The notes under the pieces were generated by a model. It was not told the origin of the DNA. It saw nothing but the letters and a program-made list of their open reading frames with translations, and ran no database searches. 64,000 nucleotides of DNA from an uncultured virus (IMG/VR IMGVR_UViG_3300033141_000684). Its lineage: Duplodnaviria > Heunggongvirae > Uroviricota > Caudoviricetes. Both the position numbers and the translations under genes were made by a program. Every line of letters begins with the position of its first letter. Positions within the stretch are counted from its first letter, which is position 1. The stretch is from IMG/VR virus record IMGVR_UViG_3300033141_000684; one strand, written 5' to 3'. Shown piece by piece: positions 1 through 64,000 of the stretch.

Positions 1-491
1 TGCTCTTCGAGGCGCTTGACTTCGAACAGCTCTTGACCGTGGCGGTTTGAGATCAGGCCGGCCAGATCGCGAGCGTGAGCGAAGAGGTGACGAGCTTCAG
101 AGTGCAGGCCGAGCAGTGCGGTGCGCTGCTTGCTCTCGAAGGTGCTGTACGGCTCGATCGCCTTGACTTCGTCGTCGTTGCGGCACTCGACCGTCTTGTA
201 CTGAGGGCGGCCCCGGTAGTCGCGACCTTCGCGAATCTTGAGCACGACGACCTTGACGTCTTCGGCGGTCATTTCGAGAAGCATCTCGGCGCGATCTTCG
301 CAGCGTGCGATGGTCGCAACGGTCAGCTCTTTGGACACTTCGAGGGGCAGCTCGTCAGAGCCTTCACACTGGCCGCTGAAGTATCCCCAGTCGACAGTGT
401 AACCATGCTTGGCAATGGTGCCGCGCTTGTTGTCAACCGCTTGAGTGCGGCCGCATATCTGACAAGTGCCTTTGTGAGTGTGCTTGGTCAT
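1..491 (-). CDS. Hypothetical early protein with a CxxC motif (MTKHTHKGTCQICGRT...), runs off the left edge
   Basis: ATG at 491 after an AGGAAA RBS and a promoter cassette; not in the ORF track because it has no stop in the window. Confidence 0.7.
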   Translation of the reverse strand, partial: MTKHTHKGTCQICGRTQAVDNKRGTIAKHGYTVDWGYFSGQCEGSDELPLEVSKELTVATIARCEDRAEMLLEMTAEDVKVVVLKIREGRDYRGRPQYKTVECRNDDEVKAIEPYSTFESKQRTALLGLHSEARHLFAHARDLAGLISNRHGQELFEVKRLEE

Positions 492-527
492 GTTTTCGTT
501 TCCTGCTTCGTTCAAGTGAGGTTGTAT

Positions 528-578
528 AATATAGTCAATGCCTTACCGTGTCAATGACTTATTGTAGAAAATTGTGAA
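528..578 (-). promoter_or_regulatory. Repeated early-promoter cassette copy 1 with twin GKCAWTGMC boxes
   Basis: TTGACA-17-TATTAT; gtcaatgcc-N7-gtcaatgac; upstream TCACA/TACA A/T tract. Confidence 0.75.
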
Positions 579-647
579 CTTTTTCACGCTTGACTTTTTA
601 TACTCGTCTGTTAAGTTCCCCGCTCGGGCGAACAGTAAGAGAGAAAA

Positions 648-1064
648 ATGAAAGAGAAAATCATCAAGGTGCTGTCGGCCATCGCGAAGCGCCAGCGGGT
701 CGGCCCGCCGGGCTACATGACTCGCTGGTTCTTGCTGACCATCGCGCCGCTGATCGAGGTGTACGTTCACCGCTTCGAGGGCGGCGATCAAGGCCGCGAC
801 TCGCACGATCACCCCTGGCTGCTTAACATCACGATCGTCTTGAAAGGCGAGTACCTCGAAGAGAGCTATGAGTACGGCCTGCGCACTGGGTCGCACTGGG
901 TCGAGTACGGCGCGCTCAGGCTCGGCCGGGCAGAGCATCGCATCGTCGAGACTGAGGGCGAGACGTGGACGATCTTTGTCGGCATCGGCCGCTGGCGTGA
1001 CTGGGGCTTTTGGAACCGTCGCGGCGACTTTACTCCGAACGATCAGTACAAACCCGAGGCTTAA
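648..1064 (+). CDS. Cupin-fold protein (phage HDHPW family)
   Basis: YVHRF...HDHPW...VLKGEYLEE and a later HRI motif typical of cupin metal sites. Confidence 0.65.
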   Translation: MKEKIIKVLSAIAKRQRVGPPGYMTRWFLLTIAPLIEVYVHRFEGGDQGRDSHDHPWLLNITIVLKGEYLEESYEYGLRTGSHWVEYGALRLGRAEHRIVETEGETWTIFVGIGRWRDWGFWNRRGDFTPNDQYKPEA

Positions 1065-1065
1065 C

Positions 1066-1569
1066 ATGAAAATCGACGGCAAGACCGCACGCATCGCCCT
1101 GCTCGTGATCTTCACGGCGCTCTTTTTCTGGGGCTTGTCCTCATCCGCTCACGCAAAGCACGAGGCCGTCGTCGGTCTGGGCATAGGCATCATTCACCTC
1201 GACGACAGCTACAAGACCCAGACCGTCGGCTACCGCTACAACCGGGCCTGGTCGATCGAGCTGACCCGTACCGGGCGCGCCTACACGCGAGACGACGATC
1301 TGCACGACGAGAACTGGCGCATCGCCGCGACCCGTTACGTGCACTGGCGCGAGGGTAAGCTCATCGAGCCCTGGCTGCGCTTCGGCGTCAACGTCTGGGA
1401 CGAAAAGCCCGCCGCTCTGGTCGATGACAATCTATGCTTCGATCTCGGGCTCGGAGTCAGCATCAACCGAGTCGCAGAGATCGGCTGGCTGCACTGCAGC
1501 ACCGCCGGCCGTACCGAACCGAACAACGGCATCGACGAGATTCAGTTACGTTTCAACATGAGGTTCTAA
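1066..1569 (+). CDS. Outer-membrane beta-barrel, PagL-like lipid A 3-O-deacylase family
   Basis: Signal peptide ending AHA, amphipathic beta strands, HCSTAGRTEPNNGID resembling the PagL H-x-S-N-A-G...PN-x-G motif, C-terminal Phe. Confidence 0.65.
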   Translation: MKIDGKTARIALLVIFTALFFWGLSSSAHAKHEAVVGLGIGIIHLDDSYKTQTVGYRYNRAWSIELTRTGRAYTRDDDLHDENWRIAATRYVHWREGKLIEPWLRFGVNVWDEKPAALVDDNLCFDLGLGVSINRVAEIGWLHCSTAGRTEPNNGIDEIQLRFNMRF

Positions 1570-1572
1570 AAC

Positions 1573-1905
1573 ATGAGCATCGAGATCGCGAAAATTCACT
1601 TTCATCAAGACGTCGACGTCGAGTTCGACTATGCCCGCGAGCGATGGGCTGCCCTCGACGACGAGAACACGATCAACGACTATGTCACCTATATCGCCAT
1701 GTATGCCAGCGACGCCGCGAAGGTGGCGCTCGTGGGCGACCTTAAAGCTCAGCGCGCTATGCTGGTCAAGGTGGCGAACCTGGCGATGACGGCCGCCGTG
1801 AGGATTGATACCGGCACCATGCCAGAGCGGCCGATCGACCTCGACACTGAGCGGTTCGTGCCGAACGGTCACGCGCACGGCCAGGGCAGAGCCTTCGAGG
1901 CGTAA
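1573..1905 (+). CDS. Hypothetical helical protein
   Basis: ORF tightly packed in the operon. Confidence 0.6.
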   Translation: MSIEIAKIHFHQDVDVEFDYARERWAALDDENTINDYVTYIAMYASDAAKVALVGDLKAQRAMLVKVANLAMTAAVRIDTGTMPERPIDLDTERFVPNGHAHGQGRAFEA

Positions 1906-1930
1906 AGAAACTGCTTGACAAGAGAACGCC

Positions 1931-2503
1931 ATGACGTTACCGAGAATAATCGGCTTTACTGGGCCGGCCAGGTCAGGAAAGGACACGGCTGCCGAGTACG
2001 TGATCACTAACTTCGGTTATAAAAGATACTCGTTCGCCATGCCGCTCAAGGCCGGGCTGCAGGCGATGCTGGGATTGACCGCTAGACACACAGACGGCGA
2101 TCTGAAAGAATCACAACTTGAGCCCTTTGGCAAGTCGCCTCGGGTAATGATGCAGACCATCGGCACCGAATGGGGCCGCGAGCTGATCAACCCGAGCATC
2201 TGGCTGCTCAGGGCTGACCAAGTCATCGCAGAATGGCAAGAACAAGACCCGGCCTTGCCGGGCGTGGTTATATCCGACGTGCGCTTCGAGAACGAGGCGA
2301 CCTGGCTGAGAGAGCAAGGCGGGCTTCTGATACATGTCAGTCGACCCGACGCTGCCGAGGTCGTCATACACGCATCTGAGGCCGGCGTCGCGTCTCATCC
2401 TGACGATTATTTAGCCCTCAACGATGGCAGTATTGACGAGCTGAATGAGCAGCTCGCCAGCATCATGAGGTTACACGATGACGCGGAACGTGGAGTATAT
2501 TGA
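1931..2503 (+). CDS. Deoxynucleoside monophosphate kinase
   Basis: GFTGPARSGKDT P-loop, SFAMPLK, RVMMQTIGTEWGR, ISDVRFENE, HASE motifs. Confidence 0.9.
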   Translation: MTLPRIIGFTGPARSGKDTAAEYVITNFGYKRYSFAMPLKAGLQAMLGLTARHTDGDLKESQLEPFGKSPRVMMQTIGTEWGRELINPSIWLLRADQVIAEWQEQDPALPGVVISDVRFENEATWLREQGGLLIHVSRPDAAEVVIHASEAGVASHPDDYLALNDGSIDELNEQLASIMRLHDDAERGVY

Positions 2504-2741
2504 AGAACAGCAGGTCGAGTTCATAGGGCAGCTCGAACAGCTACTTCATCGCGCCCGAGAGGGCAAGACTATCGGCTGCGTAATCTTCGAAATGGACAAC
2601 GAAGGCTACATTGAAGCTGAGCACCTCGGCATTCTACCCGACGATCGCTACTTGATCGGCTGCCTATCTGAACAGATCGCAGACTGCACGACTAACATGT
2701 CAGTCAACGCAGTCTTCGACGCAATGGAGGCGGCGAAGTGA
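2478..2741 (+). CDS. Hypothetical acidic protein
   Basis: ORF overlapping both neighbours. Confidence 0.6.
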   Translation: MTRNVEYIEEQQVEFIGQLEQLLHRAREGKTIGCVIFEMDNEGYIEAEHLGILPDDRYLIGCLSEQIADCTTNMSVNAVFDAMEAAK

Positions 2742-3148
2742 GCCAACCACAAACCGAACAAAAGCATCTCACGCTGCAAGAGGTCAGAGCGGTCGACGCA
2801 GCAGTCGCTCGGCATATTCGGCCGATTAAAGAATCAATTCGTGAGATTGAGCTGTCAGTCGCTCGCATGAGTGGGTCGCTAGACGAGCACAAGAAGGCCG
2901 TCTCGAAGCAACTTAATACCCTAACAGATGCGGTACACAAATCAATATCGACATCGTCCCGCGTCGCTGGCACAGTAGACCATCACGAAGCCGAGATCGC
3001 CGAACTATTCAGGCAAGGCAAAGGTGAAAAAAAGACAGGGTTTAATTTTACGCCTTCGCACCTCACGCTCGCTTTATGGCTCGGTCTCGGCCTCGTTGTT
3101 ATCGTCGGCGCTGCTTATGGTGTTGACGTTTTGGAGTTATGGAAATGA
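2738..3148 (+). CDS. Coiled-coil protein with C-terminal TM helix (lysis region)
   Basis: Hydrophobic LALWLGLGLVVIVGAAYG; GTGA overlap. Confidence 0.6.
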   Translation: MSQPQTEQKHLTLQEVRAVDAAVARHIRPIKESIREIELSVARMSGSLDEHKKAVSKQLNTLTDAVHKSISTSSRVAGTVDHHEAEIAELFRQGKGEKKTGFNFTPSHLTLALWLGLGLVVIVGAAYGVDVLELWK

Positions 3149-3459
3149 GCGGCGAAGCAATTAAAAATTGGTGGCCGCTGATCAGTGTCGCGGGCGTGGG
3201 GTTAATCGCATGGGGCGCAACTACGACAACAGTCGCGGCAGACAGCGCCAGAATCACGAAGGCCGAGTCGAAGATCGAGATGCTCGACGATCGAACTCAA
3301 GAGCAGACCGTGATCATCACGACGCAGACCATCAAGCTCGAAACACTCGAACAGACGACCGGCGACATCAAGGCCGACGTCGATACGATCGAGATCGACG
3401 TCAAAGAGATACTTCTCGAACTGCGGGCGATGCGCGCAGAGCAAAGGGCGCGGCAGTGA
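3139..3459 (+). CDS. N-terminal TM plus coiled-coil protein (holin/antiholin/spanin-like)
   Basis: TM segment then heptad repeats; directly upstream of endolysin. Confidence 0.55.
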   Translation: MEMSGEAIKNWWPLISVAGVGLIAWGATTTTVAADSARITKAESKIEMLDDRTQEQTVIITTQTIKLETLEQTTGDIKADVDTIEIDVKEILLELRAMRAEQRARQ

Positions 3460-4046
3460 GCGACGCATTCAACCAAGCAGTCGAGACAGTCTTCGAACAC
3501 GAGGGCGGGCTTGTCGATCATCCTGACGACCCCGGCGGCATTACAAACTATGGCATCTCGTTGCGCTGGGCTCTTCAGCAGCACAAGCAGGTCGGAGACA
3601 TCGCGCTAGAGCTTCTTGACTTCGATGGCGACGGTGACGTCGACGCAGATGACATTCGTCAGATGCCTCGGGCTGCAGCGAAGAGCGCCTACCTCAAATT
3701 CTTCTGGAAGCCGAACCGCTACGACCGCATATTGCAAGATCACGTCGCGACGAAGGTCTTCGACATGTGTGTCAATATGGGCGCGGGCCAGGCGCACAAA
3801 ATAGTGCAGAGAGCCGTGCGTTCTGCTACTGGCGTCAAGATCGCAGACGATGGTATACTCGGGCGGATTTCCCTGCAGCAGATCAACGGGGCTGATTCCG
3901 ACATTCTGCTCGCAGCGACGAGATCAGAGCAGGCCGGATTTTACCGGGCTTTGATTTTACGCAACGACGCACTACGCAAGAACGGCATCAAAGTGCACGA
4001 CTTCAGCAAATTCAAAGAAGGCTGGTTGAGACGTGCCTATAGCTGA
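3456..4046 (+). CDS. Endolysin, glycoside hydrolase family 108 with C-terminal peptidoglycan-binding region
   Basis: HEGGLVDHPDDPGGITNYGI, FDMCVNMG, DGILG, F..GWLRR; GTG start at 3456. Confidence 0.92.
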   Translation: MSDAFNQAVETVFEHEGGLVDHPDDPGGITNYGISLRWALQQHKQVGDIALELLDFDGDGDVDADDIRQMPRAAAKSAYLKFFWKPNRYDRILQDHVATKVFDMCVNMGAGQAHKIVQRAVRSATGVKIADDGILGRISLQQINGADSDILLAATRSEQAGFYRALILRNDALRKNGIKVHDFSKFKEGWLRRAYS

Positions 4047-4161
4047 GTCTCTGATTCACATCATAGAGGTGATCACCTCGGTCATCTCTGGCATTTTTTG
4101 GGTGACCGGGCTGATAGTCTGGGCTTTTGTTTTTGCGTTCATTCGAGGGTTCAAAAAATGA
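4033..4161 (+). CDS. 42-aa single-TM peptide
   Basis: MPIAESLIHIIEVITSVISGIFWVTGLIVWAFVFAFIRGFKK; ATGA overlap with next gene. Confidence 0.5.
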   Translation: MPIAESLIHIIEVITSVISGIFWVTGLIVWAFVFAFIRGFKK

Positions 4162-4676
4162 GCAAGCGAGACATCTGGGGCGCAGTAAAAGGCATTGTTT
4201 CGAGCGTCGCGCCAACTGTAGCAACCGCGCTTGGCGGGCCAGTGGGCGGCATTGCCGCGAACATGATCAAGAAGGCGCTCGGGGTCGATTCAGACGAGGC
4301 AGCCATTCAGGCGCTTCAGTCTGACCCCGAGGCAGTCTTGAAACTAAAGATCGCCGAGATCGACTTCGACAAGTTTCTCGTTGAGGCTGATATTCGCAAA
4401 GACGAGCTTGTTGTCGAAGACCGCAAAGACGCTCGCGATCTGAGTAAGACGCTCGGCACTATTTGGCCGCAGATGACCATCGTCATCGCGCTGACCTTCA
4501 TGATCGCCGGCGTGATCTATGCGCTCTTTAAAACCGCACCACCACCTGAGACCGAGAACATTCTCTTCATGGTGCTCGGGCAGCTCACAACGGCCTGGGC
4601 CGCGTCGATCTCGTTCTTCGTGGGCACGACTAAGTCGAGCGCAGACAAAAGTAAACAGATCGCGGGGGGTAGGTAA
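4158..4676 (+). CDS. Holin-like membrane protein
   Basis: APTVATALGGPVGG N-terminus, DRKDAR, two TM helices, FFVGTTKSS. Confidence 0.7.
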   Translation: MSKRDIWGAVKGIVSSVAPTVATALGGPVGGIAANMIKKALGVDSDEAAIQALQSDPEAVLKLKIAEIDFDKFLVEADIRKDELVVEDRKDARDLSKTLGTIWPQMTIVIALTFMIAGVIYALFKTAPPPETENILFMVLGQLTTAWAASISFFVGTTKSSADKSKQIAGGR

Positions 4677-5152
4677 TGGCTAACGGCGGGCGCATCACGA
4701 AAAAGAACCTCGACAAGTTTCTCTCGCTACTGCGCGAGGGTTATTCTGTGCGCTCTGCCGTGCGCGGTGCGCGCATCTCTTCGTCTGGCGTTTACAAGAA
4801 GCGAGACCAAGACCCAGAATTCAGAGCCGCCTGGCAAGATGCACTTGACGAGGGAACCGGGCTTTACGAAGACGAGATGAAGAACCGCGTCTTCGAAGGC
4901 GAACCGATACTCGGCCGCGAGGGCGAGATTGTCGGCTTCAAGAAAAGCGATCGGCTTCTTGAGTTCGCTCTGCGATCACGAGACCCCGAGACCTATGCCG
5001 AAAAGCGCAAGACCGAACTGACGGGCGCGAACGGTGGGCCGCTTGAGACGTCAAACACGACAGAGATCGCGTTGACGCCTGAAGCGAGACAGCAACGCAT
5101 TCGCGATCTACGCGAAGCACTGGGAAAGAGAGAGACATCTGAAGATGATTAA
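4676..5152 (+). CDS. Terminase small subunit
   Basis: N-terminal HTH, DPEFRAAWQDA, SDRLLEF, ELTGANGGPL; upstream of TerL. Confidence 0.85.
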   Translation: MANGGRITKKNLDKFLSLLREGYSVRSAVRGARISSSGVYKKRDQDPEFRAAWQDALDEGTGLYEDEMKNRVFEGEPILGREGEIVGFKKSDRLLEFALRSRDPETYAEKRKTELTGANGGPLETSNTTEIALTPEARQQRIRDLREALGKRETSEDD

Positions 5153-5690
5153 CATAGAACACGCCGATATGGTACGCAGCCTGGTCAAGCCGGGCCAGCA
5201 CATCATGATCTGGCTCGAAGACGACAGCGTCGACTTATGGCACGCAGCGACCGGCCTCGTCGGCGAAGTGGGTGAGCTTGTTGAATGCGTCAACAGCGAC
5301 CCGTTCGACCTTGAGAACTTCATCGAAGAGCTAGGCGACATTGAGTTCTACTTGTGTCAGGCTCGACAGAACCTTGAGATCGACCGCGACTTCATCGTCA
5401 ACATGGGCTATCACGCGAAGCCCATGCTGCCGATGACCGGCCTTATGATTGCCGCTTGCGGCTTTCTTGATCAGGTCAAGAAGACGGTCATCTACAACAA
5501 GCCGACCGACCGAACCGAGTGCATCAAAGCGCTCGCCGACATAGAGCGCAGGCTTGAAGAGATCAGGGCCGTGCGGCTCGTTGACCGCAGCGAGACGCTG
5601 CGCGCCAACATCGACAAGCTCTCGCAACGCTACCCGAACGCCTCTTACTCTGACGAACACGCTCAGGCGCGTCTCGACAAGACGGGCTAA
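5145..5690 (+). CDS. MazG-like NTP pyrophosphohydrolase
   Basis: HAATGLVGEVGEL, EELGDIEFY, NIDKLSQRYP motifs. Confidence 0.8.
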   Translation: MINIEHADMVRSLVKPGQHIMIWLEDDSVDLWHAATGLVGEVGELVECVNSDPFDLENFIEELGDIEFYLCQARQNLEIDRDFIVNMGYHAKPMLPMTGLMIAACGFLDQVKKTVIYNKPTDRTECIKALADIERRLEEIRAVRLVDRSETLRANIDKLSQRYPNASYSDEHAQARLDKTG

Positions 5691-5693
5691 GTC

Positions 5694-7208
5694 GTGGCGG
5701 CAGCGGTCGACGAACTGGCTGAGCTGCAGCTCGAACTCGAACTCAGCAAGCTAGAGAGTGAAGAGAGCCTAGTCGACTTTATCAAGCACGGCTGGCGCTG
5801 GGTCGACCCTGCCTTCTACGTTGACGGCAAGCATACCGAGATCATCGCCGTGCACCTCGAAGCGATGGTGCGCGGTGAGCTGACGCCAGACGAGGTCTCG
5901 AAGATTCTGATCAACATACCGCCGGGCCATCAAAAGAGCCTGACGGTTTGCGTGTTCTGGCCGGCCTGGTGTTGGGGGCCGCTCAACCGACCCGACCTGC
6001 GCTTCATGTTCACCTCGTACCGGGGCGAGCTGGCACTTCGAGACGCTGATCGCTCTCGCCAGCTCATCAAGTCGCAATGGTATCAGATGAACTGGGGCAA
6101 CCGCTTCGAGCTGATCAGATCGCAAGACAGCAAGGGTCGCTTCGGCAACAACAAGGGCGGCTACCGATACAGCACCTCGATCGCGGGCATCATGGGGGAA
6201 GGTGGCGACTATGTGATTCTCGACGACCCGCACAACGTCGAGCAGGCTGAATCAGTCGATGTCAGGAAAGAGATGATTCGCAAGCTCGACCTCGCGCTAC
6301 CGACTCGGGTGCGTAATCCGAAGGGCGGCATCGTCGTCATCATGCAGCGGTTGCACGAGCAAGACTTCAGCGGTCACGTACTGCGCAACGAGCCCGACGA
6401 ATGGGTTCACCTATGTCTGCCGGCAGAGTACGAGGCCGACCATCCGACGCCGATCAAGACGCCATTGATCAACCCGGCAACGGGTGAGCCCTGGTGCGAC
6501 TGGCGAACCGAAGACGGCGAGCTGCTCTTTCCTGAGCTATTTGACGGCAACCGAATTCAGAAGCTCAAGGCACCGCTCGGCGTGTATGGTGTCGCCGGCC
6601 AGCTACAGCAGCGGCCGACCCCTCGCGAGGGTACGATGTTCAAGCGAGAAGACCTTGAGAACAACGTCATCACGCTCGAAGAGTTCAAGAGGCTCAAGAT
6701 GCGCAAGTGGTGTCGAGGCTGGGACTTCGCCGCGAGCAAAGACAAGGGCGACTTCACCTCGAACGTAAAGGGTGCGCTTGGGGTTGACAACAATGTATAC
6801 TTCGTGTTCTGTCAAGAAGTGAGAGAGTCAAGCTCGACTGTCAGGGCGATGTTTAAGCGATTCGTCGAGGCCGATGGCACCGGCGTCATCGCCAGGATAC
6901 CGCAAGACCCCGGACAGGCCGGTAAAGATCAGGCCGAGCAGTATCTCAAGCTCATGCCAGGCTACCCGGTCAAGGCCGTGCGGCCTACTGGTGACAAAGA
7001 GACAAGAGCCGAGCCGCTCTCTTCAGGCGTGCAAGTGGGCACCGTGAAGTTCGTGCTCGGCGATTGGAACGACACAATGTTCGAACGGCTGGCCGGCTTT
7101 CCCGCTCCCGGCTCGCCTGACGATGTTGTTGACGCGGCGGCGGATTGCTACAACGAACTCACGCTCGGGAATAACTTTAGCAGCGGTCAAAAGATAATGC
7201 AGGGCTAA
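5694..7208 (+). CDS. terL: Terminase large subunit
   Basis: INIPPGHQKS Walker A, ILDDPH Walker B, IMQRLHEQD, GWDFA and DDVVDA nuclease motifs. Confidence 0.95.
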   Translation: MAAAVDELAELQLELELSKLESEESLVDFIKHGWRWVDPAFYVDGKHTEIIAVHLEAMVRGELTPDEVSKILINIPPGHQKSLTVCVFWPAWCWGPLNRPDLRFMFTSYRGELALRDADRSRQLIKSQWYQMNWGNRFELIRSQDSKGRFGNNKGGYRYSTSIAGIMGEGGDYVILDDPHNVEQAESVDVRKEMIRKLDLALPTRVRNPKGGIVVIMQRLHEQDFSGHVLRNEPDEWVHLCLPAEYEADHPTPIKTPLINPATGEPWCDWRTEDGELLFPELFDGNRIQKLKAPLGVYGVAGQLQQRPTPREGTMFKREDLENNVITLEEFKRLKMRKWCRGWDFAASKDKGDFTSNVKGALGVDNNVYFVFCQEVRESSSTVRAMFKRFVEADGTGVIARIPQDPGQAGKDQAEQYLKLMPGYPVKAVRPTGDKETRAEPLSSGVQVGTVKFVLGDWNDTMFERLAGFPAPGSPDDVVDAAADCYNELTLGNNFSSGQKIMQG

Positions 7209-7211
7209 ACA

Positions 7212-8753
7212 ATGGCAACACCAACAGCGAACGGCGTCGGCGGCGTCTCAACTCAGAACCGGCTCTACCAGCGGCAGCGCGAGAACTATGAACTCATGCG
7301 CGACGCGCTCGAAGGGCAATATCGAATCAAAGAGCAGGGCACGCAATACCTGCTCAAGCCGCCGGCTCTCGCCGTCGCAGGCAACGACCCGCAGGGCGCG
7401 AAGTACGCATTCTACAAGTCGTTCGCCGAATTCCCTGAGCTGGTCTCGCAGGCGCTCTTCGGCATTCAAGGCTTGATTCATCACCGGCCGCCGGTCATCG
7501 AGCTGCCTCGAACGCTGCAGTATCTTGAACAGCAAGCAACGCCAGACGGCAAGACGCTCGATGAACTTTGGATGGATGCAACCCGCGAGGTCTTCTTGAT
7601 GGGCCGCTTCGGGCTACTCCCCGAGGTTTATGAGAATCAGGTCTATCTCTGCCAGTATCACGCCGAGAGCATTCAGAACTGGCACAAGGTCAAGACCGAG
7701 AGCGGCATGTCTGCCTCGCTGGTCGTCTTGCACGAGCCGGTTGAAGAGGTCGTCACTGGCGACGGCTTTGGCGTTGACGAGGTCGACTACTATCGCGTGC
7801 TGAAGGTGGAAGACGGCCAGTATGTCGAGGAACTCTGGAGGGGTAACGACGTGCAGGCATCGACTGGCACGCAGCCCGAAGGCGTCGATGTTGAGATGCT
7901 GCCGAGCTACCCGATCGTGCCGTCTCGCATGGGCCGCAATTGGTCATTCATTCCCTTCGTGCCGATCAACGCGATCAACAACGAATATGACCCCGGCCAG
8001 ATCCCGCTGCTCGCAGTGGCTCAGAAGGCGCTCGACATGTACCGCAAGAGCGCGACCTATCACCGCACACTATACCTGAAAGGCGACCCGCCACTACTGC
8101 GCACCGGCTTCTCTCCCGAAGAGGCTGAGAGCGCCAACACGATCGGCGGCGGGGTAACCTGGGACGCAGCCAACCCCGAAGCCGACGCCAAGTATATCGA
8201 GCCGACGGGCGAGGTGATCTCTGACCAGCGACAGGCGATCATCGACGACCTAGAACAAGCTCAGCGGGCCATCGGCCGGCTTGTCGACAACAAGGGCGGC
8301 GGCGTCGAGTCAGGTGAGGCGCTCAGAGAGCGCAGAGCGGCGAACTCGGTTACTCTGGTCGGCGTACTGCAGTCGGTCGCCGAAGGCTTTGAGAAGGCGC
8401 TGCGCAACACCACGGTCGTCATGGGCGGCAATCCTGACGAGGTCGTCTTCAAGCCAAACCTCGACTTCATGGCTCCCGAGCTGACCGCAGACGACGTCGT
8501 CAAGTTCACGACCGCCAAGAATCAAGGCGCACCGATCAGCCTGCAGTCGCTTCACGACACTTTCAGACGGGGCGGCGTCACGCAGATCGACTTCGACGAA
8601 GAGATGCAGCTCATCGAAGACGAAGACGCGACCTTCAACATGCCGGGCGGCGACGACCCGGCAGACGCGGGCGACATCGGTCAGGACGAAGGCACCGACC
8701 CCGAAGACCTGCCAGAGACGCCAGACGCCGAAGAGGGTGACGAGGCTCAATAG
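7212..8753 (+). CDS. Portal protein (DUF4055-type)
   Basis: Position after TerL, size, IPFVPIN and VESGEALRER motifs, acidic tail. Confidence 0.85.
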   Translation: MATPTANGVGGVSTQNRLYQRQRENYELMRDALEGQYRIKEQGTQYLLKPPALAVAGNDPQGAKYAFYKSFAEFPELVSQALFGIQGLIHHRPPVIELPRTLQYLEQQATPDGKTLDELWMDATREVFLMGRFGLLPEVYENQVYLCQYHAESIQNWHKVKTESGMSASLVVLHEPVEEVVTGDGFGVDEVDYYRVLKVEDGQYVEELWRGNDVQASTGTQPEGVDVEMLPSYPIVPSRMGRNWSFIPFVPINAINNEYDPGQIPLLAVAQKALDMYRKSATYHRTLYLKGDPPLLRTGFSPEEAESANTIGGGVTWDAANPEADAKYIEPTGEVISDQRQAIIDDLEQAQRAIGRLVDNKGGGVESGEALRERRAANSVTLVGVLQSVAEGFEKALRNTTVVMGGNPDEVVFKPNLDFMAPELTADDVVKFTTAKNQGAPISLQSLHDTFRRGGVTQIDFDEEMQLIEDEDATFNMPGGDDPADAGDIGQDEGTDPEDLPETPDAEEGDEAQ

Positions 8754-9808
8754 TGGCCGAGCATACCTTCAACGAGCGCATTCTCGACGCGCAGATCAGT
8801 CACCAGATCGGCTTGCTGCGCTTCCGAGAAGGGCTGGCCGATCGAGTGATCGAGCAGCTTGAGCGAGTCGAGAAAGACCTGCGCAAGCAGCTACGCGAGC
8901 GCCTCAGCGCGATCGCAGAGCGGGGCTATGACGTAGGCCCGGCAACGACAAACCGCCTCAGACGGCTCAACGCGGCCGTGAGCGAGACGTTGCACCGGGC
9001 TTATCTCAACATGGGCGACACGCTACGCGCTGAGCTGAATGAGCTGAGCCGCTACGAGGTCGACTTTCAGACCCGACTGATACAGGCGAACACGCCGTTC
9101 GTCGAGCTGGCCTTCGCAATCCCGCCGGCAGACGCGCTCAGGGGCATCGTCACGGCCGAGCCGATGCGGGGCAGGTTCTTGCGCGACTTACTGCGTCAGG
9201 CCGAGCGTGGGGCAATACGGCGCGCTGACGAGGCCATACGGCTCGGCATCATCGAAGGCGAACCGACGCCGGCTATAGTGCGCCGCGTTATGGGTAACGA
9301 AGGGCTAGGCATCGGCAAGCGAGGCGTGCAGGCGCTCGTGCGTACCGCCGTCACGCACACAACGACACGAGCCCGAGAACTGTTCTACGCCGAGAACTCT
9401 GACATCATTGCCGGCGTCATGTGGGTCTCGACGCTCGACAATCGCACGACGCCGATATGCCAGAGACTTGACGGTCAGGTCTTCGAGCCGAAGCAAGGGC
9501 CGAGGCCGCCGGCGCATATCTCTTGCAGATCAGCAACGAGCCCGATACTTGACGGCCAGAATGAGATATTCGGCGACCGGGCCAGTCAGGTCGGGCCGGT
9601 GCCGGCAAAGACGACATACAACGAGTTCTTGAAGCGCCAGCCGGCGAGTTTTCAAGACGAGGTTCTCGGACCTACGCGGGCGAAACTATTCAGGCGAGGC
9701 GGGCTCGATGTTGACCGCTTCGTTGACTTCACTGGTCGGCGCTATTCGCTGGCCGAGCTACGGGTGAGAGAGGCAGCAGCTTTTGAAAGGGCAGGTATCA
9801 CAGACTAA
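8753..9808 (+). CDS. Head morphogenesis / minor capsid protein (SPP1 gp7, Mu F-like)
   Basis: WVSTLDNRTTPICQRLDG...PPAHISCRS. Confidence 0.9.
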   Translation: MAEHTFNERILDAQISHQIGLLRFREGLADRVIEQLERVEKDLRKQLRERLSAIAERGYDVGPATTNRLRRLNAAVSETLHRAYLNMGDTLRAELNELSRYEVDFQTRLIQANTPFVELAFAIPPADALRGIVTAEPMRGRFLRDLLRQAERGAIRRADEAIRLGIIEGEPTPAIVRRVMGNEGLGIGKRGVQALVRTAVTHTTTRARELFYAENSDIIAGVMWVSTLDNRTTPICQRLDGQVFEPKQGPRPPAHISCRSATSPILDGQNEIFGDRASQVGPVPAKTTYNEFLKRQPASFQDEVLGPTRAKLFRRGGLDVDRFVDFTGRRYSLAELRVREAAAFERAGITD

Positions 9809-10028
9809 AGCGGCCGAGTTCGCCGAGATATGCGTCAGCTACGGCGTGCCTCTCGGCCGGTCTAATCTAATTGGTCAGGCGATCGCCGAGGCTGTCGATA
9901 AGCCGTACCGATTCGAGTGCGGGCACTGCGGAAAACCCGAGCGATCGAAAGACCCGAGAGCCGGATATTGCTCTGATTCTTGCCGCACAATGGCCTACTT
10001 ACAACGAAAGAAAGAGGCCGCAGGCTAA
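9783..10028 (+). CDS. Small zinc-finger protein
   Basis: CGHCGK...YCSDSC. Confidence 0.55.
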   Translation: MKGQVSQTKAAEFAEICVSYGVPLGRSNLIGQAIAEAVDKPYRFECGHCGKPERSKDPRAGYCSDSCRTMAYLQRKKEAAG

Positions 10029-10282
10029 GCTGCGGCGTCGGGCCATCGACCCCAGTCTTGCGGATCGGGCCAGCCGATATCTTCTTCGAGACCGTTCTCT
10101 TTGCACACGACCGCCATGTCGAGCAGTCTGACATGTATCGGCCGCAGCTTGCGCCGGGCGCTTCTGAGGTCTCTGAAGCTATAGTATGGGATCGCCATTA
10201 AATCGGCCATCTCTTTGGGGTTGAGGTCAAGCTCTCGCATGTAGTGCGCGATGACCTCGGTCTGCGTTTTCTGTTTTGGCAT
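10025..10282 (-). CDS. Small HTH-like DNA-binding protein, last gene of the antisense island
   Basis: MRELDLNPKEMADLMAIPYYSFRDL fits an XRE-type HTH pattern; GAGGG RBS. Confidence 0.55.
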   Translation of the reverse strand: MPKQKTQTEVIAHYMRELDLNPKEMADLMAIPYYSFRDLRSARRKLRPIHVRLLDMAVVCKENGLEEDIGWPDPQDWGRWPDAAA

Positions 10283-10311
10283 TTTGCCCTCGTCTGTCGT
10301 TGGTTAAAGTT

Positions 10312-10480
10312 TCGGCGGTTGCAGTCAATTCGGCCTTCTCATGAACTTGCCCTATGCAAGCGGCTCGCCGGGGCACTATCATCGTCTGCTATTTCTCGTC
10401 GTCAAGTTTCTCGGGCGCTGCGCTGAGGGGTTTCCGTCTTATGCGCCCTCGAAACTATCGGCTCATCCTGACGCCGCCGA
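10312..10480 (-). ncRNA. Candidate structured RNA / leader upstream of the HTH gene
   Basis: No sizeable ORF on the coding strand; closing stem TCGGCGG/CCGCCGA, inner stems AGTTTC-GA-GGGCGC/GCGCCC-GA-GAAACT and TGCCC/GGGCA. Confidence 0.35.
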
Positions 10481-10508
10481 TCGCCTGGCAAGGAAGTGGC
10501 TAGCCATT

Positions 10509-10856
10509 TCACGATTCGGTTTGCGACCAGAACATACGCTCGCGCTCGGTCGTCAGACTCTCGACAGCCTTGCCGAGAGCGGCAGAGATTCGGTCGAGGT
10601 TAGGCGTGCCGGCGGGCAGAGCGGCAGCGAACTGCAGCTTCATGATCGCGACGTTCACGTCATCCTTCGAGTGCATGGCGAGGTCAACGTCGACCTCGTC
10701 GAGCATTCCCAAGGATTCGTTCAGCTTGCTAACGGTCTCTTGCGCCTCTTTCTTCGAGGCTTCGAGCGCCATGCGCAGAAGATTTACTCGGTCTTTCATG
10801 TCTTTCTTCCCTTCTTGTCTTGCCTCGATCTCGTCGAGGTCGTGAGGCGAGCACAT
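10509..10856 (-). CDS. Hypothetical coiled-coil protein
   Basis: TAATG coupling with the upstream gene. Confidence 0.6.
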   Translation of the reverse strand: MCSPHDLDEIEARQEGKKDMKDRVNLLRMALEASKKEAQETVSKLNESLGMLDEVDVDLAMHSKDDVNVAIMKLQFAAALPAGTPNLDRISAALGKAVESLTTERERMFWSQTES

Positions 10857-11089
10857 TAGGCGCTCACCCCGAATTTTTCTTGAACCCATCGCTCGGCCTG
10901 CTCGCGAGCTTCTTGCTCGGTAAACCAGCCGACGCCGATGGCGTAGTCAATGTCGAGCGCAACGATTCGCACGACGGCGAAGTACTGGGTCTCGACCCTG
11001 CGCTGCACTTTGCGCTTCACTTGCTTGATGAAGACTTCGATGTCTGTCGTCAGCGTGCGCTCAAATGCAGGAAACTCTCTTAATTCCAT
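10856..11089 (-). CDS. Hypothetical protein
   Basis: GGAG RBS before ATG at 11089. Confidence 0.6.
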   Translation of the reverse strand: MELREFPAFERTLTTDIEVFIKQVKRKVQRRVETQYFAVVRIVALDIDYAIGVGWFTEQEAREQAERWVQEKFGVSA

Positions 11090-11122
11090 TGTTATACTCC
11101 CATTTCCTTGTTCAGTTAAAAC

Positions 11123-11224
11123 TGCGGGGTCGGCCACCTTGCTCGCCTCGGGTTCTTTGCCCCTCGGCCCTGCGCGGTGCGGCTCGGGGCTTGCCCCTGG
11201 CCGGTATCTGACAACCGGCCCCGC
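11123..11224 (-). ncRNA. Candidate GC-rich structured RNA directly after promoter copy 2
   Basis: GCGGGGCCGG...CCGACCCCGC closing stem; alternative hairpins GGCCGG/CCGGCC and GGGGC/GCCCC. Confidence 0.35.
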
Positions 11225-11239
11225 TCAATCAATAAAAAC

Positions 11240-11291
11240 ATTGTAAGGCATTGACTCAATAAGTCAATGACGATTGTGAGCATTTTGTGAA
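11240..11291 (-). promoter_or_regulatory. Promoter cassette copy 2
   Basis: TTGACT-16-TACAAT; ggcattgac-N7-gtcaatgac. Confidence 0.8.
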
Positions 11292-11591
11292 TTAGCGCAC
11301 ATTAATGGCGACGCCGTCGCCTTCGTAGATCTCAAGCCAGACGCGAGCGCCGCAGCTCAATTGACCGTCGCCAGCCCATTCAGAGCAGAAGCGGCCGATG
11401 ACCCGGCCGTCGACCGTGATCTCTGCAGACTGGCCTTTGCGGTTGCTGCGGTAGTCTTTGGCTGTCAGCACTGGGAAGATGGCCGACTGATACTCTGAGC
11501 CGCTCAGCTCGCCGTCATCGTGAGCCTTGTCGGTCTTAGTGTTGCGTGCGATGTTCTGCCGGTTGACGTGCACGATTGTCTTGCGTGTCAT
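11292..11591 (-). CDS. Hypothetical phage protein
   Basis: IVHVNRQNI...LSCGARVWLE; ATGA coupling. Confidence 0.65.
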   Translation of the reverse strand: MTRKTIVHVNRQNIARNTKTDKAHDDGELSGSEYQSAIFPVLTAKDYRSNRKGQSAEITVDGRVIGRFCSEWAGDGQLSCGARVWLEIYEGDGVAINVR

Positions 11592-11761
11592 TCGTCTGCC
11601 TCGCTTTCTCTCTTATACTCGGCAGCCCTGCAGCTCAGGCACTCGCCGCACTGGCATCGCTCGCCGTCGGCGACCAGCGCCTCGAAGTGTCGCTTCGACG
11701 TGACCTCGATCACGAGCCCGTCATGCCTGAAGACCGCATACGGCGGTGCTTCGCCGCTCAT
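11588..11761 (-). CDS. 57-aa Cys-cluster protein
   Basis: CQCGECLSC; ATGA overlaps at both ends; not in the ORF track. Confidence 0.55.
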   Translation of the reverse strand: MSGEAPPYAVFRHDGLVIEVTSKRHFEALVADGERCQCGECLSCRAAEYKRESEADE

Positions 11762-11859
11762 CGGTGCTTCACCTTGCGCGTGTACTTCGTGCGGTCCCGC
11801 ATCGGGCCGGCTTTGCGAACAAAGTCGGGCTGCTTGTTTCTGGTTTTCGGTGCCTTCAT
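11758..11859 (-). CDS. 33-aa basic peptide with an ArfA-like C-terminus
   Basis: MKAPKTRNKQPDFVRKAGPMRDRTKYTRKVKHR; GAGG RBS; ATGA coupling. Confidence 0.55.
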   Translation of the reverse strand: MKAPKTRNKQPDFVRKAGPMRDRTKYTRKVKHR

Positions 11860-11861
11860 TT

Positions 11862-12095
11862 TTAGATACCTCGGTAAATTTCTGCGCGTTGCTTGTCGTA
11901 GTATGCCCAGCCCTCTTTGGTCAGGCCCGGCTGAATGTTTGCGTCGTAGCTGTCGCGCTCAGCTTGCTCGGCGACGTCGTAGGCGTCGCAGACCTTGCTG
12001 TCGCCGCCGGTCGCTCGTACTTCGCGGCTCAGTCGAACAACTTCTCGATCGGTTTCGAGGTGCTGGTCGATTTTTGCTTTCATTGCTGCGTTCAT
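11862..12095 (-). CDS. Hypothetical protein, first gene after promoter copy 3
   Basis: ATG at 12095 after the conserved leader. Confidence 0.65.
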   Translation of the reverse strand: MNAAMKAKIDQHLETDREVVRLSREVRATGGDSKVCDAYDVAEQAERDSYDANIQPGLTKEGWAYYDKQRAEIYRGI

Positions 12096-12129
12096 GTTCT
12101 TCTCGTTCGTTGTCTCAATCAATGCAGTA

Positions 12130-12180
12130 ATCATAAGGCATTGACTCATTAAGTCAAGGACTTATTGTAAAAAATTGTGA
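12130..12180 (-). promoter_or_regulatory. Promoter cassette copy 3
   Basis: TTGACT-16-TATGAT; ggcattgac-N7-gtcaaggac; ATTGATTGAGACA leader. Confidence 0.8.
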
Positions 12181-12285
12181 GCCAGTTCAAAAAATCATCG
12201 AGGTGCGGCGCGATCACGAGGCCGTGAAAGATCACGACCCCGATCATGAGCGCGTAAACCAGCGCAAGCCCTCGCGCCTGTTTCA

Positions 12286-12927
12286 TTACAGACGAATCGG
12301 CATGATGACCATCGTCGCGACGCGCTTCGCCTCGGCCCCGAGCAGACGCACCAGCATCGCGCCCGTGCCTCGTGGCGAGATTTCTACGCCGCCTTTCTTG
12401 CCGTCGGTGAGCAGGCTGAAGACCTTGTTCACGTCGGCCAGGTAGGCGGGATTGAACGCGCCCTCACAGACGTCGTTGCCTTCGTCAACGATCTCGCTCG
12501 GAATGATCCGCTGCCAGTCAGGAAAAGCGCCGTCAATCAGCTCGGCCGTGCGAGTAGTGCCGGCATAGCTCACGACGACCGGCTCGCCAGGCTGCTCGAC
12601 TTCGAGCGTGACGATCACGTCGCGGTTTGCCTTCTTGCTCAGGTCGCGGATTGTGTCGGCGTCGAACTGAATGATCAGCCGGTCGCGCTCGTCGCGTGCC
12701 TGGTCAGCCAGGTCGATGAGCGGATTGTAGACGTCGCCGGTCTCGATCGTGGTCAGACGATGGCCGTCGGTCGACACGAGCGTCAGGCCGAAGATGTTGC
12801 CGCCTTCGTCGGTCTGCTTGCCCTTCTCGAACAAGACGCCGTTCAGAAAATAGCGCACGTCTTTCTTCGCCTGGGTTACAGTGGCCGCTGCGATTTTCTC
12901 GGCCGTGGTTCTTATCTTGATGGTCAT
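12286..12927 (-). CDS. Truncated DNA polymerase III beta-clamp-like protein
   Basis: DVRYFLNGV, LVSTDGHRL, LIDGAFPDWQRIIP, FNPAYL, VIMPIRL are DnaN motifs; only 213 aa. Confidence 0.85.
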   Translation of the reverse strand: MTIKIRTTAEKIAAATVTQAKKDVRYFLNGVLFEKGKQTDEGGNIFGLTLVSTDGHRLTTIETGDVYNPLIDLADQARDERDRLIIQFDADTIRDLSKKANRDVIVTLEVEQPGEPVVVSYAGTTRTAELIDGAFPDWQRIIPSEIVDEGNDVCEGAFNPAYLADVNKVFSLLTDGKKGGVEISPRGTGAMLVRLLGAEAKRVATMVIMPIRL

Positions 12928-12931
12928 GAGA

Positions 12932-13255
12932 TTATTCTCCGGTTATTGCAAAGTGACCGCAGTCGCCGCACTCGTATTCTATGCGATCGCCGCGCTCGTT
13001 GGTGTAGTAGCCGCCGGCGTACCAGTTGCCGACCGATCGGCAATGCGGGCAGACGCACGAGCCGACATAGGCTTCGCCGTCGAAGTATATGTCGTAGGTG
13101 TCAGCCCAGACCTTGACCGGCGTGCTGTAGGTGTGAGAATCGAAGCCGAGGCCGTTCTCAAAGCCCGCACAGTAGCCTGGCACTTGCGCCTGGTACTCTG
13201 CGATCGTGCAGCTCTTGCCGTCGGCGTGGTAGCTCTTCATGCGTAACTCGCTCAT
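12932..13255 (-). CDS. Zinc-ribbon protein
   Basis: CPHC...CGDC. Confidence 0.6.
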   Translation of the reverse strand: MSELRMKSYHADGKSCTIAEYQAQVPGYCAGFENGLGFDSHTYSTPVKVWADTYDIYFDGEAYVGSCVCPHCRSVGNWYAGGYYTNERGDRIEYECGDCGHFAITGE

Positions 13256-13265
13256 GCTCGCGCCC

Positions 13266-13481
13266 TTAGATCAAGTTCGCCAGAGAGCCGAGCTTCTTGA
13301 TGCCGTCGAGCGGCAGCCAGACCGGCTGACCGCTTTCGAGCTGGCCATTCGGCATGACTCGACGCAGTTCTGCGCCAGGCATGGGCTCGAAGCTCTCGAC
13401 CGTTCTGAGGCCGACGACCTCAAACTCTGCCGTGATATTGTCTGCGATCACTCTGTCGCCTACGTTCAATTCGATATTCAT
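13266..13481 (-). CDS. Hypothetical small protein
   Basis: Tightly packed ORF. Confidence 0.55.
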   Translation of the reverse strand: MNIELNVGDRVIADNITAEFEVVGLRTVESFEPMPGAELRRVMPNGQLESGQPVWLPLDGIKKLGSLANLI

Positions 13482-13482
13482 A

Positions 13483-13671
13483 CTAAAAGCCCTCAACGTC
13501 GAATGGTTTCATGTCAGGTTCTACGCTCATGTCTTCGCTGATCTGCTCAAAACCGTGAGCGCCTGCGATTATGATCTTCGAGCGGTCGGCGCATTCTAGG
13601 TCGGTTCGACGATAGTGCACGCCATTCCAGTAGAAGCCTTCTCCAATAGCAATTTGCTTTAATGTTTTCAT
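13483..13671 (-). CDS. Hypothetical small protein after promoter copy 4
   Basis: GCAGGAAA RBS. Confidence 0.6.
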   Translation of the reverse strand: MKTLKQIAIGEGFYWNGVHYRRTDLECADRSKIIIAGAHGFEQISEDMSVEPDMKPFDVEGF

Positions 13672-13708
13672 GATTTCCTGCCTTGTTGTTGTCTCAATCA
13701 ATGAAGCT

Positions 13709-13761
13709 ATCATGCGTCATTGACTCACTAAGGTCAATGCCTTTTTGTAATTTTTTTGTGA
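13709..13761 (-). promoter_or_regulatory. Promoter cassette copy 4
   Basis: TTGACC-17-CATGAT; gtcattgac-N8-gtcaatgcc; conserved leader. Confidence 0.75.
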
Positions 13762-13890
13762 GGCCGGTCTCATATCGACGACTCTCGTGATTCCGGCGCG
13801 GTCGAGATGAATCAAAAGCTCGCACGCCCGAATCGTCGGGTCTTCTTTGAGCATGCGCTCGCGCTTGAATTTTGCGGCGTAGTAGTTCAT
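13717..13890 (-). CDS. Hypothetical small protein
   Basis: GGAG RBS before ATG at 13890. Confidence 0.5.
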   Translation of the reverse strand: MNYYAAKFKRERMLKEDPTIRACELLIHLDRAGITRVVDMRPASQKNYKKALTLVSQ

Positions 13891-13895
13891 GCGTT

Positions 13896-14120
13896 CTATG
13901 CTCCCTTGTATTCGTTGCCGATAAGCTGGCGAACTTCGCCTCGCTTGGTCAAGACTGTCGCGTTGCCTAGTTCGTCCCATGCGACGACGCGGTAGTCGTT
14001 CTTCTTGGTGCGCAGCTCTCTGGCCTTGTGGGCTCTCGCGTTCTTGACGCCGCGCACTTGAATGCGCACGAAGCCGTTGCCGCGCACGCCTTCGATGAAT
14101 TTCGCAATGCTGGTTCTCAT
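13896..14120 (-). CDS. Hypothetical basic protein
   Basis: GGAGG RBS before ATG at 14120. Confidence 0.6.
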   Translation of the reverse strand: MRTSIAKFIEGVRGNGFVRIQVRGVKNARAHKARELRTKKNDYRVVAWDELGNATVLTKRGEVRQLIGNEYKGA

Positions 14121-14122
14121 GT

Positions 14123-14314
14123 CTATACCTCCTTGCTGTAAACGATGCCGTTGACGAGGTCGTACTCGTAAGGGCCGCCGGCCTGGTAGGCTGCGTCGCC
14201 TATGCCGGGGTGAGCCTCTTCGAAAGCCTCGACCGCGTCGACGTTGGCTTCGGTGGAGTTCTTCAGGTACGCGGCGACAAGCGCCAGGTATTCGTTGATG
14301 ATTGCTTCGTTCAT
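14123..14314 (-). CDS. Small acidic protein
   Basis: 63 aa, acidic. Confidence 0.6.
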   Translation of the reverse strand: MNEAIINEYLALVAAYLKNSTEANVDAVEAFEEAHPGIGDAAYQAGGPYEYDLVNGIVYSKEV

Positions 14315-14316
14315 GT

Positions 14317-14481
14317 TTATGCCGCCTTTTCGATAAGTTCAATTTTGCCTTCGATCTTCGCGATCTTTGCTTCGAGCTTCATGAGCGCGTCGAGTCGCTC
14401 TGCAGACTTCGGCGCGAACCATACGTTCTCCCATTCAGAGTAGAGTGCTTCGCGTTCTGTCTTGAGTTCGTTGATGTTCAT
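14317..14481 (-). CDS. Small coiled-coil protein after promoter copy 5
   Basis: GCAGGAAA RBS. Confidence 0.6.
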   Translation of the reverse strand: MNINELKTEREALYSEWENVWFAPKSAERLDALMKLEAKIAKIEGKIELIEKAA

Positions 14482-14521
14482 GTTCTCGTTTCCTGCGTCG
14501 TTGTTCTCAATCAATGAAGAC

Positions 14522-14562
14522 ATTATACACTGGCGGCATAATGAGTCAATGCCTTTTTGTAT
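14522..14562 (-). promoter_or_regulatory. Promoter cassette copy 5
   Basis: TTGACT-16-TATAAT; single box gtcaatgcc. Confidence 0.8.
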
Positions 14563-14796
14563 TTATTTTTGACTGAGTTCACGTTTCAGGCGTGCGACCT
14601 CAAGAGTGAGGTGTTCGATGCGGTGCTCGTAATCTTTGAATGCCTGCGCCGTGTTGAGGTGAGCCCGGTCGACCTCGCGCCGCATTGATTCGAGCATCAT
14701 ATCAGCCTTGACCTCGTGCGGCTTTGGCAAGTCGTCAGGGTCGACGACGATGAGACTCAGCCGGGCGGCCAGCCATTCGACTAGCCGCCTCAGCAT
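14563..14796 (-). CDS. Hypothetical protein
   Basis: ORF in the operon. Confidence 0.55.
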   Translation of the reverse strand: MLRRLVEWLAARLSLIVVDPDDLPKPHEVKADMMLESMRREVDRAHLNTAQAFKDYEHRIEHLTLEVARLKRELSQK

Positions 14797-14803
14797 GTCG
14801 CAC

Positions 14804-15241
14804 CTATCGCTTCTCGATCAGATGCACAGCACAGACCCGGCAGCGCCGGCCTTTCGCCTGGCGTATCGTGACGATCTCCCGGTGCAGGCTGTCGGCGAGC
14901 TTGATGCCTCGCACGACTAGCCAGTGACCAGTGACTTCGACTAGGTACGTTGCGGTGCGGTCTTTCCGTTCTCTTAACCATTTAGCAAGTGTAGGCCGGC
15001 CGCCTCGATTGATTCGTTGATACAAGTCACAATCGAAGCCGAGAACATCTAAAGCGTGAACTACTTCGCTCGTGTAGGTTCCGCGCACTGGCGTCGCGTA
15101 CCCGTTGCGCAGTAGCCGCCGCCGTCGAATGATGCTCGCAGCGTCATCGGTCGTAACGCCGGCAATGGTCGCTATCGCAGCCGGGCCGCAGTAGCTATTC
15201 TTGCCGACGATCGGCTTGAGTGGTGGCGTCGTGTAGCTCAT
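14804..15241 (-). CDS. Papain/C39-peptidase-like protein
   Basis: YCGPAAIA (Cys), GHWLVV (His), ADS (Asp). Confidence 0.5.
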   Translation of the reverse strand: MSYTTPPLKPIVGKNSYCGPAAIATIAGVTTDDAASIIRRRRLLRNGYATPVRGTYTSEVVHALDVLGFDCDLYQRINRGGRPTLAKWLRERKDRTATYLVEVTGHWLVVRGIKLADSLHREIVTIRQAKGRRCRVCAVHLIEKR

Positions 15242-15474
15242 GATGCGCGCCTCGCGTCGAGCCATTCGCCGACCGTCGAGTCGCACTTGTCGAGGTCGTC
15301 GAGCAGGTCTTGCCAGTCGGTCAGAGACCAGTCTACACGGCCGCCAGATGCGAGCGTGAAGATCGCGTCGACTAGCTCGCCCTCGGGGCTCTCGCCAGCG
15401 ATGACGCGGCGCACGAGCCGCCTGCGGTGCTTCGGGTCGTCGATGTCAAACTTCGGCTCGATCATGCGAATCAC
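15238..15474 (-). CDS. Hypothetical protein
   Basis: 4-nt overlaps on both sides. Confidence 0.55.
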   Translation of the reverse strand: MIRMIEPKFDIDDPKHRRRLVRRVIAGESPEGELVDAIFTLASGGRVDWSLTDWQDLLDDLDKCDSTVGEWLDARRAS

Positions 15475-15689
15475 TCCCCGTTACTGAGCTGTCCGAGCAG
15501 CTTGTCGGACCAGCCGAACATGCTCGCGGTCGTGGCGACTTCGAGGTCGCGCTCGGTGTTGCTGTTGACCCGATTGACAGTCTCGGCCGTCTTGTCGTCT
15601 TGCGGGAAGTCGAAGAAGCCCTCGACGCCTTGCACGAGCTTGACGAGCTTGCCGTCTACCGGGTGCGTTACCACGAATTCTCTGTTCAT
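15471..15689 (-). CDS. Hypothetical protein
   Basis: GAGG RBS. Confidence 0.6.
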   Translation of the reverse strand: MNREFVVTHPVDGKLVKLVQGVEGFFDFPQDDKTAETVNRVNSNTERDLEVATTASMFGWSDKLLGQLSNGE

Positions 15690-15748
15690 TATGTTTTACC
15701 TCGTTTTTGTGGTTTGGTGGGCCGGAAAGCCGGCCCGTCTCCCCTGGC

Positions 15749-15991
15749 CTATACGGCCAGGGCTTGCGCCAGGTGGCGAAAGAAGTGGCGAATGTCGCCG
15801 TTAGCGAAGTCGATCTTGACGAGCGTCGTCTTGATGGCGTCGCGCTCGTGCTTCGGAGCTTGCTTGATCGCGTCGATGATCATGCCGTACTCGAAAGAGT
15901 TCGCGCCGCTCGGGCCTTCGACTTCGAACCGCTGCTCGCGGTCAATTTGCTTTTCGGTGATGAGCGTGTCGATCCAAGTGTTGAAGTTCAT
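15749..15991 (-). CDS. Hypothetical protein after promoter copy 6
   Basis: GCAGGAAA RBS; followed by a GC hairpin at ~15719-15736. Confidence 0.7.
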   Translation of the reverse strand: MNFNTWIDTLITEKQIDREQRFEVEGPSGANSFEYGMIIDAIKQAPKHERDAIKTTLVKIDFANGDIRHFFRHLAQALAV

Positions 15992-16027
15992 TTTTTGTTT
16001 TCCTGCGTTGTCTCAATCAATGCAAGC

Positions 16028-16080
16028 ATTATAAGGCAATGACGCAGAGAGTCAATGACTTATTGTGAGTTTTTTGTGAA
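16028..16080 (-). promoter_or_regulatory. Promoter cassette copy 6
   Basis: TTGACT-16-TATAAT; ggcaatgac-N7-gtcaatgac. Confidence 0.85.
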
Positions 16081-16263
16081 CTATCGCACACTTTCGAGAT
16101 GCTTTCCGTCGACGATCTCGCCAGGCATTGCCGGCAGATTGCGCCCGCGACGCTCTGCCCATTCGACCCGGTAGCCGGCCGGCGTGCGCCCGCTTATGCG
16201 GCCGACCCAGCCCGAGCGACTATCTCGCACGATCTGGCCGATTCTGAATGCCTGGCCGCGCAC
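16081..16263 (-). CDS. Small SH3-like beta protein
   Basis: FRIGQIV...GWVGRI...YRVEW. Confidence 0.5.
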   Translation of the reverse strand: MRGQAFRIGQIVRDSRSGWVGRISGRTPAGYRVEWAERRGRNLPAMPGEIVDGKHLESVR

Positions 16264-16496
16264 TAGCCGAACTCACCAGCCGCGTCGAGCGCGTGAAAGC
16301 ACTGCTCGCAGTAGTCGGTGCCGTCGACTAGCTCGTCGAACGTCTCGCCGCACTCGTCGCACTCTAGCGCGTTGTCGATGTCGTAGCTGCCGCAGTATGG
16401 GCAGGTTCCCAGAACCTCGCCGTGAGGCTCTCGAACGCCGACGACTTCGAGGTCGCTGAAGACGGCGTCGCAGCCGGTGCAGATTAGGCGGCTCAT
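16263..16496 (-). CDS. Acidic multi-CxxC zinc-binding protein
   Basis: Four CxxC pairs in 77 aa. Confidence 0.6.
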   Translation of the reverse strand: MSRLICTGCDAVFSDLEVVGVREPHGEVLGTCPYCGSYDIDNALECDECGETFDELVDGTDYCEQCFHALDAAGEFG

Positions 16497-16711
16497 GAGA
16501 GCGCCGCCTTGACCGCCATGACGCGGCCTTCCCAGCCGGCCTTGGCCAGCTTGACCGCCAGCAGAACCGCAGAGCGGCGCGGCACGACGCCAAACTCGTC
16601 GCGTGCGTACTCGTTGGCAGCCACACGAGCCTGGTGCCAGTCGGCAACCATCTCGTAAGAAGTGAGGGCCGCGTCGGCCATCTCGTGAATTTGTTCGTTG
16701 CTCAGATACAT
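16493..16711 (-). CDS. Hypothetical protein after promoter copy 7
   Basis: GCAGGAA RBS. Confidence 0.65.
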   Translation of the reverse strand: MYLSNEQIHEMADAALTSYEMVADWHQARVAANEYARDEFGVVPRRSAVLLAVKLAKAGWEGRVMAVKAALS

Positions 16712-16745
16712 GTTTTTGATTCCTGCTTCGTTGTTTATGGTGTTC

Positions 16746-16797
16746 ATTATACGGCAATGACTTAATGTGTCAATGCCTTTTTGTAAGAAAATGTGAA
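16746..16797 (-). promoter_or_regulatory. Promoter cassette copy 7
   Basis: TTGACA-16-TATAAT; ggcaatgac-N7-gtcaatgcc. Confidence 0.9.
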
Positions 16798-16806
16798 CCA
16801 GTTCTC

Positions 16807-17100
16807 TCAGATCAGGTGAGTGAAAAGAGCGCCGCGCTCTTCGCGTGCCCAGATGCTCTTGATGTCCCATTTTTCGACGACCGGCTCGCCGGCATCGTCT
16901 TCGTCGACCACGATATACGCGACCGTCTTGAGCACGCGCCCGAAGCGAGTGTCTTCGTGCGGGCCGACGAAAATCTCGTGCGGCATGTCAGAGAGGTCGG
17001 GTCGCGTGTTCACGCGATACTCGAAATAATTGCCGACCTCGCGCTCTTCGAATTGCCCTGCGATGGTCTGGTAGTCGGTCTGCGGTGAAGACATTGCCAT
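16807..17100 (-). CDS. Hypothetical acidic protein (single-gene cassette)
   Basis: Lies between promoter copies 8 and 7. Confidence 0.65.
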   Translation of the reverse strand: MAMSSPQTDYQTIAGQFEEREVGNYFEYRVNTRPDLSDMPHEIFVGPHEDTRFGRVLKTVAYIVVDEDDAGEPVVEKWDIKSIWAREERGALFTHLI

Positions 17101-17142
17101 TATCGGCCCCTTGTGTTGTTGGTGTCTCGATTCAATGAAGAC

Positions 17143-17195
17143 ATTATAGGGGCAATGCCCCAGCGTGTCAATGACTTATTGTGAAAAAATGTGAA
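17143..17195 (-). promoter_or_regulatory. Promoter cassette copy 8
   Basis: TTGACA-17-TATAAT; ggcaatgcc-N7-gtcaatgac. Confidence 0.9.
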
Positions 17196-17236
17196 CTGCG
17201 TCGAAGATCAGGGCACGCGCACGGCGCGCCCCGGTC

Positions 17237-17440
17237 TCAGAATTTCGAGGTATCTTCGAGGTCGATATGCTCGACCCCGCCGGTCTCTCGAAACTCTTCG
17301 AGCGCCGACTCGATTCGCTTGCTCAGCTTATCGAGTTTGACGTCGACCTCGATCATCTCAAGACGCAGTGCCGACTGCTCTGCGATGATCTCGGCGCGTC
17401 TTGCGACAAGTCGCCGGTGCTCTTCGAGCAATTTGTGCAT
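17237..17440 (-). CDS. Small coiled-coil protein
   Basis: GGAG RBS before ATG at 17440. Confidence 0.6.
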   Translation of the reverse strand: MHKLLEEHRRLVARRAEIIAEQSALRLEMIEVDVKLDKLSKRIESALEEFRETGGVEHIDLEDTSKF

Positions 17441-17469
17441 AGGCTTTTCTCCCTTTGTTGCGTGGTGGG

Positions 17470-17706
17470 TTAAACCGCCGGGCGGTTGGCTCGCACGACC
17501 GGGGCCATGCTGTAGCGTCCCAGCGGGAAGAAAAAGGCAACGCCTTCGTCGTCTCGCATGATCTTGGCGCGTGTCACGTCTGCAGTGTGAGGATGCACGA
17601 AGGTCACGGTCTTCGCTGATACCTTTACAACCTTGACTTCGAGAACGCTGTCTGCGTCGTTGATGAAGCGGCCGGTGAAGATGGTGTTGTTGGTGAAGTC
17701 TTTCAT
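17470..17706 (-). CDS. Hypothetical protein after promoter copy 9
   Basis: ATG at 17706. Confidence 0.65.
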   Translation of the reverse strand: MKDFTNNTIFTGRFINDADSVLEVKVVKVSAKTVTFVHPHTADVTRAKIMRDDEGVAFFFPLGRYSMAPVVRANRPAV

Positions 17707-17743
17707 TTTTTTCTCGTCTCGTTGTCTCGTCTTGATGGGGTTC

Positions 17744-17794
17744 ATTATACGGCATTGCCTCAATGTGTCAATGCCTTTTTGTAAAAAAATGTGA
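17744..17794 (-). promoter_or_regulatory. Promoter cassette copy 9
   Basis: TTGACA-16-TATAAT; ggcattgcc-N7-gtcaatgcc. Confidence 0.9.
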
Positions 17795-17800
17795 GGCAGA

Positions 17801-18637
17801 TCACTCTGCCTCGAACCCATTCTCGACGATGAAGGCCGCAGCCTTCTCGGCCATCGTCGCCGCCTTGCGAATCTGGTCGGGCTCGTCTTTGAGCGCCTTC
17901 AGCCAGCTCGCCAGGTAGCTCGCATGATTCTCAGGCTCTACCGGCACGCCGAGGCGCTCGCCAAGGTAGTACGCGCCCAGCTCGGCGACCAGCTCTTCGA
18001 AGGCGTAGCCTTCGCGGTTCTTGACCTGTAGGCCGCGATCGCAGCGAGACTTGTGGCCGGTCCAGTGCACCAGCTCGTGCAGCAAGGTGCCCCAGTAGCC
18101 GCGCTCGCTCTTGAACTGGTCGGCATTCGGCAGAACGACGCTGTCAGTCGCCGGCTGGTAGAAGGCTCGGTCGCCGCCGAAGCTCAGGTCGACGCCGAGG
18201 CGTTCGATCATGCTGTTCAACTTGTCGGCGTCGAAGCTCACGACGCGGGGCTCGACCTTCGGCAGCTCGATGCCTTCGCAATCGCTCTCGACGTTGAACA
18301 CGTTCGCAGAGCCGAAGCCGACGACGAAGGTGCTCTCTTTTCCGTTCGCGTCTTCGCGCTTCTTGATGATCGGGAACAAGATTTTCGTCGCCTTCGCGCC
18401 CTTGCGCACGTTGCCGCCGAGCTTCTTTGCCTGGTCATATCCGACCCAGTAAGGGCAGGGATTGATCAGCGCCAGGTAGAGCGCATTCAAGCCTCGGTAT
18501 GGCTTGCCGGTCTGCAGGTTCGTCGGCCATTCGGTCGCGCCGCGATCTTCCCAAGGCTTCTGCCAGGGCGCGGTGCCGGCCTGAATGGCTTCGATGACCT
18601 TGTTGACGATGTCGTTCATGAGTGCTTCGTTTTTCAT
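17801..18637 (-). CDS. ardC: ArdC-family antirestriction protein (ssDNA-binding plus zincin domain)
   Basis: PWQKPW, YRGLN, GGNVRKG, VFNV, LLHELVHWTGH, YAFEELVAELGA, HASYLASW. Confidence 0.92.
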   Translation of the reverse strand: MKNEALMNDIVNKVIEAIQAGTAPWQKPWEDRGATEWPTNLQTGKPYRGLNALYLALINPCPYWVGYDQAKKLGGNVRKGAKATKILFPIIKKREDANGKESTFVVGFGSANVFNVESDCEGIELPKVEPRVVSFDADKLNSMIERLGVDLSFGGDRAFYQPATDSVVLPNADQFKSERGYWGTLLHELVHWTGHKSRCDRGLQVKNREGYAFEELVAELGAYYLGERLGVPVEPENHASYLASWLKALKDEPDQIRKAATMAEKAAAFIVENGFEAE

Positions 18638-18666
18638 TGGTTCCTGCCTCGTTGTGTATTTCAATG

Positions 18667-18716
18667 ATTATACAGGCTCGGTATACTGAGTCAATGACTT
18701 ATTTAGAATAGATGAG
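18667..18716 (-). promoter_or_regulatory. Promoter cassette copy 10
   Basis: TTGACT-16-TATAAT; single box gtcaatgac. Confidence 0.8.
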
Positions 18717-18977
18717 CAGGTTTATATAACAAGTCGGTATTTCTCAAATCGCCCCGCTCGTGTATGATCTATGTCATAGGTGGAAAAGGGGCTTTTTACG
18801 GAACTGCCCCTAGTTCCGTCAAGTTTTGCCTCACCGAACCTTTACTCGCCTCGACCCCGCGATCAATAATTGAATCGAACCGAGACCGGCCTCGCGTTCG
18901 TTGCGCAGTCGTGCAACCTCGCCGGGCTGATCTCAAAATCGCAGCAGCGATCAATACAACCAGAGCGGAGCACTGCA

Positions 18978-19808
18978 ATGGATTTAGACCTGAATGACCC
19001 CGAAGTACAAGCCGCGATCGAGGCAGCAGCCAAGACGCAAGCCGAGGGCCAACTCTCCGAACTTCAGAACAGCATCGAAGCCCTGCAGGGCAACAATGCG
19101 AAACTGGTAGACGAGAAGAAAGCGGAAACCGAACGCGCCAAGCAACTCAAGGCAATCTTTGACGAGCTAGGCGGTGAAGACGAGATCAACAAGCTCAAGC
19201 AGGCGAAAGCCGAGGGCGACAAAGCGGCAGCTTTAAAGATGTTGGTCGAGGGAAACTTCGAAGAGTTTCAAGCCGCGATCACCGAGAAGGCGGTCGCAGG
19301 ATACGCGAAGCAAGTCGAAGCCGCGCAAGAGCAGGTCGAAAAATCCAACGGTGAGCGAGATGGGATTCTCGCGAAGTACAACGGCAAGCTGATCGACATC
19401 GCAGTACGCGAAGCGGCCGGCAAGGCAGAAGTACACCCTACGGCTGTCGCTGACATAGTGTTCAGAGCGCAGCAGCAGTTCTCGGTTCATGATGACGCGG
19501 TCGGCTTATTCGACGACAACGGCATCGCAAAGATCGGTGCAGACGGCAAGACGCCGTACAGCATCGGCGAATGGCTTGAAGAGCAACGAGAAACCGCGCC
19601 GCATTGGTGGCCGGCATCTCAGGGCGGCGGCGCTGGCGGAAGCCAGGGCGGCGGCTCAGGCGGCGGCGGTGACAACCCCTGGTCACGGTCTGGCTGGAAT
19701 CTGACTAAACAAGGTCAGGTGATCAAGCAGCAGGGGATGGAAAAAGCAGAGCAGCTCGCTAAGGCTGCAGGCTCGAAGATTGGATCGGTAGCACCTCCCG
19801 CCCGATAA
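18978..19808 (+). CDS. Capsid scaffolding protein
   Basis: Coiled coil, Gly-rich linker, NPW...NLTKQG; directly upstream of the major capsid gene. Confidence 0.85.
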   Translation: MDLDLNDPEVQAAIEAAAKTQAEGQLSELQNSIEALQGNNAKLVDEKKAETERAKQLKAIFDELGGEDEINKLKQAKAEGDKAAALKMLVEGNFEEFQAAITEKAVAGYAKQVEAAQEQVEKSNGERDGILAKYNGKLIDIAVREAAGKAEVHPTAVADIVFRAQQQFSVHDDAVGLFDDNGIAKIGADGKTPYSIGEWLEEQRETAPHWWPASQGGGAGGSQGGGSGGGGDNPWSRSGWNLTKQGQVIKQQGMEKAEQLAKAAGSKIGSVAPPAR

Positions 19809-19877
19809 CAATCTAAAGGCCGGTCTCAGGCGCGGCTCTTGCTTTGAAACTTTTCGTAAAAAACGGAGCTAAAAGCA

Positions 19878-20939
19878 ATGGCTGATACACAGGTAGCAGA
19901 CGTAGTCGTCCCTGAGATTTTCGGGCCGTATGTTCAGCAGCTCACCGAACAAAAAAGCCGCCTGATTCAGTCTGGCGCTGTTGTTCGTGACGCTGAACTC
20001 GACCAGAAACTCGCCGGCGGCGGTCTAACTTTTAACGCGCCTTCATGGCAAGACCTGGCTGACGATGATGACAACGTCAGCGACGACGTGCCCGCAAACA
20101 CCGCAACACCGAACAAGACCCAAACTTCGCAAGAAGTGGGCGTTCGTCTTTCTCGTAACCAGCACTGGTCGAGCATGGACCTGGCCGCAGCACTGGCTGG
20201 TGACGACCCGATGATGAGCATCGCTGACCGCGTTGCGGGCTACTGGGCTCGCCGACAGCAAGCTGCATTCGTTGCCACCATGACCGGCATTTTTGCAGAC
20301 AACACTGCAAACGATTCTGGTGACTACACAAACGACCTCGGCGCTTCAGTGTCTTTCTCTGCGTCTGGCTTCCTGGGCGGTCTGCTCACGATGGGCGACA
20401 GCATGGAAGACCTAGCGATGATCATGGTGCACTCGGTTGTCTTTAACAAGATGCAGAACGCGAACCTGATCGTCTACCGCGACGTGATTCAGCCCGAAGG
20501 TACGACCACGTCTACCCCGGTAGCAAGCACTGCAGTCGGCACTGCCGGCAACGTGCCTGTATCTCGCGGCGAGATTCGCATTCCTACCTACCTGGGCCGC
20601 CAGGTTATCGTTGACGACGGCCTGCCTAGCGCGGCCGGCGTATACGAGAGCTGGATCTTCGGCGCTGGTGCGGTACGCTTCGGACAGAGCACGCCTCGCG
20701 TACCTGTCGAAGTGACTCGCGAAGCCCTGACGGGTAACGGTGGTGGTCAAGAGATTCTCAGCTCTCGGGTTGAGTGGGCTATGCACCCCGTCGGTCACGC
20801 CTACACTGGCACCGCACCGAACGGTGGACCTAGCAACGCAGCTACCGCCAACAACCTCGGCGCAGCCGGTAGCTGGGATCGGGTTTATCCCGAACGCAAG
20901 CAGATCAAGATCGCTCGAATTCTCTCTGACGAGAACTAA
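19878..20939 (+). CDS. Major capsid protein
   Basis: DVVVPEIF, SRLIQSG, AGDDPM, YLGRQVIVDD, MHPVG, WDRVY motifs; GGAG RBS. Confidence 0.92.
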   Translation: MADTQVADVVVPEIFGPYVQQLTEQKSRLIQSGAVVRDAELDQKLAGGGLTFNAPSWQDLADDDDNVSDDVPANTATPNKTQTSQEVGVRLSRNQHWSSMDLAAALAGDDPMMSIADRVAGYWARRQQAAFVATMTGIFADNTANDSGDYTNDLGASVSFSASGFLGGLLTMGDSMEDLAMIMVHSVVFNKMQNANLIVYRDVIQPEGTTTSTPVASTAVGTAGNVPVSRGEIRIPTYLGRQVIVDDGLPSAAGVYESWIFGAGAVRFGQSTPRVPVEVTREALTGNGGGQEILSSRVEWAMHPVGHAYTGTAPNGGPSNAATANNLGAAGSWDRVYPERKQIKIARILSDEN

Positions 20940-20958
20940 GCGACCCCTGATTGAGATG

Positions 20959-20984
20959 ACCCCGGCCTTCGGGCCGGGGCTCTT
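20959..20984 (+). terminator. Hairpin terminator after the capsid gene
   Basis: ccccggcc-ttcg-ggccgggg followed by ctctt. Confidence 0.6.
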
Positions 20985-21024
20985 ACCCTACCTTCCAAAC
21001 GGCATAACATGGGGAAAATGAACA

Positions 21025-21438
21025 ATGTCAGAAGATAAAGTAAAAGCTGAAGCCGAAGTCGAGAAGACTGAGGCAGAGATCGCCGCAGAGATTGCGGCAG
21101 AAGCTAAGGCCGCAGCGGCCGAGGCTGAAGAGAAAGCTGAAGAGGTGGCGGCCGAGGCGGTTGAAGCCTCAGTCGCAGAGCTTCAGAAAGCGGCAGACGC
21201 AGCCGACAAGGCGTTCGACAAAGCGACGAAGGCCTTCGCAAAAGCGAAAGAAACTCTCGAAGAGGCCATCGCCGAGCAGCACGCCGCGCACGCCGCAGTC
21301 CAAAAGCTCAAGCCGCGCAAGACTACAATGCAAGATATTCAAGAGCACCTTCGCAAGCAGAACGAGAAGGCAAGAACGGGCCAGATCAACCCTATTGACC
21401 AAGCAGGTCGAATCGGGCCGTCTCCCTTTCAGCTCTAA
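21025..21438 (+). CDS. Ala/Glu/Lys-rich helical protein
   Basis: ORF followed by a hairpin and T-run at ~21478-21513. Confidence 0.65.
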   Translation: MSEDKVKAEAEVEKTEAEIAAEIAAEAKAAAAEAEEKAEEVAAEAVEASVAELQKAADAADKAFDKATKAFAKAKETLEEAIAEQHAAHAAVQKLKPRKTTMQDIQEHLRKQNEKARTGQINPIDQAGRIGPSPFQL

Positions 21439-21551
21439 ACGGACTCTCCCCAGTGTCGCGTTGTCGACACGCCGTTCGCCCCTCCCCGGTTCGCCGGGGC
21501 TGGGGCACTTTTTCAAGGAGAGTAGTGACAAGACAGCAAACGGGTGAGAGA

Positions 21552-21824
21552 ATGAAGAGAGAAGAGTTTGAGGCGATTCACGGCCCCGTAGGTAAAAACG
21601 TGACCTATATCGACCTAGACGACCCTACGGTTAATCCGCAGCCGGTTATCACTGCAGGATGGACCGACGAACAGATCAAAAACAAGTCGGCCTTAGAGTT
21701 CGACGAGATGATCGCCTCGGCAGAGATGAACATCAGAAACATAGAAAGAACGGTAGAGGGTGAGAAGCGGCGACTGCACGACCTGCAGGCGCTTAAAAAC
21801 CGGAGATTACAGCTCGGAGCCTAA
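21552..21824 (+). CDS. Hypothetical protein
   Basis: ATG at 21552. Confidence 0.55.
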   Translation: MKREEFEAIHGPVGKNVTYIDLDDPTVNPQPVITAGWTDEQIKNKSALEFDEMIASAEMNIRNIERTVEGEKRRLHDLQALKNRRLQLGA

Positions 21825-21827
21825 AAC

Positions 21828-23900
21828 ATGCCTCTCATTAACGACCCCGACGGCCTTTCTCAAGGCGGATTGACATCACCAACCTCGATTGAGTTCAAAT
21901 CTGCGTCTGGCGCTAACATAACCATAGACGCGAATGGCAACGGCGACCTGCCGAGTGTTACTGCGAACGATTATATCGAGATCCGTAACGCCAACACGAC
22001 AGCAAACAACGGCCTCTACCGTGTCAGCTCTGTCACTACTCCGAACGAAGAGATCGTTCTAGTAAAAGAGGCGCTTGACGGGTCGGTTGTAAACCCCGCG
22101 AATGATGCGGCGGATACTACCGCGACGACGCTGGGCACCAACGCCGACGAGAAGAACATCTACTTCGACACGACGAACTTCTTGTTCACGTTCCTTAACG
22201 GCTTCGGCTCGACTACTGTGCTCGACAACGAAGGCGTGCTGGCTCAGGCGCTCTACTCATTCGGCAAAGAAGAATGGAAGAACGACAACGACTTGATCAA
22301 GTTCGATTTCTTCATGACCGCGATCACGCCAGAGCAGTTTGAATTCAACTCGGGCTGGAAGCCGGTTGACGAAGCCGAGAGCACCATATCGACAACCGAC
22401 CCGTCGAATACCCGCGAGCTAATCCGCACCGGGGGCTGGTCAGAGATCGACGTCAACGGCTTTATCGAGAAGTCTGGCTTTTGTTGGCTGACTCTGGGCA
22501 ACATCGACTCGGGCGACAACGCCTACTACTTCTTCGCATCTCAAGACGCCGCGACCTTCGCGACGTTCGACGGGCCGGTCAACGAGTTCGTCGAATCTGT
22601 CACGCGGGTCGACTTGTCTGGCGCTGGCACGATTCAGTTCGTCGATGGCGGTGGCGGCAACGATCAGCTAAACCGTGGCAGCGGCTCGTGGATCACTGAC
22701 GGCTTTGAGGTGGGCGACTATGTTTTCATTCAGAACGCAGAAGACGCCGGCAACGATGGCAGCTTCGAGGTGCTTGCGGTTACTGCGACCGACCTCGATG
22801 TCGCGACTGCGAGCTTCACCGCGAACGCTGACGACACGACCGCGATCGTCGCAATCGACCGGCGGCCTGTAGCATTCACGACCCGAGTCAGAATTTTTGG
22901 GAAGACTTACGACCAGTCTTCCTCGACTGACATTGGTGTAACGACCCTAACGAATCAGGTGTACCGATTCCCGCTCTCTGAGGCGGCTGACGCTGTCGTC
23001 GTAGACCTGGCGAACGCTGAGACATCAGGCAACATCGCGACGCTGTTGACGAATATCAGCGGCACGCCGATCGCACCCTACAACGATATGGCGATAGGTT
23101 ACTTCAGTTCGTCTTTCACGCGGTCTGGCTTCGTGGCGGTGGGTGGCGATACACCGAGCCCTGGCGACACTCAATTCGGCGTTCTGATCGAGGCAGACGC
23201 TTCTGCCGGCGGCGCAGCATCGGCCGAGCAGGTCTATGCGTTCGTTCAGGCGACGATTCAAGAAAACAACGATATCAACGACCCAGACGGCAGAATCACC
23301 GGCGAGGCGGCGACAGTCGTCAACGGCCTGCTCGCAGAGCCTCTCGTCTCTCTGGCGTCTACCGGCAACACCATCTCGACGCTCGCGCAAAACGCTAACC
23401 CGGCGGGCGGTGGTACTGGTGTCGCCATCGACAATTTTGACTCGAACGACACGAACAGGATTGTCATGGTTGACGACGACGGCGACTCTCGAACGTTCCC
23501 GTTCGTGGCAGCCGGCTCGATCGAATTCAACGCCAACCTTTCGACCGACGTCGACGCGGTTTATCGCATGTTCTTCACGAACGACGACGCAGGCGACAAC
23601 ACTGGCCGCGACTTCAACACGATCGGCGCGATTACTGTGCAGGACAATTCAGGTCCGACCGACATCGCCGGAAGCGTGCCTCAGTCAGCGGGCGGGTCTT
23701 CGCAGGCCTTTGATTTTGACTATGACGGCAACCTGCAGCGCGGTACTGGCTCAGATGGAACCGACGCACCGATCACGATCGTCGCGATCGGATTGAACGG
23801 AGCGCAGCACGTCATCGCGACAGGCACCATCACGAGAAACGTCGGCCAGACCTTCTCGCTTGTTGCGGCCCTTGAGCGAAACTACAGCAACCCGGCATAA
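21828..23900 (+). CDS. Large acidic virion structural protein
   Basis: 690 aa, G/T/D/N-rich, two copies of a GD-x-I-x-I..A...N[ND]G module. Confidence 0.65.
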   Translation: MPLINDPDGLSQGGLTSPTSIEFKSASGANITIDANGNGDLPSVTANDYIEIRNANTTANNGLYRVSSVTTPNEEIVLVKEALDGSVVNPANDAADTTATTLGTNADEKNIYFDTTNFLFTFLNGFGSTTVLDNEGVLAQALYSFGKEEWKNDNDLIKFDFFMTAITPEQFEFNSGWKPVDEAESTISTTDPSNTRELIRTGGWSEIDVNGFIEKSGFCWLTLGNIDSGDNAYYFFASQDAATFATFDGPVNEFVESVTRVDLSGAGTIQFVDGGGGNDQLNRGSGSWITDGFEVGDYVFIQNAEDAGNDGSFEVLAVTATDLDVATASFTANADDTTAIVAIDRRPVAFTTRVRIFGKTYDQSSSTDIGVTTLTNQVYRFPLSEAADAVVVDLANAETSGNIATLLTNISGTPIAPYNDMAIGYFSSSFTRSGFVAVGGDTPSPGDTQFGVLIEADASAGGAASAEQVYAFVQATIQENNDINDPDGRITGEAATVVNGLLAEPLVSLASTGNTISTLAQNANPAGGGTGVAIDNFDSNDTNRIVMVDDDGDSRTFPFVAAGSIEFNANLSTDVDAVYRMFFTNDDAGDNTGRDFNTIGAITVQDNSGPTDIAGSVPQSAGGSSQAFDFDYDGNLQRGTGSDGTDAPITIVAIGLNGAQHVIATGTITRNVGQTFSLVAALERNYSNPA

Positions 23901-24256
23901 TGGTAAGCATCGAGTACGTCGTAAGTAGCAACGCATGGGCTGAGGGCGCATGGGCGGAAGTTCTGACCGCCTTCGCTCTTCGTCATAACGTAGCTCAGTC
24001 GGGCGACGAGCGCGTGCTCGTTCAGCCAAAGAAAGGAAAATGGGTGCAGGGCGATACAGCTCTGCCCGATTTTTCACATCCTGCTAATGTGGTGTATTGC
24101 TTTGGGCCTGATGACGGCCATCTGCCGCCAGAAGAAGAGGGTGAATATGATCACAAAATCTATATCCCACAGGTGTACGAACACGTCACTCTCTGGTCTC
24201 ATCAAGCTGCCGCAATTGTCTTATATGACAGGGCGGTAAAAAATGGCGATTATTGA
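23900..24256 (+). CDS. Minimal SPOUT (SpoU/TrmH-like) methyltransferase-fold protein
   Basis: FSHP..VVYCFGPDDGHL...DHKIYIP...LWSHQAAAIVLYDR resembles the C-terminal SPOUT motifs. Confidence 0.6.
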   Translation: MVSIEYVVSSNAWAEGAWAEVLTAFALRHNVAQSGDERVLVQPKKGKWVQGDTALPDFSHPANVVYCFGPDDGHLPPEEEGEYDHKIYIPQVYEHVTLWSHQAAAIVLYDRAVKNGDY

Positions 24257-25961
24257 CGGCAGAACCGTATTAGACACCGCTGAGGCAACGACAAACTGGG
24301 TCGACGATTCCGGCGGTTCTTTCCCTGGCGGCACGAATAGCGACACGGCGATCAAGGGCAATGTCTCGATAGCTGAGCGAGTCTCGAACTCGACGCTCGG
24401 CTTCTTTTTCGATGCCGGTTCTGCTCAGAACTGGGAAAACAACACTTTTTATTTTTGGTGGAACGTCTCAACCGCCGGCTTGCTCGATACTCTGGCGAAC
24501 GGCGGCGTGCGTATGAGATTCTGCGGCGCGACGATCACCGACTACTTCGAAGTGCATCTCGCCGGCAGCGATACCTACTCGGGCGGCTGGACGATGTCGG
24601 TCGTGAGCATCGAAGAAGCTCGCACCGCTGCGGTCGCAGGCGACCCAAATACCGGCACTAGCGGCACGGTGCCGGCAACCTCGGCTATCAGGTACGCCGG
24701 CATTTACTTTGATATGGCTAACATGGTATCTGGTAACGTCGACAACTGTTTCGTCGACCATTGCTGGCGCTTGCCGCAGAATACGCCAGGCATACGGGTC
24801 GAGGGCGAGAACACCGGCTCGACTCCCTGGACGTGGGCCGACTTGGTCGACGCCGCCGACCCTGGCGACACAACAAAAGCCTGGGGCACAGTATTCAGGC
24901 GCGATGGTGTTGTATTCGTTAACACGCCTATACAGTTTGGAACCGACGACGCCACGAACGCGACAGACGACTTCGTTGACTCGAACGAAGTTGTGTTCTG
25001 GGAAGACCAAAGAGTGCCTGACGACTTTTATGAGCTGACTATACTAGGGGCGTCGGGGGGCAGTGCGACCCAGAACTTTAGTCTCGGCTCTAGGTCAGGA
25101 GCCGGGGCGGCATCAACCGGCTCGCAGGGCGGCGTAATTGGTGCGCCGCTGACCGGCTTCGCTCCCCGATGGAACCTGACAATGGTCGACGCCGACATCG
25201 ACGTCGCCGAGCTTCTTGGCGTGACGCTGTTGCACACAAACGTCATTGACATGGGCAACAACAACGCAGAGATCAGATCGTGCACCATCGGCGACGGCAC
25301 GCTCATCTACCATTCTGGCGGCTCGTCTGCCGGCGCTGGCACTGGCGATTTCAGCCGCAATACAGTATTCGACTCAAACACCGCCGACGGCGTCGCGCTG
25401 ATCGAGACAGAAGACCCGAGCGGCATTGTGAATAACGTCTTCACGTTCTCCGACGGTCACGCGATTGAGATAACGACGCTCGGCGTTGACACCGCCTTCA
25501 CGTTCACCGGCAACATCTTCAACGGGTACGGCGGCACCGACGGCGACAACCTTGTGAGCAGCTCAGGCTCGAACGACGCCGAAGTCTTCAACGACTCGGG
25601 TCGTGAGGTTACCTTCAATATCGGCGGCGGCGGAACAACCATCGCCGCACGCAACGGCATAAGCGCGACGACTATCGTCAACAACAACGTCTCGATCACG
25701 CTGACCGGCATGCGCGACAACACCGAGGTCAGAGTATGCTCTCTAGCTGGCGATGAGCTGGCGGGCATTGAGAACGCGACAGCGGGCACCCCTGACAATC
25801 GCGAGTTCACGTTCGCGCTCGCAGCCGGCACGATTGTCGACATCACTGTCTTCAATATCAACTGGATTCTGCCGCCTAACAATCGCATAGAAGACTTTAC
25901 AATACCGGCTACCGACGGCTCGATTCCGATCTCGCAGGTCACAGATAGGAATGTAATTTAA
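24243..25961 (+). CDS. Virion structural protein, beta-rich (possible beta-helix)
   Basis: 572 aa; NNVF, GNIF and other Asn-ladder-like repeats. Confidence 0.6.
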   Translation: MAIIDGRTVLDTAEATTNWVDDSGGSFPGGTNSDTAIKGNVSIAERVSNSTLGFFFDAGSAQNWENNTFYFWWNVSTAGLLDTLANGGVRMRFCGATITDYFEVHLAGSDTYSGGWTMSVVSIEEARTAAVAGDPNTGTSGTVPATSAIRYAGIYFDMANMVSGNVDNCFVDHCWRLPQNTPGIRVEGENTGSTPWTWADLVDAADPGDTTKAWGTVFRRDGVVFVNTPIQFGTDDATNATDDFVDSNEVVFWEDQRVPDDFYELTILGASGGSATQNFSLGSRSGAGAASTGSQGGVIGAPLTGFAPRWNLTMVDADIDVAELLGVTLLHTNVIDMGNNNAEIRSCTIGDGTLIYHSGGSSAGAGTGDFSRNTVFDSNTADGVALIETEDPSGIVNNVFTFSDGHAIEITTLGVDTAFTFTGNIFNGYGGTDGDNLVSSSGSNDAEVFNDSGREVTFNIGGGGTTIAARNGISATTIVNNNVSITLTGMRDNTEVRVCSLAGDELAGIENATAGTPDNREFTFALAAGTIVDITVFNINWILPPNNRIEDFTIPATDGSIPISQVTDRNVI

Positions 25962-27466
25962 TGGCCTTCTTTGACGGCGTAAACAAGCTGGTTATTCTCG
26001 ACGCACCGACCGCGAGCGTCTTGAACGTGCTCGTGCAGCGCGACCTGTACTCGGAGGCTAAAGTCTGGGCGAAGGGTGAGATCGACTTCGCGACTGACAC
26101 CGACGTCAACGGGTCGACCGAGCGCATCACGTTCGTCGACCACGGCCTGCACGACGGGCAGCGCGTCGTCTATTCGAGCCAGGGCGGGTCTGACGCGATC
26201 GGCCTGACCGACGGCACGGCCTACTTCGTCAGATACATCGACCGCGACACGCTCGAAGTCTATGACACCGAAGCGAACGCCAACGCGGGGCCGAGCACGA
26301 CTGGCCGGCAAGACTTGACCGCTGGCACTGGCGAGACGCATCGCCTGCAGGCAGATAACACAAAATGGCCGTTCCCATTCAGGACGGTCGGCGGAGACCC
26401 ATTGGGCGGCGGCGTTACGGCTGGCGCGTATTTCTTCTTGCAGAATCAGGACGGCTGGAGAATCATCTCGACCGACCAAGACCAAACGATCAACTATTCG
26501 GGCAACCTTGTCGCAGAAGACCCGACCTTGCCGATCGTCACTGCCAGGGCTGGGCGCACGGTTCTGCACCTTGGTCTTCAGCCTGTAACGCAGGGCACTG
26601 ACGATATCCTCTCGCTTGTGTCTGAAGTTTACGGTCACGTTCAACGCGAAGTATTCGTTAACACCGAACTCGCCAGCGACGGCGACGGCAGCCAGCAGAG
26701 CCCATTTAACAACTTCACCTCGGCGGCAGACTATGCCGAGGCGAACGGCTTGCTGAGCATCGTACTGCTCGCAGACGCGAACCTAGACCGCAACATGCGC
26801 AACTTCACCTTCAGGGGCATCGGACACCCGAAGCTAGACTTCAGCGACTTCGATGGCGACAAATCTGACTTTTACAACTTGAGGCTGGCCGGCACGATCG
26901 CACTCGTCGGCGGCGACGCGGCAAACATTAGAGTAACGGCGTGCACGCTTGAGAATAACTTAAAGAACATAGGCGGCAACCTCATTACTTGCGGCTTTAA
27001 CGGCGACCTGACCTTCGGTAACAACGCATCGGTCAAGATGGTCGATTGCTTCTCTTCGATTGGTGGTTCCGGCCGGCCGACGACCTCAATCGGCACGGCG
27101 AGCAACTGGTCAATCAGAAGCTACAGAGGCGGCCTAACTATTAAGGATCAGGCCGACGCGCTCACCGAGGGCACTGTCTCGATGTCAGAAGGCAAGCTCA
27201 CGCTCGCAGCAACCTGCACGGCTGGCACGATCTCAGTGCGCGGCCAGTCTCAATTCACCGACTTATCTGCAGGCTCGACCATTGACGAGACCGGGCACGT
27301 CGACACCGAAGACTTGAGGCTCATGAAGGCGCTCATCGCAAACCGCGTCGAGCTGGTAGACATAGGCGGCGGCCAGGTTCGCATTGACGCATACGACGAC
27401 GACAGCACAACAGTCATTCGGCAGCTCGTACTGAACTCGGGCGAAACGTCGAGGACGGTATTATAA
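25961..27466 (+). CDS. Virion structural protein
   Basis: FDGVNKL, DLYS..K.W, FRTVGGDP, YFFLQN.DGW; HGLxDG module; DGSQQSPF. Confidence 0.6.
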   Translation: MAFFDGVNKLVILDAPTASVLNVLVQRDLYSEAKVWAKGEIDFATDTDVNGSTERITFVDHGLHDGQRVVYSSQGGSDAIGLTDGTAYFVRYIDRDTLEVYDTEANANAGPSTTGRQDLTAGTGETHRLQADNTKWPFPFRTVGGDPLGGGVTAGAYFFLQNQDGWRIISTDQDQTINYSGNLVAEDPTLPIVTARAGRTVLHLGLQPVTQGTDDILSLVSEVYGHVQREVFVNTELASDGDGSQQSPFNNFTSAADYAEANGLLSIVLLADANLDRNMRNFTFRGIGHPKLDFSDFDGDKSDFYNLRLAGTIALVGGDAANIRVTACTLENNLKNIGGNLITCGFNGDLTFGNNASVKMVDCFSSIGGSGRPTTSIGTASNWSIRSYRGGLTIKDQADALTEGTVSMSEGKLTLAATCTAGTISVRGQSQFTDLSAGSTIDETGHVDTEDLRLMKALIANRVELVDIGGGQVRIDAYDDDSTTVIRQLVLNSGETSRTVL

Positions 27467-27720
27467 TGGCGACGCTCAAGCCCTTATTTTTTGGTGGTGG
27501 TGATCCTAACGGCGGAGGGCCGACAACCGTGACAGTCGTAGTTAATGGCGTGGTTAAAAATGCAAGCCTTTCTGCTAGTATCGCTCGTTCAGGTATAAGC
27601 GGCACCGTCGGCAAGCGCGGCATCACTGCGCAACTGGGCAAGAGAGGCATCACCGGGCGAATTAGCGACACCCTACAGGGCACGCTCGGAAATCAGAACT
27701 TAGACGGAGACCTGAAATAA
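27466..27720 (+). CDS. Small Gly-rich protein
   Basis: TAATG coupling; GKRGIT repeats. Confidence 0.55.
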   Translation: MATLKPLFFGGGDPNGGGPTTVTVVVNGVVKNASLSASIARSGISGTVGKRGITAQLGKRGITGRISDTLQGTLGNQNLDGDLK

Positions 27721-28091
27721 TGGCAACCACAACCGACCCGATCGGCAGGGCCGAAGAGTGCGACATCGAGGTTTATGAGGACGACACCGAAGACTTCGTC
27801 GTCACATTGCTCGATGACACTGGCGCGGCTGCGGCTGTCGAAAACTGGACCGCGACGCTCGTCGTCTCTGACACAAAAGGCGGCGCAGGCACCGCTGCCG
27901 GCGTGAACACTTACACCGGGACAGCGCCGGCCGTATCTGCGAACGGCGAGATCGCGATCGACATGAACCTCTTCGACCTACCGACCGGCAGCTACTTCTA
28001 CCAGATCAGAACGGTCGACACCGTGACCGCCGACTCGCCAGGGAAGACGCGGTTCTTCGGCAAGTTCAAAGTATTAGCGAGGTCTATATAA
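27720..28091 (+). CDS. Ig-like / BppU-like small virion protein
   Basis: LPTGSYFYQI...FFGKFKV beta-sandwich pattern. Confidence 0.55.
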   Translation: MATTTDPIGRAEECDIEVYEDDTEDFVVTLLDDTGAAAAVENWTATLVVSDTKGGAGTAAGVNTYTGTAPAVSANGEIAIDMNLFDLPTGSYFYQIRTVDTVTADSPGKTRFFGKFKVLARSI

Positions 28092-28092
28092 C

Positions 28093-28635
28093 ATGGCTTT
28101 CACAGTACAAGACGACACCGGGCTCATCGTCGACGCGAACGCATACATCAACGTCGCGTTTTTCGACGCCTACTTCACCGACCTCAACAATGAGACGGCG
28201 ATCGACGCCGAGGTCGCAGACAAGCAGGCGGCCATCATTGAGGCGACCCAGTACATCGACGACCGATTCACGTACAAGGGCTGCCCGCTCAATAGCGTGG
28301 CAGATGGTCAGAATACGCAGTTTCCGCGCTCTGACTTGTACGACGGGCGCGGCGACCTCGTTGAAGGGCTACCGCTGCGCCTACAGCAAGCGACGGCCGA
28401 GTACGCTCTCAGGGCGCTCTCGGGCGCATTGCTGCCCGATCCCGAACGGGCAGACAATGGCGGCCAGGTGATTCTGCAGAGAGACCGCGTCGAAGGCGCT
28501 GTCGAGACAGAGACCCGCTACGCTGAAGGTGTCAATCAGGGCGCGCTGCGGCCATTCCCGAAAGCCGACCGATTGCTTCAGCAGTACACGAGCGGGACGC
28601 CTGGCGGTTCGCAAAGTTTTCTTGACAGAGCATAA
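28093..28635 (+). CDS. Head-tail adaptor protein
   Basis: DANAYINV...AYF, ATQYID, QFPR, LQQATAEYALRA. Confidence 0.8.
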   Translation: MAFTVQDDTGLIVDANAYINVAFFDAYFTDLNNETAIDAEVADKQAAIIEATQYIDDRFTYKGCPLNSVADGQNTQFPRSDLYDGRGDLVEGLPLRLQQATAEYALRALSGALLPDPERADNGGQVILQRDRVEGAVETETRYAEGVNQGALRPFPKADRLLQQYTSGTPGGSQSFLDRA

Positions 28636-28639
28636 ATAA

Positions 28640-29014
28640 ATGGCCGGCATTGACTACGCCAAGTTTGAGACCCTCGCCGACAATCTGCTCGGCGGTGCTG
28701 GGCGCTCGATCACGATCAAGACGCGGGGCGCGACGGTCGACCCTGCGAAACCTTGGGACGGCGCAAGCTCGACCGGCGGCTCTTCTCAGGTATTGACAGG
28801 CCTCTTTTTAGAGTACAATCGGCGCGAGATCGACGGCACAAAGATACAGGCGCACGACAAGCGCATGCTCGTCGCGGCCAAGCAGGTCACGCTTGACATC
28901 AACAACGCGAGCCGAGTCACTGACGGCTCGGTCGATTATCAGGTCGTCGGGCCGGTTCGCACCGTTCAGCCCGGCGGTACACCATTACTTTATGAATTGC
29001 AATTGAGGGCGTAA
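28640..29014 (+). CDS. Head closure protein
   Basis: IDGTKIQAHDK...VQPGG..LLYELQLR. Confidence 0.75.
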   Translation: MAGIDYAKFETLADNLLGGAGRSITIKTRGATVDPAKPWDGASSTGGSSQVLTGLFLEYNRREIDGTKIQAHDKRMLVAAKQVTLDINNASRVTDGSVDYQVVGPVRTVQPGGTPLLYELQLRA

Positions 29015-29015
29015 T

Positions 29016-29408
29016 ATGCCTACACTAGAGCAAGTCGAAGACAGTTTGAGCGCAGCATTCGCTGCGGCAGTGTCGCCGCTCCCTGTTGCATGGGGTAATG
29101 TAGAGTTTGACACTGAAGGCATCGCTGAATGGCTTCGCTTTGACGTGCAATACAACGGCGGCACGAACCCCGAGCTGAATGGCAAATCTTTTCGAAGGTT
29201 TGGTATACTCTCGGTGCAAATCTTCGTGGCTGCAACGACTGGGAAGAGAAGGGCCAGACAGATCGCTGAGACGGTACTCGCCACGTTTGAAGGGCAGACC
29301 ATTGGCGGCGTCAGGCTGAGAAACGTCGGACCAACAGACGTCGGCGTCTCTGATGCTTGGTATCAGATGAACGTCACGGCTCAGTTCGAATTTGACCAGT
29401 TACGCTAA
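29016..29408 (+). CDS. Tail terminator protein
   Basis: VAWGNVEF, GILSVQIFV..GK, WYQMNV. Confidence 0.75.
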   Translation: MPTLEQVEDSLSAAFAAAVSPLPVAWGNVEFDTEGIAEWLRFDVQYNGGTNPELNGKSFRRFGILSVQIFVAATTGKRRARQIAETVLATFEGQTIGGVRLRNVGPTDVGVSDAWYQMNVTAQFEFDQLR

Positions 29409-29425
29409 CGTGAGGCACCACAAAA

Positions 29426-30901
29426 ATGGCTGACACCAACGCAACCCGGCTCGGGTTTATCCGCGAGGTTACGGCGGGAGTCATCCCGGCGTCTCCTGCT
29501 TTCACACGACTGCGCTATACCGGCGCGCCAGACCTCGGACAGACGCCGAACACTGTCGAATCTGAAGAGATTCTCGACAGCGGCGAATTGACCGACACCG
29601 CACTCGTCTCGATTGACATCGGCGGCAGCATCAACCTTGAACTCTCGCATGAGAGTTATGACAACCTGCTCGAAGGCGCGATGCGCGGAACCTATCAAGC
29701 AAAGCGCGGCGAGAAAGATCAGCCGACGCACGGCTTAAATATCACAGCACCGAACACGATCGCATGCAGCACGACGGCGGGCATCGCTGTCGGCGACATC
29801 ATCTACCTAGACGGATACGCGAACTCAGCGAACGCCGGCGTCTTTGAAGTGTCTGTAGTAACACTTGACACCGACTACGAAGTCACGCTCGTCGGCGGCG
29901 GCGCTGCCGGTCTGGTGACTGAGACCGCACCGGCAGGCGCGACCGTTCATCAAGTAGGATTCACTGCAGCCGCGACCGAAATCTCTGGCTCTGCACCAAC
30001 GAGCGGCCAGGCGACGCTGACCTTCTCAGGTGCAGCGCCCGACCTGACGACTCTGAGTCTCGAAGCTGGCGACTATATTCAGATCACTGGCTGGGATGTC
30101 AACGCAGCGAACGACGGCTTCTACCGCATCGTCAGCGTCGACAGCTCGACCGTTCTGACGGTTGACCAGTTACCGACCGGCTACGCCATAGACAACGGCA
30201 CCGGCGGCGACTTCGTCGTCTACCTGGGCGAGCGTCTCGCGAATTCGAGCGACCGATTCACGTACACCATTCAAGAGGTGTTCACCGACATCGGCACCGA
30301 TCCGAACTTCACGCGCCAGGTTCTCTCAGGCATGGGTGTCAATCAGTTCACGCTGAACGTCGAGGCCGAGTCGCTGATCACTGGCTCGATGAGTTTCGTC
30401 GGCGAGACCGCCAAGTACGACACCGTGCCCGAGTCTGGCGAGACCTTCGTCGACCCCTTCACTACGACCCCGCTCAACTCTTCGAGCGACGTGGCGCGCA
30501 TCTTCGAAGCTGGCGCGACAGTTGAGTCCGTTGGCTGCGTTCAGAGCATGAGCGTCGAGATCAACAACAACCTCGAAAAACGGCCTTGTGTTGGCAAGGT
30601 GGGCGGCGACGGCTTCAGACGCGGCACGTACAGCGTGAGCGGCAGCCTGACGACCTATTTCGACGACAAGTCTCAGGTCGAGAAGGTGATCTCTCAAGAA
30701 GAGACCAGCCTCTCGCTGGGCTTCAAAGATACCGCGTCTCGCGGAATCTTGATCGACATGCCTCGCGTCAAGCTGACCGAAGGCGGGCCTTCTGTGCCTG
30801 GTCGGAACGACGACGTCATTGCTCAGCTCGCCTATACAGCGCTGCGCAGCCAGACATTCGGTTACACGACCAAGCTCATGCGGTTCTGGGCTCTAGTCTA
30901 A
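29426..30901 (+). CDS. Major tail tube protein with inserted accessory domains
   Basis: ESEEI, GGSINLELS, EINNNL, VSGSLTTYF, IDMPRVK. Confidence 0.85.
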   Translation: MADTNATRLGFIREVTAGVIPASPAFTRLRYTGAPDLGQTPNTVESEEILDSGELTDTALVSIDIGGSINLELSHESYDNLLEGAMRGTYQAKRGEKDQPTHGLNITAPNTIACSTTAGIAVGDIIYLDGYANSANAGVFEVSVVTLDTDYEVTLVGGGAAGLVTETAPAGATVHQVGFTAAATEISGSAPTSGQATLTFSGAAPDLTTLSLEAGDYIQITGWDVNAANDGFYRIVSVDSSTVLTVDQLPTGYAIDNGTGGDFVVYLGERLANSSDRFTYTIQEVFTDIGTDPNFTRQVLSGMGVNQFTLNVEAESLITGSMSFVGETAKYDTVPESGETFVDPFTTTPLNSSSDVARIFEAGATVESVGCVQSMSVEINNNLEKRPCVGKVGGDGFRRGTYSVSGSLTTYFDDKSQVEKVISQEETSLSLGFKDTASRGILIDMPRVKLTEGGPSVPGRNDDVIAQLAYTALRSQTFGYTTKLMRFWALV

Positions 30902-30902
30902 A

Positions 30903-31307
30903 ATGGCTAGCCTGGAAGAGTTCGCTCGGCGTATTCGCCGGCGAGGCGATCAAGTCGAGGACGGCACGGAGAAATTGCTACGCAAGACCTTCGTCGCCGT
31001 CGGCGCGGCTGTTGTGCCTGCGACCCCGGTCGATACTGGCCGGGCTCGCGGCGCATGGCTGCCAGGCGTGAACGCAAACCCCGGCGGCGAAGGTTCGCCC
31101 GACCCGTCAGGTCAGACAGCAATCGCAAGCATCACGTCAACCGGAGGTCAGTTAAGGCTGAATCAGGTCGGCGTGATCGCGAACAACGTGCCCTATATTG
31201 GGCGGTTGAATGAGGGTAGCTCTAAACAAGCGCCTGCTAACTTTGTTCAGAAAGCAGCTCAAACGGGGCAAAGAACCGCGCAGAGCACACGCATTCTGAA
31301 ACGATAA
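30903..31307 (+). CDS. Tail completion protein (HK97 gp10-like)
   Basis: TPVDTGRAR, NNVPYIGRLNEGSSKQAP. Confidence 0.85.
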   Translation: MASLEEFARRIRRRGDQVEDGTEKLLRKTFVAVGAAVVPATPVDTGRARGAWLPGVNANPGGEGSPDPSGQTAIASITSTGGQLRLNQVGVIANNVPYIGRLNEGSSKQAPANFVQKAAQTGQRTAQSTRILKR

Positions 31308-31342
31308 ACAAATCAACGAACGGTAACGGGAGATGTTACAAA

Positions 31343-31747
31343 ATGGGTTTATATCAAGAATATGAAACCGACGTACAGGCTGAGAACGAAGGCGTATATC
31401 ACACTTTCAAGGGCGGCTTCAAGCTGAGGCTCGCGAGAGCTGGCGGCGGCAATATCGCCTACATGAAGGCGCTCGCAGATCGAGCTGACCAGCTTCAGAA
31501 TATGACACGGCAAGAGCTGGCGCAGTCTGGCTTCATGGCTGAGATTTACGCCGAGGCTGTCGTCACCGCGATCGAAGACCCCGACGGCAACTTCGTCGAC
31601 CGAGAGGGCGAAGCGATCGAGGTCGGAAGTGAGGCGCTCGTGAAGGCGTTCAGAGACCTGCCTGAGTTCTGGCTTGAGTGTCAGACCTATGCGACCGACA
31701 AGGAATACTACCGGCCGCTAGACGAAGAGACGACGGCAAAAAAGTAA
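31343..31747 (+). CDS. Tail assembly chaperone (G)
   Basis: LARAGGGN, LPEFW; upstream of tape measure; ends in GCA AAA AAG TAA. Confidence 0.8.
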   Translation: MGLYQEYETDVQAENEGVYHTFKGGFKLRLARAGGGNIAYMKALADRADQLQNMTRQELAQSGFMAEIYAEAVVTAIEDPDGNFVDREGEAIEVGSEALVKAFRDLPEFWLECQTYATDKEYYRPLDEETTAKK

Positions 31748-32085
31748 GCGCCTGGCTTGAGTGGTCTCTCGATGCTGAGAAGTGGCGAAAGATCATCGAA
31801 CAATTCGAGAAGATGGGCAGGCCGCCCCCTGAGTCGGCGTCCGAGCCTGATCTCGCGCCGGGCGACATGATCTACCTGCGGGCTTTTCTCGACCTGCAGC
31901 ATGACCGGGCAGGTGACTCGATCACATGGTCGGCAATTGATCGCTACGCTCGGCGGTACGGATTCGAGAGCGGGCAGTTCGAGAAGCTGCGAGAGACGAT
32001 CTTCGAGGTCAACTCTCACCTGAACAAAGTGCTCAGAAAGAGGGCCGAAGAGGATAGAGAGCGGCAGAACAGGCTGAACCGATAA
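31738..32085 (+). CDS. -1 frameshift extension (GT) of the tail assembly chaperone
   Basis: Slippery A AAA AAG at 31738-31744; -1 frame open to 32085 with ITWSAIDRYARRYG. Confidence 0.8.
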   Translation, partial: KKVSAWLEWSLDAEKWRKIIEQFEKMGRPPPESASEPDLAPGDMIYLRAFLDLQHDRAGDSITWSAIDRYARRYGFESGQFEKLRETIFEVNSHLNKVLRKRAEEDRERQNRLNR

Positions 32086-32094
32086 AGGGCAGGA

Positions 32095-34488
32095 ATGGCT
32101 ACCGAAAATATTGAGATCAGAGTACGCGCAGACGGGGCAAGAGAAGCCGGTCGCCGTATCGCCAACATCGGGCAGCAAGCAACTCGTGCAGCTCGTGGCG
32201 TCTCTGGCCTTGGCACTGCCATCGGGGCCGCCATCGGGGCGGCAGCGGTACGCTCAGCGGCTAGGACGGCCGACTCTTATACTCTGATTCAGAACAGGCT
32301 GCGACTGATCTCAAACGACAGTCAGAACCTTGCCGGGCTTACCGAGGCGGTCTTTGCTCAGGCGCAACGCACGCGCTCAGAGTACGAAGCGCAAGCGAGC
32401 CTGGTCTCACGTATTGCCCGAGCCTCTCGCGACCTGGGAGCGTCTCAGGGGGCCGTGTTGCAGGTATCTGAGGCGGTCGCTCAGTCGTTCGCCATCTCTG
32501 GCGCAAGTGTTCAGGAAACCAACGCCGCGAGTATTCAGCTCGGTCAGGCTCTCGCGTCTGGCACCCTACGCGGCGACGAACTTCGCTCTATCCTTGAGAA
32601 CAACGCCAGGCTCTCGCAGACCATTGCAGACGGGCTCGGCGTGGGCGTGGGCGAACTTCGTGAGCTTGGCGCTGCCGGCAAAATCACTTCGAAGGCGGTC
32701 TTCGCGGCCATTCAAGAAGACGCTGAGCGGTTGAAGAGAGAGTTCGAGACCCTCGGTCCGACGTTCGAGCAGGGCTTGACACAGGCGCAGAACGCGTTGA
32801 CGCAGATCGCAGGCGACCTTGAACTCGGCCAGACGCTCGGGCAGCTCGGCGTCGACTTCGCTCAGGCAATCGAAGACGCACGCATCGACATCATTGAATT
32901 CGTCGGCACCGCGAGAGGCTTCACCGCCTTCTTGTTTGGCGACATTGAGCAATTCGTCATTCAGATCAAGCTCGGGCTCAACACGATCGAGGGCGTGTTC
33001 GCCTCAATCGAAGCCGGCATTTCTGGGGCTCGCACCGAAGGCGGCCTGCTCGACGATGTTCTGAGAAGCGCAAGCGCTGCCAGCCAACAAGCGAACCAAC
33101 AGATCGCAGAATTGCCGCAAGGTCTACGCGAGGCTGCCAGACTGGTCGCTTCGCCGTATCTTGTTGCAGTCGACGCGATCAGCGCGCTCGACGAAGGCAC
33201 GCAGAGCGTCGAGTCTTCGACAGACAACGTCAAGACGCTCGCCGAAGAGCGCCTGCAGCTTGAGCAAGACCTGATTGACGCAGGGATCAGGCAAGAAGAG
33301 CTGGCGAAAAAGCAGACGCAAGAGCTGCTCGATCAAGTCGCAGCTATCAGAGCAGCGAAAGCCGAGGCGGCGAAGATCGAGGAAGACGACTCGAAGATCG
33401 ACCTGAGCGTCGAGTTCGAAGACGACGAGATCGACTTCGCTCAAGACCTGATCGACGACCTCAATGAAGGCACAACCAAAGCAAAAGAGCTTGAGATCAT
33501 ACTAAGGCAAGCTCTCGGCCTTCAAGAGCGCGGCCTCTTCACGACATTCGCAGAGAACGAAGAAAAGGCCAGCGATCTGCAGCGTGCTATCGAAGAGATA
33601 CAGGCCGAGCTGTTCAGCATTCAAGGCGGCGACGAGGCGCTCGACATCTTCGAGGGCACGCGCACCGAGATCGAGAACTTGCAGGCCGAGATCATACGCA
33701 CCAAAGAACTCGCGGCTGGCGGATTCTTTGCGGGCACTGGCGACGATCAAGGCATCGAGACGATTCGCCGACTGCAAGAAGAACTGCGAGGCTTGCAAGG
33801 TGGCGACGAAGCCGAGAGCTTCGTCGAGCGCACCCGCACCGAGGTCGAGCAGCTTGAGACCGACATCGCTCGCGTCAAAGAGCTGGCCGCTGGCGGCTTC
33901 TTTGGCGAAGGCGAAGACCTTATTGTTCTTGAGCGACTCAACGAAGACCTAGAAGAGGCGAGGAACAACGCCGACGAGACCTTTAAGGCGATGGAAGAAT
34001 TCGGCAAGCAGGCCGCTCGTAACATGCAAGACGCGCTGGCTGATTTTTTCTTCGACCCATTTCAAGACGGGCTCGACGGCGCGCTTCGTAGCTTTATCGA
34101 CACTATCCGCAGGATGGTCTCCGAGCTGCTCGCTCAGAAGGCGCTGCAGGCTTTGTTCAGCAGCTTCGACGGCACCGGCGGCGTGTTTGGCTCGATCGCT
34201 GGCGCGCTTGCCGGTAACGCGATGGGCGGCACAGTGCGGGCTGGCGACACTCGCCTCGTAGGCGAACGCGGCCCTGAGCTGGTAAACTTCAATCGGCCCG
34301 GCCAGGTTTCTACTGCAACCGAGACGGCTGGCGGCATGCAGCAAGCGGCCGCGCCGATCGTCATCGTTGAGCAAGACCCGCAAGCGATCGTCTCGGCAAT
34401 GGGGACGGCTGCAGGGCGGTCGGAAATTTTTAAAGCAGTACAAGCAGACGCGGCTCAGTTCCGCCAGGTTCTCGGAGTACCCTCATAA
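32095..34488 (+). CDS. Tape measure protein
   Basis: QLGQALASGTLRGDELRSILE tape-measure domain; C-terminal MGG...VGERGPEL. Confidence 0.92.
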   Translation: MATENIEIRVRADGAREAGRRIANIGQQATRAARGVSGLGTAIGAAIGAAAVRSAARTADSYTLIQNRLRLISNDSQNLAGLTEAVFAQAQRTRSEYEAQASLVSRIARASRDLGASQGAVLQVSEAVAQSFAISGASVQETNAASIQLGQALASGTLRGDELRSILENNARLSQTIADGLGVGVGELRELGAAGKITSKAVFAAIQEDAERLKREFETLGPTFEQGLTQAQNALTQIAGDLELGQTLGQLGVDFAQAIEDARIDIIEFVGTARGFTAFLFGDIEQFVIQIKLGLNTIEGVFASIEAGISGARTEGGLLDDVLRSASAASQQANQQIAELPQGLREAARLVASPYLVAVDAISALDEGTQSVESSTDNVKTLAEERLQLEQDLIDAGIRQEELAKKQTQELLDQVAAIRAAKAEAAKIEEDDSKIDLSVEFEDDEIDFAQDLIDDLNEGTTKAKELEIILRQALGLQERGLFTTFAENEEKASDLQRAIEEIQAELFSIQGGDEALDIFEGTRTEIENLQAEIIRTKELAAGGFFAGTGDDQGIETIRRLQEELRGLQGGDEAESFVERTRTEVEQLETDIARVKELAAGGFFGEGEDLIVLERLNEDLEEARNNADETFKAMEEFGKQAARNMQDALADFFFDPFQDGLDGALRSFIDTIRRMVSELLAQKALQALFSSFDGTGGVFGSIAGALAGNAMGGTVRAGDTRLVGERGPELVNFNRPGQVSTATETAGGMQQAAAPIVIVEQDPQAIVSAMGTAAGRSEIFKAVQADAAQFRQVLGVPS

Positions 34489-36791
34489 TGGCACACGCGA
34501 CTTTATGGTCAAATGACAACAACGGCTTCATCCGTCAGCTTCGCTCGTTTCTGAAAGATGCGCCGCGAGTAAATCGAGGTGCAGGCAATAATCACGACGA
34601 CATCTTGAACCTCGGCGTCGACTACACGCTCGCGGCAAGCGGCGCTCGACCGGCTGGTGACATTATGCACATCGCGCCCGAGGTCGGATGCCCCAGATCA
34701 ACATACCGAGCGACCTGCGTCGTCGGTACGGCTGCCGGCGGGGCGTATCAGGCAGAGATCAACGACACCGTCACCTTCAACACGGCGGCGCGCACCATCA
34801 CGTCAGACGCGGGCAACGACTGGTCGACGGCTGGGGTCGTGGCTGGTGACCTGATTCGAATCGAGAACGCAGCTACCGCTGGCAACAACGGCGTATTCAG
34901 AGTCTTGTCAATCACAAACGGCGGCGCGACGAACGACGTCATCACGCTCAACACTCTCGACTCGCTCGCTGCGTCTGACGCTGCCGACGCGATCGACGTC
35001 ACGCCTATAACTGGCGGCTCGATCTTTGACGTGAGAGAAGACCAGCCGGGCGGCAACAATCACATCGGCTGGCTGACCGACGACGTTGAGTTCATGGCGA
35101 AAGACGGCACGATCTGGCTGCAGCTTCGGTCGGGCGGCTCTTGGGCGGTCAACGATTATGCCGAGTTCACGCTTGAGCGCGGCTCTTTTTCTCTGCACGA
35201 CGCTCTGGCTGTCGAGCGCACGGTCGACCTGAATGAGAACGGCGCGTCGGCCGACACCATCACGCGCACCGACTACGGCGGCAACTTCATCGCCGACGGC
35301 TTTGTCAATGGCGAGCTGGTCGAGGTCTCTGGCTCTGCCGGCGAGGATGGCGTTTATACGATCACCGGGCTCACTGCGAAAACGATCACGATCAACATCG
35401 GCGACTTTACTGCCAGCGAGCTGGGCGTGACCGTAACGCTCACCCCGCGCAAGTCTGTCACCGTGAACTTCGACGACGCCGACGCAGGCTTCAGCAACAA
35501 ACCGACCATCATCAGAACAGCGGGCTCGTGGATTGACGACGGCTTCTCGCCTGGCGGCATTATCGAGATCGCTGACGCGGCAAGCGGCGCGAACAACGGC
35601 TACTTCGAGATCGAGTCGATCGACACCGAGACGGTCACCAACGACGTGCTTGTTCTTGTTGACGCTGTCGTCGATGACACGAGCGACGTCATCACCGTCA
35701 CGCCGCGCAACAGCATCTTGCAGAAGTGGGACGAGCACCGCTACATCTGGGGCGCTTCATCTGGGTCGCCAAACACGCTACAGACGCTTGACAGCGGAGA
35801 GCTGCCGCCGATTCCAAATTCCGACGGCAACTACACGTCAGAATGGATCGGGATAGGGCCGGGCAACGACCCGATAAACAACCCGCAGACGATTTACTGC
35901 GGCTGGCAGACTGAATTCTCTGGCACAACCGCGCAGAACGTCGAGATGAGAGTCTTCGACGCCGTCTCTGATTCTAGCTTCGGTTCGCTGGGTAACGCTT
36001 CTGAGCCGGTTTACATGTACCTCACGCTGAGCCCGAGCATGGAGACCTTCATGGTCGCAGATGGCGAGACGGTCACCGGCTTCTTAGACGTGAACACCTC
36101 GGTCACCGAATGGTTCTATCTCGGCTTTGGCCGGGTTCACGGCACGCAGAACCAGCACCCCAGACCTATGTTCCTTGGCGGCGCTGCGTGGAGCGGCTCA
36201 TTCAACAGAGCTAGCAGTGGTATTGAGATAGAGTTCTTCGTGAGCGGATATGCGGAAAGCGGGACGCTGTCAAGCTCCGACCCGAAGACAAGGTCGTCGT
36301 GCTGGCATCGCTGGGTCGACGGTCAATACTTTGCTGTGCACAATGTTGTCTCGTCTCAAGGCGTTCAGACAAGTGCGCCCGGCGACACGACCGTTGAGAT
36401 GTTTACCTTGCCTTATGTGGGCGTGCCCGACACCGGCAACCCCGGCCCGAATGTAAGTATATCTCATGCCGAGGGCGCTCAAGAATTCACGCCATCGACG
36501 GGCACGGCGTTAAACAACCCGAACAACATGTACGCCTTCGTCAACGCGATGAGACCGACGCCGACAACGGTCACGCCAAACCCGAACAGGCAATACCCGC
36601 TTCTGCCGATCACCGTGCTCATGAAGAACCCCGACGAGAACGTCGTCGCCGACTTTAAGTTCGTTTATTATATACCGGGCAACGGCCAGGCGACGAAGAA
36701 CAGAATCAAACAGGGCGGATACACCTACATCGTCGGGCAGAATCACGAAAAGACAGGGCAGCACGACTTCGCAGCTCTGCGCATGGATTAA
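34488..36791 (+). CDS. Tail/virion structural protein with three repeated accessory domains
   Basis: Follows TMP; PRPMFLGG; repeated GFxxG..I.I..A...NNG modules. Confidence 0.7.
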   Translation: MAHATLWSNDNNGFIRQLRSFLKDAPRVNRGAGNNHDDILNLGVDYTLAASGARPAGDIMHIAPEVGCPRSTYRATCVVGTAAGGAYQAEINDTVTFNTAARTITSDAGNDWSTAGVVAGDLIRIENAATAGNNGVFRVLSITNGGATNDVITLNTLDSLAASDAADAIDVTPITGGSIFDVREDQPGGNNHIGWLTDDVEFMAKDGTIWLQLRSGGSWAVNDYAEFTLERGSFSLHDALAVERTVDLNENGASADTITRTDYGGNFIADGFVNGELVEVSGSAGEDGVYTITGLTAKTITINIGDFTASELGVTVTLTPRKSVTVNFDDADAGFSNKPTIIRTAGSWIDDGFSPGGIIEIADAASGANNGYFEIESIDTETVTNDVLVLVDAVVDDTSDVITVTPRNSILQKWDEHRYIWGASSGSPNTLQTLDSGELPPIPNSDGNYTSEWIGIGPGNDPINNPQTIYCGWQTEFSGTTAQNVEMRVFDAVSDSSFGSLGNASEPVYMYLTLSPSMETFMVADGETVTGFLDVNTSVTEWFYLGFGRVHGTQNQHPRPMFLGGAAWSGSFNRASSGIEIEFFVSGYAESGTLSSSDPKTRSSCWHRWVDGQYFAVHNVVSSQGVQTSAPGDTTVEMFTLPYVGVPDTGNPGPNVSISHAEGAQEFTPSTGTALNNPNNMYAFVNAMRPTPTTVTPNPNRQYPLLPITVLMKNPDENVVADFKFVYYIPGNGQATKNRIKQGGYTYIVGQNHEKTGQHDFAALRMD

Positions 36792-36803
36792 GAGAGGCTA
36801 GAT

Positions 36804-38240
36804 ATGCCAGTAGTAACAGCACCGGGCAGCGCACTCACGGATTCGGGCGAGCTGCTTGACTGGATCGTCAACGAGCTAACGACGAACTATCGCTTCACGA
36901 CTTACCAAGATAACGCCGGTGCCGGCGTCGTTCGAGCGTATATTCTTGAGCGCCCGCAGGTCGAGACGTTTCACAATGACGCGCCTATGACTTTGTGGCT
37001 TGCTAATTCAGACAGCGGCACTGAGTCTGATGACTCGCTTGCTACTATCGCCGGCTCGATCTCGATGAACATGGCGGCCGTCACGGCTGCCAGTTTCCTC
37101 GAAGACGTTGCCTCTCAATCGGTCACCGTTGACTTCGTTGACGATGCCGGCTCGCAGGAGATCAGAGTCACGGCCGGCGACTTCTCAAGCTGGACAACTG
37201 CGGGTTTTAGTGTTGGCGACTTGGTAGTTGTAAGCAGCGCGGCAACGGCTGGCAATAACGGCACTTATGAGATTCAAAACATCTCGACAACCTCGGTCGC
37301 TGGCGACTCTCTCGAAATTCTTGAAATCGCAAACGGCGGCCCGAAAGACATCGCAGCCTTCGACACTGGCGACGTGATAAGCGTAGTTGGTCAATACAAA
37401 GTCGAGGGAATTAACGGTAGGTCCGACACTAGCGGCTTTATGAACCTTCCAAGAAATGACGACCTTTGGGAGCCTACTTCGATGAGCGGCACCGGCCCCG
37501 ACTTTTACCCGTACACGTCGGCGCAACTCTTGATCAGTCAAGACGCTGACCTTGCGAGCCCGACCGAGCCGCTGCACTTCATTTTGATACTTGAGACATC
37601 GCCCGGCGTTTATCGGCAGATGAGCTTCGGCGAGGTGGTCAAGCTGGTCGATTGGGTCGGCGGGCACTACTTCTCTGGCAGCTACTTTAACGAGTCGCAG
37701 GCGATCGACGCGAACGGCTTTGCCTGGAATCAGGGCGCGCACAACAATGTCTGGGATTACACCCTTTCGGCCGCAAACCCTGGCGGTTTGTGGCAAAGCG
37801 ATTGGGTCAATGTGGGCGACACACAAGCCAACACGGCCGGGCGCGGCTGGCTCAGATTCGGGGCACAAGGCTCTGTCAGTCTTGACGCGCCGACGCACTA
37901 CAACGCAGCCATCTACCCGCACCACAACGGCGCAGGCGGCTACCTGATCGGCTTCTCCCCGTCTGCCTTTAGCGGCCAGTCTGAGGCTTACCCGCTGACA
38001 GTCTTCGGCACGTATAACACGAATTCCTACACGGGCACCCAGCCAGAGCATGCGCCAATGGCGATTATTCCTGACGTATTCGTTGCCGACATCACTAACC
38101 TTGATGCCGGCTCTGTCTTTCAAGACCCGAACACATCAGAGAAGTTTCTCGTAATACCGTTCTACACCAAAGCGGGCAGCGACAACGGCAGCACCGAGAA
38201 GTGGGGCTACCTGATCCGCAACCCTGACCTGACGGTCTAA
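36804..38240 (+). CDS. Tail/virion structural protein
   Basis: LETSPGVYRQMSFG..K...WVGG; position in the tail module. Confidence 0.65.
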   Translation: MPVVTAPGSALTDSGELLDWIVNELTTNYRFTTYQDNAGAGVVRAYILERPQVETFHNDAPMTLWLANSDSGTESDDSLATIAGSISMNMAAVTAASFLEDVASQSVTVDFVDDAGSQEIRVTAGDFSSWTTAGFSVGDLVVVSSAATAGNNGTYEIQNISTTSVAGDSLEILEIANGGPKDIAAFDTGDVISVVGQYKVEGINGRSDTSGFMNLPRNDDLWEPTSMSGTGPDFYPYTSAQLLISQDADLASPTEPLHFILILETSPGVYRQMSFGEVVKLVDWVGGHYFSGSYFNESQAIDANGFAWNQGAHNNVWDYTLSAANPGGLWQSDWVNVGDTQANTAGRGWLRFGAQGSVSLDAPTHYNAAIYPHHNGAGGYLIGFSPSAFSGQSEAYPLTVFGTYNTNSYTGTQPEHAPMAIIPDVFVADITNLDAGSVFQDPNTSEKFLVIPFYTKAGSDNGSTEKWGYLIRNPDLTV

Positions 38241-38244
38241 CAAG

Positions 38245-39993
38245 ATGGCCGACAATCCCGGCATATTAGCGGCTGACCAAGGCTTCAACTTTTTGAGGCC
38301 GGGCGCTGTGCCGCTCACTTTTGTCGCGCCGATCACCGGCTACCATAAAGACCCTGATCGAGTACGCCTCGAAAAGCAGAGCGATCAAGAAGGCGTGCTT
38401 GTCAAGACGAGGCTGGCGAACAGAATCGGCCAGTCTCGGAACGACAACAACGGCATCTTAATTGAGGGCTGGTATGACTTGTTCTGGAAGAACAAGCTGC
38501 ACATCATACCGACTGACGGCTACAACCTGGGCAACATCGTCACCGCTCAGCAGCGCACGGTCGAGATATACAACGCTGGCGAGACGTTCGACCAACAGCA
38601 AAAGCTGAACACCATCACCGAGAACAACGCCGACGGCTTCAGCTTTATCAGCGGGCCGACTGGCGTGCCTCTTTACATCGGCGCGCACGAGTCTTTTGTC
38701 TATGTCTGGGAGGTGAGCGAAGACGGCCAGCCGGTTCTGAACATGACGCTCGACTTCGGCTTCGAGAACGGCGTCGTGCTGACGAACTTCATCACCGGCA
38801 ACCGACTCGTGCTGGTCGACTTCGAGCCACAAGCAGCATTCTCTGAGGTGCTTGAGTGGTACACCGACGTCATGGAAAAAGCGAACGGCTTAGAACAGCG
38901 CGTGTCGACCAGAGACGAGCGCACGAGAGCCTTCACGAGAAGCTACCATCTCAACGATGAAGAGGGCGTGCGGCTTGAGTCGCTGCTCTGGGGATGGCTT
39001 GAGCGCCAGGTCGGCGTGCCAGTATGGGAACAAGAGATAAACTTGACATCTGCAGCAGCGATCAGCGACACGACCATCAACACGACAGCGACGGCCGATC
39101 TAGGCTTCGTTGCCGGCGAGAACGCGGTCATCTGGACGCAAGAGGGCACCTTTGAGGCGGTAACAGTCTCGACTGTCAATGCCACCTCTCTCGACCTGCA
39201 AGCGCCTCTACTGCAAGCATGGCCCGCTGGGGCGCGTGTTTTCCCGCTCAAGACCGCCTACATGCGAGACGACGTTCAACAGAACCTATGGGTCGGCGAT
39301 GGCTTGAGACGCTTCACAATCACTTATGATCTCACCGAAGACGTCAGCGACGCGAGTGAGGCAGGCTTCTCGACCTATCGCACCTTTCCAGTTTGGGAAG
39401 ATGGTTTAACGCTGGGCGCAGAGTCTTACATGCGCACGATCAAGAAAAACATCATTCGAGCAAGGGCCGGCAAGTCGAACAAGAAGTTCGCGCAGTCGAC
39501 CCGGCGTGAAGAGGCGACCAGTATGATCAGCGGCTTCACAATGTACGCCGAAGACGCTGCCGGCGTCAGACGCCTGCGTCAGTGGCTCGACGCTCGTCGC
39601 GGCCGTCAAAAGGCGTTCTGGCTGCCGTCGAGCAAGATCGACATGACCGTCGCAGAAGACGCTGGCGCGCCTGACACGCTGATCAAGGTCAATTTGATAG
39701 GATGGGACCGCTTTATAGAAAGCGCGCCAGGCTCGCGCAGAGACATTAGGATCGAGTACAATGACGGCTCGATTGACTACCGGCGCATCACTGGCAGCGT
39801 GCCTAATGGGGCGACCGGCGGCGAAGACCTGACAATCGACTCAAGCACGTCTCAAACATTTACGGCCGCCAACGTCGCGAAGATCAGCTTCATGCAGCTC
39901 GTGCGACAAGATAGCGACACGATAACAATCAGCCACGATCGCAAGAACGACATCGTCGTCAACGTCCCGCTGAAAGAGGTCAAAGAGTCATGA
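38245..39993 (+). CDS. Tail (distal/baseplate) structural protein
   Basis: EVLEWYTDV...EQRVS, RGRQKAFWLPS. Confidence 0.7.
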   Translation: MADNPGILAADQGFNFLRPGAVPLTFVAPITGYHKDPDRVRLEKQSDQEGVLVKTRLANRIGQSRNDNNGILIEGWYDLFWKNKLHIIPTDGYNLGNIVTAQQRTVEIYNAGETFDQQQKLNTITENNADGFSFISGPTGVPLYIGAHESFVYVWEVSEDGQPVLNMTLDFGFENGVVLTNFITGNRLVLVDFEPQAAFSEVLEWYTDVMEKANGLEQRVSTRDERTRAFTRSYHLNDEEGVRLESLLWGWLERQVGVPVWEQEINLTSAAAISDTTINTTATADLGFVAGENAVIWTQEGTFEAVTVSTVNATSLDLQAPLLQAWPAGARVFPLKTAYMRDDVQQNLWVGDGLRRFTITYDLTEDVSDASEAGFSTYRTFPVWEDGLTLGAESYMRTIKKNIIRARAGKSNKKFAQSTRREEATSMISGFTMYAEDAAGVRRLRQWLDARRGRQKAFWLPSSKIDMTVAEDAGAPDTLIKVNLIGWDRFIESAPGSRRDIRIEYNDGSIDYRRITGSVPNGATGGEDLTIDSSTSQTFTAANVAKISFMQLVRQDSDTITISHDRKNDIVVNVPLKEVKES

Positions 39994-40805
39994 CATTCGC
40001 GAGCGATGAAACATCAATACAAGACAGTCAACCCGTTGAGCTTTTCGCGTTTACGCTGGGCACGACTCTCGTCTCACTTACGAACGCCGACGAAGAGGTC
40101 ACCATCGACGTGCGCACCTACCTGCCCGCTTCAATCAGTCGAGGGCAGCCGACCTATTCAGCAGAAAAGCCAGGCTCAGAGCTGCAAGTTCAGATCGCCA
40201 TCGCAGACCCCAACGCAGCCGCCATCGTTCAGGCGTTCATACCTCGACCGCCGTCGGGCTTAACCTCTCTCGCAGTCATCCAAAGACAGCCGACAGGCGA
40301 CCGGGGGTTCTGGTCTGGCAAGGTCGTCTCGTCGAACTACAACGACGAGATTCTCACTCTGCTCTGCAGGCCGCTGTCTGACATCAACAGCAAGGTGGCA
40401 CCTCGCAGGGGCTACGGCATGCTCTGTCAGCACATGCTCTTCGACAACCGCTGCAAGGTCAACGTACTCGATCATCGAGAGATCGGTGCGGTCACTGCCA
40501 TCTCGTCGGATGGCCTGACGTTCACCGTGCCGGGCATCGCTGCGCCGACCGTGCGCTACGACACCGGGCAGATACAGCTTGAGGGCGGCTTCGCTCAAGG
40601 CATGATCATCTCGCACTCGGGCGACGACTTTACTGTGCGCTATCCTATCCCAGAGATCGAGGTCGACTCGAACGTCGTCATCGTTGGCGGTTGCAACCGT
40701 GACACGACCGACTGCATCGCGTACAGTAACATCGCAAACTTCGGCGGCTTCCCGTACACGCCGGTCGACCGCAACCCCTTCGAAAAGGGCGTCGATAGGA
40801 CATAG
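39990..40805 (+). CDS. Tail tip protein, BR0599/DUF2163 family
   Basis: PVELFAF, CQHMLFDNRC, GCNR...C...NIANFGGFPY. Confidence 0.85.
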   Translation: MTFASDETSIQDSQPVELFAFTLGTTLVSLTNADEEVTIDVRTYLPASISRGQPTYSAEKPGSELQVQIAIADPNAAAIVQAFIPRPPSGLTSLAVIQRQPTGDRGFWSGKVVSSNYNDEILTLLCRPLSDINSKVAPRRGYGMLCQHMLFDNRCKVNVLDHREIGAVTAISSDGLTFTVPGIAAPTVRYDTGQIQLEGGFAQGMIISHSGDDFTVRYPIPEIEVDSNVVIVGGCNRDTTDCIAYSNIANFGGFPYTPVDRNPFEKGVDRT

Positions 40806-40811
40806 CAAAGC

Positions 40812-43800
40812 ATGGAATTATTCACTTTATTTCTGATCAACGCCGCGCTCTTTGTCGCGGCCGAGCTTCTGCGACCGAAGCCCGAGATCGAAGACGCTGA
40901 GGCGACACCATTCGAAGAGGCTGCCTTTCCGTCAGTCGACCCGACCAAGAAAATACCGATTGTTCTCGGACGGGATACGATCAGATCACCGCACGTTGCT
41001 GACGTCACCGAATACAACACCGTGCCGATCACGAACAAGGTTAAGACCGGCCTATTCAGCAGCCAGCGCGTCACCGTAGGCTATCGCTACTTCGTCGGCA
41101 TGCAGCTCATGATCTGCGTCGGGCCGGTCACGCTGCGCAAGATTTACTGGGACGACGACGAAATATGGTCGGGCACCGCTGCAGCTAACCCGAACGGCGT
41201 CGCGATCGACATCGACCTGCCCGACTACCTGGGCGGCCGAGAAGAGGGTGGTGGCCTTGTTGGTCGCATCACGTTCTTCGCCGGCACCGCTACACAAAAC
41301 CAATCGAGCTACCTGGCGGGATTCCAGAGCGAAGGCATAGCCTACCGTCACACGGCGATGATCGTGCTTGAGAATTTCGAGGTCGGCGAGCAGCCAAACA
41401 TTCAGCCGATGGCCTTCGAGGTAGAAAATTATGTCAACCCGCTCGGCCTGGCTGCCGGCACAAACCTGATCGGCGACGACTTGAACCCGATGTCAATCGC
41501 GGCCGAAGTATTCACAAACGACGACTGGGGCTTCAGCGAGCCGATCTCTTCTGTGCAGGCGTTCGACGCTGTCGCAGCTACGCTCGACACCGAAGGCAAC
41601 GGCATGAGCATCAAGCTAGTCAAAGAGACGCGGCTCGACAAGCTGCTCAAGCAGATCGGCAAGCAGGTCGACGGCCAGCATCGCTACCGGCCAGACCTGA
41701 CCGCCTGGGATTACAAGCTATTCAGAGACGACTACACCGTCGGCTCGCTGCCGCATTACGGCGACACTGAAGGCAACGTGATCAAGTACAGCAACTTCAA
41801 GCGCGTCAACTGGGACGAGCTGAACAACTTGATCGAGGTCGTCTTCAGCGACCGCACGACGAAGACGAAGCCGAGCCCAGCCATTGCGCACGACCGCAGC
41901 TTGTACGATCGCCTTGGCGGCCGCAACAACCCGGTCACGCTACGCTTCCCCGGCGTGCACGACAGAACGCTCGCGAACAAGCTCGCGAACCGTGCACTCA
42001 GAAAAGGCGCTTTTCCATTTTCTGCCGTTGACATACTGGTCGACCGCAATGCGTACAACTTGCTACCGGGCGACGTGATCAAATGGTCAGAGTCGACGCT
42101 CGGCATCGACCAGCTAGTCATGCGCGTCATGAAAATCAGCCTCGGAACGCCAGATCAGTCAGAGATTCGCATATCACTCGTCGAGGATGTCTTCGCGCAA
42201 TCTTCTGCTTTGTTCAGCAATCCGCCGAACAGCTCATACGTGCCGAACAGCTCGGCCCCGATCAACACGACGGTCGGTCTATTCGAGGATCAGCCCTACT
42301 ACCTGGCGCAGTTCGACGAAGACCGCAGCGCAGTCGAGGGCGTCGAGAAGCTCTTGTCGGCGGCAGAGTCACCGCAGAACAACTCGCTATACTATGAGGT
42401 CGAGAGCCGTGCGGGCGTGCCTGGCACCGACCCTTATATTGTCGGCGAGCAAGTACCCTACACGCCGAGCGGCACCTTACAGGATGGTCTCGACGTCACC
42501 GAGGCGAACATCGACGAGGTCGCGACCCTGGTCGTCGAGGGCGTCTCGAACTCGGCGCTGCTTGACGACGAGCTTGCGGCCGTCACTGACGAAGAGATCA
42601 AGGCAGGCGGGCGTCACTTCATTCTGATCGAGCACGCAACCGAAGAGCACGAGATCGTCGCCTACGATTCGGCCTCACGAGCGGGCAGCACGATCACGTT
42701 GAACAACGTGCACCGAGGCATGATCGACACGCTGCCGCAGGATCACCCGATCGGCGCTCGCGTCTGGTTCCTCAACGCCGCAATGGGCACCTTGCCAGAC
42801 GAGTATACCGCGAGCGAAGACATTGACTTCAGATACTTCACCGTCGCCACAACGGGCAGGGCTGCCAGCGGTCTCGCCGGCACGATCGTCTTCAGAAATA
42901 GAACGGCTAGGCCTTATCTGCCTGGCAAGTTTGAGATCAACGGCCTTAGACTGCCGACCTCCACCTTCGCAGAAGATACGGCCTTTAACTTTGAGTGGCG
43001 TCACCGCGACAAAGAGACTGGCCGCGCTCAGTTCTCAGGCGACACGACTCAAGACGCTGCAGCAACCGACCTTGAGAGCGGCTTCGAGTACCGTCTTCGA
43101 ATCTACGACGATGACACGAACACGCTTCTCAGAACGCGCCAGGGCACCGGCACTGGGGCGGGCGAGTTCACGACCTACAGCACGACGACCGTCACCTACG
43201 ACTACCCGCTCGTCGATCAACAAGCTGACGGCGGGCCCTTCTCGACTTACCGGGTCGAGCTTGACGTCATCGACACCGCGACGGGCACGGTCGAATCGCT
43301 GCTCGACATCATTCGGGTCTTTACGGTTCTCGTACCGATCAACCTGCTCAAACGCGGCGAGATATATCAGGCACACACTGATCAGGGCACCGCGACGGCT
43401 TATTTCCCGATGGCCGAAGAGAGCGGCGCGATGGCCGACGTTATGGGCAGCTCGCCGAACATGACCTCAGTCGGCGCGAATGTCGGCTACCGCTCAGCGG
43501 GGCCGGCCGGCAATGACTACTCGGTCTTCATACCTGCAGAGCTGAACCACTACCTCACCATCGCAGACGACGCGACGAACGATATGGACGGGAATGTCGG
43601 CATAGGTTTCTGGTTCAGGTGCGGCCCGACCGATGGCGTCAACGATACGGCGCTCGTTTACAAGGGCTCGGTCACCGACGCCAGTAGCGCGAACACCTGG
43701 CGCATATACATCGACATCCTCGGCCGTCTGCGCTGGCAATGGAACACCGGCACGCGGAACGCATCAGTCTGGGACTCGAAGCGCGTCGACGACGGGCACT

Positions 43801-46800
43801 GGCACTATGTCTTCTGCTTTTGCGACAACCCCGGCTATATGATCCTCGACGGTCAGGTAGAAAAGAGCGGCGGTGCAGGCGCAACCTTCTTCGGCGCAAG
43901 CGCGGACCCGATCGTCATCGGCGGCCACAACGACAGCACATCTGCCGGCCTGGCAGACATTGAGATCGCGCATCTCTCATTCTGGGATGACGTCGGCCTT
44001 ATGGGCAGCCCAAACTATAGCGGCGGCAGTCTGACCAACGCCGGCGCTAAGAACTTCGCAGAGTTTTTATCAAGAGTAATGGGTGCGCACCGACGCATCA
44101 AAGAGCCGCACTATGCCGCAATGATGGCCCTGAAACCCAGCGCCTACTGGGAGTTTGGCGACTATGGCGCGCTGACAATCTCATCTAATGCGAGAGCGCC
44201 ACTGATCGACCTGACAGGCAATAACTGCATGTCTAACGGCTGGAACGCTTCAAGCTGGTCGCCTACCGCGCCATCTAACACGCTGACCATGCAAGACACG
44301 AACGTCGCTCTGACGGGTCAATACAATCGCGTCAACGAGTTTGACGCGACCGAAGGCATACAAGTCGGCTCGTTCACGAATACCGGCGCGTCACCCGAGG
44401 GCAGCCCGATCGGGCTCGCTGACGTTTTCGCCGGCGACTGTGAGACGTTCTCGTCGGCCGCCTGGGTTAAGATCAGAACCGGCCATTCGACGCGCCTGTT
44501 CTTGTGGGGAGCTGGCGACTTCTCAAGCATGCAAAATAGTTGGGGCTTCGGCGTCGACGCCAACGGCTGTCCGTATACCTGGGCGACAGACAACTACCTG
44601 AGCACGTCCTACCGGCTCGTCACGTCAGACGACGCCATACCAGAAAACGAGTGGGTGCACATCGCCTTCTCAAAGACCGACGACACCGACGCCGTCTTCT
44701 TTATCAACGGCAAGCAAGTCTCGGGCGAGACGGTCTCGTTCAATTCGGCCGAGTGGGACGTTGTCGGCCGATGGGCTAAAGGCTCAAGAGAGTCGACGGG
44801 CTCGCAGGTTATGTTCTTGGCCGGCAGCAACGGCACCGAAGCGGGCGATAGCTCACCGTTCAAAACCTGGGACGGCTGGATTCACGGCATTGCGATCTGG
44901 ATCGGCGAGCAAGTACCTAACGAAGACTGGGCCGGCCTATTCGCCGCCGGGCGATCGCCGAACTACTCAATGCTCGAAATGTTGGCAAGAGATAACCCGG
45001 CGCACCTTTACCCGCTCGAAAGCTCAACCGATGCGGCCGACTTGTTCGACAACTCTGGCGACGGACAGCCGACAGCGACCGGCACGTTCAGAACCGACAC
45101 GCTTGCCATCGAGGGCGATGTCAAGGCGGGGCACACGACCGGCGTCTTGACGCCTGTAGGGTTTGACGCGAACGAGCAGCTCGAATATGCAACCGAGATT
45201 CTCGGCAACGCAGACCTCGAAGACTTCACGGCCGGCGTCATCATGAGGCCCAAAGATAACGGCGGCACGGTCGAAGTCATTTTTCGCAACTCTGACACGA
45301 CTGACGACACAAACCTCAGCTTTCAGCGCATTGCCACAACTCACGAGGGGCAGTTCGACATCTTCGAGCCTTCAGGCGGCAGCATAACGACGCTCGACCC
45401 ATTCGAGCCAGGCGTGCCGGGCTTGTTTGCTTATCGCGAAGAGGCCGGCGGCAACCGAAGCCTTTGGCGCAATCAGTCGGTCAACATAAGCGACGGCTCG
45501 GCGGAAGATTACACCGGCTCGACACAAGATCGCTTTTTTATCGGCGACCGATTCTCTGACGACCTCGGGTTCAATGGCGAAATCGCCTATGTGTTCGCCT
45601 TCGACCGTGTCGTTTCTGCGCCAATAATTCGCAGAATGTTCGCAAAAATGCGCGGGCATAGCGACGCTCAAGTCGCCATTCTGCAGCATGGGGCGCAGAT
45701 ACTATTCACGCTTGACGACGACCCTGGTATCACAACGACGCACATCAACGCCGCGCTCGACGTGAGTCAGGATGCAACCGCAGCGGGCACGGTCACGCAA
45801 AGCAGCGCCGGCGGGCTATGGCGCGCTCAAAAAATGATCAGCATGCTCTCGGCGAACAGCGCGCAGATCACCGGCGCGGCCGACGCCGATCTAACATCGT
45901 TTCCGTTTACCGTCGGCGGCCTGTTTCGCGTCGACGTCGCTGACGGCGATGCTTTTGTCAGCTTCAGCAACAGCGGCGCAAACGACGACTACTTCAAAAT
46001 TGGAATCTTCGACAGCGCGGCCGGCATTGTATTCGGCAACGCTGGCGGCGAAGTATCTCGAACGACTGGCGCAATCACCGACGGCGATGTCGCCTTCGTT
46101 TGCGTAGTCTGCAACAGCGCCAGCAACAAAGAGGTCTACATCAACGGCGAGCTTGTGCTCAGCGATACCAACAACGACGCCTTAGACTTCCCGAGCACGA
46201 TCGACAGCTTCGGAATCAACGCGGTCGTCGAGAGCAGCGGCACGACTCGCGGCAACGGCAGCTACTCGCACATCTTCGCGGTCGAGAGCGCACTGACCGA
46301 CGCGCAGGTCATGGAAATCTATGCCGATCTGCGGCAAGACCTGCTCGTGGCGCACATGGTCAACAGCGGGGCCGATATGATCTACCGCCTCGACGAGTAC
46401 ATCGACGCGCAGCTCACCTTTCACGACATGCTCGACCGATCTCAGAAGGGAACCGGGACGGGTATAACGCAAGGCGTTACGGGCTTGATCAATTCGCGCA
46501 AGTCTCTCTGCGTCGACTTCGACGGCACCGGCGAGATCGACCTCGCTCGCACCGACTACCCGAACGGCGGCACGAATCGAGTGATCGAGTTCGTCGTCGA
46601 GGCCGGCTTCCTCGGCACGGTCTGCTCGATGGGCGACGACACTGACGCCGAGGCGTTTGTTGTTGCGATCGACAGCTCTGGCGACGTTCGAGTGCACATT
46701 CGCGGCAGCGGCAACGAGCGCATCTTCACGGCGGCGATCGACACCGGCACCGAGCATCATGTCGCTGTCGAGCTGAACGGTACGCTGCTCACTGACGTCA

Positions 46801-47042
46801 ACTGCTACGTGAACGGCGCACTCGCCTCGGTCGGCACCGCTGGCTCTGGTACGACGCTGCTCGCCGGCAGCGCCGAGAACCTCACCCTCGGGTCGGTCGG
46901 CAACCTGACGACGCTAGGCGGCACGCCATACATCGACGCGACGGGCAAGCTGCAACACTTCGCTGTCTACTCGGCCGAGTGGGGCGCGACAACTACCGAC
47001 TCGGCAGCAATCGCCGACTATCATCACGAGGCGCTCTCTTAA
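40812..47042 (+). CDS. Tail tip / host-specificity protein with multiple C-terminal LamG-like domains
   Basis: IPIVLG, VGYRYFVGM, DLNP..I, PGDVI; then repeats with AYFPMAE, AYWEF, DGHWHYV, NEWVHIA, FINGK, YVNG. Confidence 0.85.
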   Translation: MELFTLFLINAALFVAAELLRPKPEIEDAEATPFEEAAFPSVDPTKKIPIVLGRDTIRSPHVADVTEYNTVPITNKVKTGLFSSQRVTVGYRYFVGMQLMICVGPVTLRKIYWDDDEIWSGTAAANPNGVAIDIDLPDYLGGREEGGGLVGRITFFAGTATQNQSSYLAGFQSEGIAYRHTAMIVLENFEVGEQPNIQPMAFEVENYVNPLGLAAGTNLIGDDLNPMSIAAEVFTNDDWGFSEPISSVQAFDAVAATLDTEGNGMSIKLVKETRLDKLLKQIGKQVDGQHRYRPDLTAWDYKLFRDDYTVGSLPHYGDTEGNVIKYSNFKRVNWDELNNLIEVVFSDRTTKTKPSPAIAHDRSLYDRLGGRNNPVTLRFPGVHDRTLANKLANRALRKGAFPFSAVDILVDRNAYNLLPGDVIKWSESTLGIDQLVMRVMKISLGTPDQSEIRISLVEDVFAQSSALFSNPPNSSYVPNSSAPINTTVGLFEDQPYYLAQFDEDRSAVEGVEKLLSAAESPQNNSLYYEVESRAGVPGTDPYIVGEQVPYTPSGTLQDGLDVTEANIDEVATLVVEGVSNSALLDDELAAVTDEEIKAGGRHFILIEHATEEHEIVAYDSASRAGSTITLNNVHRGMIDTLPQDHPIGARVWFLNAAMGTLPDEYTASEDIDFRYFTVATTGRAASGLAGTIVFRNRTARPYLPGKFEINGLRLPTSTFAEDTAFNFEWRHRDKETGRAQFSGDTTQDAAATDLESGFEYRLRIYDDDTNTLLRTRQGTGTGAGEFTTYSTTTVTYDYPLVDQQADGGPFSTYRVELDVIDTATGTVESLLDIIRVFTVLVPINLLKRGEIYQAHTDQGTATAYFPMAEESGAMADVMGSSPNMTSVGANVGYRSAGPAGNDYSVFIPAELNHYLTIADDATNDMDGNVGIGFWFRCGPTDGVNDTALVYKGSVTDASSANTWRIYIDILGRLRWQWNTGTRNASVWDSKRVDDGHWHYVFCFCDNPGYMILDGQVEKSGGAGATFFGASADPIVIGGHNDSTSAGLADIEIAHLSFWDDVGLMGSPNYSGGSLTNAGAKNFAEFLSRVMGAHRRIKEPHYAAMMALKPSAYWEFGDYGALTISSNARAPLIDLTGNNCMSNGWNASSWSPTAPSNTLTMQDTNVALTGQYNRVNEFDATEGIQVGSFTNTGASPEGSPIGLADVFAGDCETFSSAAWVKIRTGHSTRLFLWGAGDFSSMQNSWGFGVDANGCPYTWATDNYLSTSYRLVTSDDAIPENEWVHIAFSKTDDTDAVFFINGKQVSGETVSFNSAEWDVVGRWAKGSRESTGSQVMFLAGSNGTEAGDSSPFKTWDGWIHGIAIWIGEQVPNEDWAGLFAAGRSPNYSMLEMLARDNPAHLYPLESSTDAADLFDNSGDGQPTATGTFRTDTLAIEGDVKAGHTTGVLTPVGFDANEQLEYATEILGNADLEDFTAGVIMRPKDNGGTVEVIFRNSDTTDDTNLSFQRIATTHEGQFDIFEPSGGSITTLDPFEPGVPGLFAYREEAGGNRSLWRNQSVNISDGSAEDYTGSTQDRFFIGDRFSDDLGFNGEIAYVFAFDRVVSAPIIRRMFAKMRGHSDAQVAILQHGAQILFTLDDDPGITTTHINAALDVSQDATAAGTVTQSSAGGLWRAQKMISMLSANSAQITGAADADLTSFPFTVGGLFRVDVADGDAFVSFSNSGANDDYFKIGIFDSAAGIVFGNAGGEVSRTTGAITDGDVAFVCVVCNSASNKEVYINGELVLSDTNNDALDFPSTIDSFGINAVVESSGTTRGNGSYSHIFAVESALTDAQVMEIYADLRQDLLVAHMVNSGADMIYRLDEYIDAQLTFHDMLDRSQKGTGTGITQGVTGLINSRKSLCVDFDGTGEIDLARTDYPNGGTNRVIEFVVEAGFLGTVCSMGDDTDAEAFVVAIDSSGDVRVHIRGSGNERIFTAAIDTGTEHHVAVELNGTLLTDVNCYVNGALASVGTAGSGTTLLAGSAENLTLGSVGNLTTLGGTPYIDATGKLQHFAVYSAEWGATTTDSAAIADYHHEALS

Positions 47043-47055
47043 AACGAGACGCGCC

Positions 47056-47117
47056 TCACAAATTTCTTACACTTTCTCTTAATAGGGCGTTGACTTACTA
47101 AGTCATAGCCCTATAAT
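47056..47117 (+). promoter_or_regulatory. Promoter cassette copy 11
   Basis: TTGACT(47090)-16-TATAAT(47112); upstream TCACA/TACA; ACAACGACGCAGGAAA leader. Confidence 0.85.
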
Positions 47118-47159
47118 ACTCTCATCGACTGACAACAACGACGCAGGAAATTAGAGAAA

Positions 47160-47516
47160 ATGATGACACGAGAAGAAAGACACGAACGCACCATTCAAGA
47201 GAACATCGAGAAGCTGAACGGTATGTTCGCTGGCGAGTACACCGTCGAGAACGGCGTTATGACTTGGAACAGCAACGGCAACGTGCCCTTCGATGACATG
47301 CTTGAAGCCGCTGCTCGCATGGGCGAAGAGATCGACATGCAGGCTTGCCAGAGCAAGCGCGACGGCGACACGCTGGCCTTCTTGAAAGAGTACAAAGAAG
47401 CTCGCAGCAACATGAGCGAAGAGCAGAAGCGAGAAGAGGCTTACGAGCGCCGCGCCGCCTTCGGTCCTGGCAAGACGATTGTAGACGTATTCACTGGCGA
47501 GACCGTTCGCACATAA
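47160..47516 (+). CDS. Hypothetical acidic protein
   Basis: Single gene between promoter and terminator; ends AAFGPG.TIVDVFTGE. Confidence 0.7.
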   Translation: MMTREERHERTIQENIEKLNGMFAGEYTVENGVMTWNSNGNVPFDDMLEAAARMGEEIDMQACQSKRDGDTLAFLKEYKEARSNMSEEQKREEAYERRAAFGPGKTIVDVFTGETVRT

Positions 47517-47553
47517 GCGGTTTCCTGCAGGGGCCGCGATGGCCCCAACTTCG

Positions 47554-47577
47554 GCCCCGCTTCGGCGGGGCTTTTTT
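47554..47577 (+). terminator. Rho-independent terminator
   Basis: gccccgc-ttcg-gcggggc-tttttt. Confidence 0.9.
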
Positions 47578-47667
47578 GTGACAAACTTCTCACAATATTC
47601 TCATAACATAGTGTGTGGTTTCTCCTTTATGATTCCCCCGCAAGCGGTAAAAAGGAGAAATCACCTA

Positions 47668-48609
47668 ATGCGAATTTTATTGACAATACTCGCCATTCTG
47701 GCGACGACGACCGCCTACGCTGGCGGCAACAACAACACCGGCGGCAATAGCTGCCAAGGCAATTGCCCGCAGTCGAACGGCGGCGGCGGCCCGATCGAGA
47801 TCACCAACACCAACACCAACACCAACACCAACACGGCGAACGCAAGCGCCGGGGCTGTCGCTGGTGCTTCTGCGGTCTCTGGCTCTCAGTCTATCGCGGG
47901 CGGCGGCGATGCCGTAGCGGTCGGCCAGGGCGGCAACTCGAACGCGATCAACGGCGGCAACACCGTGCAGGTCGCAGGCGGCGACACTCTGCTCGATGCT
48001 GGCGACGTGCTGGTCGACGGCGGCGACACTCACGTCAACGTCGACGGCGCTGATCTGAACGTCGAAGGCTCGCAGATGTCTGTCGGCTCTACCCTGGTCG
48101 ACGCGAGCAGCTCGTACCGCGTCCCAGCGCACGCAGACGCCGGTCTCGCGATGTCTATGCTGCAGGGCTGCTATGGTATCGGCGGGGCCGATGCACGCGG
48201 CAGCGGCTCTCAGAGCGCCGGGGGCTTGACGTTGAACCTCTTCAAGCTGACGAACGACCGCTGCGTGCTGAACGCGAAGGCGCTCGAAGCTCAGGCGAAC
48301 GGCAACCTCAAGGGCTACGTGACCATGACATGCGCCGACCGGGCCGTCTGGAAAGGCTACCGCGACGTCACCGCTGCACTCGAAGAGCGCAAGGTCGACA
48401 AGGGCGAAGCGATCCGCATCTGCGTCGCCGAGATGACCGAGACCGCTCTGATCATGTCGAAGCGCGTCACGAACATCGAGGCGAAAATGATCGAGATACT
48501 GGAAGGCGAAGGCTACGATGACGAAGAGATTCGTCGCCGGCTGCGCACTCTCGAAGACGTGGCGCACTTGCCGAACAAGGGCTTCTTGCTCAAAGATCAC
48601 TCGCACTGA
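47668..48609 (+). CDS. Exported Gly/Asn-rich protein
   Basis: AAGGAG RBS; signal peptide ending AYA; (TN)n and VxGGDT repeats; Cys-containing C-terminal part. Confidence 0.7.
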   Translation: MRILLTILAILATTTAYAGGNNNTGGNSCQGNCPQSNGGGGPIEITNTNTNTNTNTANASAGAVAGASAVSGSQSIAGGGDAVAVGQGGNSNAINGGNTVQVAGGDTLLDAGDVLVDGGDTHVNVDGADLNVEGSQMSVGSTLVDASSSYRVPAHADAGLAMSMLQGCYGIGGADARGSGSQSAGGLTLNLFKLTNDRCVLNAKALEAQANGNLKGYVTMTCADRAVWKGYRDVTAALEERKVDKGEAIRICVAEMTETALIMSKRVTNIEAKMIEILEGEGYDDEEIRRRLRTLEDVAHLPNKGFLLKDHSH

Positions 48610-48633
48610 CCTGCAGCAAATTTGCTACACCCT

Positions 48634-48658
48634 AAGCCGGCCTTGCGCCGGCTTTTTT
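48634..48658 (+). terminator. Rho-independent terminator
   Basis: aagccggc-cttgc-gccggctt-tttt. Confidence 0.85.
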
Positions 48659-48674
48659 GTGCGCGTGATTTATT

Positions 48675-48725
48675 TCACATTTTTTTACAATAAGGCATTG
48701 ACGCGTTATGCTGAGTCCGTATAAT
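48675..48725 (+). promoter_or_regulatory. Promoter cassette copy 12
   Basis: TCACATTTTTTTACAATAAGGCA-TTGACG-16-TATAAT. Confidence 0.88.
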
Positions 48726-48760
48726 GAGCACCATACACAACGACAAAAGAGCAGGAAAAA

Positions 48761-48925
48761 ATGAACAACGCACAAATCGAACTGAAGACTGAACTCGAAA
48801 AAATCCCCGGTATCGTGACTGATCTCGATCACTGGGCCGAGATGGGAGTCTTTACCGTGGCCGACCTCGACGCCTACTTCGACGACGAGATCGAGAAAGA
48901 AGAACGCAAGGCGCGCTACTCGTAA
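48761..48925 (+). CDS. 54-aa acidic protein
   Basis: GCAGGAAA RBS; MNNAQIELK...; not in the ORF track. Confidence 0.65.
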   Translation: MNNAQIELKTELEKIPGIVTDLDHWAEMGVFTVADLDAYFDDEIEKEERKARYS

Positions 48926-48946
48926 GCGCGCAAGGGAGTATCAATC

Positions 48947-50197
48947 ATGTATTTCGCAACTCACAAATTGCCGACCGAAAATCTGCCGAAGCTGCACAAG
49001 CAGGTCAAGCAGCTCAACAACAAGGCCGCGAAGGCTCGGGTCACCTCGGGCAGCCTCAAAATCACCGTACTGCACGAAGTCATCCAGTGCGTCGGTCGAG
49101 ACGAGAAAGGCCGCGAAGTCTTTCGCTCTTTCACCTGGGTCACCTTTCTGAGCAACGCTGACTTCGTTCTCGAAGGCTACAAGTTCGTCGCTCGCTACGA
49201 CTTCGAGCGCGACGTCGAAGGCAACCCGGTCTGCCATCTGCACGCTATGCCTGGCGCTGACGTGCCGGCCGAGTTCAAAGAGACCGACGGGCACTGCGAT
49301 CACTGTAACGCTCGCCGCTATCGCAAGAACACCTTTCTCGTGCTGAACACCGAGACGGGCGAGTACAAGCTCTTCGGCCGCCAGTGCTTGAAGGACATCT
49401 TCACGGTCAGCGTCGCGCAGATCGCGAACCTCTTCGAGTTCGTCCGCAACCCTGGCTCGATTGCCGGCTATGACGAAGACATGCCTCACGGCGTTCGTCT
49501 CCCGCACTACGACCCGAACGACAAAGTGCTCGGCTGGGCGGTCAGCGTGTTCAACAAGAAGGGCTTCGTCTCTAAGCGCGTCGCCGACGAGCAAGATCGT
49601 CAGAGCACGGCCGAACTCGTGAGGTGGCTCATGCAAGACCAGACTCGTATGAGCAACCAAGAGCGCCAGGCGCACCAAGAAGCTCGCAAGGAGTTCTTTC
49701 CTACCGAAGCTGATCGGGCTGACGTTGAGCTGCTCAAGGGCTTGATCGCCGACGCTGAGGCTGACAACGACTACATCGAGAAGTTGCAGAAGGTCAACGC
49801 ACAAGGTCACTGCAGCTCTGCGAACTTCAACTTGTTCGTCAGCGCGGTCACTCTGCTCAAGAAGCACCGGGTCACCGAAGAGCGTGCCGAGGCCGTCAAG
49901 AACGTGCCCGACGTTGTCGAAGGCCGTCAAGAGATCACCGGCGAGATCGTGAGCTTCAGGGCTGAGCCTGGGTATGGCTACTACGACCCCGACGTGATCA
50001 AGGTCTTGATTCGTGACGACGAAGGTCGCAAATACTGGGGCACCTACCCGGCAGCTCTGGGCACGCCGACCGAAGGCGATCGTGTCACCCTGACGGCAAC
50101 CGTCAGCCAGGGCCGAGACGACAGCAAATTCGGAATTTTCAAGCGACCGGCGAAGGCGTCGGTCGTGTCTTCAGTCAACGAGAGGGCCGCAGCATGA
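48947..50197 (+). CDS. Phage protein with Zn site and C-terminal OB-fold-like domain
   Basis: CDHC..RRYRK, GRQCL; C-terminal GDRVTLTATV...FKRP. Confidence 0.7.
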   Translation: MYFATHKLPTENLPKLHKQVKQLNNKAAKARVTSGSLKITVLHEVIQCVGRDEKGREVFRSFTWVTFLSNADFVLEGYKFVARYDFERDVEGNPVCHLHAMPGADVPAEFKETDGHCDHCNARRYRKNTFLVLNTETGEYKLFGRQCLKDIFTVSVAQIANLFEFVRNPGSIAGYDEDMPHGVRLPHYDPNDKVLGWAVSVFNKKGFVSKRVADEQDRQSTAELVRWLMQDQTRMSNQERQAHQEARKEFFPTEADRADVELLKGLIADAEADNDYIEKLQKVNAQGHCSSANFNLFVSAVTLLKKHRVTEERAEAVKNVPDVVEGRQEITGEIVSFRAEPGYGYYDPDVIKVLIRDDEGRKYWGTYPAALGTPTEGDRVTLTATVSQGRDDSKFGIFKRPAKASVVSSVNERAAA

Positions 50198-50466
50198 ACA
50201 TCAACATGACGCACTTGCAAAAACTGAGAGTTACAGGCAGCAACGGAATCAGCAAGCTCGACGACGGCGACATCGAGGTCGCCTTCTACGACTACATCGA
50301 AGAGCCCGACATGATGGGGCCAGACGACAAGGGGCGGCTCTTGTTCCGCGAGATCTTCGCCCGCTGGCAGCGCGCCCAACGTGGCACGCCGGTCAGCGAC
50401 GAGATCACCGAGAAAGCCTACAAGTACGACGAGCTGCAGCGCGTTCTGAGCGAGGTGCTGTCGTGA
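50194..50466 (+). CDS. Hypothetical protein
   Basis: ATGA coupling. Confidence 0.6.
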   Translation: MNINMTHLQKLRVTGSNGISKLDDGDIEVAFYDYIEEPDMMGPDDKGRLLFREIFARWQRAQRGTPVSDEITEKAYKYDELQRVLSEVLS

Positions 50467-50753
50467 GCGCGATCAGATCAACCGTTACCAACGCCGCCGG
50501 CTTCGCTGGCTACAAGAAGGGTGACGTCATAAAGGTCGACACCGATCGGCAATACTTCGTCGGGGCCGACGGCGGCACCGGCTGGGCCTGGCTGCAGACG
50601 AGCGGGCTCTACAAGATCACAAGCGCAACACCGACGACGCTCGACGTCGTCGAGTACCGCAACGACCGTCAAGTCTTGTTGTGGATGAGGGCTGTCTTGC
50701 TCGCCAAGTTTGGCACGCTGGCGAACCTGGCGCTGCTGCTCGCGTGGCTTTGA
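50463..50753 (+). CDS. Hypothetical protein with hydrophobic C-terminus
   Basis: GTGA coupling. Confidence 0.55.
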   Translation: MSAIRSTVTNAAGFAGYKKGDVIKVDTDRQYFVGADGGTGWAWLQTSGLYKITSATPTTLDVVEYRNDRQVLLWMRAVLLAKFGTLANLALLLAWL

Positions 50754-50810
50754 AGGCTGCACGAGCGGCCCTTGAGTCGGGCGATTGTACCGGGCGGCGC
50801 TTGCGTCGCT

Positions 50811-51833
50811 CTACGGGCCTCTCAGGGCGTCTGACGAGGTGTCGGTCTTGTCAGTCTTGTTGATCATTCTCTGACGGCCTTCGATCTGGCCCATAATCCG
50901 CTTCAGCGCCGAGCCGACCTCGATCTTGCCGTGGTCGTTTTCGGTCGCTCGCAGGGCCCCCCTGATCAGCCGGCGCAGATCATTCGACGATATCTCAATC
51001 TTCACGAAGCGCGCCGCGCTATCTCTGCAAGCAGCTCTTCAGTCGTGGCTGAGCCGATCGCTGCCGCTTTGGCGTCGGCCGGCTTCATGAGACCCCGCTC
51101 GCGCATGTCGATCACGTCTTGCTTGAGCTGGTTGCGCTGAGCGACGACCTGATCGTGACGCTCTTGCCAGGTCACCTCGGCCTGCTCTCGCTCTTCAAGC
51201 TCTCGATGACACTTGCGCAGCTCGTTGTGGCCATTGAGCAGGGCGGTCACCGCAGCGGCCAGACCTTGCGGATATTCGCCGTCCATCTCTTGACCGCAAA
51301 GGCTGCAATTAGTTGTTACTCTGCAGGGCATAATCTCTCACCTTATGATTTTGTGATCTTCAGATAGAGCGCCGGGTTGTCGACCTGAAAAGGCGACAAG
51401 TAGGCGTTCATGTTTGTCTCGTTGATGTCGATCGCCGGCAGCGTGTTGACCGGGTTATTGAGTAGAGCGATCACCTGGGCACCGAGGTCGCGCAGAAACT
51501 CGTCAGACGGCCGCACGCAGGCGTAGCCGTTGAGGTGAATCTTCCCATGCGCTAGGGCGTGCATCACCGCATATTGAAGCTGGGCTTGCGTGACGGGGCG
51601 ACGCAGGTCGAAGTCGTAGTCGGTCTCTATGTCTATAGTCAAAATGGTATATCCCTGATGAACATCTCGCAGCCGGTCGCGAGCACGCTGGTCGGTATCG
51701 GCTGGTCGTTCGCCGCCTGGCAGACCGGGCCGCTGTCGTCGCCGGCCAGATGCTCGCAGTTAAAGCAAGCCGGCGTGCTGAGCTGGGCGTCGATCGCGTC
51801 TCTGATTTTTATGAGCAGTTCGCGGTCAGTCAT
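50811..51833 (-). CDS. Four small hypothetical genes (50811-51005, 51002-51331, 51343-51642, 51639-51833)
   Basis: Coupled small ORFs at the end of the leftward operon; two have Cys motifs. Confidence 0.55.
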
Positions 51834-52119
51834 CGGCGTGCTCGTCGTGGTATTTAATGACGTGCTTGCGCACCGCTTCGATCATCTCTTCGCTCACTGG
51901 CAGCTCGCGCAGGGCGTGCATCACCGTTGTATGGTGTCGGTTCACGAAGTAACCGATCGACGGCAGCGAAAGCTCTTGATCACGCAAGAGCCTCATGGCA
52001 AGCCAGCGGGGCGTGACCAGCATCGTCGACCGTGACTTGCCGAGCACTTGCTTCTCAGGCACTCGAAAATAATCGCATACGCCTGCAATGATCAGGCTCG
52101 GGTCTTGTGGTCTCATCAT
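51826..52119 (-). CDS. Stand-alone DnaA domain IV-like HTH protein
   Basis: GKSR...VTPRWLAMRL...LSLPSIG..VNRHHTTVMHA matches the DnaA C-terminal signature (RDHTTV). Confidence 0.85.
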   Translation of the reverse strand: MMRPQDPSLIIAGVCDYFRVPEKQVLGKSRSTMLVTPRWLAMRLLRDQELSLPSIGYFVNRHHTTVMHALRELPVSEEMIEAVRKHVIKYHDEHADD

Positions 52120-53828
52120 TAGAACGGTATCTCGTCTTCGCCGATGCTATCCCAGTCAGGCAGGATAGGCTCGGGCGGTTTTACAGGTTCGAACGCGAAG
52201 TCGTACTTCACGATCCGATCATACTTGCCCTCTTTCCTGACCATGATGCGGCCGGGCTTTTTGAGGTACTCCCGGCCGAGCAAGACGTGCTCAGTCGTGG
52301 ATTCTGCCGACGTCGCCGGGTCGATGCCTCGATCGGTCAGCCAGCGGGTCGCCTTCGTCTTCGCATAGCCTTCATGATCAGGGCAGACCCATTCGTCGAA
52401 GAACTGCAGGCCGCAGCGGTAGGTCACCTTGACCGAGTCAGGCTTGCCGAGCTTCTCGTGCCGGCGGTAGGTCACCTCGTTCACCTCGAACCATTCAGGC
52501 TGAGCCAGTGTCGAGATGATCGCTTGCGTGCTTGCCGTCTCTTCGTGCTTGGGCGGCCAGACATACTGACAATGTGGGCAGATGCGCGCATTGACTGCAA
52601 CGATCGCATGGCAGTCTGGGCACTCTTTCGTCGGGGCCGTGCCGGCGAGTTCGACCTCGCCTGCAACGCCGCCGAGCTTGTCGATAATGTTGATCGTGTC
52701 GACCGGGCCGTGCCGGTTCACATTGCCGGCGAAGTCGAGCACGAGGCAGTCTTGCTTGCCGTTCTCTGGGTTGAGCCGCATGCCTCGGCCGCACATCTGA
52801 ATATAGAGCGCCGCCGACTGAGTCGGTCTCAAGAAAGCGATCAGGTCGCAGATCGGCGCATCGAAGCCGGTCGTCAAGATGTCGCAGTTCGTGAGGCACT
52901 TGATCCTGCCGGCCTTGAACTCTGAGATGATATGCTCGCGCTCATCTTTGGGCGTCTCGCCGTGAAGGCATTCAGAGACGACGCCGTGCCGCGAGCGCAT
53001 GAAGTCAGCGACGTCTTGCGCGTACTCGACGCCAGGGCAGAACACGAGCCAGGCGTTGCGGTCTTGGCCGTACTCGACGATCTCGGCGCAGGCTGCCACC
53101 TTCACGCGGGTCGCCTCGTCGACCATGTCGGACGTCTTGAAGTCGCCGCGCACCGTCTTCATGCCGTCGGTATTCATTCTCTCGACGCCGGCCTTCGAGA
53201 TCAGGGGCACGAGATGGCCTTCGTCGATCAGCCTGGTGATCGGCAGGTTGTAGGCGATGTCAGTGAAGAGCGCGTCGTCGCCAGTATGCAAAAAGCCAGA
53301 GTCGAGCCTGAACGGCGTCGCGCTGAAGCCGATGACCTTGACCTTGTCGTTGATGGTCATCATGTCATCGAGAAAGCGCCGATACATCGTGTCGTTCTTG
53401 GCGGGCACGAGATGCGCTTCGTCGATCGTGATCAGGTCGAACCGGCCGAGCTGGTCGGCCTTGTTGTGCACCGATTGAATGCCGGCGAAGATCATCGGGT
53501 TGAATCGGTCGCGGCGCTTCATGCCGGCGCTGTTGATGCCGATGTCAATCTGCGGGCTGAGCCGCGACATAGTCACCGAGTTCTGCTCTATCAGCTCTTT
53601 GACGTGCGTTAGTGACAGTATGCGCTGGCCCGGCCAGCCGAGAATGACGTCGCTGCAAAAGCTCGCGTGAATGACAGACTTGCCGCCGCCGGTCGGGACA
53701 ACAGCCAGCGGGTGACCGTTGTGCGAAGAGAAGTAATTGAAGAGCGCGTTCTTGCACTCTGATTGATAACCTCGAAGCTGCACTAGGTCATCGCCCTCAA
53801 CTGGTTGGTGAGTTTCGTTCTGAGGCAC
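52119..53828 (-). CDS. SF2 DEAD/DEAH helicase with C-terminal Zn finger (RadD/YejH-like)
   Basis: PTGGGKS, DEAH, SATP, TTGFD, QMCGRGMR, CPDC/CPHC. Confidence 0.93.
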   Translation of the reverse strand: MPQNETHQPVEGDDLVQLRGYQSECKNALFNYFSSHNGHPLAVVPTGGGKSVIHASFCSDVILGWPGQRILSLTHVKELIEQNSVTMSRLSPQIDIGINSAGMKRRDRFNPMIFAGIQSVHNKADQLGRFDLITIDEAHLVPAKNDTMYRRFLDDMMTINDKVKVIGFSATPFRLDSGFLHTGDDALFTDIAYNLPITRLIDEGHLVPLISKAGVERMNTDGMKTVRGDFKTSDMVDEATRVKVAACAEIVEYGQDRNAWLVFCPGVEYAQDVADFMRSRHGVVSECLHGETPKDEREHIISEFKAGRIKCLTNCDILTTGFDAPICDLIAFLRPTQSAALYIQMCGRGMRLNPENGKQDCLVLDFAGNVNRHGPVDTINIIDKLGGVAGEVELAGTAPTKECPDCHAIVAVNARICPHCQYVWPPKHEETASTQAIISTLAQPEWFEVNEVTYRRHEKLGKPDSVKVTYRCGLQFFDEWVCPDHEGYAKTKATRWLTDRGIDPATSAESTTEHVLLGREYLKKPGRIMVRKEGKYDRIVKYDFAFEPVKPPEPILPDWDSIGEDEIPF

Positions 53829-54103
53829 TTCGCTGCAGACGTGGCTGCGGCGAGCTGCGACTCTAAACTCTCAAGGTAGCCGTGCCGCTGTAACAACATT
53901 TCAGCCGCGAGAACGTGCTCGACCTTGATGGCGTGCGGATTCTCAAGCCGGTATCTGATCGCCTGGGTTGAGATTCCGAGGGCGCGAGCGACCTCGATGA
54001 ATCTGGCGTTGTTGGCTCTCGGGTGCGTCTTCGGCAAAGTGTCGGCCAAGCTCTCGACGAGCGTCGCGTACCGATTGCTCAAAGCAATCTGGCTATTTTC
54101 CAT
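53783..54103 (-). CDS. HTH DNA-binding protein
   Basis: EVARALGISTQAIRYRL. Confidence 0.7.
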   Translation of the reverse strand: MENSQIALSNRYATLVESLADTLPKTHPRANNARFIEVARALGISTQAIRYRLENPHAIKVEHVLAAEMLLQRHGYLESLESQLAAATSAAKCLRTKLTNQLRAMT

Positions 54104-54302
54104 GTCTAACGATCCTGAGATGCTTGCGGCCGGCCCCGAAGTCTAGCACTCCATAGCCGTCTGGTATAGCTTGAACGCAGCCGCCTTTCTCAAGAAAGGC
54201 TTGAACGTCTGCCGCGATCTTGTCTCTGACTCGCTGCTTGTTCTCGACCGGGTCTTCTGCCGCGTCTTGCGCGTGCTTGATCGGGCCGCTTGTCGTTGTC
54301 AT
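54093..54302 (-). CDS. SutA-like RNA-polymerase-binding protein
   Basis: VENKQRVRDKIAADVQAFLEKGGCVQAI resembles the SutA core helix and FL..GG.VQ.I motif. Confidence 0.65.
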   Translation of the reverse strand: MTTTSGPIKHAQDAAEDPVENKQRVRDKIAADVQAFLEKGGCVQAIPDGYGVLDFGAGRKHLRIVRHGK

Positions 54303-54331
54303 GGGCGCGAGCCCTTTGCCGAATCTACTGC

Positions 54332-55396
54332 TCATTCTGTTACCTCGTGGGTCTCGATTAGTGTGCCGTTGAACTCTTGCTTCAGCGTGTCGACGACCTC
54401 GTCGCCGATCATGTTCTTCGCGTCTGCCTTGTATATCTCGACCGAGCTGTATCCGGTCGGGCCGTTCTTAAATACCTTGCCGGTGATCTTGTTCGTGTAG
54501 ACGACGTCGTCGTCGATCGCGTCGATCGGCTCTGCCCACGTCTCAAGCATCTGGGGCAAGTAGGCGTGCGAGGCGCAGCCGTTCATCTGCTGATTCTTGT
54601 CGAGCTGCAGGTTGTACTTCTCGCAGAGCCAGGTCGCCTCACCGTCGGGCGCTGCAGTCGCATGCACGCATGACCTGCAGGTCGGGACGGGTGCGGCTTT
54701 AGAATGGCAGGTCGCGCTATGGTCGCAGAAGTTACACTGCCACCATGCCGGGTCGTCAGAGATGCGCGCCGGCGGTTCGACTGACTCGATGATCGTGCGC
54801 GCTCGCTCCATGATCTGCACGAACTCTTTCTTGTTGAATTTGACGCGCTCAATGTAGAGGTCGTCGTCATTCTTGTTGACGGCCATATAGAGCGCCCGGT
54901 CGATTGAGCTGAGGCCCATATAAACCTGCATCTGCGCATAGTGCTCGGGCTTCGACTGCTCGACGCCATCCTTCACGAGTGACTTGAAGCTCTTATCGTT
55001 GTGCGTCTTCATCTCGATAATGTGCGGGCTCTTCGGGGCTTCGGGCACGCCTTCGGTCGCGATGCCGTCACCGCTGCCGCCGAAGTGACCGCCGTGCGCT
55101 GACCATTGCCATTGTTCGCTGGTGCGCGGGTCGATCTCAACGACCTCGACGCCGATGCGCTTCAACTCTTCAACGAAGACCGCCTCTTCTCGCTGGCCTC
55201 GATTGAACAGGCGCAGCACGCGACCGGGAAAGTTCGCGACCGTCGACCATCTGAACGAATACCAGATTGAGCGCGTGCACGGCCGGCCGATGATCGACGC
55301 GCCGAGGTGCTCTCTGAATCCGTTGCCGGCCCGGTCTTCCCAGCTCTTGAAGATCAGGTTGCGCGTGTTGTGCGTTGGCTCGGGCATTACCGCCAT
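54332..55396 (-). CDS. Cas4-like PD-(D/E)XK exonuclease
   Basis: GASIIG.PC.R, GSGDG, EMKT, QMQVYM, CNFC...C Fe-S-type cysteines. Confidence 0.88.
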   Translation of the reverse strand: MAVMPEPTHNTRNLIFKSWEDRAGNGFREHLGASIIGRPCTRSIWYSFRWSTVANFPGRVLRLFNRGQREEAVFVEELKRIGVEVVEIDPRTSEQWQWSAHGGHFGGSGDGIATEGVPEAPKSPHIIEMKTHNDKSFKSLVKDGVEQSKPEHYAQMQVYMGLSSIDRALYMAVNKNDDDLYIERVKFNKKEFVQIMERARTIIESVEPPARISDDPAWWQCNFCDHSATCHSKAAPVPTCRSCVHATAAPDGEATWLCEKYNLQLDKNQQMNGCASHAYLPQMLETWAEPIDAIDDDVVYTNKITGKVFKNGPTGYSSVEIYKADAKNMIGDEVVDTLKQEFNGTLIETHEVTE

Positions 55397-55427
55397 TCGT
55401 TTAACCTCATAAATTCAAACACGTCGC

Positions 55428-56033
55428 TCATGCCGCTCTTCTGCCGAGTATGTTGTGCTCCGGGTCGAAGACGTCGATCAATAGGTATTCTAACTGCGTG
55501 AGCTGCCTGTCAGCGAGGCTCGCGCCGTCGACATACAAGACCCCATCGAAGCATTTGTCTTTAATGTGTTGCCCTGATCTCTGTAATGCGCTCACTCGGC
55601 TTTGACCAATATAGACGACAGTCTCTTCGAGCATGAGCAGGTATATGCCCCTGCCGATGACGGGCGAGCGCGAGAATCTTATCTCTGAGATCGGCCCGCC
55701 TATATCGTAAGGAAAAAACTGATCGCCGTATAACTCGCAGTCTGCTGCGATTGAGACCATTCTGATCTCGGCCTTGATCTGGTCGGCAACGATCTTTCTC
55801 TCGCAATCTTCAGAGCAAGCGAAACGGGCGCTCGACGACGGCGGGCCGTCGTCGTCACTCTCATACTCTCGCAAGTCGCAGGGCGACCACGTCACGAGCG
55901 AAAGCTCGGGCGGATATGGCGCATATAATCTTGACGGGAAAGTTCGCCAACATCCACAACAATGGAGGTCATCGCGAGGGCCGAACTTTTTCGCGGCGCG
56001 ACTACCTTGAAGAACTGCTGGAAGTTTTGCCAT
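55428..56033 (-). CDS. GIY-YIG domain protein
   Basis: GIYLL....VVYIGQS...R..QH...E..LI...P.HN; TGATG coupling to the upstream gene. Confidence 0.7.
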   Translation of the reverse strand: MAKLPAVLQGSRAAKKFGPRDDLHCCGCWRTFPSRLYAPYPPELSLVTWSPCDLREYESDDDGPPSSSARFACSEDCERKIVADQIKAEIRMVSIAADCELYGDQFFPYDIGGPISEIRFSRSPVIGRGIYLLMLEETVVYIGQSRVSALQRSGQHIKDKCFDGVLYVDGASLADRQLTQLEYLLIDVFDPEHNILGRRAA

Positions 56034-57010
56034 CACCAAGCCCTCCAAAGATCTCGCAGCAACCGCTTCTGCACGTAACGGTTCGCTCTGTTGTGAATGT
56101 GGCCGACGCTCATATACAAGTGAGCCTCAGCTTTCGGAATCTGGGCCGCCGGCAAAACGATCAGACCCTTCGCTTCTGCGCGCTCGGTCTCGATCACCTT
56201 GCGGGCGTCGCGGGCGTCGCGGTACTTGTTAGCCTTGCGGGTGAGCGCGTCACCGATGACATACATGAGCGAGCGCCTGAGTGGTGAGTAACCTTGCTCG
56301 ATGCCTCGCTGCCCGGTCATGCGTCGCTGGCGTTCGCCGTTGATCACCGCCAAACCGAACCGTTTCCAGAGCTTCGACTCGTTCGAGTAATTGTCGAGCG
56401 GGCCTGACTCGCCGATGATCATAGCAAGGCCGAGCGGGCCGAAGCCGTTTATCGGCTCGGCAAACTCTTCCCAGACGGGCAGCTCTTTGACGACCTTCTT
56501 GAGTATGCGCTCGCGTCGCTTTTTCTCAGCCGTGAGCGGCTCACGCGCTTCGAGCATGGGGCCGATGTTCGCCGCAGCGATAACACCGAGCGGGTGCTCT
56601 TCGTTCTTGACGACGGCAGTGTAGAGCGCCTGGCCTTCTTTCGTACCGCCAGCAAGTCGCCGGCAGATGGACTTCGCCTGTAGCGTGATTCGCTGCTCTG
56701 CGCCCATCATGTCAGAGCGTGCGCGATGGTGCTCCCGCAGCTCTGCGCATAAGATTGCCCGGCCTAATCTGGTATGGTCGTCTCCGACGGCGCTATAGGG
56801 GGCCGGGCTTGAACCTGCAGCGGAACTAGAAGTTTGGTCGGTTTCGACAATGTAGAATTGACCGCTGCGTGACTGGACGCCTCCCGGCTGGGCGAGCTTT
56901 GATTGGCCCTTCTTAGGCACTACTCGGTCGGCCGGGCCGGGGGCGTTAATAGGGTGAGCGGCAACGCTGAGTTTGGCCGCCTTTGCGGCAATGGTTTTCT
57001 GACCGCTCAT
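56033..57010 (-). CDS. Nop-domain / IS110 C-terminal-like protein with no RuvC domain (TasA-like)
   Basis: Coiled coil, then INGFGPLGLAMIIGE, YSNESKLWKRFGL, YSPLRRSLMY, RANRYVQKRLLRDLW; no DEDD domain and no catalytic SG. Confidence 0.75.
   Translation of the reverse strand: MSGQKTIAAKAAKLSVAAHPINAPGPADRVVPKKGQSKLAQPGGVQSRSGQFYIVETDQTSSSAAGSSPAPYSAVGDDHTRLGRAILCAELREHHRARSDMMGAEQRITLQAKSICRRLAGGTKEGQALYTAVVKNEEHPLGVIAAANIGPMLEAREPLTAEKKRRERILKKVVKELPVWEEFAEPINGFGPLGLAMIIGESGPLDNYSNESKLWKRFGLAVINGERQRRMTGQRGIEQGYSPLRRSLMYVIGDALTRKANKYRDARDARKVIETERAEAKGLIVLPAAQIPKAEAHLYMSVGHIHNRANRYVQKRLLRDLWRAW
56757..57009 (-). ncRNA. Four-unit stem-loop dual-spacer guide array (TIGR-like)
   Basis: Each unit is outer stem-YCN-N9-YG-inner hairpin-CCA-N9/10-NN-outer stem; units at 56955-57009, 56877-56946, 56817-56868, 56757-56808. 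Confidence 0.78.
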
Positions 57011-57525
57011 AATCCGAACCTCGTCGCGAGGTTGCTCAACTGTTGCTCACCGAACACTTCGGCGACCGTGCGGTTACCGACCCGGTAGAGCAGGTTCGCG
57101 TAGAACGCGCCGAGATTGCTCTCGTTGCGGGCTCGATCTTTGTGGTGATCGGCTGCGCGAGAGAGTAAGTCGCGGTTGGCATCACCGAGGCGTGAGCCGT
57201 TGAAGAGCTTCATGTCGAGCATGCTGCGACGGCCGGCTGCGACGAGCGCCGGGTCTGGTTGCCGGGGCTCGATCTTGACGACCTTAGTCGAAGGCGTCGG
57301 CTCTTTGGTGACGACGTCGGTCGCTGGCTTATCTAGCTGCTTGATCAGCTCCCAGATAGCGAGGTCTAACTTCGGGCGCAAGAGCGTCTTAAAGAGAACA
57401 CTGTCGGCCATCACTCGCCGCTCGATCGCTTCGGCGGCTTCGGTTCTGGTCGCTGACTCTTCGATGATTTTAATCGCCATCGAGCGCAGGCGTGTCAGAG
57501 CGAGCGGGTCTTTCTCAGTTTGCAT
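57007..57525 (-). CDS. Hypothetical protein coupled to the TasA-like gene
   Basis: ATGA overlap at 57007-57010. Confidence 0.7.
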   Translation of the reverse strand: MQTEKDPLALTRLRSMAIKIIEESATRTEAAEAIERRVMADSVLFKTLLRPKLDLAIWELIKQLDKPATDVVTKEPTPSTKVVKIEPRQPDPALVAAGRRSMLDMKLFNGSRLGDANRDLLSRAADHHKDRARNESNLGAFYANLLYRVGNRTVAEVFGEQQLSNLATRFGL

Positions 57526-57784
57526 CGCGAACCTCTCTGCGTTCTTCTGCGACGCCTGCGTAATAGTAGCCGGCTTGCTGGGCGGCGTGGTTGCGCTTGT
57601 TGCGCTCAGCGCGTCGGTTGCGCTTGCGGTTCGCCTTTATCTGCATCTCGATCACCGTGTCGGGGCTCGGCTTGGGCGGCATTATTGTGCGACCGCTTGG
57701 CTCGCCGACTGCGCGTTCGAGCGCGTCAGAGATCGCCTTGAAAAAACCGGCCTGGTGTTGCCGTGCAACTTGTTTCTGTTTCAT
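57515..57784 (-). CDS. Small basic protein
   Basis: GCAGGAA RBS; Arg/Lys-rich. Confidence 0.6.
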   Translation of the reverse strand: MKQKQVARQHQAGFFKAISDALERAVGEPSGRTIMPPKPSPDTVIEMQIKANRKRNRRAERNKRNHAAQQAGYYYAGVAEERREVRDAN

Positions 57785-57876
57785 GTTCCTGCCTTTTCGA
57801 CTGTTTGTTGAAGGTTGAAGGGCCGACCGTGGAGGGGTCAGCCGGCCCTTCGGGGCTCAGCTCAAGGGGAGAGCTT

Positions 57877-58416
57877 TTACTGAGCCCATGCCGGCCTGTC
57901 GCCTGCAGCGGGCGCTACTGGCGGGGCCGTATTGGCTACACCCTGAGCGGGTGCGACTGGGGCGGGCGCGGCCTGTTGTCCGACGGGTGTCGGGGCTGCG
58001 CCGCCCATAGCTGGGGCTAGAGCCGACGCCTTGAACTTCTTGATGATGTTCTTGTCGTCGTACTGGCCGGTCTTGTCGACCTCGATGCCGACCGCACCGA
58101 TGAACGGCTTGTCGTGCAACTGCGTGCTATCGCTGACCTGCATCACGCCGACAGCTCGGCAAAGGCCAGACAGCTCGCGCTGACCGATCTCTTCTGCGGT
58201 CGGGTTCTGGTTTGCGATGTTGATGCGGCCGAAAATCTTGCGGCCGGCATACTGACCCTCAAGCACCTCGGCCTCGTATTCGAGATAGTGTCCGGTGCCG
58301 GCCTTGGTCGGCTTGATGTCGGTCGAGCGAATGCAGAGCAAATAGTCGCCTTTCGGGAAGGTATCGTATGAGCTGCTCGGGTCTACTTGGGAAGCGTCAA
58401 AATTCATTTGAGCCAT
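57877..58416 (-). CDS. Single-stranded DNA-binding protein (DUF669-type)
   Basis: PKGDY, KPTKAGTG.YL, GRKIF, LCRAVG, LHDKP, Pro/Ala tail ending PAWA; next to Sak4. Confidence 0.85.
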   Translation of the reverse strand: MAQMNFDASQVDPSSSYDTFPKGDYLLCIRSTDIKPTKAGTGHYLEYEAEVLEGQYAGRKIFGRINIANQNPTAEEIGQRELSGLCRAVGVMQVSDSTQLHDKPFIGAVGIEVDKTGQYDDKNIIKKFKASALAPAMGGAAPTPVGQQAAPAPVAPAQGVANTAPPVAPAAGDRPAWAQ

Positions 58417-58565
58417 TGTTTTTTCACCTATAGGTTGTTGTCAAAAAATGCGTTGCCGTGTTTGTTAGGCCAGACGACGCTGAGCTGCCTGGCTGCATTG
58501 ATCCTCGACGGCTTGAGGCTGAGCGGGTTGGCATGACCCTGCCGAGGTCGCCCGCTCTTTGCTCA

Positions 58566-59384
58566 TTACCCGGCAGCCGCCACCTGATCACCCTCGTCGG
58601 GCGCTGCAGGTTCAGGCTGGGGTTGTGCCGCTGAGGTCTTGCGCGTCAGCGCGAGCGCCTCTTCGAAGGCCTGCCAGTTCAACGGCAGCTCTTCGGGCAG
58701 AGAGTATCGGTTCTTCGCAACAAAGGCCGGCTTCTCGACGGTATACATGACACGCTCGCCGGTCGTAATGCCTCGGGCGCGTGACTTGTTGAAGCCCTGG
58801 TCTTCTTTCAAGACGTGCATCTTGTGATTAGCGAAGAGGATGACATCGACAAGCTCTTGCACCATGCCGTTAGCCCGCTTGTGCAACTTGATGTCGTAGC
58901 GGTCGAAGGCTTCGTGCTCTGGCGATTCGAACTTGAGAATCTGCGCGTGCGCCGTCAGGATCACCGCCATATTCTTGTGATTGCGAAGCGCGTCGAGCAA
59001 CCAGATAATCTGACGCCAATAGACGTCGGCCTCAACATAGCCCTTGCCGTAGCCGGGGCTCTCGATAGAGTCCCAGCCGTGGGCCTCGCAGGTCTTTTGC
59101 CAGACGAGCGGCTCAAGGTGATCGAGCGAGTCGATGACGACGGTCTTATAGTCGTGGTCACCCTCGCCGAGCGCGTTAAGCGCAGAGATGACGTCGTCGT
59201 AGCTCTGAGCTATGCCGAAAGTGTCGATCTCAAGTGAGCCTTCACCGTCTTCGGTTTGAATGAAGATAGGCTTCGGCGCGTTCGCTGCGAACGTCGTCTT
59301 GCCCATGCCGTGCGTCGAATAAATCAACGTGCGCGGCGGTTTGGTGTCGCTAGTGCGACGAATTGAATCGAGGGCGAATGCCAT
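58566..59384 (-). CDS. Sak4-like AAA ATPase / ssDNA annealing protein
   Basis: GMGKTT, TVVIDSLD, GYGKGY, ILTAH, AKNRY. Confidence 0.88.
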   Translation of the reverse strand: MAFALDSIRRTSDTKPPRTLIYSTHGMGKTTFAANAPKPIFIQTEDGEGSLEIDTFGIAQSYDDVISALNALGEGDHDYKTVVIDSLDHLEPLVWQKTCEAHGWDSIESPGYGKGYVEADVYWRQIIWLLDALRNHKNMAVILTAHAQILKFESPEHEAFDRYDIKLHKRANGMVQELVDVILFANHKMHVLKEDQGFNKSRARGITTGERVMYTVEKPAFVAKNRYSLPEELPLNWQAFEEALALTRKTSAAQPQPEPAAPDEGDQVAAAG

Positions 59385-59420
59385 CTTGTTTTTACTCCCC
59401 AGCGTCTATATGCGCTGTTG

Positions 59421-60499
59421 TTATGAAAAGAGACTGTAACCTATGACGCCGAAGCATGCAACTGTTACGGCACTAGAAAAACAAATAAAAAAGAAATAAG
59501 CCCGCTCTTTTTTATTCATCGGGTACGGGTCTCGATCAAAATCGATCAGACCGAGCGGGTCGTCGTCAGATAATGCCTCGCGACGCTGGCGCTCGAACTG
59601 AGCCTTTACGCGGTCACCGATTCGCATGTCATCGTCAACGACAACACCGAGTAGCTCGTCGTCGGTCATGTTCGCGAGGTCTTCGTCTGTCGGGACTAAT
59701 ACTGGCCGACTCATGATTCGATGCTCTTAATGCTGACGCTCGGCTTCGCGGCGTAGCGTTCGATGCCGGCCTCGGTCACGAGCTTCGTATAAAGGTCGAG
59801 GTTGTTGTTCTTGATCGCGTCGAGCTTCTTAACGTCGATCGAGTAGGTCACCTTGATCGGCATGTCATCCTGGGCGATGCCGGCAGCACTTAGCACTTCC
59901 CAGAGCTGGGCGCGGCCTTCGTCATTGTCGCCGACGAACCTAGCCTTCTGCTCGTCTTTCACCGTCACCGAGTAGCGTGCGCCTTTAGTGGTTTTCGATC
60001 CGCTGGCTTGCGGGTGCCGCTGCAGATGGCTGAGCGAGAGCAGAAGCTCTTCGGCCTTAATGCGTTCAGCTTTCGCGCCGCTCTCGGCGCGCTTCTTGTC
60101 TTCGAGATCGTGCGCCAGGTAGTCGAGGATATTGCCGTCGGGCTCGTTATTCCCGTCGGGCATATTGTTAAGGGCGGGTTGTGTCATCGTGTTGCTCTCC
60201 GTTTAGTGTGGCGGTTCGCCGGTGGTGTCTGGGCCGGGCTGGCCCTTTGACGCTTTCTTGATTCGTTCCTGCAAGGCTTGGTCTGTTATCCGCTCGGCAT
60301 CATAGACCATTGCGTAAAGGTTGCGCAGCACAATCTTCGCCGACCTGATGCCGAACCTGCCAATGTACCGTTTGAAGGTCTGAGCGACGACAATCGCGTA
60401 CACCGTGCGTCCTAGCTCCCGGTCATTGCCGATGGCCCGCTCGAAGTTGTTCAGTACCTCGTTGACGTGCCGAACGAATTGCTGGTTGTCGTCGCTCAT
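59421..60499 (-). CDS. Three hypothetical genes (59421-59714, 59711-60187, 60203-60499)
   Basis: Coupled ORFs with RBSs. Confidence 0.6.
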
Positions 60500-60756
60500 A
60501 AACTAGGCAGCCGCCGGCAGTTCGTCGTCTGGGTCGATCGGCAGCACGTCGATCACGATCTCTTCGATCACAAGCGACTCTAGCTCTTCGACGGTCAGCT
60601 CGACGATGCCGCACTGCTGCGGCGTCTGTTGAACATGCTGTACCGTGTAACCTTTCATCTCGTCGTAGTTTACCTGATCAGCCTATACCGTGTCAGCATG
60701 AGATTGCAAGGTTTTTGTGTGGGTTGTGCGATTTTCGTCACAATCCCACTACGCCC

Positions 60757-60785
60757 TTGACCTCGGCATGCCGTCGCAGTATATT
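60757..60785 (+). promoter_or_regulatory. Rightward sigma70 promoter in the divergence region
   Basis: TTGACC-17-TATATT. Confidence 0.6.
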
Positions 60786-60833
60786 CGGCCGTTCCGGTCA
60801 ATACTACCGGCAAACCATTCGAAAAGGCAAATA

Positions 60834-61079
60834 ATGAGCAAGACAACACAAGCGGCAGAAGTCACGGCCGCGACTCTGACACTGGGCGACTACATCGAGG
60901 GGCGAGACCTGACACAAGACGCGGTCGCGAAAAGGTTAGGCGTGACTCAAGCGGCCGTCAGCCGATGGCTGTCTACACCGAGCCGGCGCATTCGTGTCGA
61001 GCTGTACAAAGACGGCAACATCGACATCGTCGAGAACAAGGTGATCGCAACATCGCGAAAAAGACGCGCACGCAAGTAG
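60834..61079 (+). CDS. Cro-like HTH regulator
   Basis: LTQDAVAKRLGVTQAAVSRWL. Confidence 0.85.
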   Translation: MSKTTQAAEVTAATLTLGDYIEGRDLTQDAVAKRLGVTQAAVSRWLSTPSRRIRVELYKDGNIDIVENKVIATSRKRRARK

Positions 61080-61088
61080 GGCGCTGCC

Positions 61089-63068
61089 ATGACAGAACAG
61101 ACACTCGACCCGAGCGAGTGCGCGCACGACCTCTTCGAAGAAGGGTTGCATGTTTTCCCGATCAAGGCAAAAGGCAAGCGGCCGCTCGTACCCTGGCAGA
61201 CATACCAGACCCGACCGCCCTCTGATGAAGAGTTCGAGGGCTGGGTTAAACGCTGGCCGGGTTGTAACTGGGGGATCGCGACGGGCGTGCAGTTCGTCGT
61301 CGTCGATGCCGATACCGCTGAGGGCGTCGCCTTCATGGAATCGGGCACCGTCACGCGAACACCGCGAAAGGTCACAACAAGCAAAGGGGCGCATTATTAC
61401 TACGCGTTGACCCCAGAATTCACCATTCGAAACGGGACGGGCGACCATCTCGACGTGAGAGGTCAGGGCGGTTATGTCGTCGCTGAGGGCTCGGTTCACG
61501 AGACCGGCTTCGTCTATACCCGAGAGAACCCGTTGCCGGGCGTGCCCGATGGCATGCTTGACCTGCCCTACCTGACCCGCGACGACGTCACGGCGATCAA
61601 TGCGTTCAATACCCGCACCGCCAAGCTAGAACGGCCGCCTGCCTATACAGTCGCCGGCGGGCTGAACTTCGACGCTAGTCTCGTCGACCCCGACGAAGAG
61701 CCTCAAGAGCGCAAGCCGATCTTAGAGCTGCCAGTCACCGAGGGCGGTCGCAACGATCACCTGAAGAGCCTGGTCGGCAAGTGGGCGAATGAGTCGATAC
61801 CTCGCGGCGAGATCATGCAGCGGGCCTTCGACTGGAACGCCAAGAATCACCCCCCGATGTCGACCGATGAGGTCATGAAGACCGTCATGTCGGTGATCAA
61901 CACCATCGAGAACAACGGCCAGATCGTGCCGGTCACCAGCGAGGGGGCGGGGCGAACGACCGCCAAACTCGAAGAGGTGCCGATCTATGACGCCTTCGCG
62001 CTCATGGATGACCCGCGCAAGCTGCCGCCTTACCTGATCAACGGCCTCTTCAGGCAGGGCGACAACGTCGTGCTCGCCGGGCCGCCGAAGTCGATGAAGA
62101 GCTTCTTGCAAGCCGAGCTGATCTACTCGATCGCCTGGGGCGAAGACTTTCTCACCGACTTCGAGGTCGAGAGCGAGGGCAAGCCGGTCGTCTGGATTCA
62201 GGCCGAGATGCCCTGGTACGAGACGCAGCGGCGCTTGCTGGCGCACCCTTTGGCGGTCGAGCGCAAGAACAGCGGCCTACCCTCGAACCTTCACATCACC
62301 GACCGCCTGAAGACGCTGGCGTTCGATGAGCACGGCGTCGAGTATCTGATCGACGAGCTGCTCAAACGGCTTGACGGCGAGATACCGGCGGTTCTGGCGG
62401 TCGACTCGCTCGCCTCGGTCTTCGCAGAAGACAACGAGAACGACAACGCCGACATGCAGTTCTTTCTGCGCAACCGGCTCGGGCGCTTTCGTGAGGTCTT
62501 CGGCGACGATCTGACCATTGTCTTGCTGCACCATAGCAACAAGGGCAAGGTCGCAGACCTGCGAAAAGACCCATTCAATAGCCTGCGCGGGGCGTCTGCT
62601 CTGCGGGGCTGGTACTCGGCCGGTATGGTCATGTTCAAAGAGAACCCGGTCGATCAGCACGCTGAGATTCACTTCGAGATGCGGGGCGAGATGCCCATCG
62701 AGCAGATCAACGTCGAGCTGCAGAATGGTCAACTTCGCCGCTTTGAGAAGCCTGACGTCGACAGCGACGCGATGGTTATGTCAAGTTACGAGCAGGAATT
62801 CTTGAACGCCGTGAAGGTGTTCGAGAAGGATGGCCGGCCATTGACGACGGCCAAAACTGGCGGCGGTCCATTCGCGCCGAGAGAGATCACGCTCTTCAAG
62901 AAGGTCAAAAAGGGCACCGCGTTCAACAAACGGCTGCGGGTTTATGAAGAGGCAATGCACAACTTAATTGACCAAGGTAAGCTCGAAGTAGTCGACATGT
63001 CATCGAAGCGGGGCGGCCTTAGCCGGCAGCTCTTTATCGCTGATAGTAATAAGAACGAAGAGGCTTAG
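61089..63068 (+). CDS. Primase-polymerase fused to PriCT and a RepA-type AAA helicase
   Basis: NWGIATG, VVDAD, GAHYYY, DVRGQGGYVV; EGGRND; GPPKSMKS, VDSL, LHHSNK, LRGAS. Confidence 0.92.
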   Translation: MTEQTLDPSECAHDLFEEGLHVFPIKAKGKRPLVPWQTYQTRPPSDEEFEGWVKRWPGCNWGIATGVQFVVVDADTAEGVAFMESGTVTRTPRKVTTSKGAHYYYALTPEFTIRNGTGDHLDVRGQGGYVVAEGSVHETGFVYTRENPLPGVPDGMLDLPYLTRDDVTAINAFNTRTAKLERPPAYTVAGGLNFDASLVDPDEEPQERKPILELPVTEGGRNDHLKSLVGKWANESIPRGEIMQRAFDWNAKNHPPMSTDEVMKTVMSVINTIENNGQIVPVTSEGAGRTTAKLEEVPIYDAFALMDDPRKLPPYLINGLFRQGDNVVLAGPPKSMKSFLQAELIYSIAWGEDFLTDFEVESEGKPVVWIQAEMPWYETQRRLLAHPLAVERKNSGLPSNLHITDRLKTLAFDEHGVEYLIDELLKRLDGEIPAVLAVDSLASVFAEDNENDNADMQFFLRNRLGRFREVFGDDLTIVLLHHSNKGKVADLRKDPFNSLRGASALRGWYSAGMVMFKENPVDQHAEIHFEMRGEMPIEQINVELQNGQLRRFEKPDVDSDAMVMSSYEQEFLNAVKVFEKDGRPLTTAKTGGGPFAPREITLFKKVKKGTAFNKRLRVYEEAMHNLIDQGKLEVVDMSSKRGGLSRQLFIADSNKNEEA

Positions 63069-63081
63069 ATCAGAATGGCAT

Positions 63082-63280
63082 TGCAAAGTTATGTCAGAGT
63101 TCGGTCGGAGTTGTCGGAAAGATTTGCTAAGTCATTGATTTTAAAGGTGTGCAAAGTTCAAAGTAGTTGTCGGAAAGAATTTTTAAGTGCTTGATTTTAA
63201 AGAACAAAGTTTTCAGAGTTTTTCTATATATAAATATATAAATATATTTGGGTGTCAGTACACCCCAAAATATATATTTA
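63082..63280. repeat. Probable replication origin: direct repeats, IHF-like sites and AT-rich palindrome
   Basis: AGTTGTCGGAAAGA...TTGATTTTAAAG at 63109-63146 and 63165-63202; TATA-rich tract; aatatatttgggtg/caccccaaaatatatatt. Confidence 0.65.
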
Positions 63281-63599
63281 CGTTTTTTTCAGCCGCGCTT
63301 CTCACCGCATGCTCGACGACGGCCTCAGATGCTCCCTGCGCCTCTTTGGCCTGCCTGAAAGCTGAGGCAAGGGCTGAGTGCTTTGTAACCGAGAGGGCGG
63401 CTTGCCTTGAGTCTGGCTATGCGTATCGGCGCGAGAACAACGTCGATGTTTTTATGGCTGATTGGCGTCAGGGCTGCTCAAGTTTGGCGGGTGAGCGATG
63501 CGCCCGAATGGCCCGATGAATGGGTCTTTTCGGGAATGTTTTGCGCGCTATCGTGTACGAAATGGAAACATTGCGCGCATGCGCGAGGAAACGATCGAG

Positions 63600-63728
63600 A
63601 TGAACAAGAACCTTGTCAATGATTTACGGGCTCTGGCCGACCGGCTTGAGCGCGAAAAACGGGCCAGCACGACGCCGGCCGATCGCATTTACTTGATCGA
63701 GCTGCATCGGCGGCTGAGACGCAAGTGA
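63600..63728 (+). CDS. Small hypothetical protein
   Basis: GAGG RBS upstream of ATG at 63600. Confidence 0.45.
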   Translation: MNKNLVNDLRALADRLEREKRASTTPADRIYLIELHRRLRRK

Positions 63729-63810
63729 AGTTCGACGCCTGGGTCGCCATGTACGGCCGGCCGCTGGCCTGGATAATGGTAATAATCTTTACAATTGGAG
63801 CGTTTTTGAT

Positions 63811-64000
63811 ATGAACAAAAAACTTTACTTCACGAACCCCGAGTTCCGATACGACGAGATCAACGTCACCGTGCGGCTCGGCGACAAGTGGGCCGGCATG
63901 GGTCTTTTCGGGGAGGGGCTCTGCCCTGGTGAGTTCGTCGAGCTGGTCGAGACGGGCACCGAGGCGAGCTATGGCACCGCCGTCTGGGCGGGCTGTCTAC
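63811..64000 (+). CDS. Hypothetical protein, runs off the right edge
   Basis: GGAG RBS; MNKKLYFTNPEFRY... Confidence 0.55.
   Translation, partial: MNKKLYFTNPEFRYDEINVTVRLGDKWAGMGLFGEGLCPGEFVELVETGTEASYGTAVWAGCL

Follow-up and report, generated by a model that had tools for sequence, protein, structure and literature searches.

A probable stem-loop TIGR array of four guide units inside the tasA reading frame of a tailed phage

TIGR-Tas is a CRISPR-like, RNA-guided DNA-binding system that was described in 2025–26. In a 64,000-nucleotide stretch of DNA from an uncultured tailed phage (Caudoviricetes; IMG/VR record IMGVR_UViG_3300033141_000684), which we refer to throughout as the window, we find what is very probably a TIGR array of the stem-loop type, made up of four guide units and lying in frame within the first 84–85 codons of the phage's tasA gene. 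Stem-loop TIGR arrays were defined in Faure et al. 2025, where, in the part of the account we draw on, TasA is the nuclease-free form of the protein (PMC12045711), and the array in the window broadly fits that published definition. The original prediction had read these hairpins as TIGR-like guides for an adjacent protein; the TIGR part of that reading is supported by the identity of the protein as a Tas and by the strand on which units lie in related loci (392 against 15), and it is the placement that has to be corrected, since the array is not beside the gene but in that protein's own 5′ coding region.

The four units stand in tandem on the minus strand at 56757–57009, and can be read from the sequence as variations on one plan: an outer stem, a 3-nt box, a 9-nt segment, a 2-nt box, a mini-hairpin, CCA, a second 9-nt segment (10 nt in U1), a 2-nt box and the closing outer stem. 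U1 (56955–57009, 55 nt) has the form TGAGCGG-TCA-N9-TG-CCGCAAAGGCGG-CCA-N10-TG-CCGCTCA, in which the outer stem pairs 57003–57009 with 56955–56961, the outer box C (TCA) is at 57000–57002, spacer A (56991–56999) is followed by a box D TG, the mini-hairpin loop covers 56977–56988, the inner box C (CCA) is at 56974–56976 and the 10-nt spacer B (56964–56973) is again followed by a box D TG. U2, with a core at 56886–56938 and an imperfect stem that extends to about 56878–56946, is written GGCCCGG-CCG-N9-TG-(11-nt loop)-CCA-N9-CG-CCCAGCC; here CCG stands at the outer box C, spacer A (56920–56928) leads to a box D TG and the 11-nt loop, the inner box C (CCA, 56904–56906) precedes spacer B (56895–56903) and a box D CG, and a covariance-model alignment places two non-pairs in the outer stem. 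U3 (56817–56868) and U4 (56757–56808) are each 52 nt long with 7-bp outer stems. The former, GCAGCGG-TCA-N9-TG-TCGAAACCGA-CCA-N9-TT-CCGCTGC, has spacer A at 56850–56858, a box D TG, the mini-hairpin TCGAAACCGA, spacer B at 56826–56834 and a variant outer box D, TT; the latter, GCCCGGC-CCC-N9-CG-TCGGAGACGA-CCA-N9-AG-GCCGGGC, combines a variant outer box C (CCC), spacer A at 56790–56798, an inner box D CG, the mini-hairpin TCGGAGACGA, an inner box C CCA, spacer B at 56766–56774 and a variant outer box D, AG, and its end coincides with codon 85, where the conserved protein domain starts.

Much of what had been claimed about this layout is borne out by our parse of the sequence and by RNA folding. 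Folding had been suggested as a check, and the minimum-free-energy fold of 56740–57020 on the minus strand does give all four double-stem units at the predicted positions. The stems were said to differ in sequence while keeping their pairing, and indeed those of U1, U3 and U4 are perfect 7-bp helices of differing sequence, that of U2 being imperfect, as had also been noted. The spacers measure 9 and 10 nt in U1 and 9 and 9 nt in each of U2, U3 and U4, all of them different in sequence, so the picture of 9-nt segments with a single 10-nt exception, and of two units of exactly 52 nt, agrees with ours. The box motifs are a more mixed matter: they are given as CCA and UG in a preprint on a yeast tool (10.64898/2026.07.30.739390, as far as the available account goes), and in the window the inner box C is CCA in all four units, but the outer box C reads TCA, CCG, TCA and CCC and is never CCA.

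The array forms the 5′ end of the open reading frame 56033–57010 and lies on the same strand as the gene. The 5′ stem of U1 begins at base 2 of the tasA ATG, so that it takes in all of the start codon but its first base, together with the TGA stop of the gene upstream. Across the whole array, the tasA frame contains no stop codon, against three and four in the other two frames, and the GC content by codon position is flat (.63/.56/.60), in contrast to the rest of tasA (.64/.43/.74), which, like the neighbouring genes, has the usual coding-type pattern; it therefore appears that RNA constraints rather than codon usage shape the sequence here. One gene caller places the tasA start at M101/M102, a choice that we reject because conservation in the alignment of relatives begins at about residue 85 and includes the nearly invariant R96 and R98. 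Before codon 101, the only in-frame ATG, GTG or TTG codons are ATG1 and GTG31, and ATG1 has a GAGG 9–12 nt upstream. The ribosome thus appears to read through the array as an N-terminal tail of TasA, although the sequence of that tail is apparently shaped by its RNA.

The protein itself (tasA, 56033–57010, minus strand, 325 aa) consists of the array-encoded tail, a predicted coiled coil and a Nop-like C-terminal domain. Searched against solved structures with phmmer, it has one real match, 9mty_A (E 3.8e-10, residues 164–282), and 9MTY is the TasR–tigRNA–DNA complex of Faure et al. 2025, as reported there (PMC12045711). Residues 155–325 match NCBIfam NF052498, TIGR_Tas_endo ('TIGR-Tas system RNA-guided endonuclease'), with an E-value of 1.7e-26 and a score of 93.6 bits, which is below the 100-bit cut-off of that model; among PHROGs the match is phrog_4285, 'transposase' (E 3.4e-19), and Pfam returns a sub-threshold Transposase_20 alone (E 0.033, 15 bits against a cut-off of 21.3 bits). 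An AlphaFold2 model built from 120 sequences has a mean pLDDT of 85.6, and it predicts residues 1–77, the array-encoded part, to be disordered (residues 1–61 fall below 50), followed by long coiled-coil helices at residues 78–174 and the Nop-like RNA-binding domain at 178–325, with residues 81–325 at 95 or above and nearly all helical. The helices at 78–120, 123–134 and 142–174, which precede the Nop-like domain at a pLDDT of about 98, make up a candidate dimerisation region. When this model was compared with the PDB by Foldseek, every one of the top 10 matches was a chain of TasR or TasH (E 3.4e-7 to 3e-4), with the IS621/ISCro4 recombinases at ranks 12–15, and Prp31 and Nop5 appearing only at E values of about 0.6–0.7. 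As judged by phmmer, NCBIfam and Foldseek alike, the open reading frame is a member of the Tas family. Pfam finds no RuvC or HNH domain in it, and outside the helical part at residues 78–325 the model leaves just the disordered tail; lacking either nuclease domain, the protein is therefore a TasA.

The transposase labels deserve a comment, because the IS110/IS621 recombinases with their bridge RNAs do have a related RNA-binding domain, as seen in the Transposase_20 and Foldseek matches above, and a bridge RNA is a guide with two internal loops, in which there is a likeness to the units in the window. We nevertheless rejected an IS110 transposase identity, given that the Transposase_20 match is sub-threshold and that the model has no N-terminal fold where the DEDD RuvC-like domain of such an enzyme would be, its first 77 residues being predicted as disordered. 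In addition, in place of one bridge RNA the window has four units in tandem, and tasA sits in a phage replication/recombination operon and not in a transposon.

What can be learned from relatives carries much of the weight of our reading. A protein search with TasA gave 188 homologs at E ≤1e-3, most of which cover only query residues of about 85–325 and whose total lengths vary widely, and a search with an alignment as query returned 80 viral and 48 genome loci. Searching by peptide pattern for closer relatives returned identical copies alone from viral contigs and nothing from genome contigs. We then applied a strict scanner (a stem of at least 6 bp, YCA, 8–11 nt, YG, a loop of 0–24 nt, YCA, 8–11 nt, YG and the closing stem) to 126 related loci. 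The tas strand yielded 392 units and the opposite strand 15. These counts are only partly independent, since the window itself is represented among the loci by one copy (L005) and the two collections overlap in some contigs; it is through L005, which is identical to the window, that U1 passes the strict scan. Of the 392 units, 235 are found at most 800 nt upstream of the point where the conserved domain begins and 83 just past the stop, and 88 of the 126 loci have at least one upstream unit. Although lengths of 8–11 nt were permitted, spacer A is 9 nt in 380/392 units and spacer B in 377/392, and there are 345 distinct forms of spacer A, 344 of spacer B and 319 of the stems. The linker between box D and box C is 4 nt in 313/392 units and 8–13 nt in 64/392, the latter mostly as a mini-hairpin such as CCGAAAGG, which is the form seen in the window.

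The relatives also repeat the arrangement within the reading frame. Going upstream from the conserved domain in 114 loci, the tas frame runs a median of 301.5 nt before a stop, as compared with 96 and 46.5 nt in the other frames, and 152/226 upstream units lie inside the open tas frame, as compared with 48 and 23 for the other two. As a separate observation, the first base of the outer box C of upstream units falls at tas-frame offsets 1, 2 and 0 in 112, 87 and 27 cases, an unevenness that accounts for recurring Gly-Gln and Gly-His dipeptides in the N-terminal tails of the relatives. The closest distinct relative, L008, which is 57% identical, shares the gene upstream and its ATGA overlap with tas; the first L008 unit, whose start lies 6 nt after the ATG, aligns with U1 in the inner stem, the boxes and 6/9 letters of spacer A, but at the place of the 12-nt hairpin of U1 it has a linker of 4 nt. 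Beyond this first unit the arrays of L008 and the window are not alignable, which tells us that the N-terminal region of TasA is not conserved as protein and that the guides differ. That homologous loci should have such units with spacers that vary was a further expectation of the original prediction, and it is what we see, both in the 345 distinct A spacers among 392 units and in the differing guides of L008.

Although the scanner placed no demand on the inner helix, that helix is 96.4% paired in 50 family units with a mini-hairpin, and in three of its four pairs both partners vary. The covariation score of the whole structure over the same 50 units is 0.608, against 0.122 in shuffles, and none of 500 shuffles reaches it, bearing in mind that the outer stem and box letters of those units had been imposed by the scanner. 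A covariance model trained on these 50 units, with the window and its copies excluded, was then run over the whole window with filters off. Among the 29 hits over 128 kb, U3 takes rank 1 (23.0 bits, E 0.017), U2 rank 2 (17.4 bits, E 0.23) and U1 rank 3 (16.8 bits, E 0.31), scores that are weak and E-values that are rough, and these top three stand side by side on the expected strand; U4 comes in only at rank 21 (9.7 bits, E 7.9). Such a model, built from homologous loci, had been suggested as a check, and it places three of the four units highest, at weak scores, but not U4.

It must be said that a single unit of this shape is no rarity, and that significance from structure alone is absent. 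A definition based on structure only has 40 matches in the window, counting both strands, against 9–34 in 20 dinucleotide shuffles, a loose motif scan picks out about seven further places in the window, and the fold of 56740–57020 (minus strand) has a z-score of −2.54, with 3/200 shuffles folding equally well. An inverted-repeat listing of 55000–58000 on the minus strand contained no additional unit of TIGR layout, and none downstream of tasA. The array weighs beyond chance because four units adjoin on one strand, and because of their covariance-model ranks.

A further question is whether the units still work as guides, and here the boxes matter. The inner boxes are canonical in all four (box D TG, TG, TG and CG, each with a box C of CCA), whereas the outer box D reads TG, CG, TT and AG from U1 to U4, alongside the outer box C variants given above. 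Two things are unusual here, namely that no outer box C is CCA and that the U1 stem covers the start codon. When the family was scanned again with the outer boxes left free, the tas strand gave 383 units and the other strand 20; among the 383, the outer box C was CCA in 294 (77%), CCG in 30, CCT in 18, CCC in 13 and TCA in 6, and the outer box D was TG or CG in 359, AG in 8 and TT in 4. The variant outer boxes and the imperfect U2 stem therefore mean that some or all of the units may be poor guides, and the array may be drifting, or be constrained by translation, or be typical of a small subclade.

Taken furthest, this becomes the view that the array is decaying, that its units have drifted from tigRNA ancestors so that few or none now guide, and that the region persists mainly as a tolerated disordered tail of TasA. 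We consider this unlikely. It would account for an outer box C of CCA in 0/4 units against 294/383 in the family, the two non-canonical outer D boxes, the imperfect U2 stem and the low covariance-model scores (just 9.7 bits for U4), and it sits well with the lack of a downstream array in the window, whereas 83/392 family units are found just past a tas stop. However, decay would hardly be expected to leave outer stems perfect or near-perfect in 4/4 units, inner D and C boxes canonical in 4/4, the mini-hairpins kept and an exact 9-nt spacing in 7/8 spacers; every variant form of the boxes is also found in otherwise well-formed family units, and the array is identical in the contigs of another sequencing run (run X2, record 7, with 0 differences). 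A second view, to which we would give very little credence, is that the units are mainly structures on the tasA mRNA that bind TasA or block the ribosome, tuning translation rather than guiding. The inclusion of two start-codon bases in the U1 stem suggests this, as does the first unit of L008 so shortly (6 nt) after its ATG, but regulation alone has no need of two 9-nt variable segments per unit or of four different units, the same units are present in relatives at places outside the gene, both upstream and after the stop, and a regulatory role and a guide role are not mutually exclusive. Finally, it is very unlikely that a GC-rich, low-complexity coding stretch has formed these hairpins by chance, without any RNA function, for even though single units are common (the window has 40, shuffles about 20) and the fold z-score is just −2.54, an independently trained model puts its ranks 1–3 into these 253 nt, on the right strand, the gene around them encodes a Tas, and the relatives' units (392 against 15 on the other strand) come with an opposite-strand control that argues against a scanner artefact.

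Turning back to the array as a set of putative guides, its surroundings are those of a phage. The gene upstream of tasA (57007–57525, minus strand) encodes 172 aa with no family match, and its stop overlaps the tasA start as ATGA, a junction common to the window and L008; tblastn finds matches to its C-terminal part just upstream of tas in L008, L045, L085 and L109, and this open reading frame may be a companion gene of tasA. The other neighbours form a phage replication/recombination module (Sak4-like, DUF669 SSB, Cas4-domain exonuclease and helicase genes), and elsewhere the window encodes terminase, portal, major head, tape-measure, tail and endolysin proteins. We also noticed a 287-aa open reading frame at 17801–18664 on the minus strand, just upstream of the genes for head scaffolding and major head protein (18870–20939), that matches phrog_7245, 'anti-restriction protein', with E 1.3e-75. 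Identical copies of tasA occur in three IMG/VR viral contigs, and contigs from the metagenome runs of several studies, on sediment, marine sediment and hydrothermal vents, contain DNA nearly identical to 55900–57600, none of the runs listed for it being recorded as RNA; across four runs there are four single-base differences in that region, none of them in the array, and run X2, which alone covers the array fully, has none there.

One relative deserves separate mention. Rhizobium phage RHph_X2_25 (L001, MW960032.1; locus 3630–5832) encodes a 'hypothetical protein', QWY83253.1 (4722–5777), that is 33% identical to the TasA of the window, and the covariance model finds hits, all on the gene strand, before the gene at 4317, 4372 and 4651 and inside its 5′ end at 4837 and 4896, with a further unit at 5787, ten bases after the stop, and a weaker hit at 3630. 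On these matches, this cultured phage carries an unannotated TIGR-TasA system, and, being cultured, it is usable at the bench for the study of TIGR-TasA.

With regard to targets, a search of the window for 18-bp sites, with both spacer arrangements, gaps of 0–2 and up to four mismatches, gave a best match with three mismatches (43517–43535), which is at chance level. Similarly, 330 family guides searched against 732 kb of loci gave 4 hits at one mismatch and 82 at two, where mispaired and reversed controls gave 2–11 and 67–92, so that real guides are not in excess. One of the hits with a single mismatch pairs a guide of L096, a Rhodoplanes elegans scaffold, in the rcB+A arrangement, with window positions 56183–56200, at about residues 270–276 of tasA; this may be chance, because the controls yield as many hits of that quality. 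For processing, a CUU motif at the base of the stem has been described as the processing site by Xu et al. (bioRxiv 10.64898/2026.09.09.750476, in the part of that account available). Near the units of the window, CTT is found 4–6 nt after U4 only, and in the family it occurs within 8 nt downstream in 53/346 units against a background of 0.063, a modest enrichment. We also observed that in the units of relatives (L008–L132) the 12 nt after the 3′ stem are rich in A and C, with a weak A-C-C-C-x-T-T consensus and with G down to about 0.11 at +1 to +4, and this flank may relate to the published CUU site.

Is this a new kind of system? The original prediction implied high novelty, and in this it does not hold, because every main feature of the locus has already been described in print. 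In the portions of their preprint available, Xu et al. report 2,559 stem-loop arrays, intragenic arrays in disordered regions of Tas proteins, inter-spacer loops that form a hairpin in some clades, and TasA as an RNA-guided transcription repressor (bioRxiv 10.64898/2026.09.09.750476), and structures of PlTasA with a stem-loop tigRNA are the subject of Guan et al. (bioRxiv 10.64898/2026.08.11.744272), again going by a partial account. The known stem-loop systems with a TasA, namely PlTasA (Faure et al. 2025; Guan et al.), which comes from a gut contig of Peromyscus leucopus, and BlTasA and MbTasA (Xu et al.), are likewise described as having a nuclease-free Nop/coiled-coil protein, and share with ours intragenic units in a disordered region, an inter-spacer hairpin in some clades and a phage origin. 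Where the window differs from these systems, as far as their published descriptions allow the comparison, is that its entire four-unit array lies within the first 85 codons, starting from base 2 of the start codon, that its outer box C is never CCA, and that neither side of the gene showed a further array; PlTasA and BlTasA were not among the PDB matches of our protein. The dual-repeat TIGR-TasR and TasH systems (TaTasR, 9MTY; SpTasH, 9VZX and related entries) provide the best sequence and fold matches to the coiled coil and Nop-like domain, and have the dual 9-nt spacer logic and the CCA/UG boxes in common with the array, but they have conserved edge and loop repeats, 36-nt tigRNAs and a RuvC or HNH nuclease, whereas in the window the stems vary, the units are 52–55 nt long and there is no nuclease.

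How might such a locus operate? Drawing on the literature on relatives for transcription, processing, binding, DNA targeting and repression alike, we would suggest that the operon transcript of tasA also carries the four hairpin units. On some transcripts, translation from the ATG at 57010 would yield TasA with its disordered N-terminal tail, while others would be processed by a host RNase to tigRNAs about 52–55 nt long. A TasA dimer, held together by the coiled coil, would then bind through its Nop-like domain, gripping a tigRNA by its box C/box D corners, and the two 9-nt spacers of that tigRNA would base-pair at an 18-bp DNA site, each with a different strand. As a TasA has no nuclease domain, it would bind and block the DNA rather than cut it, for example by repressing transcription. 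A bolder elaboration, which we think rather improbable, is that a translate-or-cut switch on each transcript sets the ratio of protein to guide, and that the loss of the outer CCA marks a subclade that reads the two halves of its guides differently; the translate-or-cut choice is suggested by the U1 stem, which contains start-codon bases, and by the fact that the coding region has all four guides within its first 253 nt. At the least, the locus adds a compact, fully intragenic four-guide example of TIGR-TasA from an environmental tailed phage, and its first guide that overlaps the start codon and its odd outer boxes are modest peculiarities that are perhaps worth attention at the bench.

Follow-up and report, generated by a model that had tools for sequence, protein, structure and literature searches.

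Genomic Context of the tasA Locus

The stretch of DNA analyzed here (the window) comprises 64,000 nt of an uncultured virus of the Caudoviricetes (IMG/VR record IMGVR_UViG_3300033141_000684). On its minus strand, positions 56033..57010 contain an open reading frame (ORF) of 325 aa, termed tasA, whose frame is free of stop codons for 325 codons, down to position 56033, and whose predicted product consists of a disordered tail (approximately residues 1-76), coiled-coil helices and a C-terminal Nop-type RNA-binding domain. The start codon of tasA shares letters with the stop codon of the upstream ORF: ATG at 57010-57008 and TGA at 57009-57007 form an ATGA junction (57007..57010, minus strand). 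This overlap, which a first-pass annotation of the locus had noted, is read directly from 57010-57007. The sequence GAGG is located 8 nt 5' of the ATG.

The upstream ORF (57007..57525, minus strand) encodes 172 aa, matches no Pfam or PHROG family and is probably translationally coupled to tasA. A homologous ORF was found beside tasA in the related locus L004 (42% identity) and, weakly, in L053, L069 and L049, and may represent a companion gene of this TasA clade. At its 3' end, tasA is overlapped by 16 nt by an ORF of 206 aa (55428..56048, minus strand). This ORF matches no family, and the identical contigs L001-L003 are the only ones in which it was found.

The gene is situated within a phage replication and recombination module (52119-59384 on the minus strand and 61089-63068 on the plus strand). 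Its minus-strand genes include a Sak4-like annealase (58566-59384), a DUF669 SSB-like protein (57877-58416), a Cas4-domain exonuclease (54332-55396) and a helicase (52119-53828), while a divergent primase-like gene occupies 61089-63068 on the plus strand. A consensus-level scan of the minus strand identified no sigma-70-like promoter or terminator within or beside the guide array described below, which fits co-transcription within the leftward operon. Searches of the window against Rfam returned nothing relevant, as the matches to 6C, asX3 and other families all remained below the gathering score. The 6C match, located in the gap after the DUF669 gene (57813-57889, minus strand; 31 bits against a gathering score of 47, E 0.15), is probably due to chance.

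Contigs at least 99% identical to positions 56000-57600 occur in several public runs labelled as sediment or hydrothermal-vent metagenomes, so that the phage or its host seems to be widespread in such samples. Over this interval, such contigs from four public DNA runs exhibited neither insertions or deletions nor substitutions within the array.

Family and Predicted Structure of the tasA Product

The tasA product belongs to a large family, for which a word-indexed search identified 188 matches and which comprises 2,710 cluster representatives at an E-value of 0.001 or better. Most family matches start near query residues 75-90, and an alignment of 30 members revealed a conserved core beginning at approximately residue 85, whereas the length of the N-terminal extension in relatives varies from 0 to about 250 aa. 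The same alignment shows an invariant R98 and the nearly invariant residues E93, R96 and D100, every one of them upstream of M101, the next in-frame methionine.

Domain searches returned a sub-threshold match to Transposase_20 in Pfam (PF02371, E 0.033) and a match of residues 163-325 to phrog_4285, annotated “transposase,” in PHROGs (E 3e-19), and a tblastn search among phages identified only distant relatives labelled as hypothetical protein or transposase. Neither Pfam nor PHROGs assigned an HNH or RuvC nuclease family to the product, and Pfam gave no match to the N-terminal DEDD RuvC-like domain (PF01548), the N-terminus being modelled as disordered. A profile built from 30 family members and compared with the PDB matched chain 9mty_A, a TasR protein, with an E-value of 1.8e-17.

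An AlphaFold2 model based on the 30-member alignment reached a mean pLDDT of 84, with values of about 40 for residues 1-70 and of at least 95 from residue 81, and displays helices at residues 77-120 and 142-174 followed by a compact C-terminal domain. This pattern suggests that the first 75-85 residues are disordered and that M101 lies inside a helix, which bears out two earlier statements on this sequence, namely that the open frame yields about 85 disordered-looking residues and that the next in-frame ATG, at 56710, falls into a helical region. A Foldseek search with this model ranked 9MTY (“TIGR-TasR in complex with tigRNA and target DNA”) first with an E-value of 4e-7. The ten best matches were exclusively TasR or TasH chains (E 4e-7 to 4e-4), and the TasH-tigRNA complexes were followed by the IS621 recombinase (E 6e-3) and then by Prp31 and Nop5. 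Profile similarity and predicted fold thus identify the tasA product as a homolog of Tas proteins of solved structure, possessing a coiled coil and an RNA-binding domain of the Nop type. As it carries no nuclease domain, it is assigned to TasA, the nuclease-less Tas subtype.

Stem-Loop Units Within tasA Codons 1-85

Folding of positions 56745-57015 (minus strand) with RNAfold predicted four consecutive stem-loops with a free energy of -99.1 kcal/mol (z = -2.58), which was equalled by 2 of 200 shuffled sequences. The outer stems are GC-rich, 6-8 bp long and different in sequence in each of the four units. In units 1, 3 and 4, the stem encloses a segment of 12-13 nt, a mini-hairpin of 4-5 bp with a tetraloop and a second segment of 12-13 nt that opens with CAAAC or CAUAC. 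All four units can be parsed into a common layout of variable stem, box C, 9-nt spacer A, box D, small hairpin, box C, 9-nt spacer B and box D, with near-canonical boxes in units 1 and 3.

Unit 1 (56955..57009, minus strand) exhibits a stem of 8 bp formed by 57009-57002 and 56962-56955, and contains spacer A at 56999-56991, an inner hairpin of 5 bp and spacer B at 56973-56965. The 5' arm of its stem starts at the second letter of the tasA start codon, so that it includes two letters of the ATG and covers the entire stop codon of the upstream gene. Unit 2 (56883..56936, minus strand) forms an imperfect stem of 14 bp around spacer A (56928-56920) and spacer B (56903-56895), and its outer box letters are degenerate, with CCG and CG instead of CCA and UG. 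Unit 3 (56817..56868, minus strand) is composed of a 7-bp stem, spacer A at 56858-56850, an inner hairpin of 4 bp with a tetraloop and spacer B at 56834-56826. In unit 4 (56757..56808, minus strand), an 8-bp stem encloses spacer A (56798-56790) and spacer B (56774-56766). Its box letters are degenerate as well, and its 3' end coincides with the position at which the conserved protein core begins.

A covariance model (R1) built only from units of other loci was run over both strands of the 64 kb with filters switched off. Its best match in the whole window was unit 3 (19.6 bits, E 0.022), followed by unit 1 (18.1 bits, E 0.052), while the remaining 30 matches listed for the window represent truncated GC hairpins. 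Units 2 and 4, with their degenerate box letters, were not recovered by this model on either strand of the window, and may, judging by these letters, be decaying guide units.

Repeat detection gave a different picture, as TRF and a repeat finder reported neither a repeat family nor an array over 56750-57010. The array escapes these programs because its stems vary from unit to unit. The same searches led to the rejection of a CRISPR array at 56750-57010, since no conserved direct repeats separate the spacers. A relaxed regular-expression scan for units produced 35 and 91 matches on the two strands of the window and was discarded as too permissive. A search of the 64-kb window for spacer targets, which covered either orientation and allowed gaps of 0-2, yielded no credible target; the best match showed three mismatches and a gap, which is about the level expected by chance.

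Stem-Loop Units in Related Loci

Eighty loci were taken from viral contigs, three of which (L001-L003) are identical to the window. A hairpin scan defined the canonical unit of the family as a variable stem of 5-18 bp closing a loop of exactly 30 nt, and 86 units yielded the gapless consensus stem-CCA-N9-UG-AUAC-CCA-N9-UG-stem, in which the four-nucleotide linker reads AUAC. The loop from UG to CCA between the spacers amounts to 9 nt in the relatives, whereas the units of the window carry inner hairpins of 4-5 bp. This consensus reproduces the box C/box D layout given by Faure et al. (2025; PMC12045711), according to whom a TIGR unit contains two spacers of 8-12 nt, each situated between a box C (CCA) and a box D (UG); on this basis, the units are identified as TIGR stem-loop guides. 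The same study describes a second, stem-loop type of array, in which variable palindromes take the place of edge repeats and which accompanies TasA, mostly in phages. The terms “guide array” and “effector,” which had been applied to the window earlier, can therefore be specified as a TIGR stem-loop array and a TasA protein.

Several lines of evidence indicate that the hairpins are elements of the RNA. When the loop motif served as the sole anchor and no stem was required, 121 distinct sense matches were obtained against 22 antisense matches. The flanks of the sense matches were paired in 85-95% of cases at positions 1-7; their contiguous stem averaged 7.3 bp and reached at least 5 bp in 91 of the 121, compared with averages of 0.36 bp in the antisense matches and 0.91 bp when the flanks were shifted by 3 nt. 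In the alignment of 86 units, all eight stem pairs were found changed on both sides, and the covariation score was 0.825 compared with 0.184 in shuffles, a value reached by none of 500 shuffles; the percentage of paired positions in these 86 units is partly built in, because they were chosen for at least six paired flanking positions. Strict units are clustered around tas and number 0-18 per locus on the sense strand vs. 0-2 on the antisense strand.

In addition, units also occur outside the ORF, in all three phases and with in-frame stop codons, for example at +909 to +1122 in L051 and at +715 to +894 in L068, and further units outside the ORF are located at -510 and -460 in L064. The hairpins are therefore regarded as nucleic-acid elements whose guide function does not require translation. 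Taken together, strand specificity, co-variation of the stems and the location of some units, together with stops, outside the ORF identify them as RNA-level elements. Stops in the arrays of homologs had initially been regarded as an argument against a translated array. Some relatives do contain them, in units outside the ORF, which means that guides can dispense with translation and does not undo dual coding at the window locus.

The arrangement of the units varies considerably between loci. In L053 and L038, the N-terminal extension contains an exact tandem array of five units with a period of 111 nt, and the arms of the units form inverted repeats, with a compensating change distinguishing one locus from the other. 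In these arrays (L053, 2485-2997; L038, 2473-2979), which share the spacing of 111 nt, equivalent to 37 codons, an additional outer stem is conserved, as are the internal loops, and their appearance suggests recent duplication or homogenization. The longest embedded array in this set was observed in L032 (1986-2985), where about 20 consecutive units lie in a single open N-terminal extension of 350 codons. Canonical units are also located in frame inside the tas body, between conserved blocks, as in L047 (core +218), L064 (core +188 and +239) and L012 (core +22, +69 and +120). A search of four array-rich relative loci against Rfam did not identify a matching family. The sequence CTT was present within 8 nt of the stem on the 3' side in 35 of 194 units and on the 5' side in 23 of them, the background frequency being 9.5%; its only occurrence near a stem base of the window follows unit 4.

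Reading Phase and Probable Translation of the Array

The 255-nt array stretch of the window (56756-57010) contains no stop codon in the frame of tasA and three to five in each of the other five frames, so that the earlier statement that the frame remains open through all four units (hairpins predicted at 56757-57009) is confirmed. Since frame 0 also stays open in 8.3% of mononucleotide shuffles of this stretch, the open frame of the window locus alone is not significant. The GC content at third codon positions (GC3) is 0.60 in tasA codons 1-85, lower than in the remainder of the gene (0.75) and in the upstream ORF (0.73), which fits the idea that RNA constraints override codon choice in this segment.

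Within codons 1-101, the only in-frame ATG, GTG or TTG codons are ATG 57010, GTG 56920 (codon 31) and ATG 56710 (codon 101), and none of the three occurs between codon 31 and the conserved core. GTG 56920, which consists of the last letter of a spacer A and the following box D, is a candidate start, in which case units 3 and 4 would still be translated. ATG 56710 (56708..56710, minus strand; M101) is the start of the public gene call P0001 of 225 aa. It lacks a Shine-Dalgarno-like motif and is located downstream of conserved residues and within helix 77-120. As initiation at M101 would remove these residues and half of a confidently modelled helix, P0001 appears truncated, and its start has probably been mis-called at the cost of the N-terminus.

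The relation between units and reading frame was analyzed in 55 of the 80 loci, comprising 194 strict units; the other 25 were left out, being identical duplicates or having a tblastn match that started beyond residue 12 of the core. Almost half of the units (94/194) precede the core in the stretch that is open in the tas frame, 31 lie further inside the ORF, in its core or C-terminal part, 29 upstream of the open stretch and 26 downstream of the stop, while 14 straddle a boundary. The core is preceded within 1 kb by 128 units, 94 of which belong to the open stretch; in these 128, phases 0, 1 and 2 are represented by 51, 12 and 65 units, respectively, corresponding to a depletion of phase 1 with a binomial p of 2e-10. 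When one unit per locus, the one nearest to the core, was counted, the distribution was 27, 1 and 7 (n=35, p 1.3e-5). Both p-values overstate independence, because loci and units are related. Units downstream of the stop were distributed evenly (9, 8 and 9).

Phase 1 is the phase in which box D and the A that usually follows it read UGA, so embedded units may be confined to two of the three phases for this reason. Its avoidance by upstream units across relatives reveals selection against the stop-creating phase and supports dual coding. It had been proposed from the window alone that changes in the spacers must avoid stop codons. The phase bias agrees with this idea in general terms, but the stop that is avoided is formed by box D and the adjacent A, not by the spacers.

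Among the 30 loci whose open stretch contains units, 17 have one or more units lying entirely beyond the last ATG, GTG or TTG that could serve as a start, which argues for translation. In five this codon falls inside a unit, and in eight, which argues against it, a start codon is situated between the array and the core. In L004, the closest relative, whose core is 57% identical and which shares the gene order and the homologous upstream ORF (42% identity), the ATGA junction is kept although the array has diverged. The start codon is located at most 3 nt from the first stem in four of the 82 in-frame ATGs listed (L001, L009, L030 and L053), whereas the others listed are mostly 15-60 nt away. 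It lies 1-2 nt from a stem in L030, L053 and L009 and within the first stem in the window. As this proximity is not general, occlusion of the start codon can be considered only as a local hypothesis.

These observations argue indirectly for the earlier claim that the array is translated as the N-terminus of its own effector. Core residues are encoded upstream of M101, no ATG, GTG or TTG occurs between codon 31 and the core, the ATGA junction is conserved in L004 and phase 1 is avoided in relatives. ATG 57010 would accordingly be the start codon in use, and dual coding at the window locus is likely.

Alternative Explanations

The array might instead represent an untranslated leader that is open by chance, with TasA synthesized from GTG 56920, from a non-canonical codon near 56755 or from M101. 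The public gene call from M101, the frequency of open frames among shuffles, the low GC3 of codons 1-85 and the retention of units outside the ORF in some relatives are all compatible with such a leader. However, a start at M101 would sacrifice the invariant R98 together with the nearly invariant E93, R96 and D100, cut through helix 77-120 and lack a Shine-Dalgarno-like motif, and GTG 56920 is merely the junction of a spacer and box D. The ATGA junction has been kept in L004 despite divergence of the array, and the family-wide phase bias argues against a chance opening, which renders an untranslated leader improbable.

A recurring peptide motif in the N-terminal extensions of relatives (G-Q/H...D-T/A-Q/H...A-A-G) could suggest that the repeats are a feature of the protein and that the hairpins are a by-product. 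This motif is nothing but the translation of stem arms and box letters. The stems co-vary while the peptide changes, units are restricted to the sense strand and also occur outside ORFs in all three phases and with stops, and the region is modelled as disordered; a selected protein repeat is therefore regarded as extremely improbable. The hairpins might also act at the level of DNA, either as single-strand hairpins or as iteron-like origin sites within a gene of the replication module. The neighboring genes for Sak4-like, DUF669 SSB, Cas4-like exonuclease, helicase and primase proteins would suit such a role, and strand-specific hairpins could operate in single-stranded DNA, too. Yet the layout of the units follows the published box C/box D grammar of tigRNAs, the protein is a Tas homolog by sequence and fold, and small-RNA sequencing has shown that homologous arrays are expressed and that Tas proteins bind them (PMC12045711; 10.64898/2026.09.09.750476). 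A function as DNA sites is thus considered very unlikely.

Model of an Intragenic TIGR-TasA System

TIGR-TasA systems are CRISPR-like and bind DNA under the guidance of RNA. The locus is probably such a system, of the stem-loop type, whose array is contained within tasA codons 1-85 and whose RNA serves both as guide precursor and as coding sequence. In this model, a stem-loop TIGR-TasA system resides in a phage replication and recombination operon, and TasA would act as a dimer-forming Nop-domain protein that has no nuclease and binds small guide RNAs (tigRNAs). Through its two spacers of 9 nt, each tigRNA would base-pair with a DNA target, one spacer on either strand. The four guide units occupy codons 1-85 of tasA instead of a separate non-coding array, so that the same stretch of transcript would be guide precursor and coding sequence at once, and translation of the array would produce a disordered tail that is dispensable for the fold. 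The units are presumed to be processed into tigRNAs, and TasA is expected to repress its DNA targets, in line with the RNA-guided transcriptional repression by a TasA shown by Xu et al. (bioRxiv 10.64898/2026.09.09.750476, Sept 2026). That preprint leaves open whether intragenic RNAs are cut out of the tas transcript or arise from internal promoters, and it names a conserved CUU at the base of the stem as the site of processing.

A more speculative extension, to which we would give an outside chance, is that the guide array is also a translational operator for its own effector TasA. As the 5' arm of unit 1 covers letters of the start codon and the upstream stop, folding, binding of TasA or excision of the unit would block the coupled translation of tasA, so that the level of TasA would depend on how much free guide precursor is present. 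This effect would add to the loss of mRNA upon guide processing, from which a negative autoregulation had been proposed earlier. Such an operator would resemble the hairpin bound by the MS2 coat protein.

Within an RNA-guided system that has been described only recently, the locus provides a clean natural example of one RNA stretch with two roles, guide precursor and coding sequence. It also illustrates that such arrays defeat standard programs for gene calling as well as for repeat finding, given the public call cut at M101 and the blindness of TRF to the units. The phase rule, i.e., the avoidance of box D as UGA, offers a simple sequence test for selection on the translation of embedded guides. 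It is not stated in the searched text of Xu et al. (10.64898/2026.09.09.750476), whose supplements or TIGRSafari may carry it.

Comparison With Known Systems

The general phenomenon has already been described, as Xu et al. (10.64898/2026.09.09.750476) report stem-loop arrays that are located inside the tas coding sequence, leave the frame unbroken and correspond to disordered regions of the protein. The window is a further locus of this intragenic stem-loop TIGR-TasA type, unreported in the searched text of that preprint, and the gain from its analysis consists in confirmation and detail, not in discovery. With BlTasA and the intragenic TIGR arrays of that study, it shares in-frame units at the 5' end, a disordered region and a nuclease-less TasA. 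The units of the window represent the variant with a small hairpin between the spacers, corresponding to the clades for which Xu et al. describe a secondary hairpin as the inter-spacer loop. In contrast to the arrays described there, the present one belongs to a different locus from an environmental phage, all four detectable units lie within coding sequence, the stem of unit 1 shares letters with the start codon and with the stop of the upstream gene, and the CUU is not evident. For BlTasA, moreover, the experimentally demonstrated case described is internal (a wedge loop), whereas the array of the window is N-terminal.

PlTasA (PMC12045711, Fig. 7) resembles the window system in being a solo Nop-domain TasA accompanied by variable palindromic stems. 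Its N-terminal loop is unresolved in the cryo-EM work of the Taylor laboratory (preprint 10.64898/2026.08.11.744272), comparable to the disordered N-terminus predicted here. The PlTasA arrays are described as sub-arrays beside the gene, whereas the window array is situated within the ORF.

The dual-repeat TasR and TasH systems (9MTY, 9W03) have the Nop and coiled-coil fold, tandem 9-nt spacers and CCA/UG boxes in common with the window system. They differ by conserved edge and loop repeats, tigRNAs of 36 nt and a RuvC or HNH nuclease, while the system of the window exhibits variable stems and no nuclease. IS110 bridge recombinases (IS621; 8WT6, 8WT9) likewise combine an RNA-binding Tnp/Nop-like domain with two guide segments; however, the window shows neither a DEDD RuvC domain nor transposon ends, and its RNA is an array of single-loop units in place of the two-loop bridge RNA of IS110.

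A formal parallel is provided by the origin of phage lambda, whose iterons lie within gene O and are binding sites in double-stranded DNA. In both phages, a repeated nucleic-acid element is accommodated in frame in the part of a gene that encodes a flexible protein segment, but the lambda iterons are DNA sites, whereas the elements of the window are RNA hairpins with guides.
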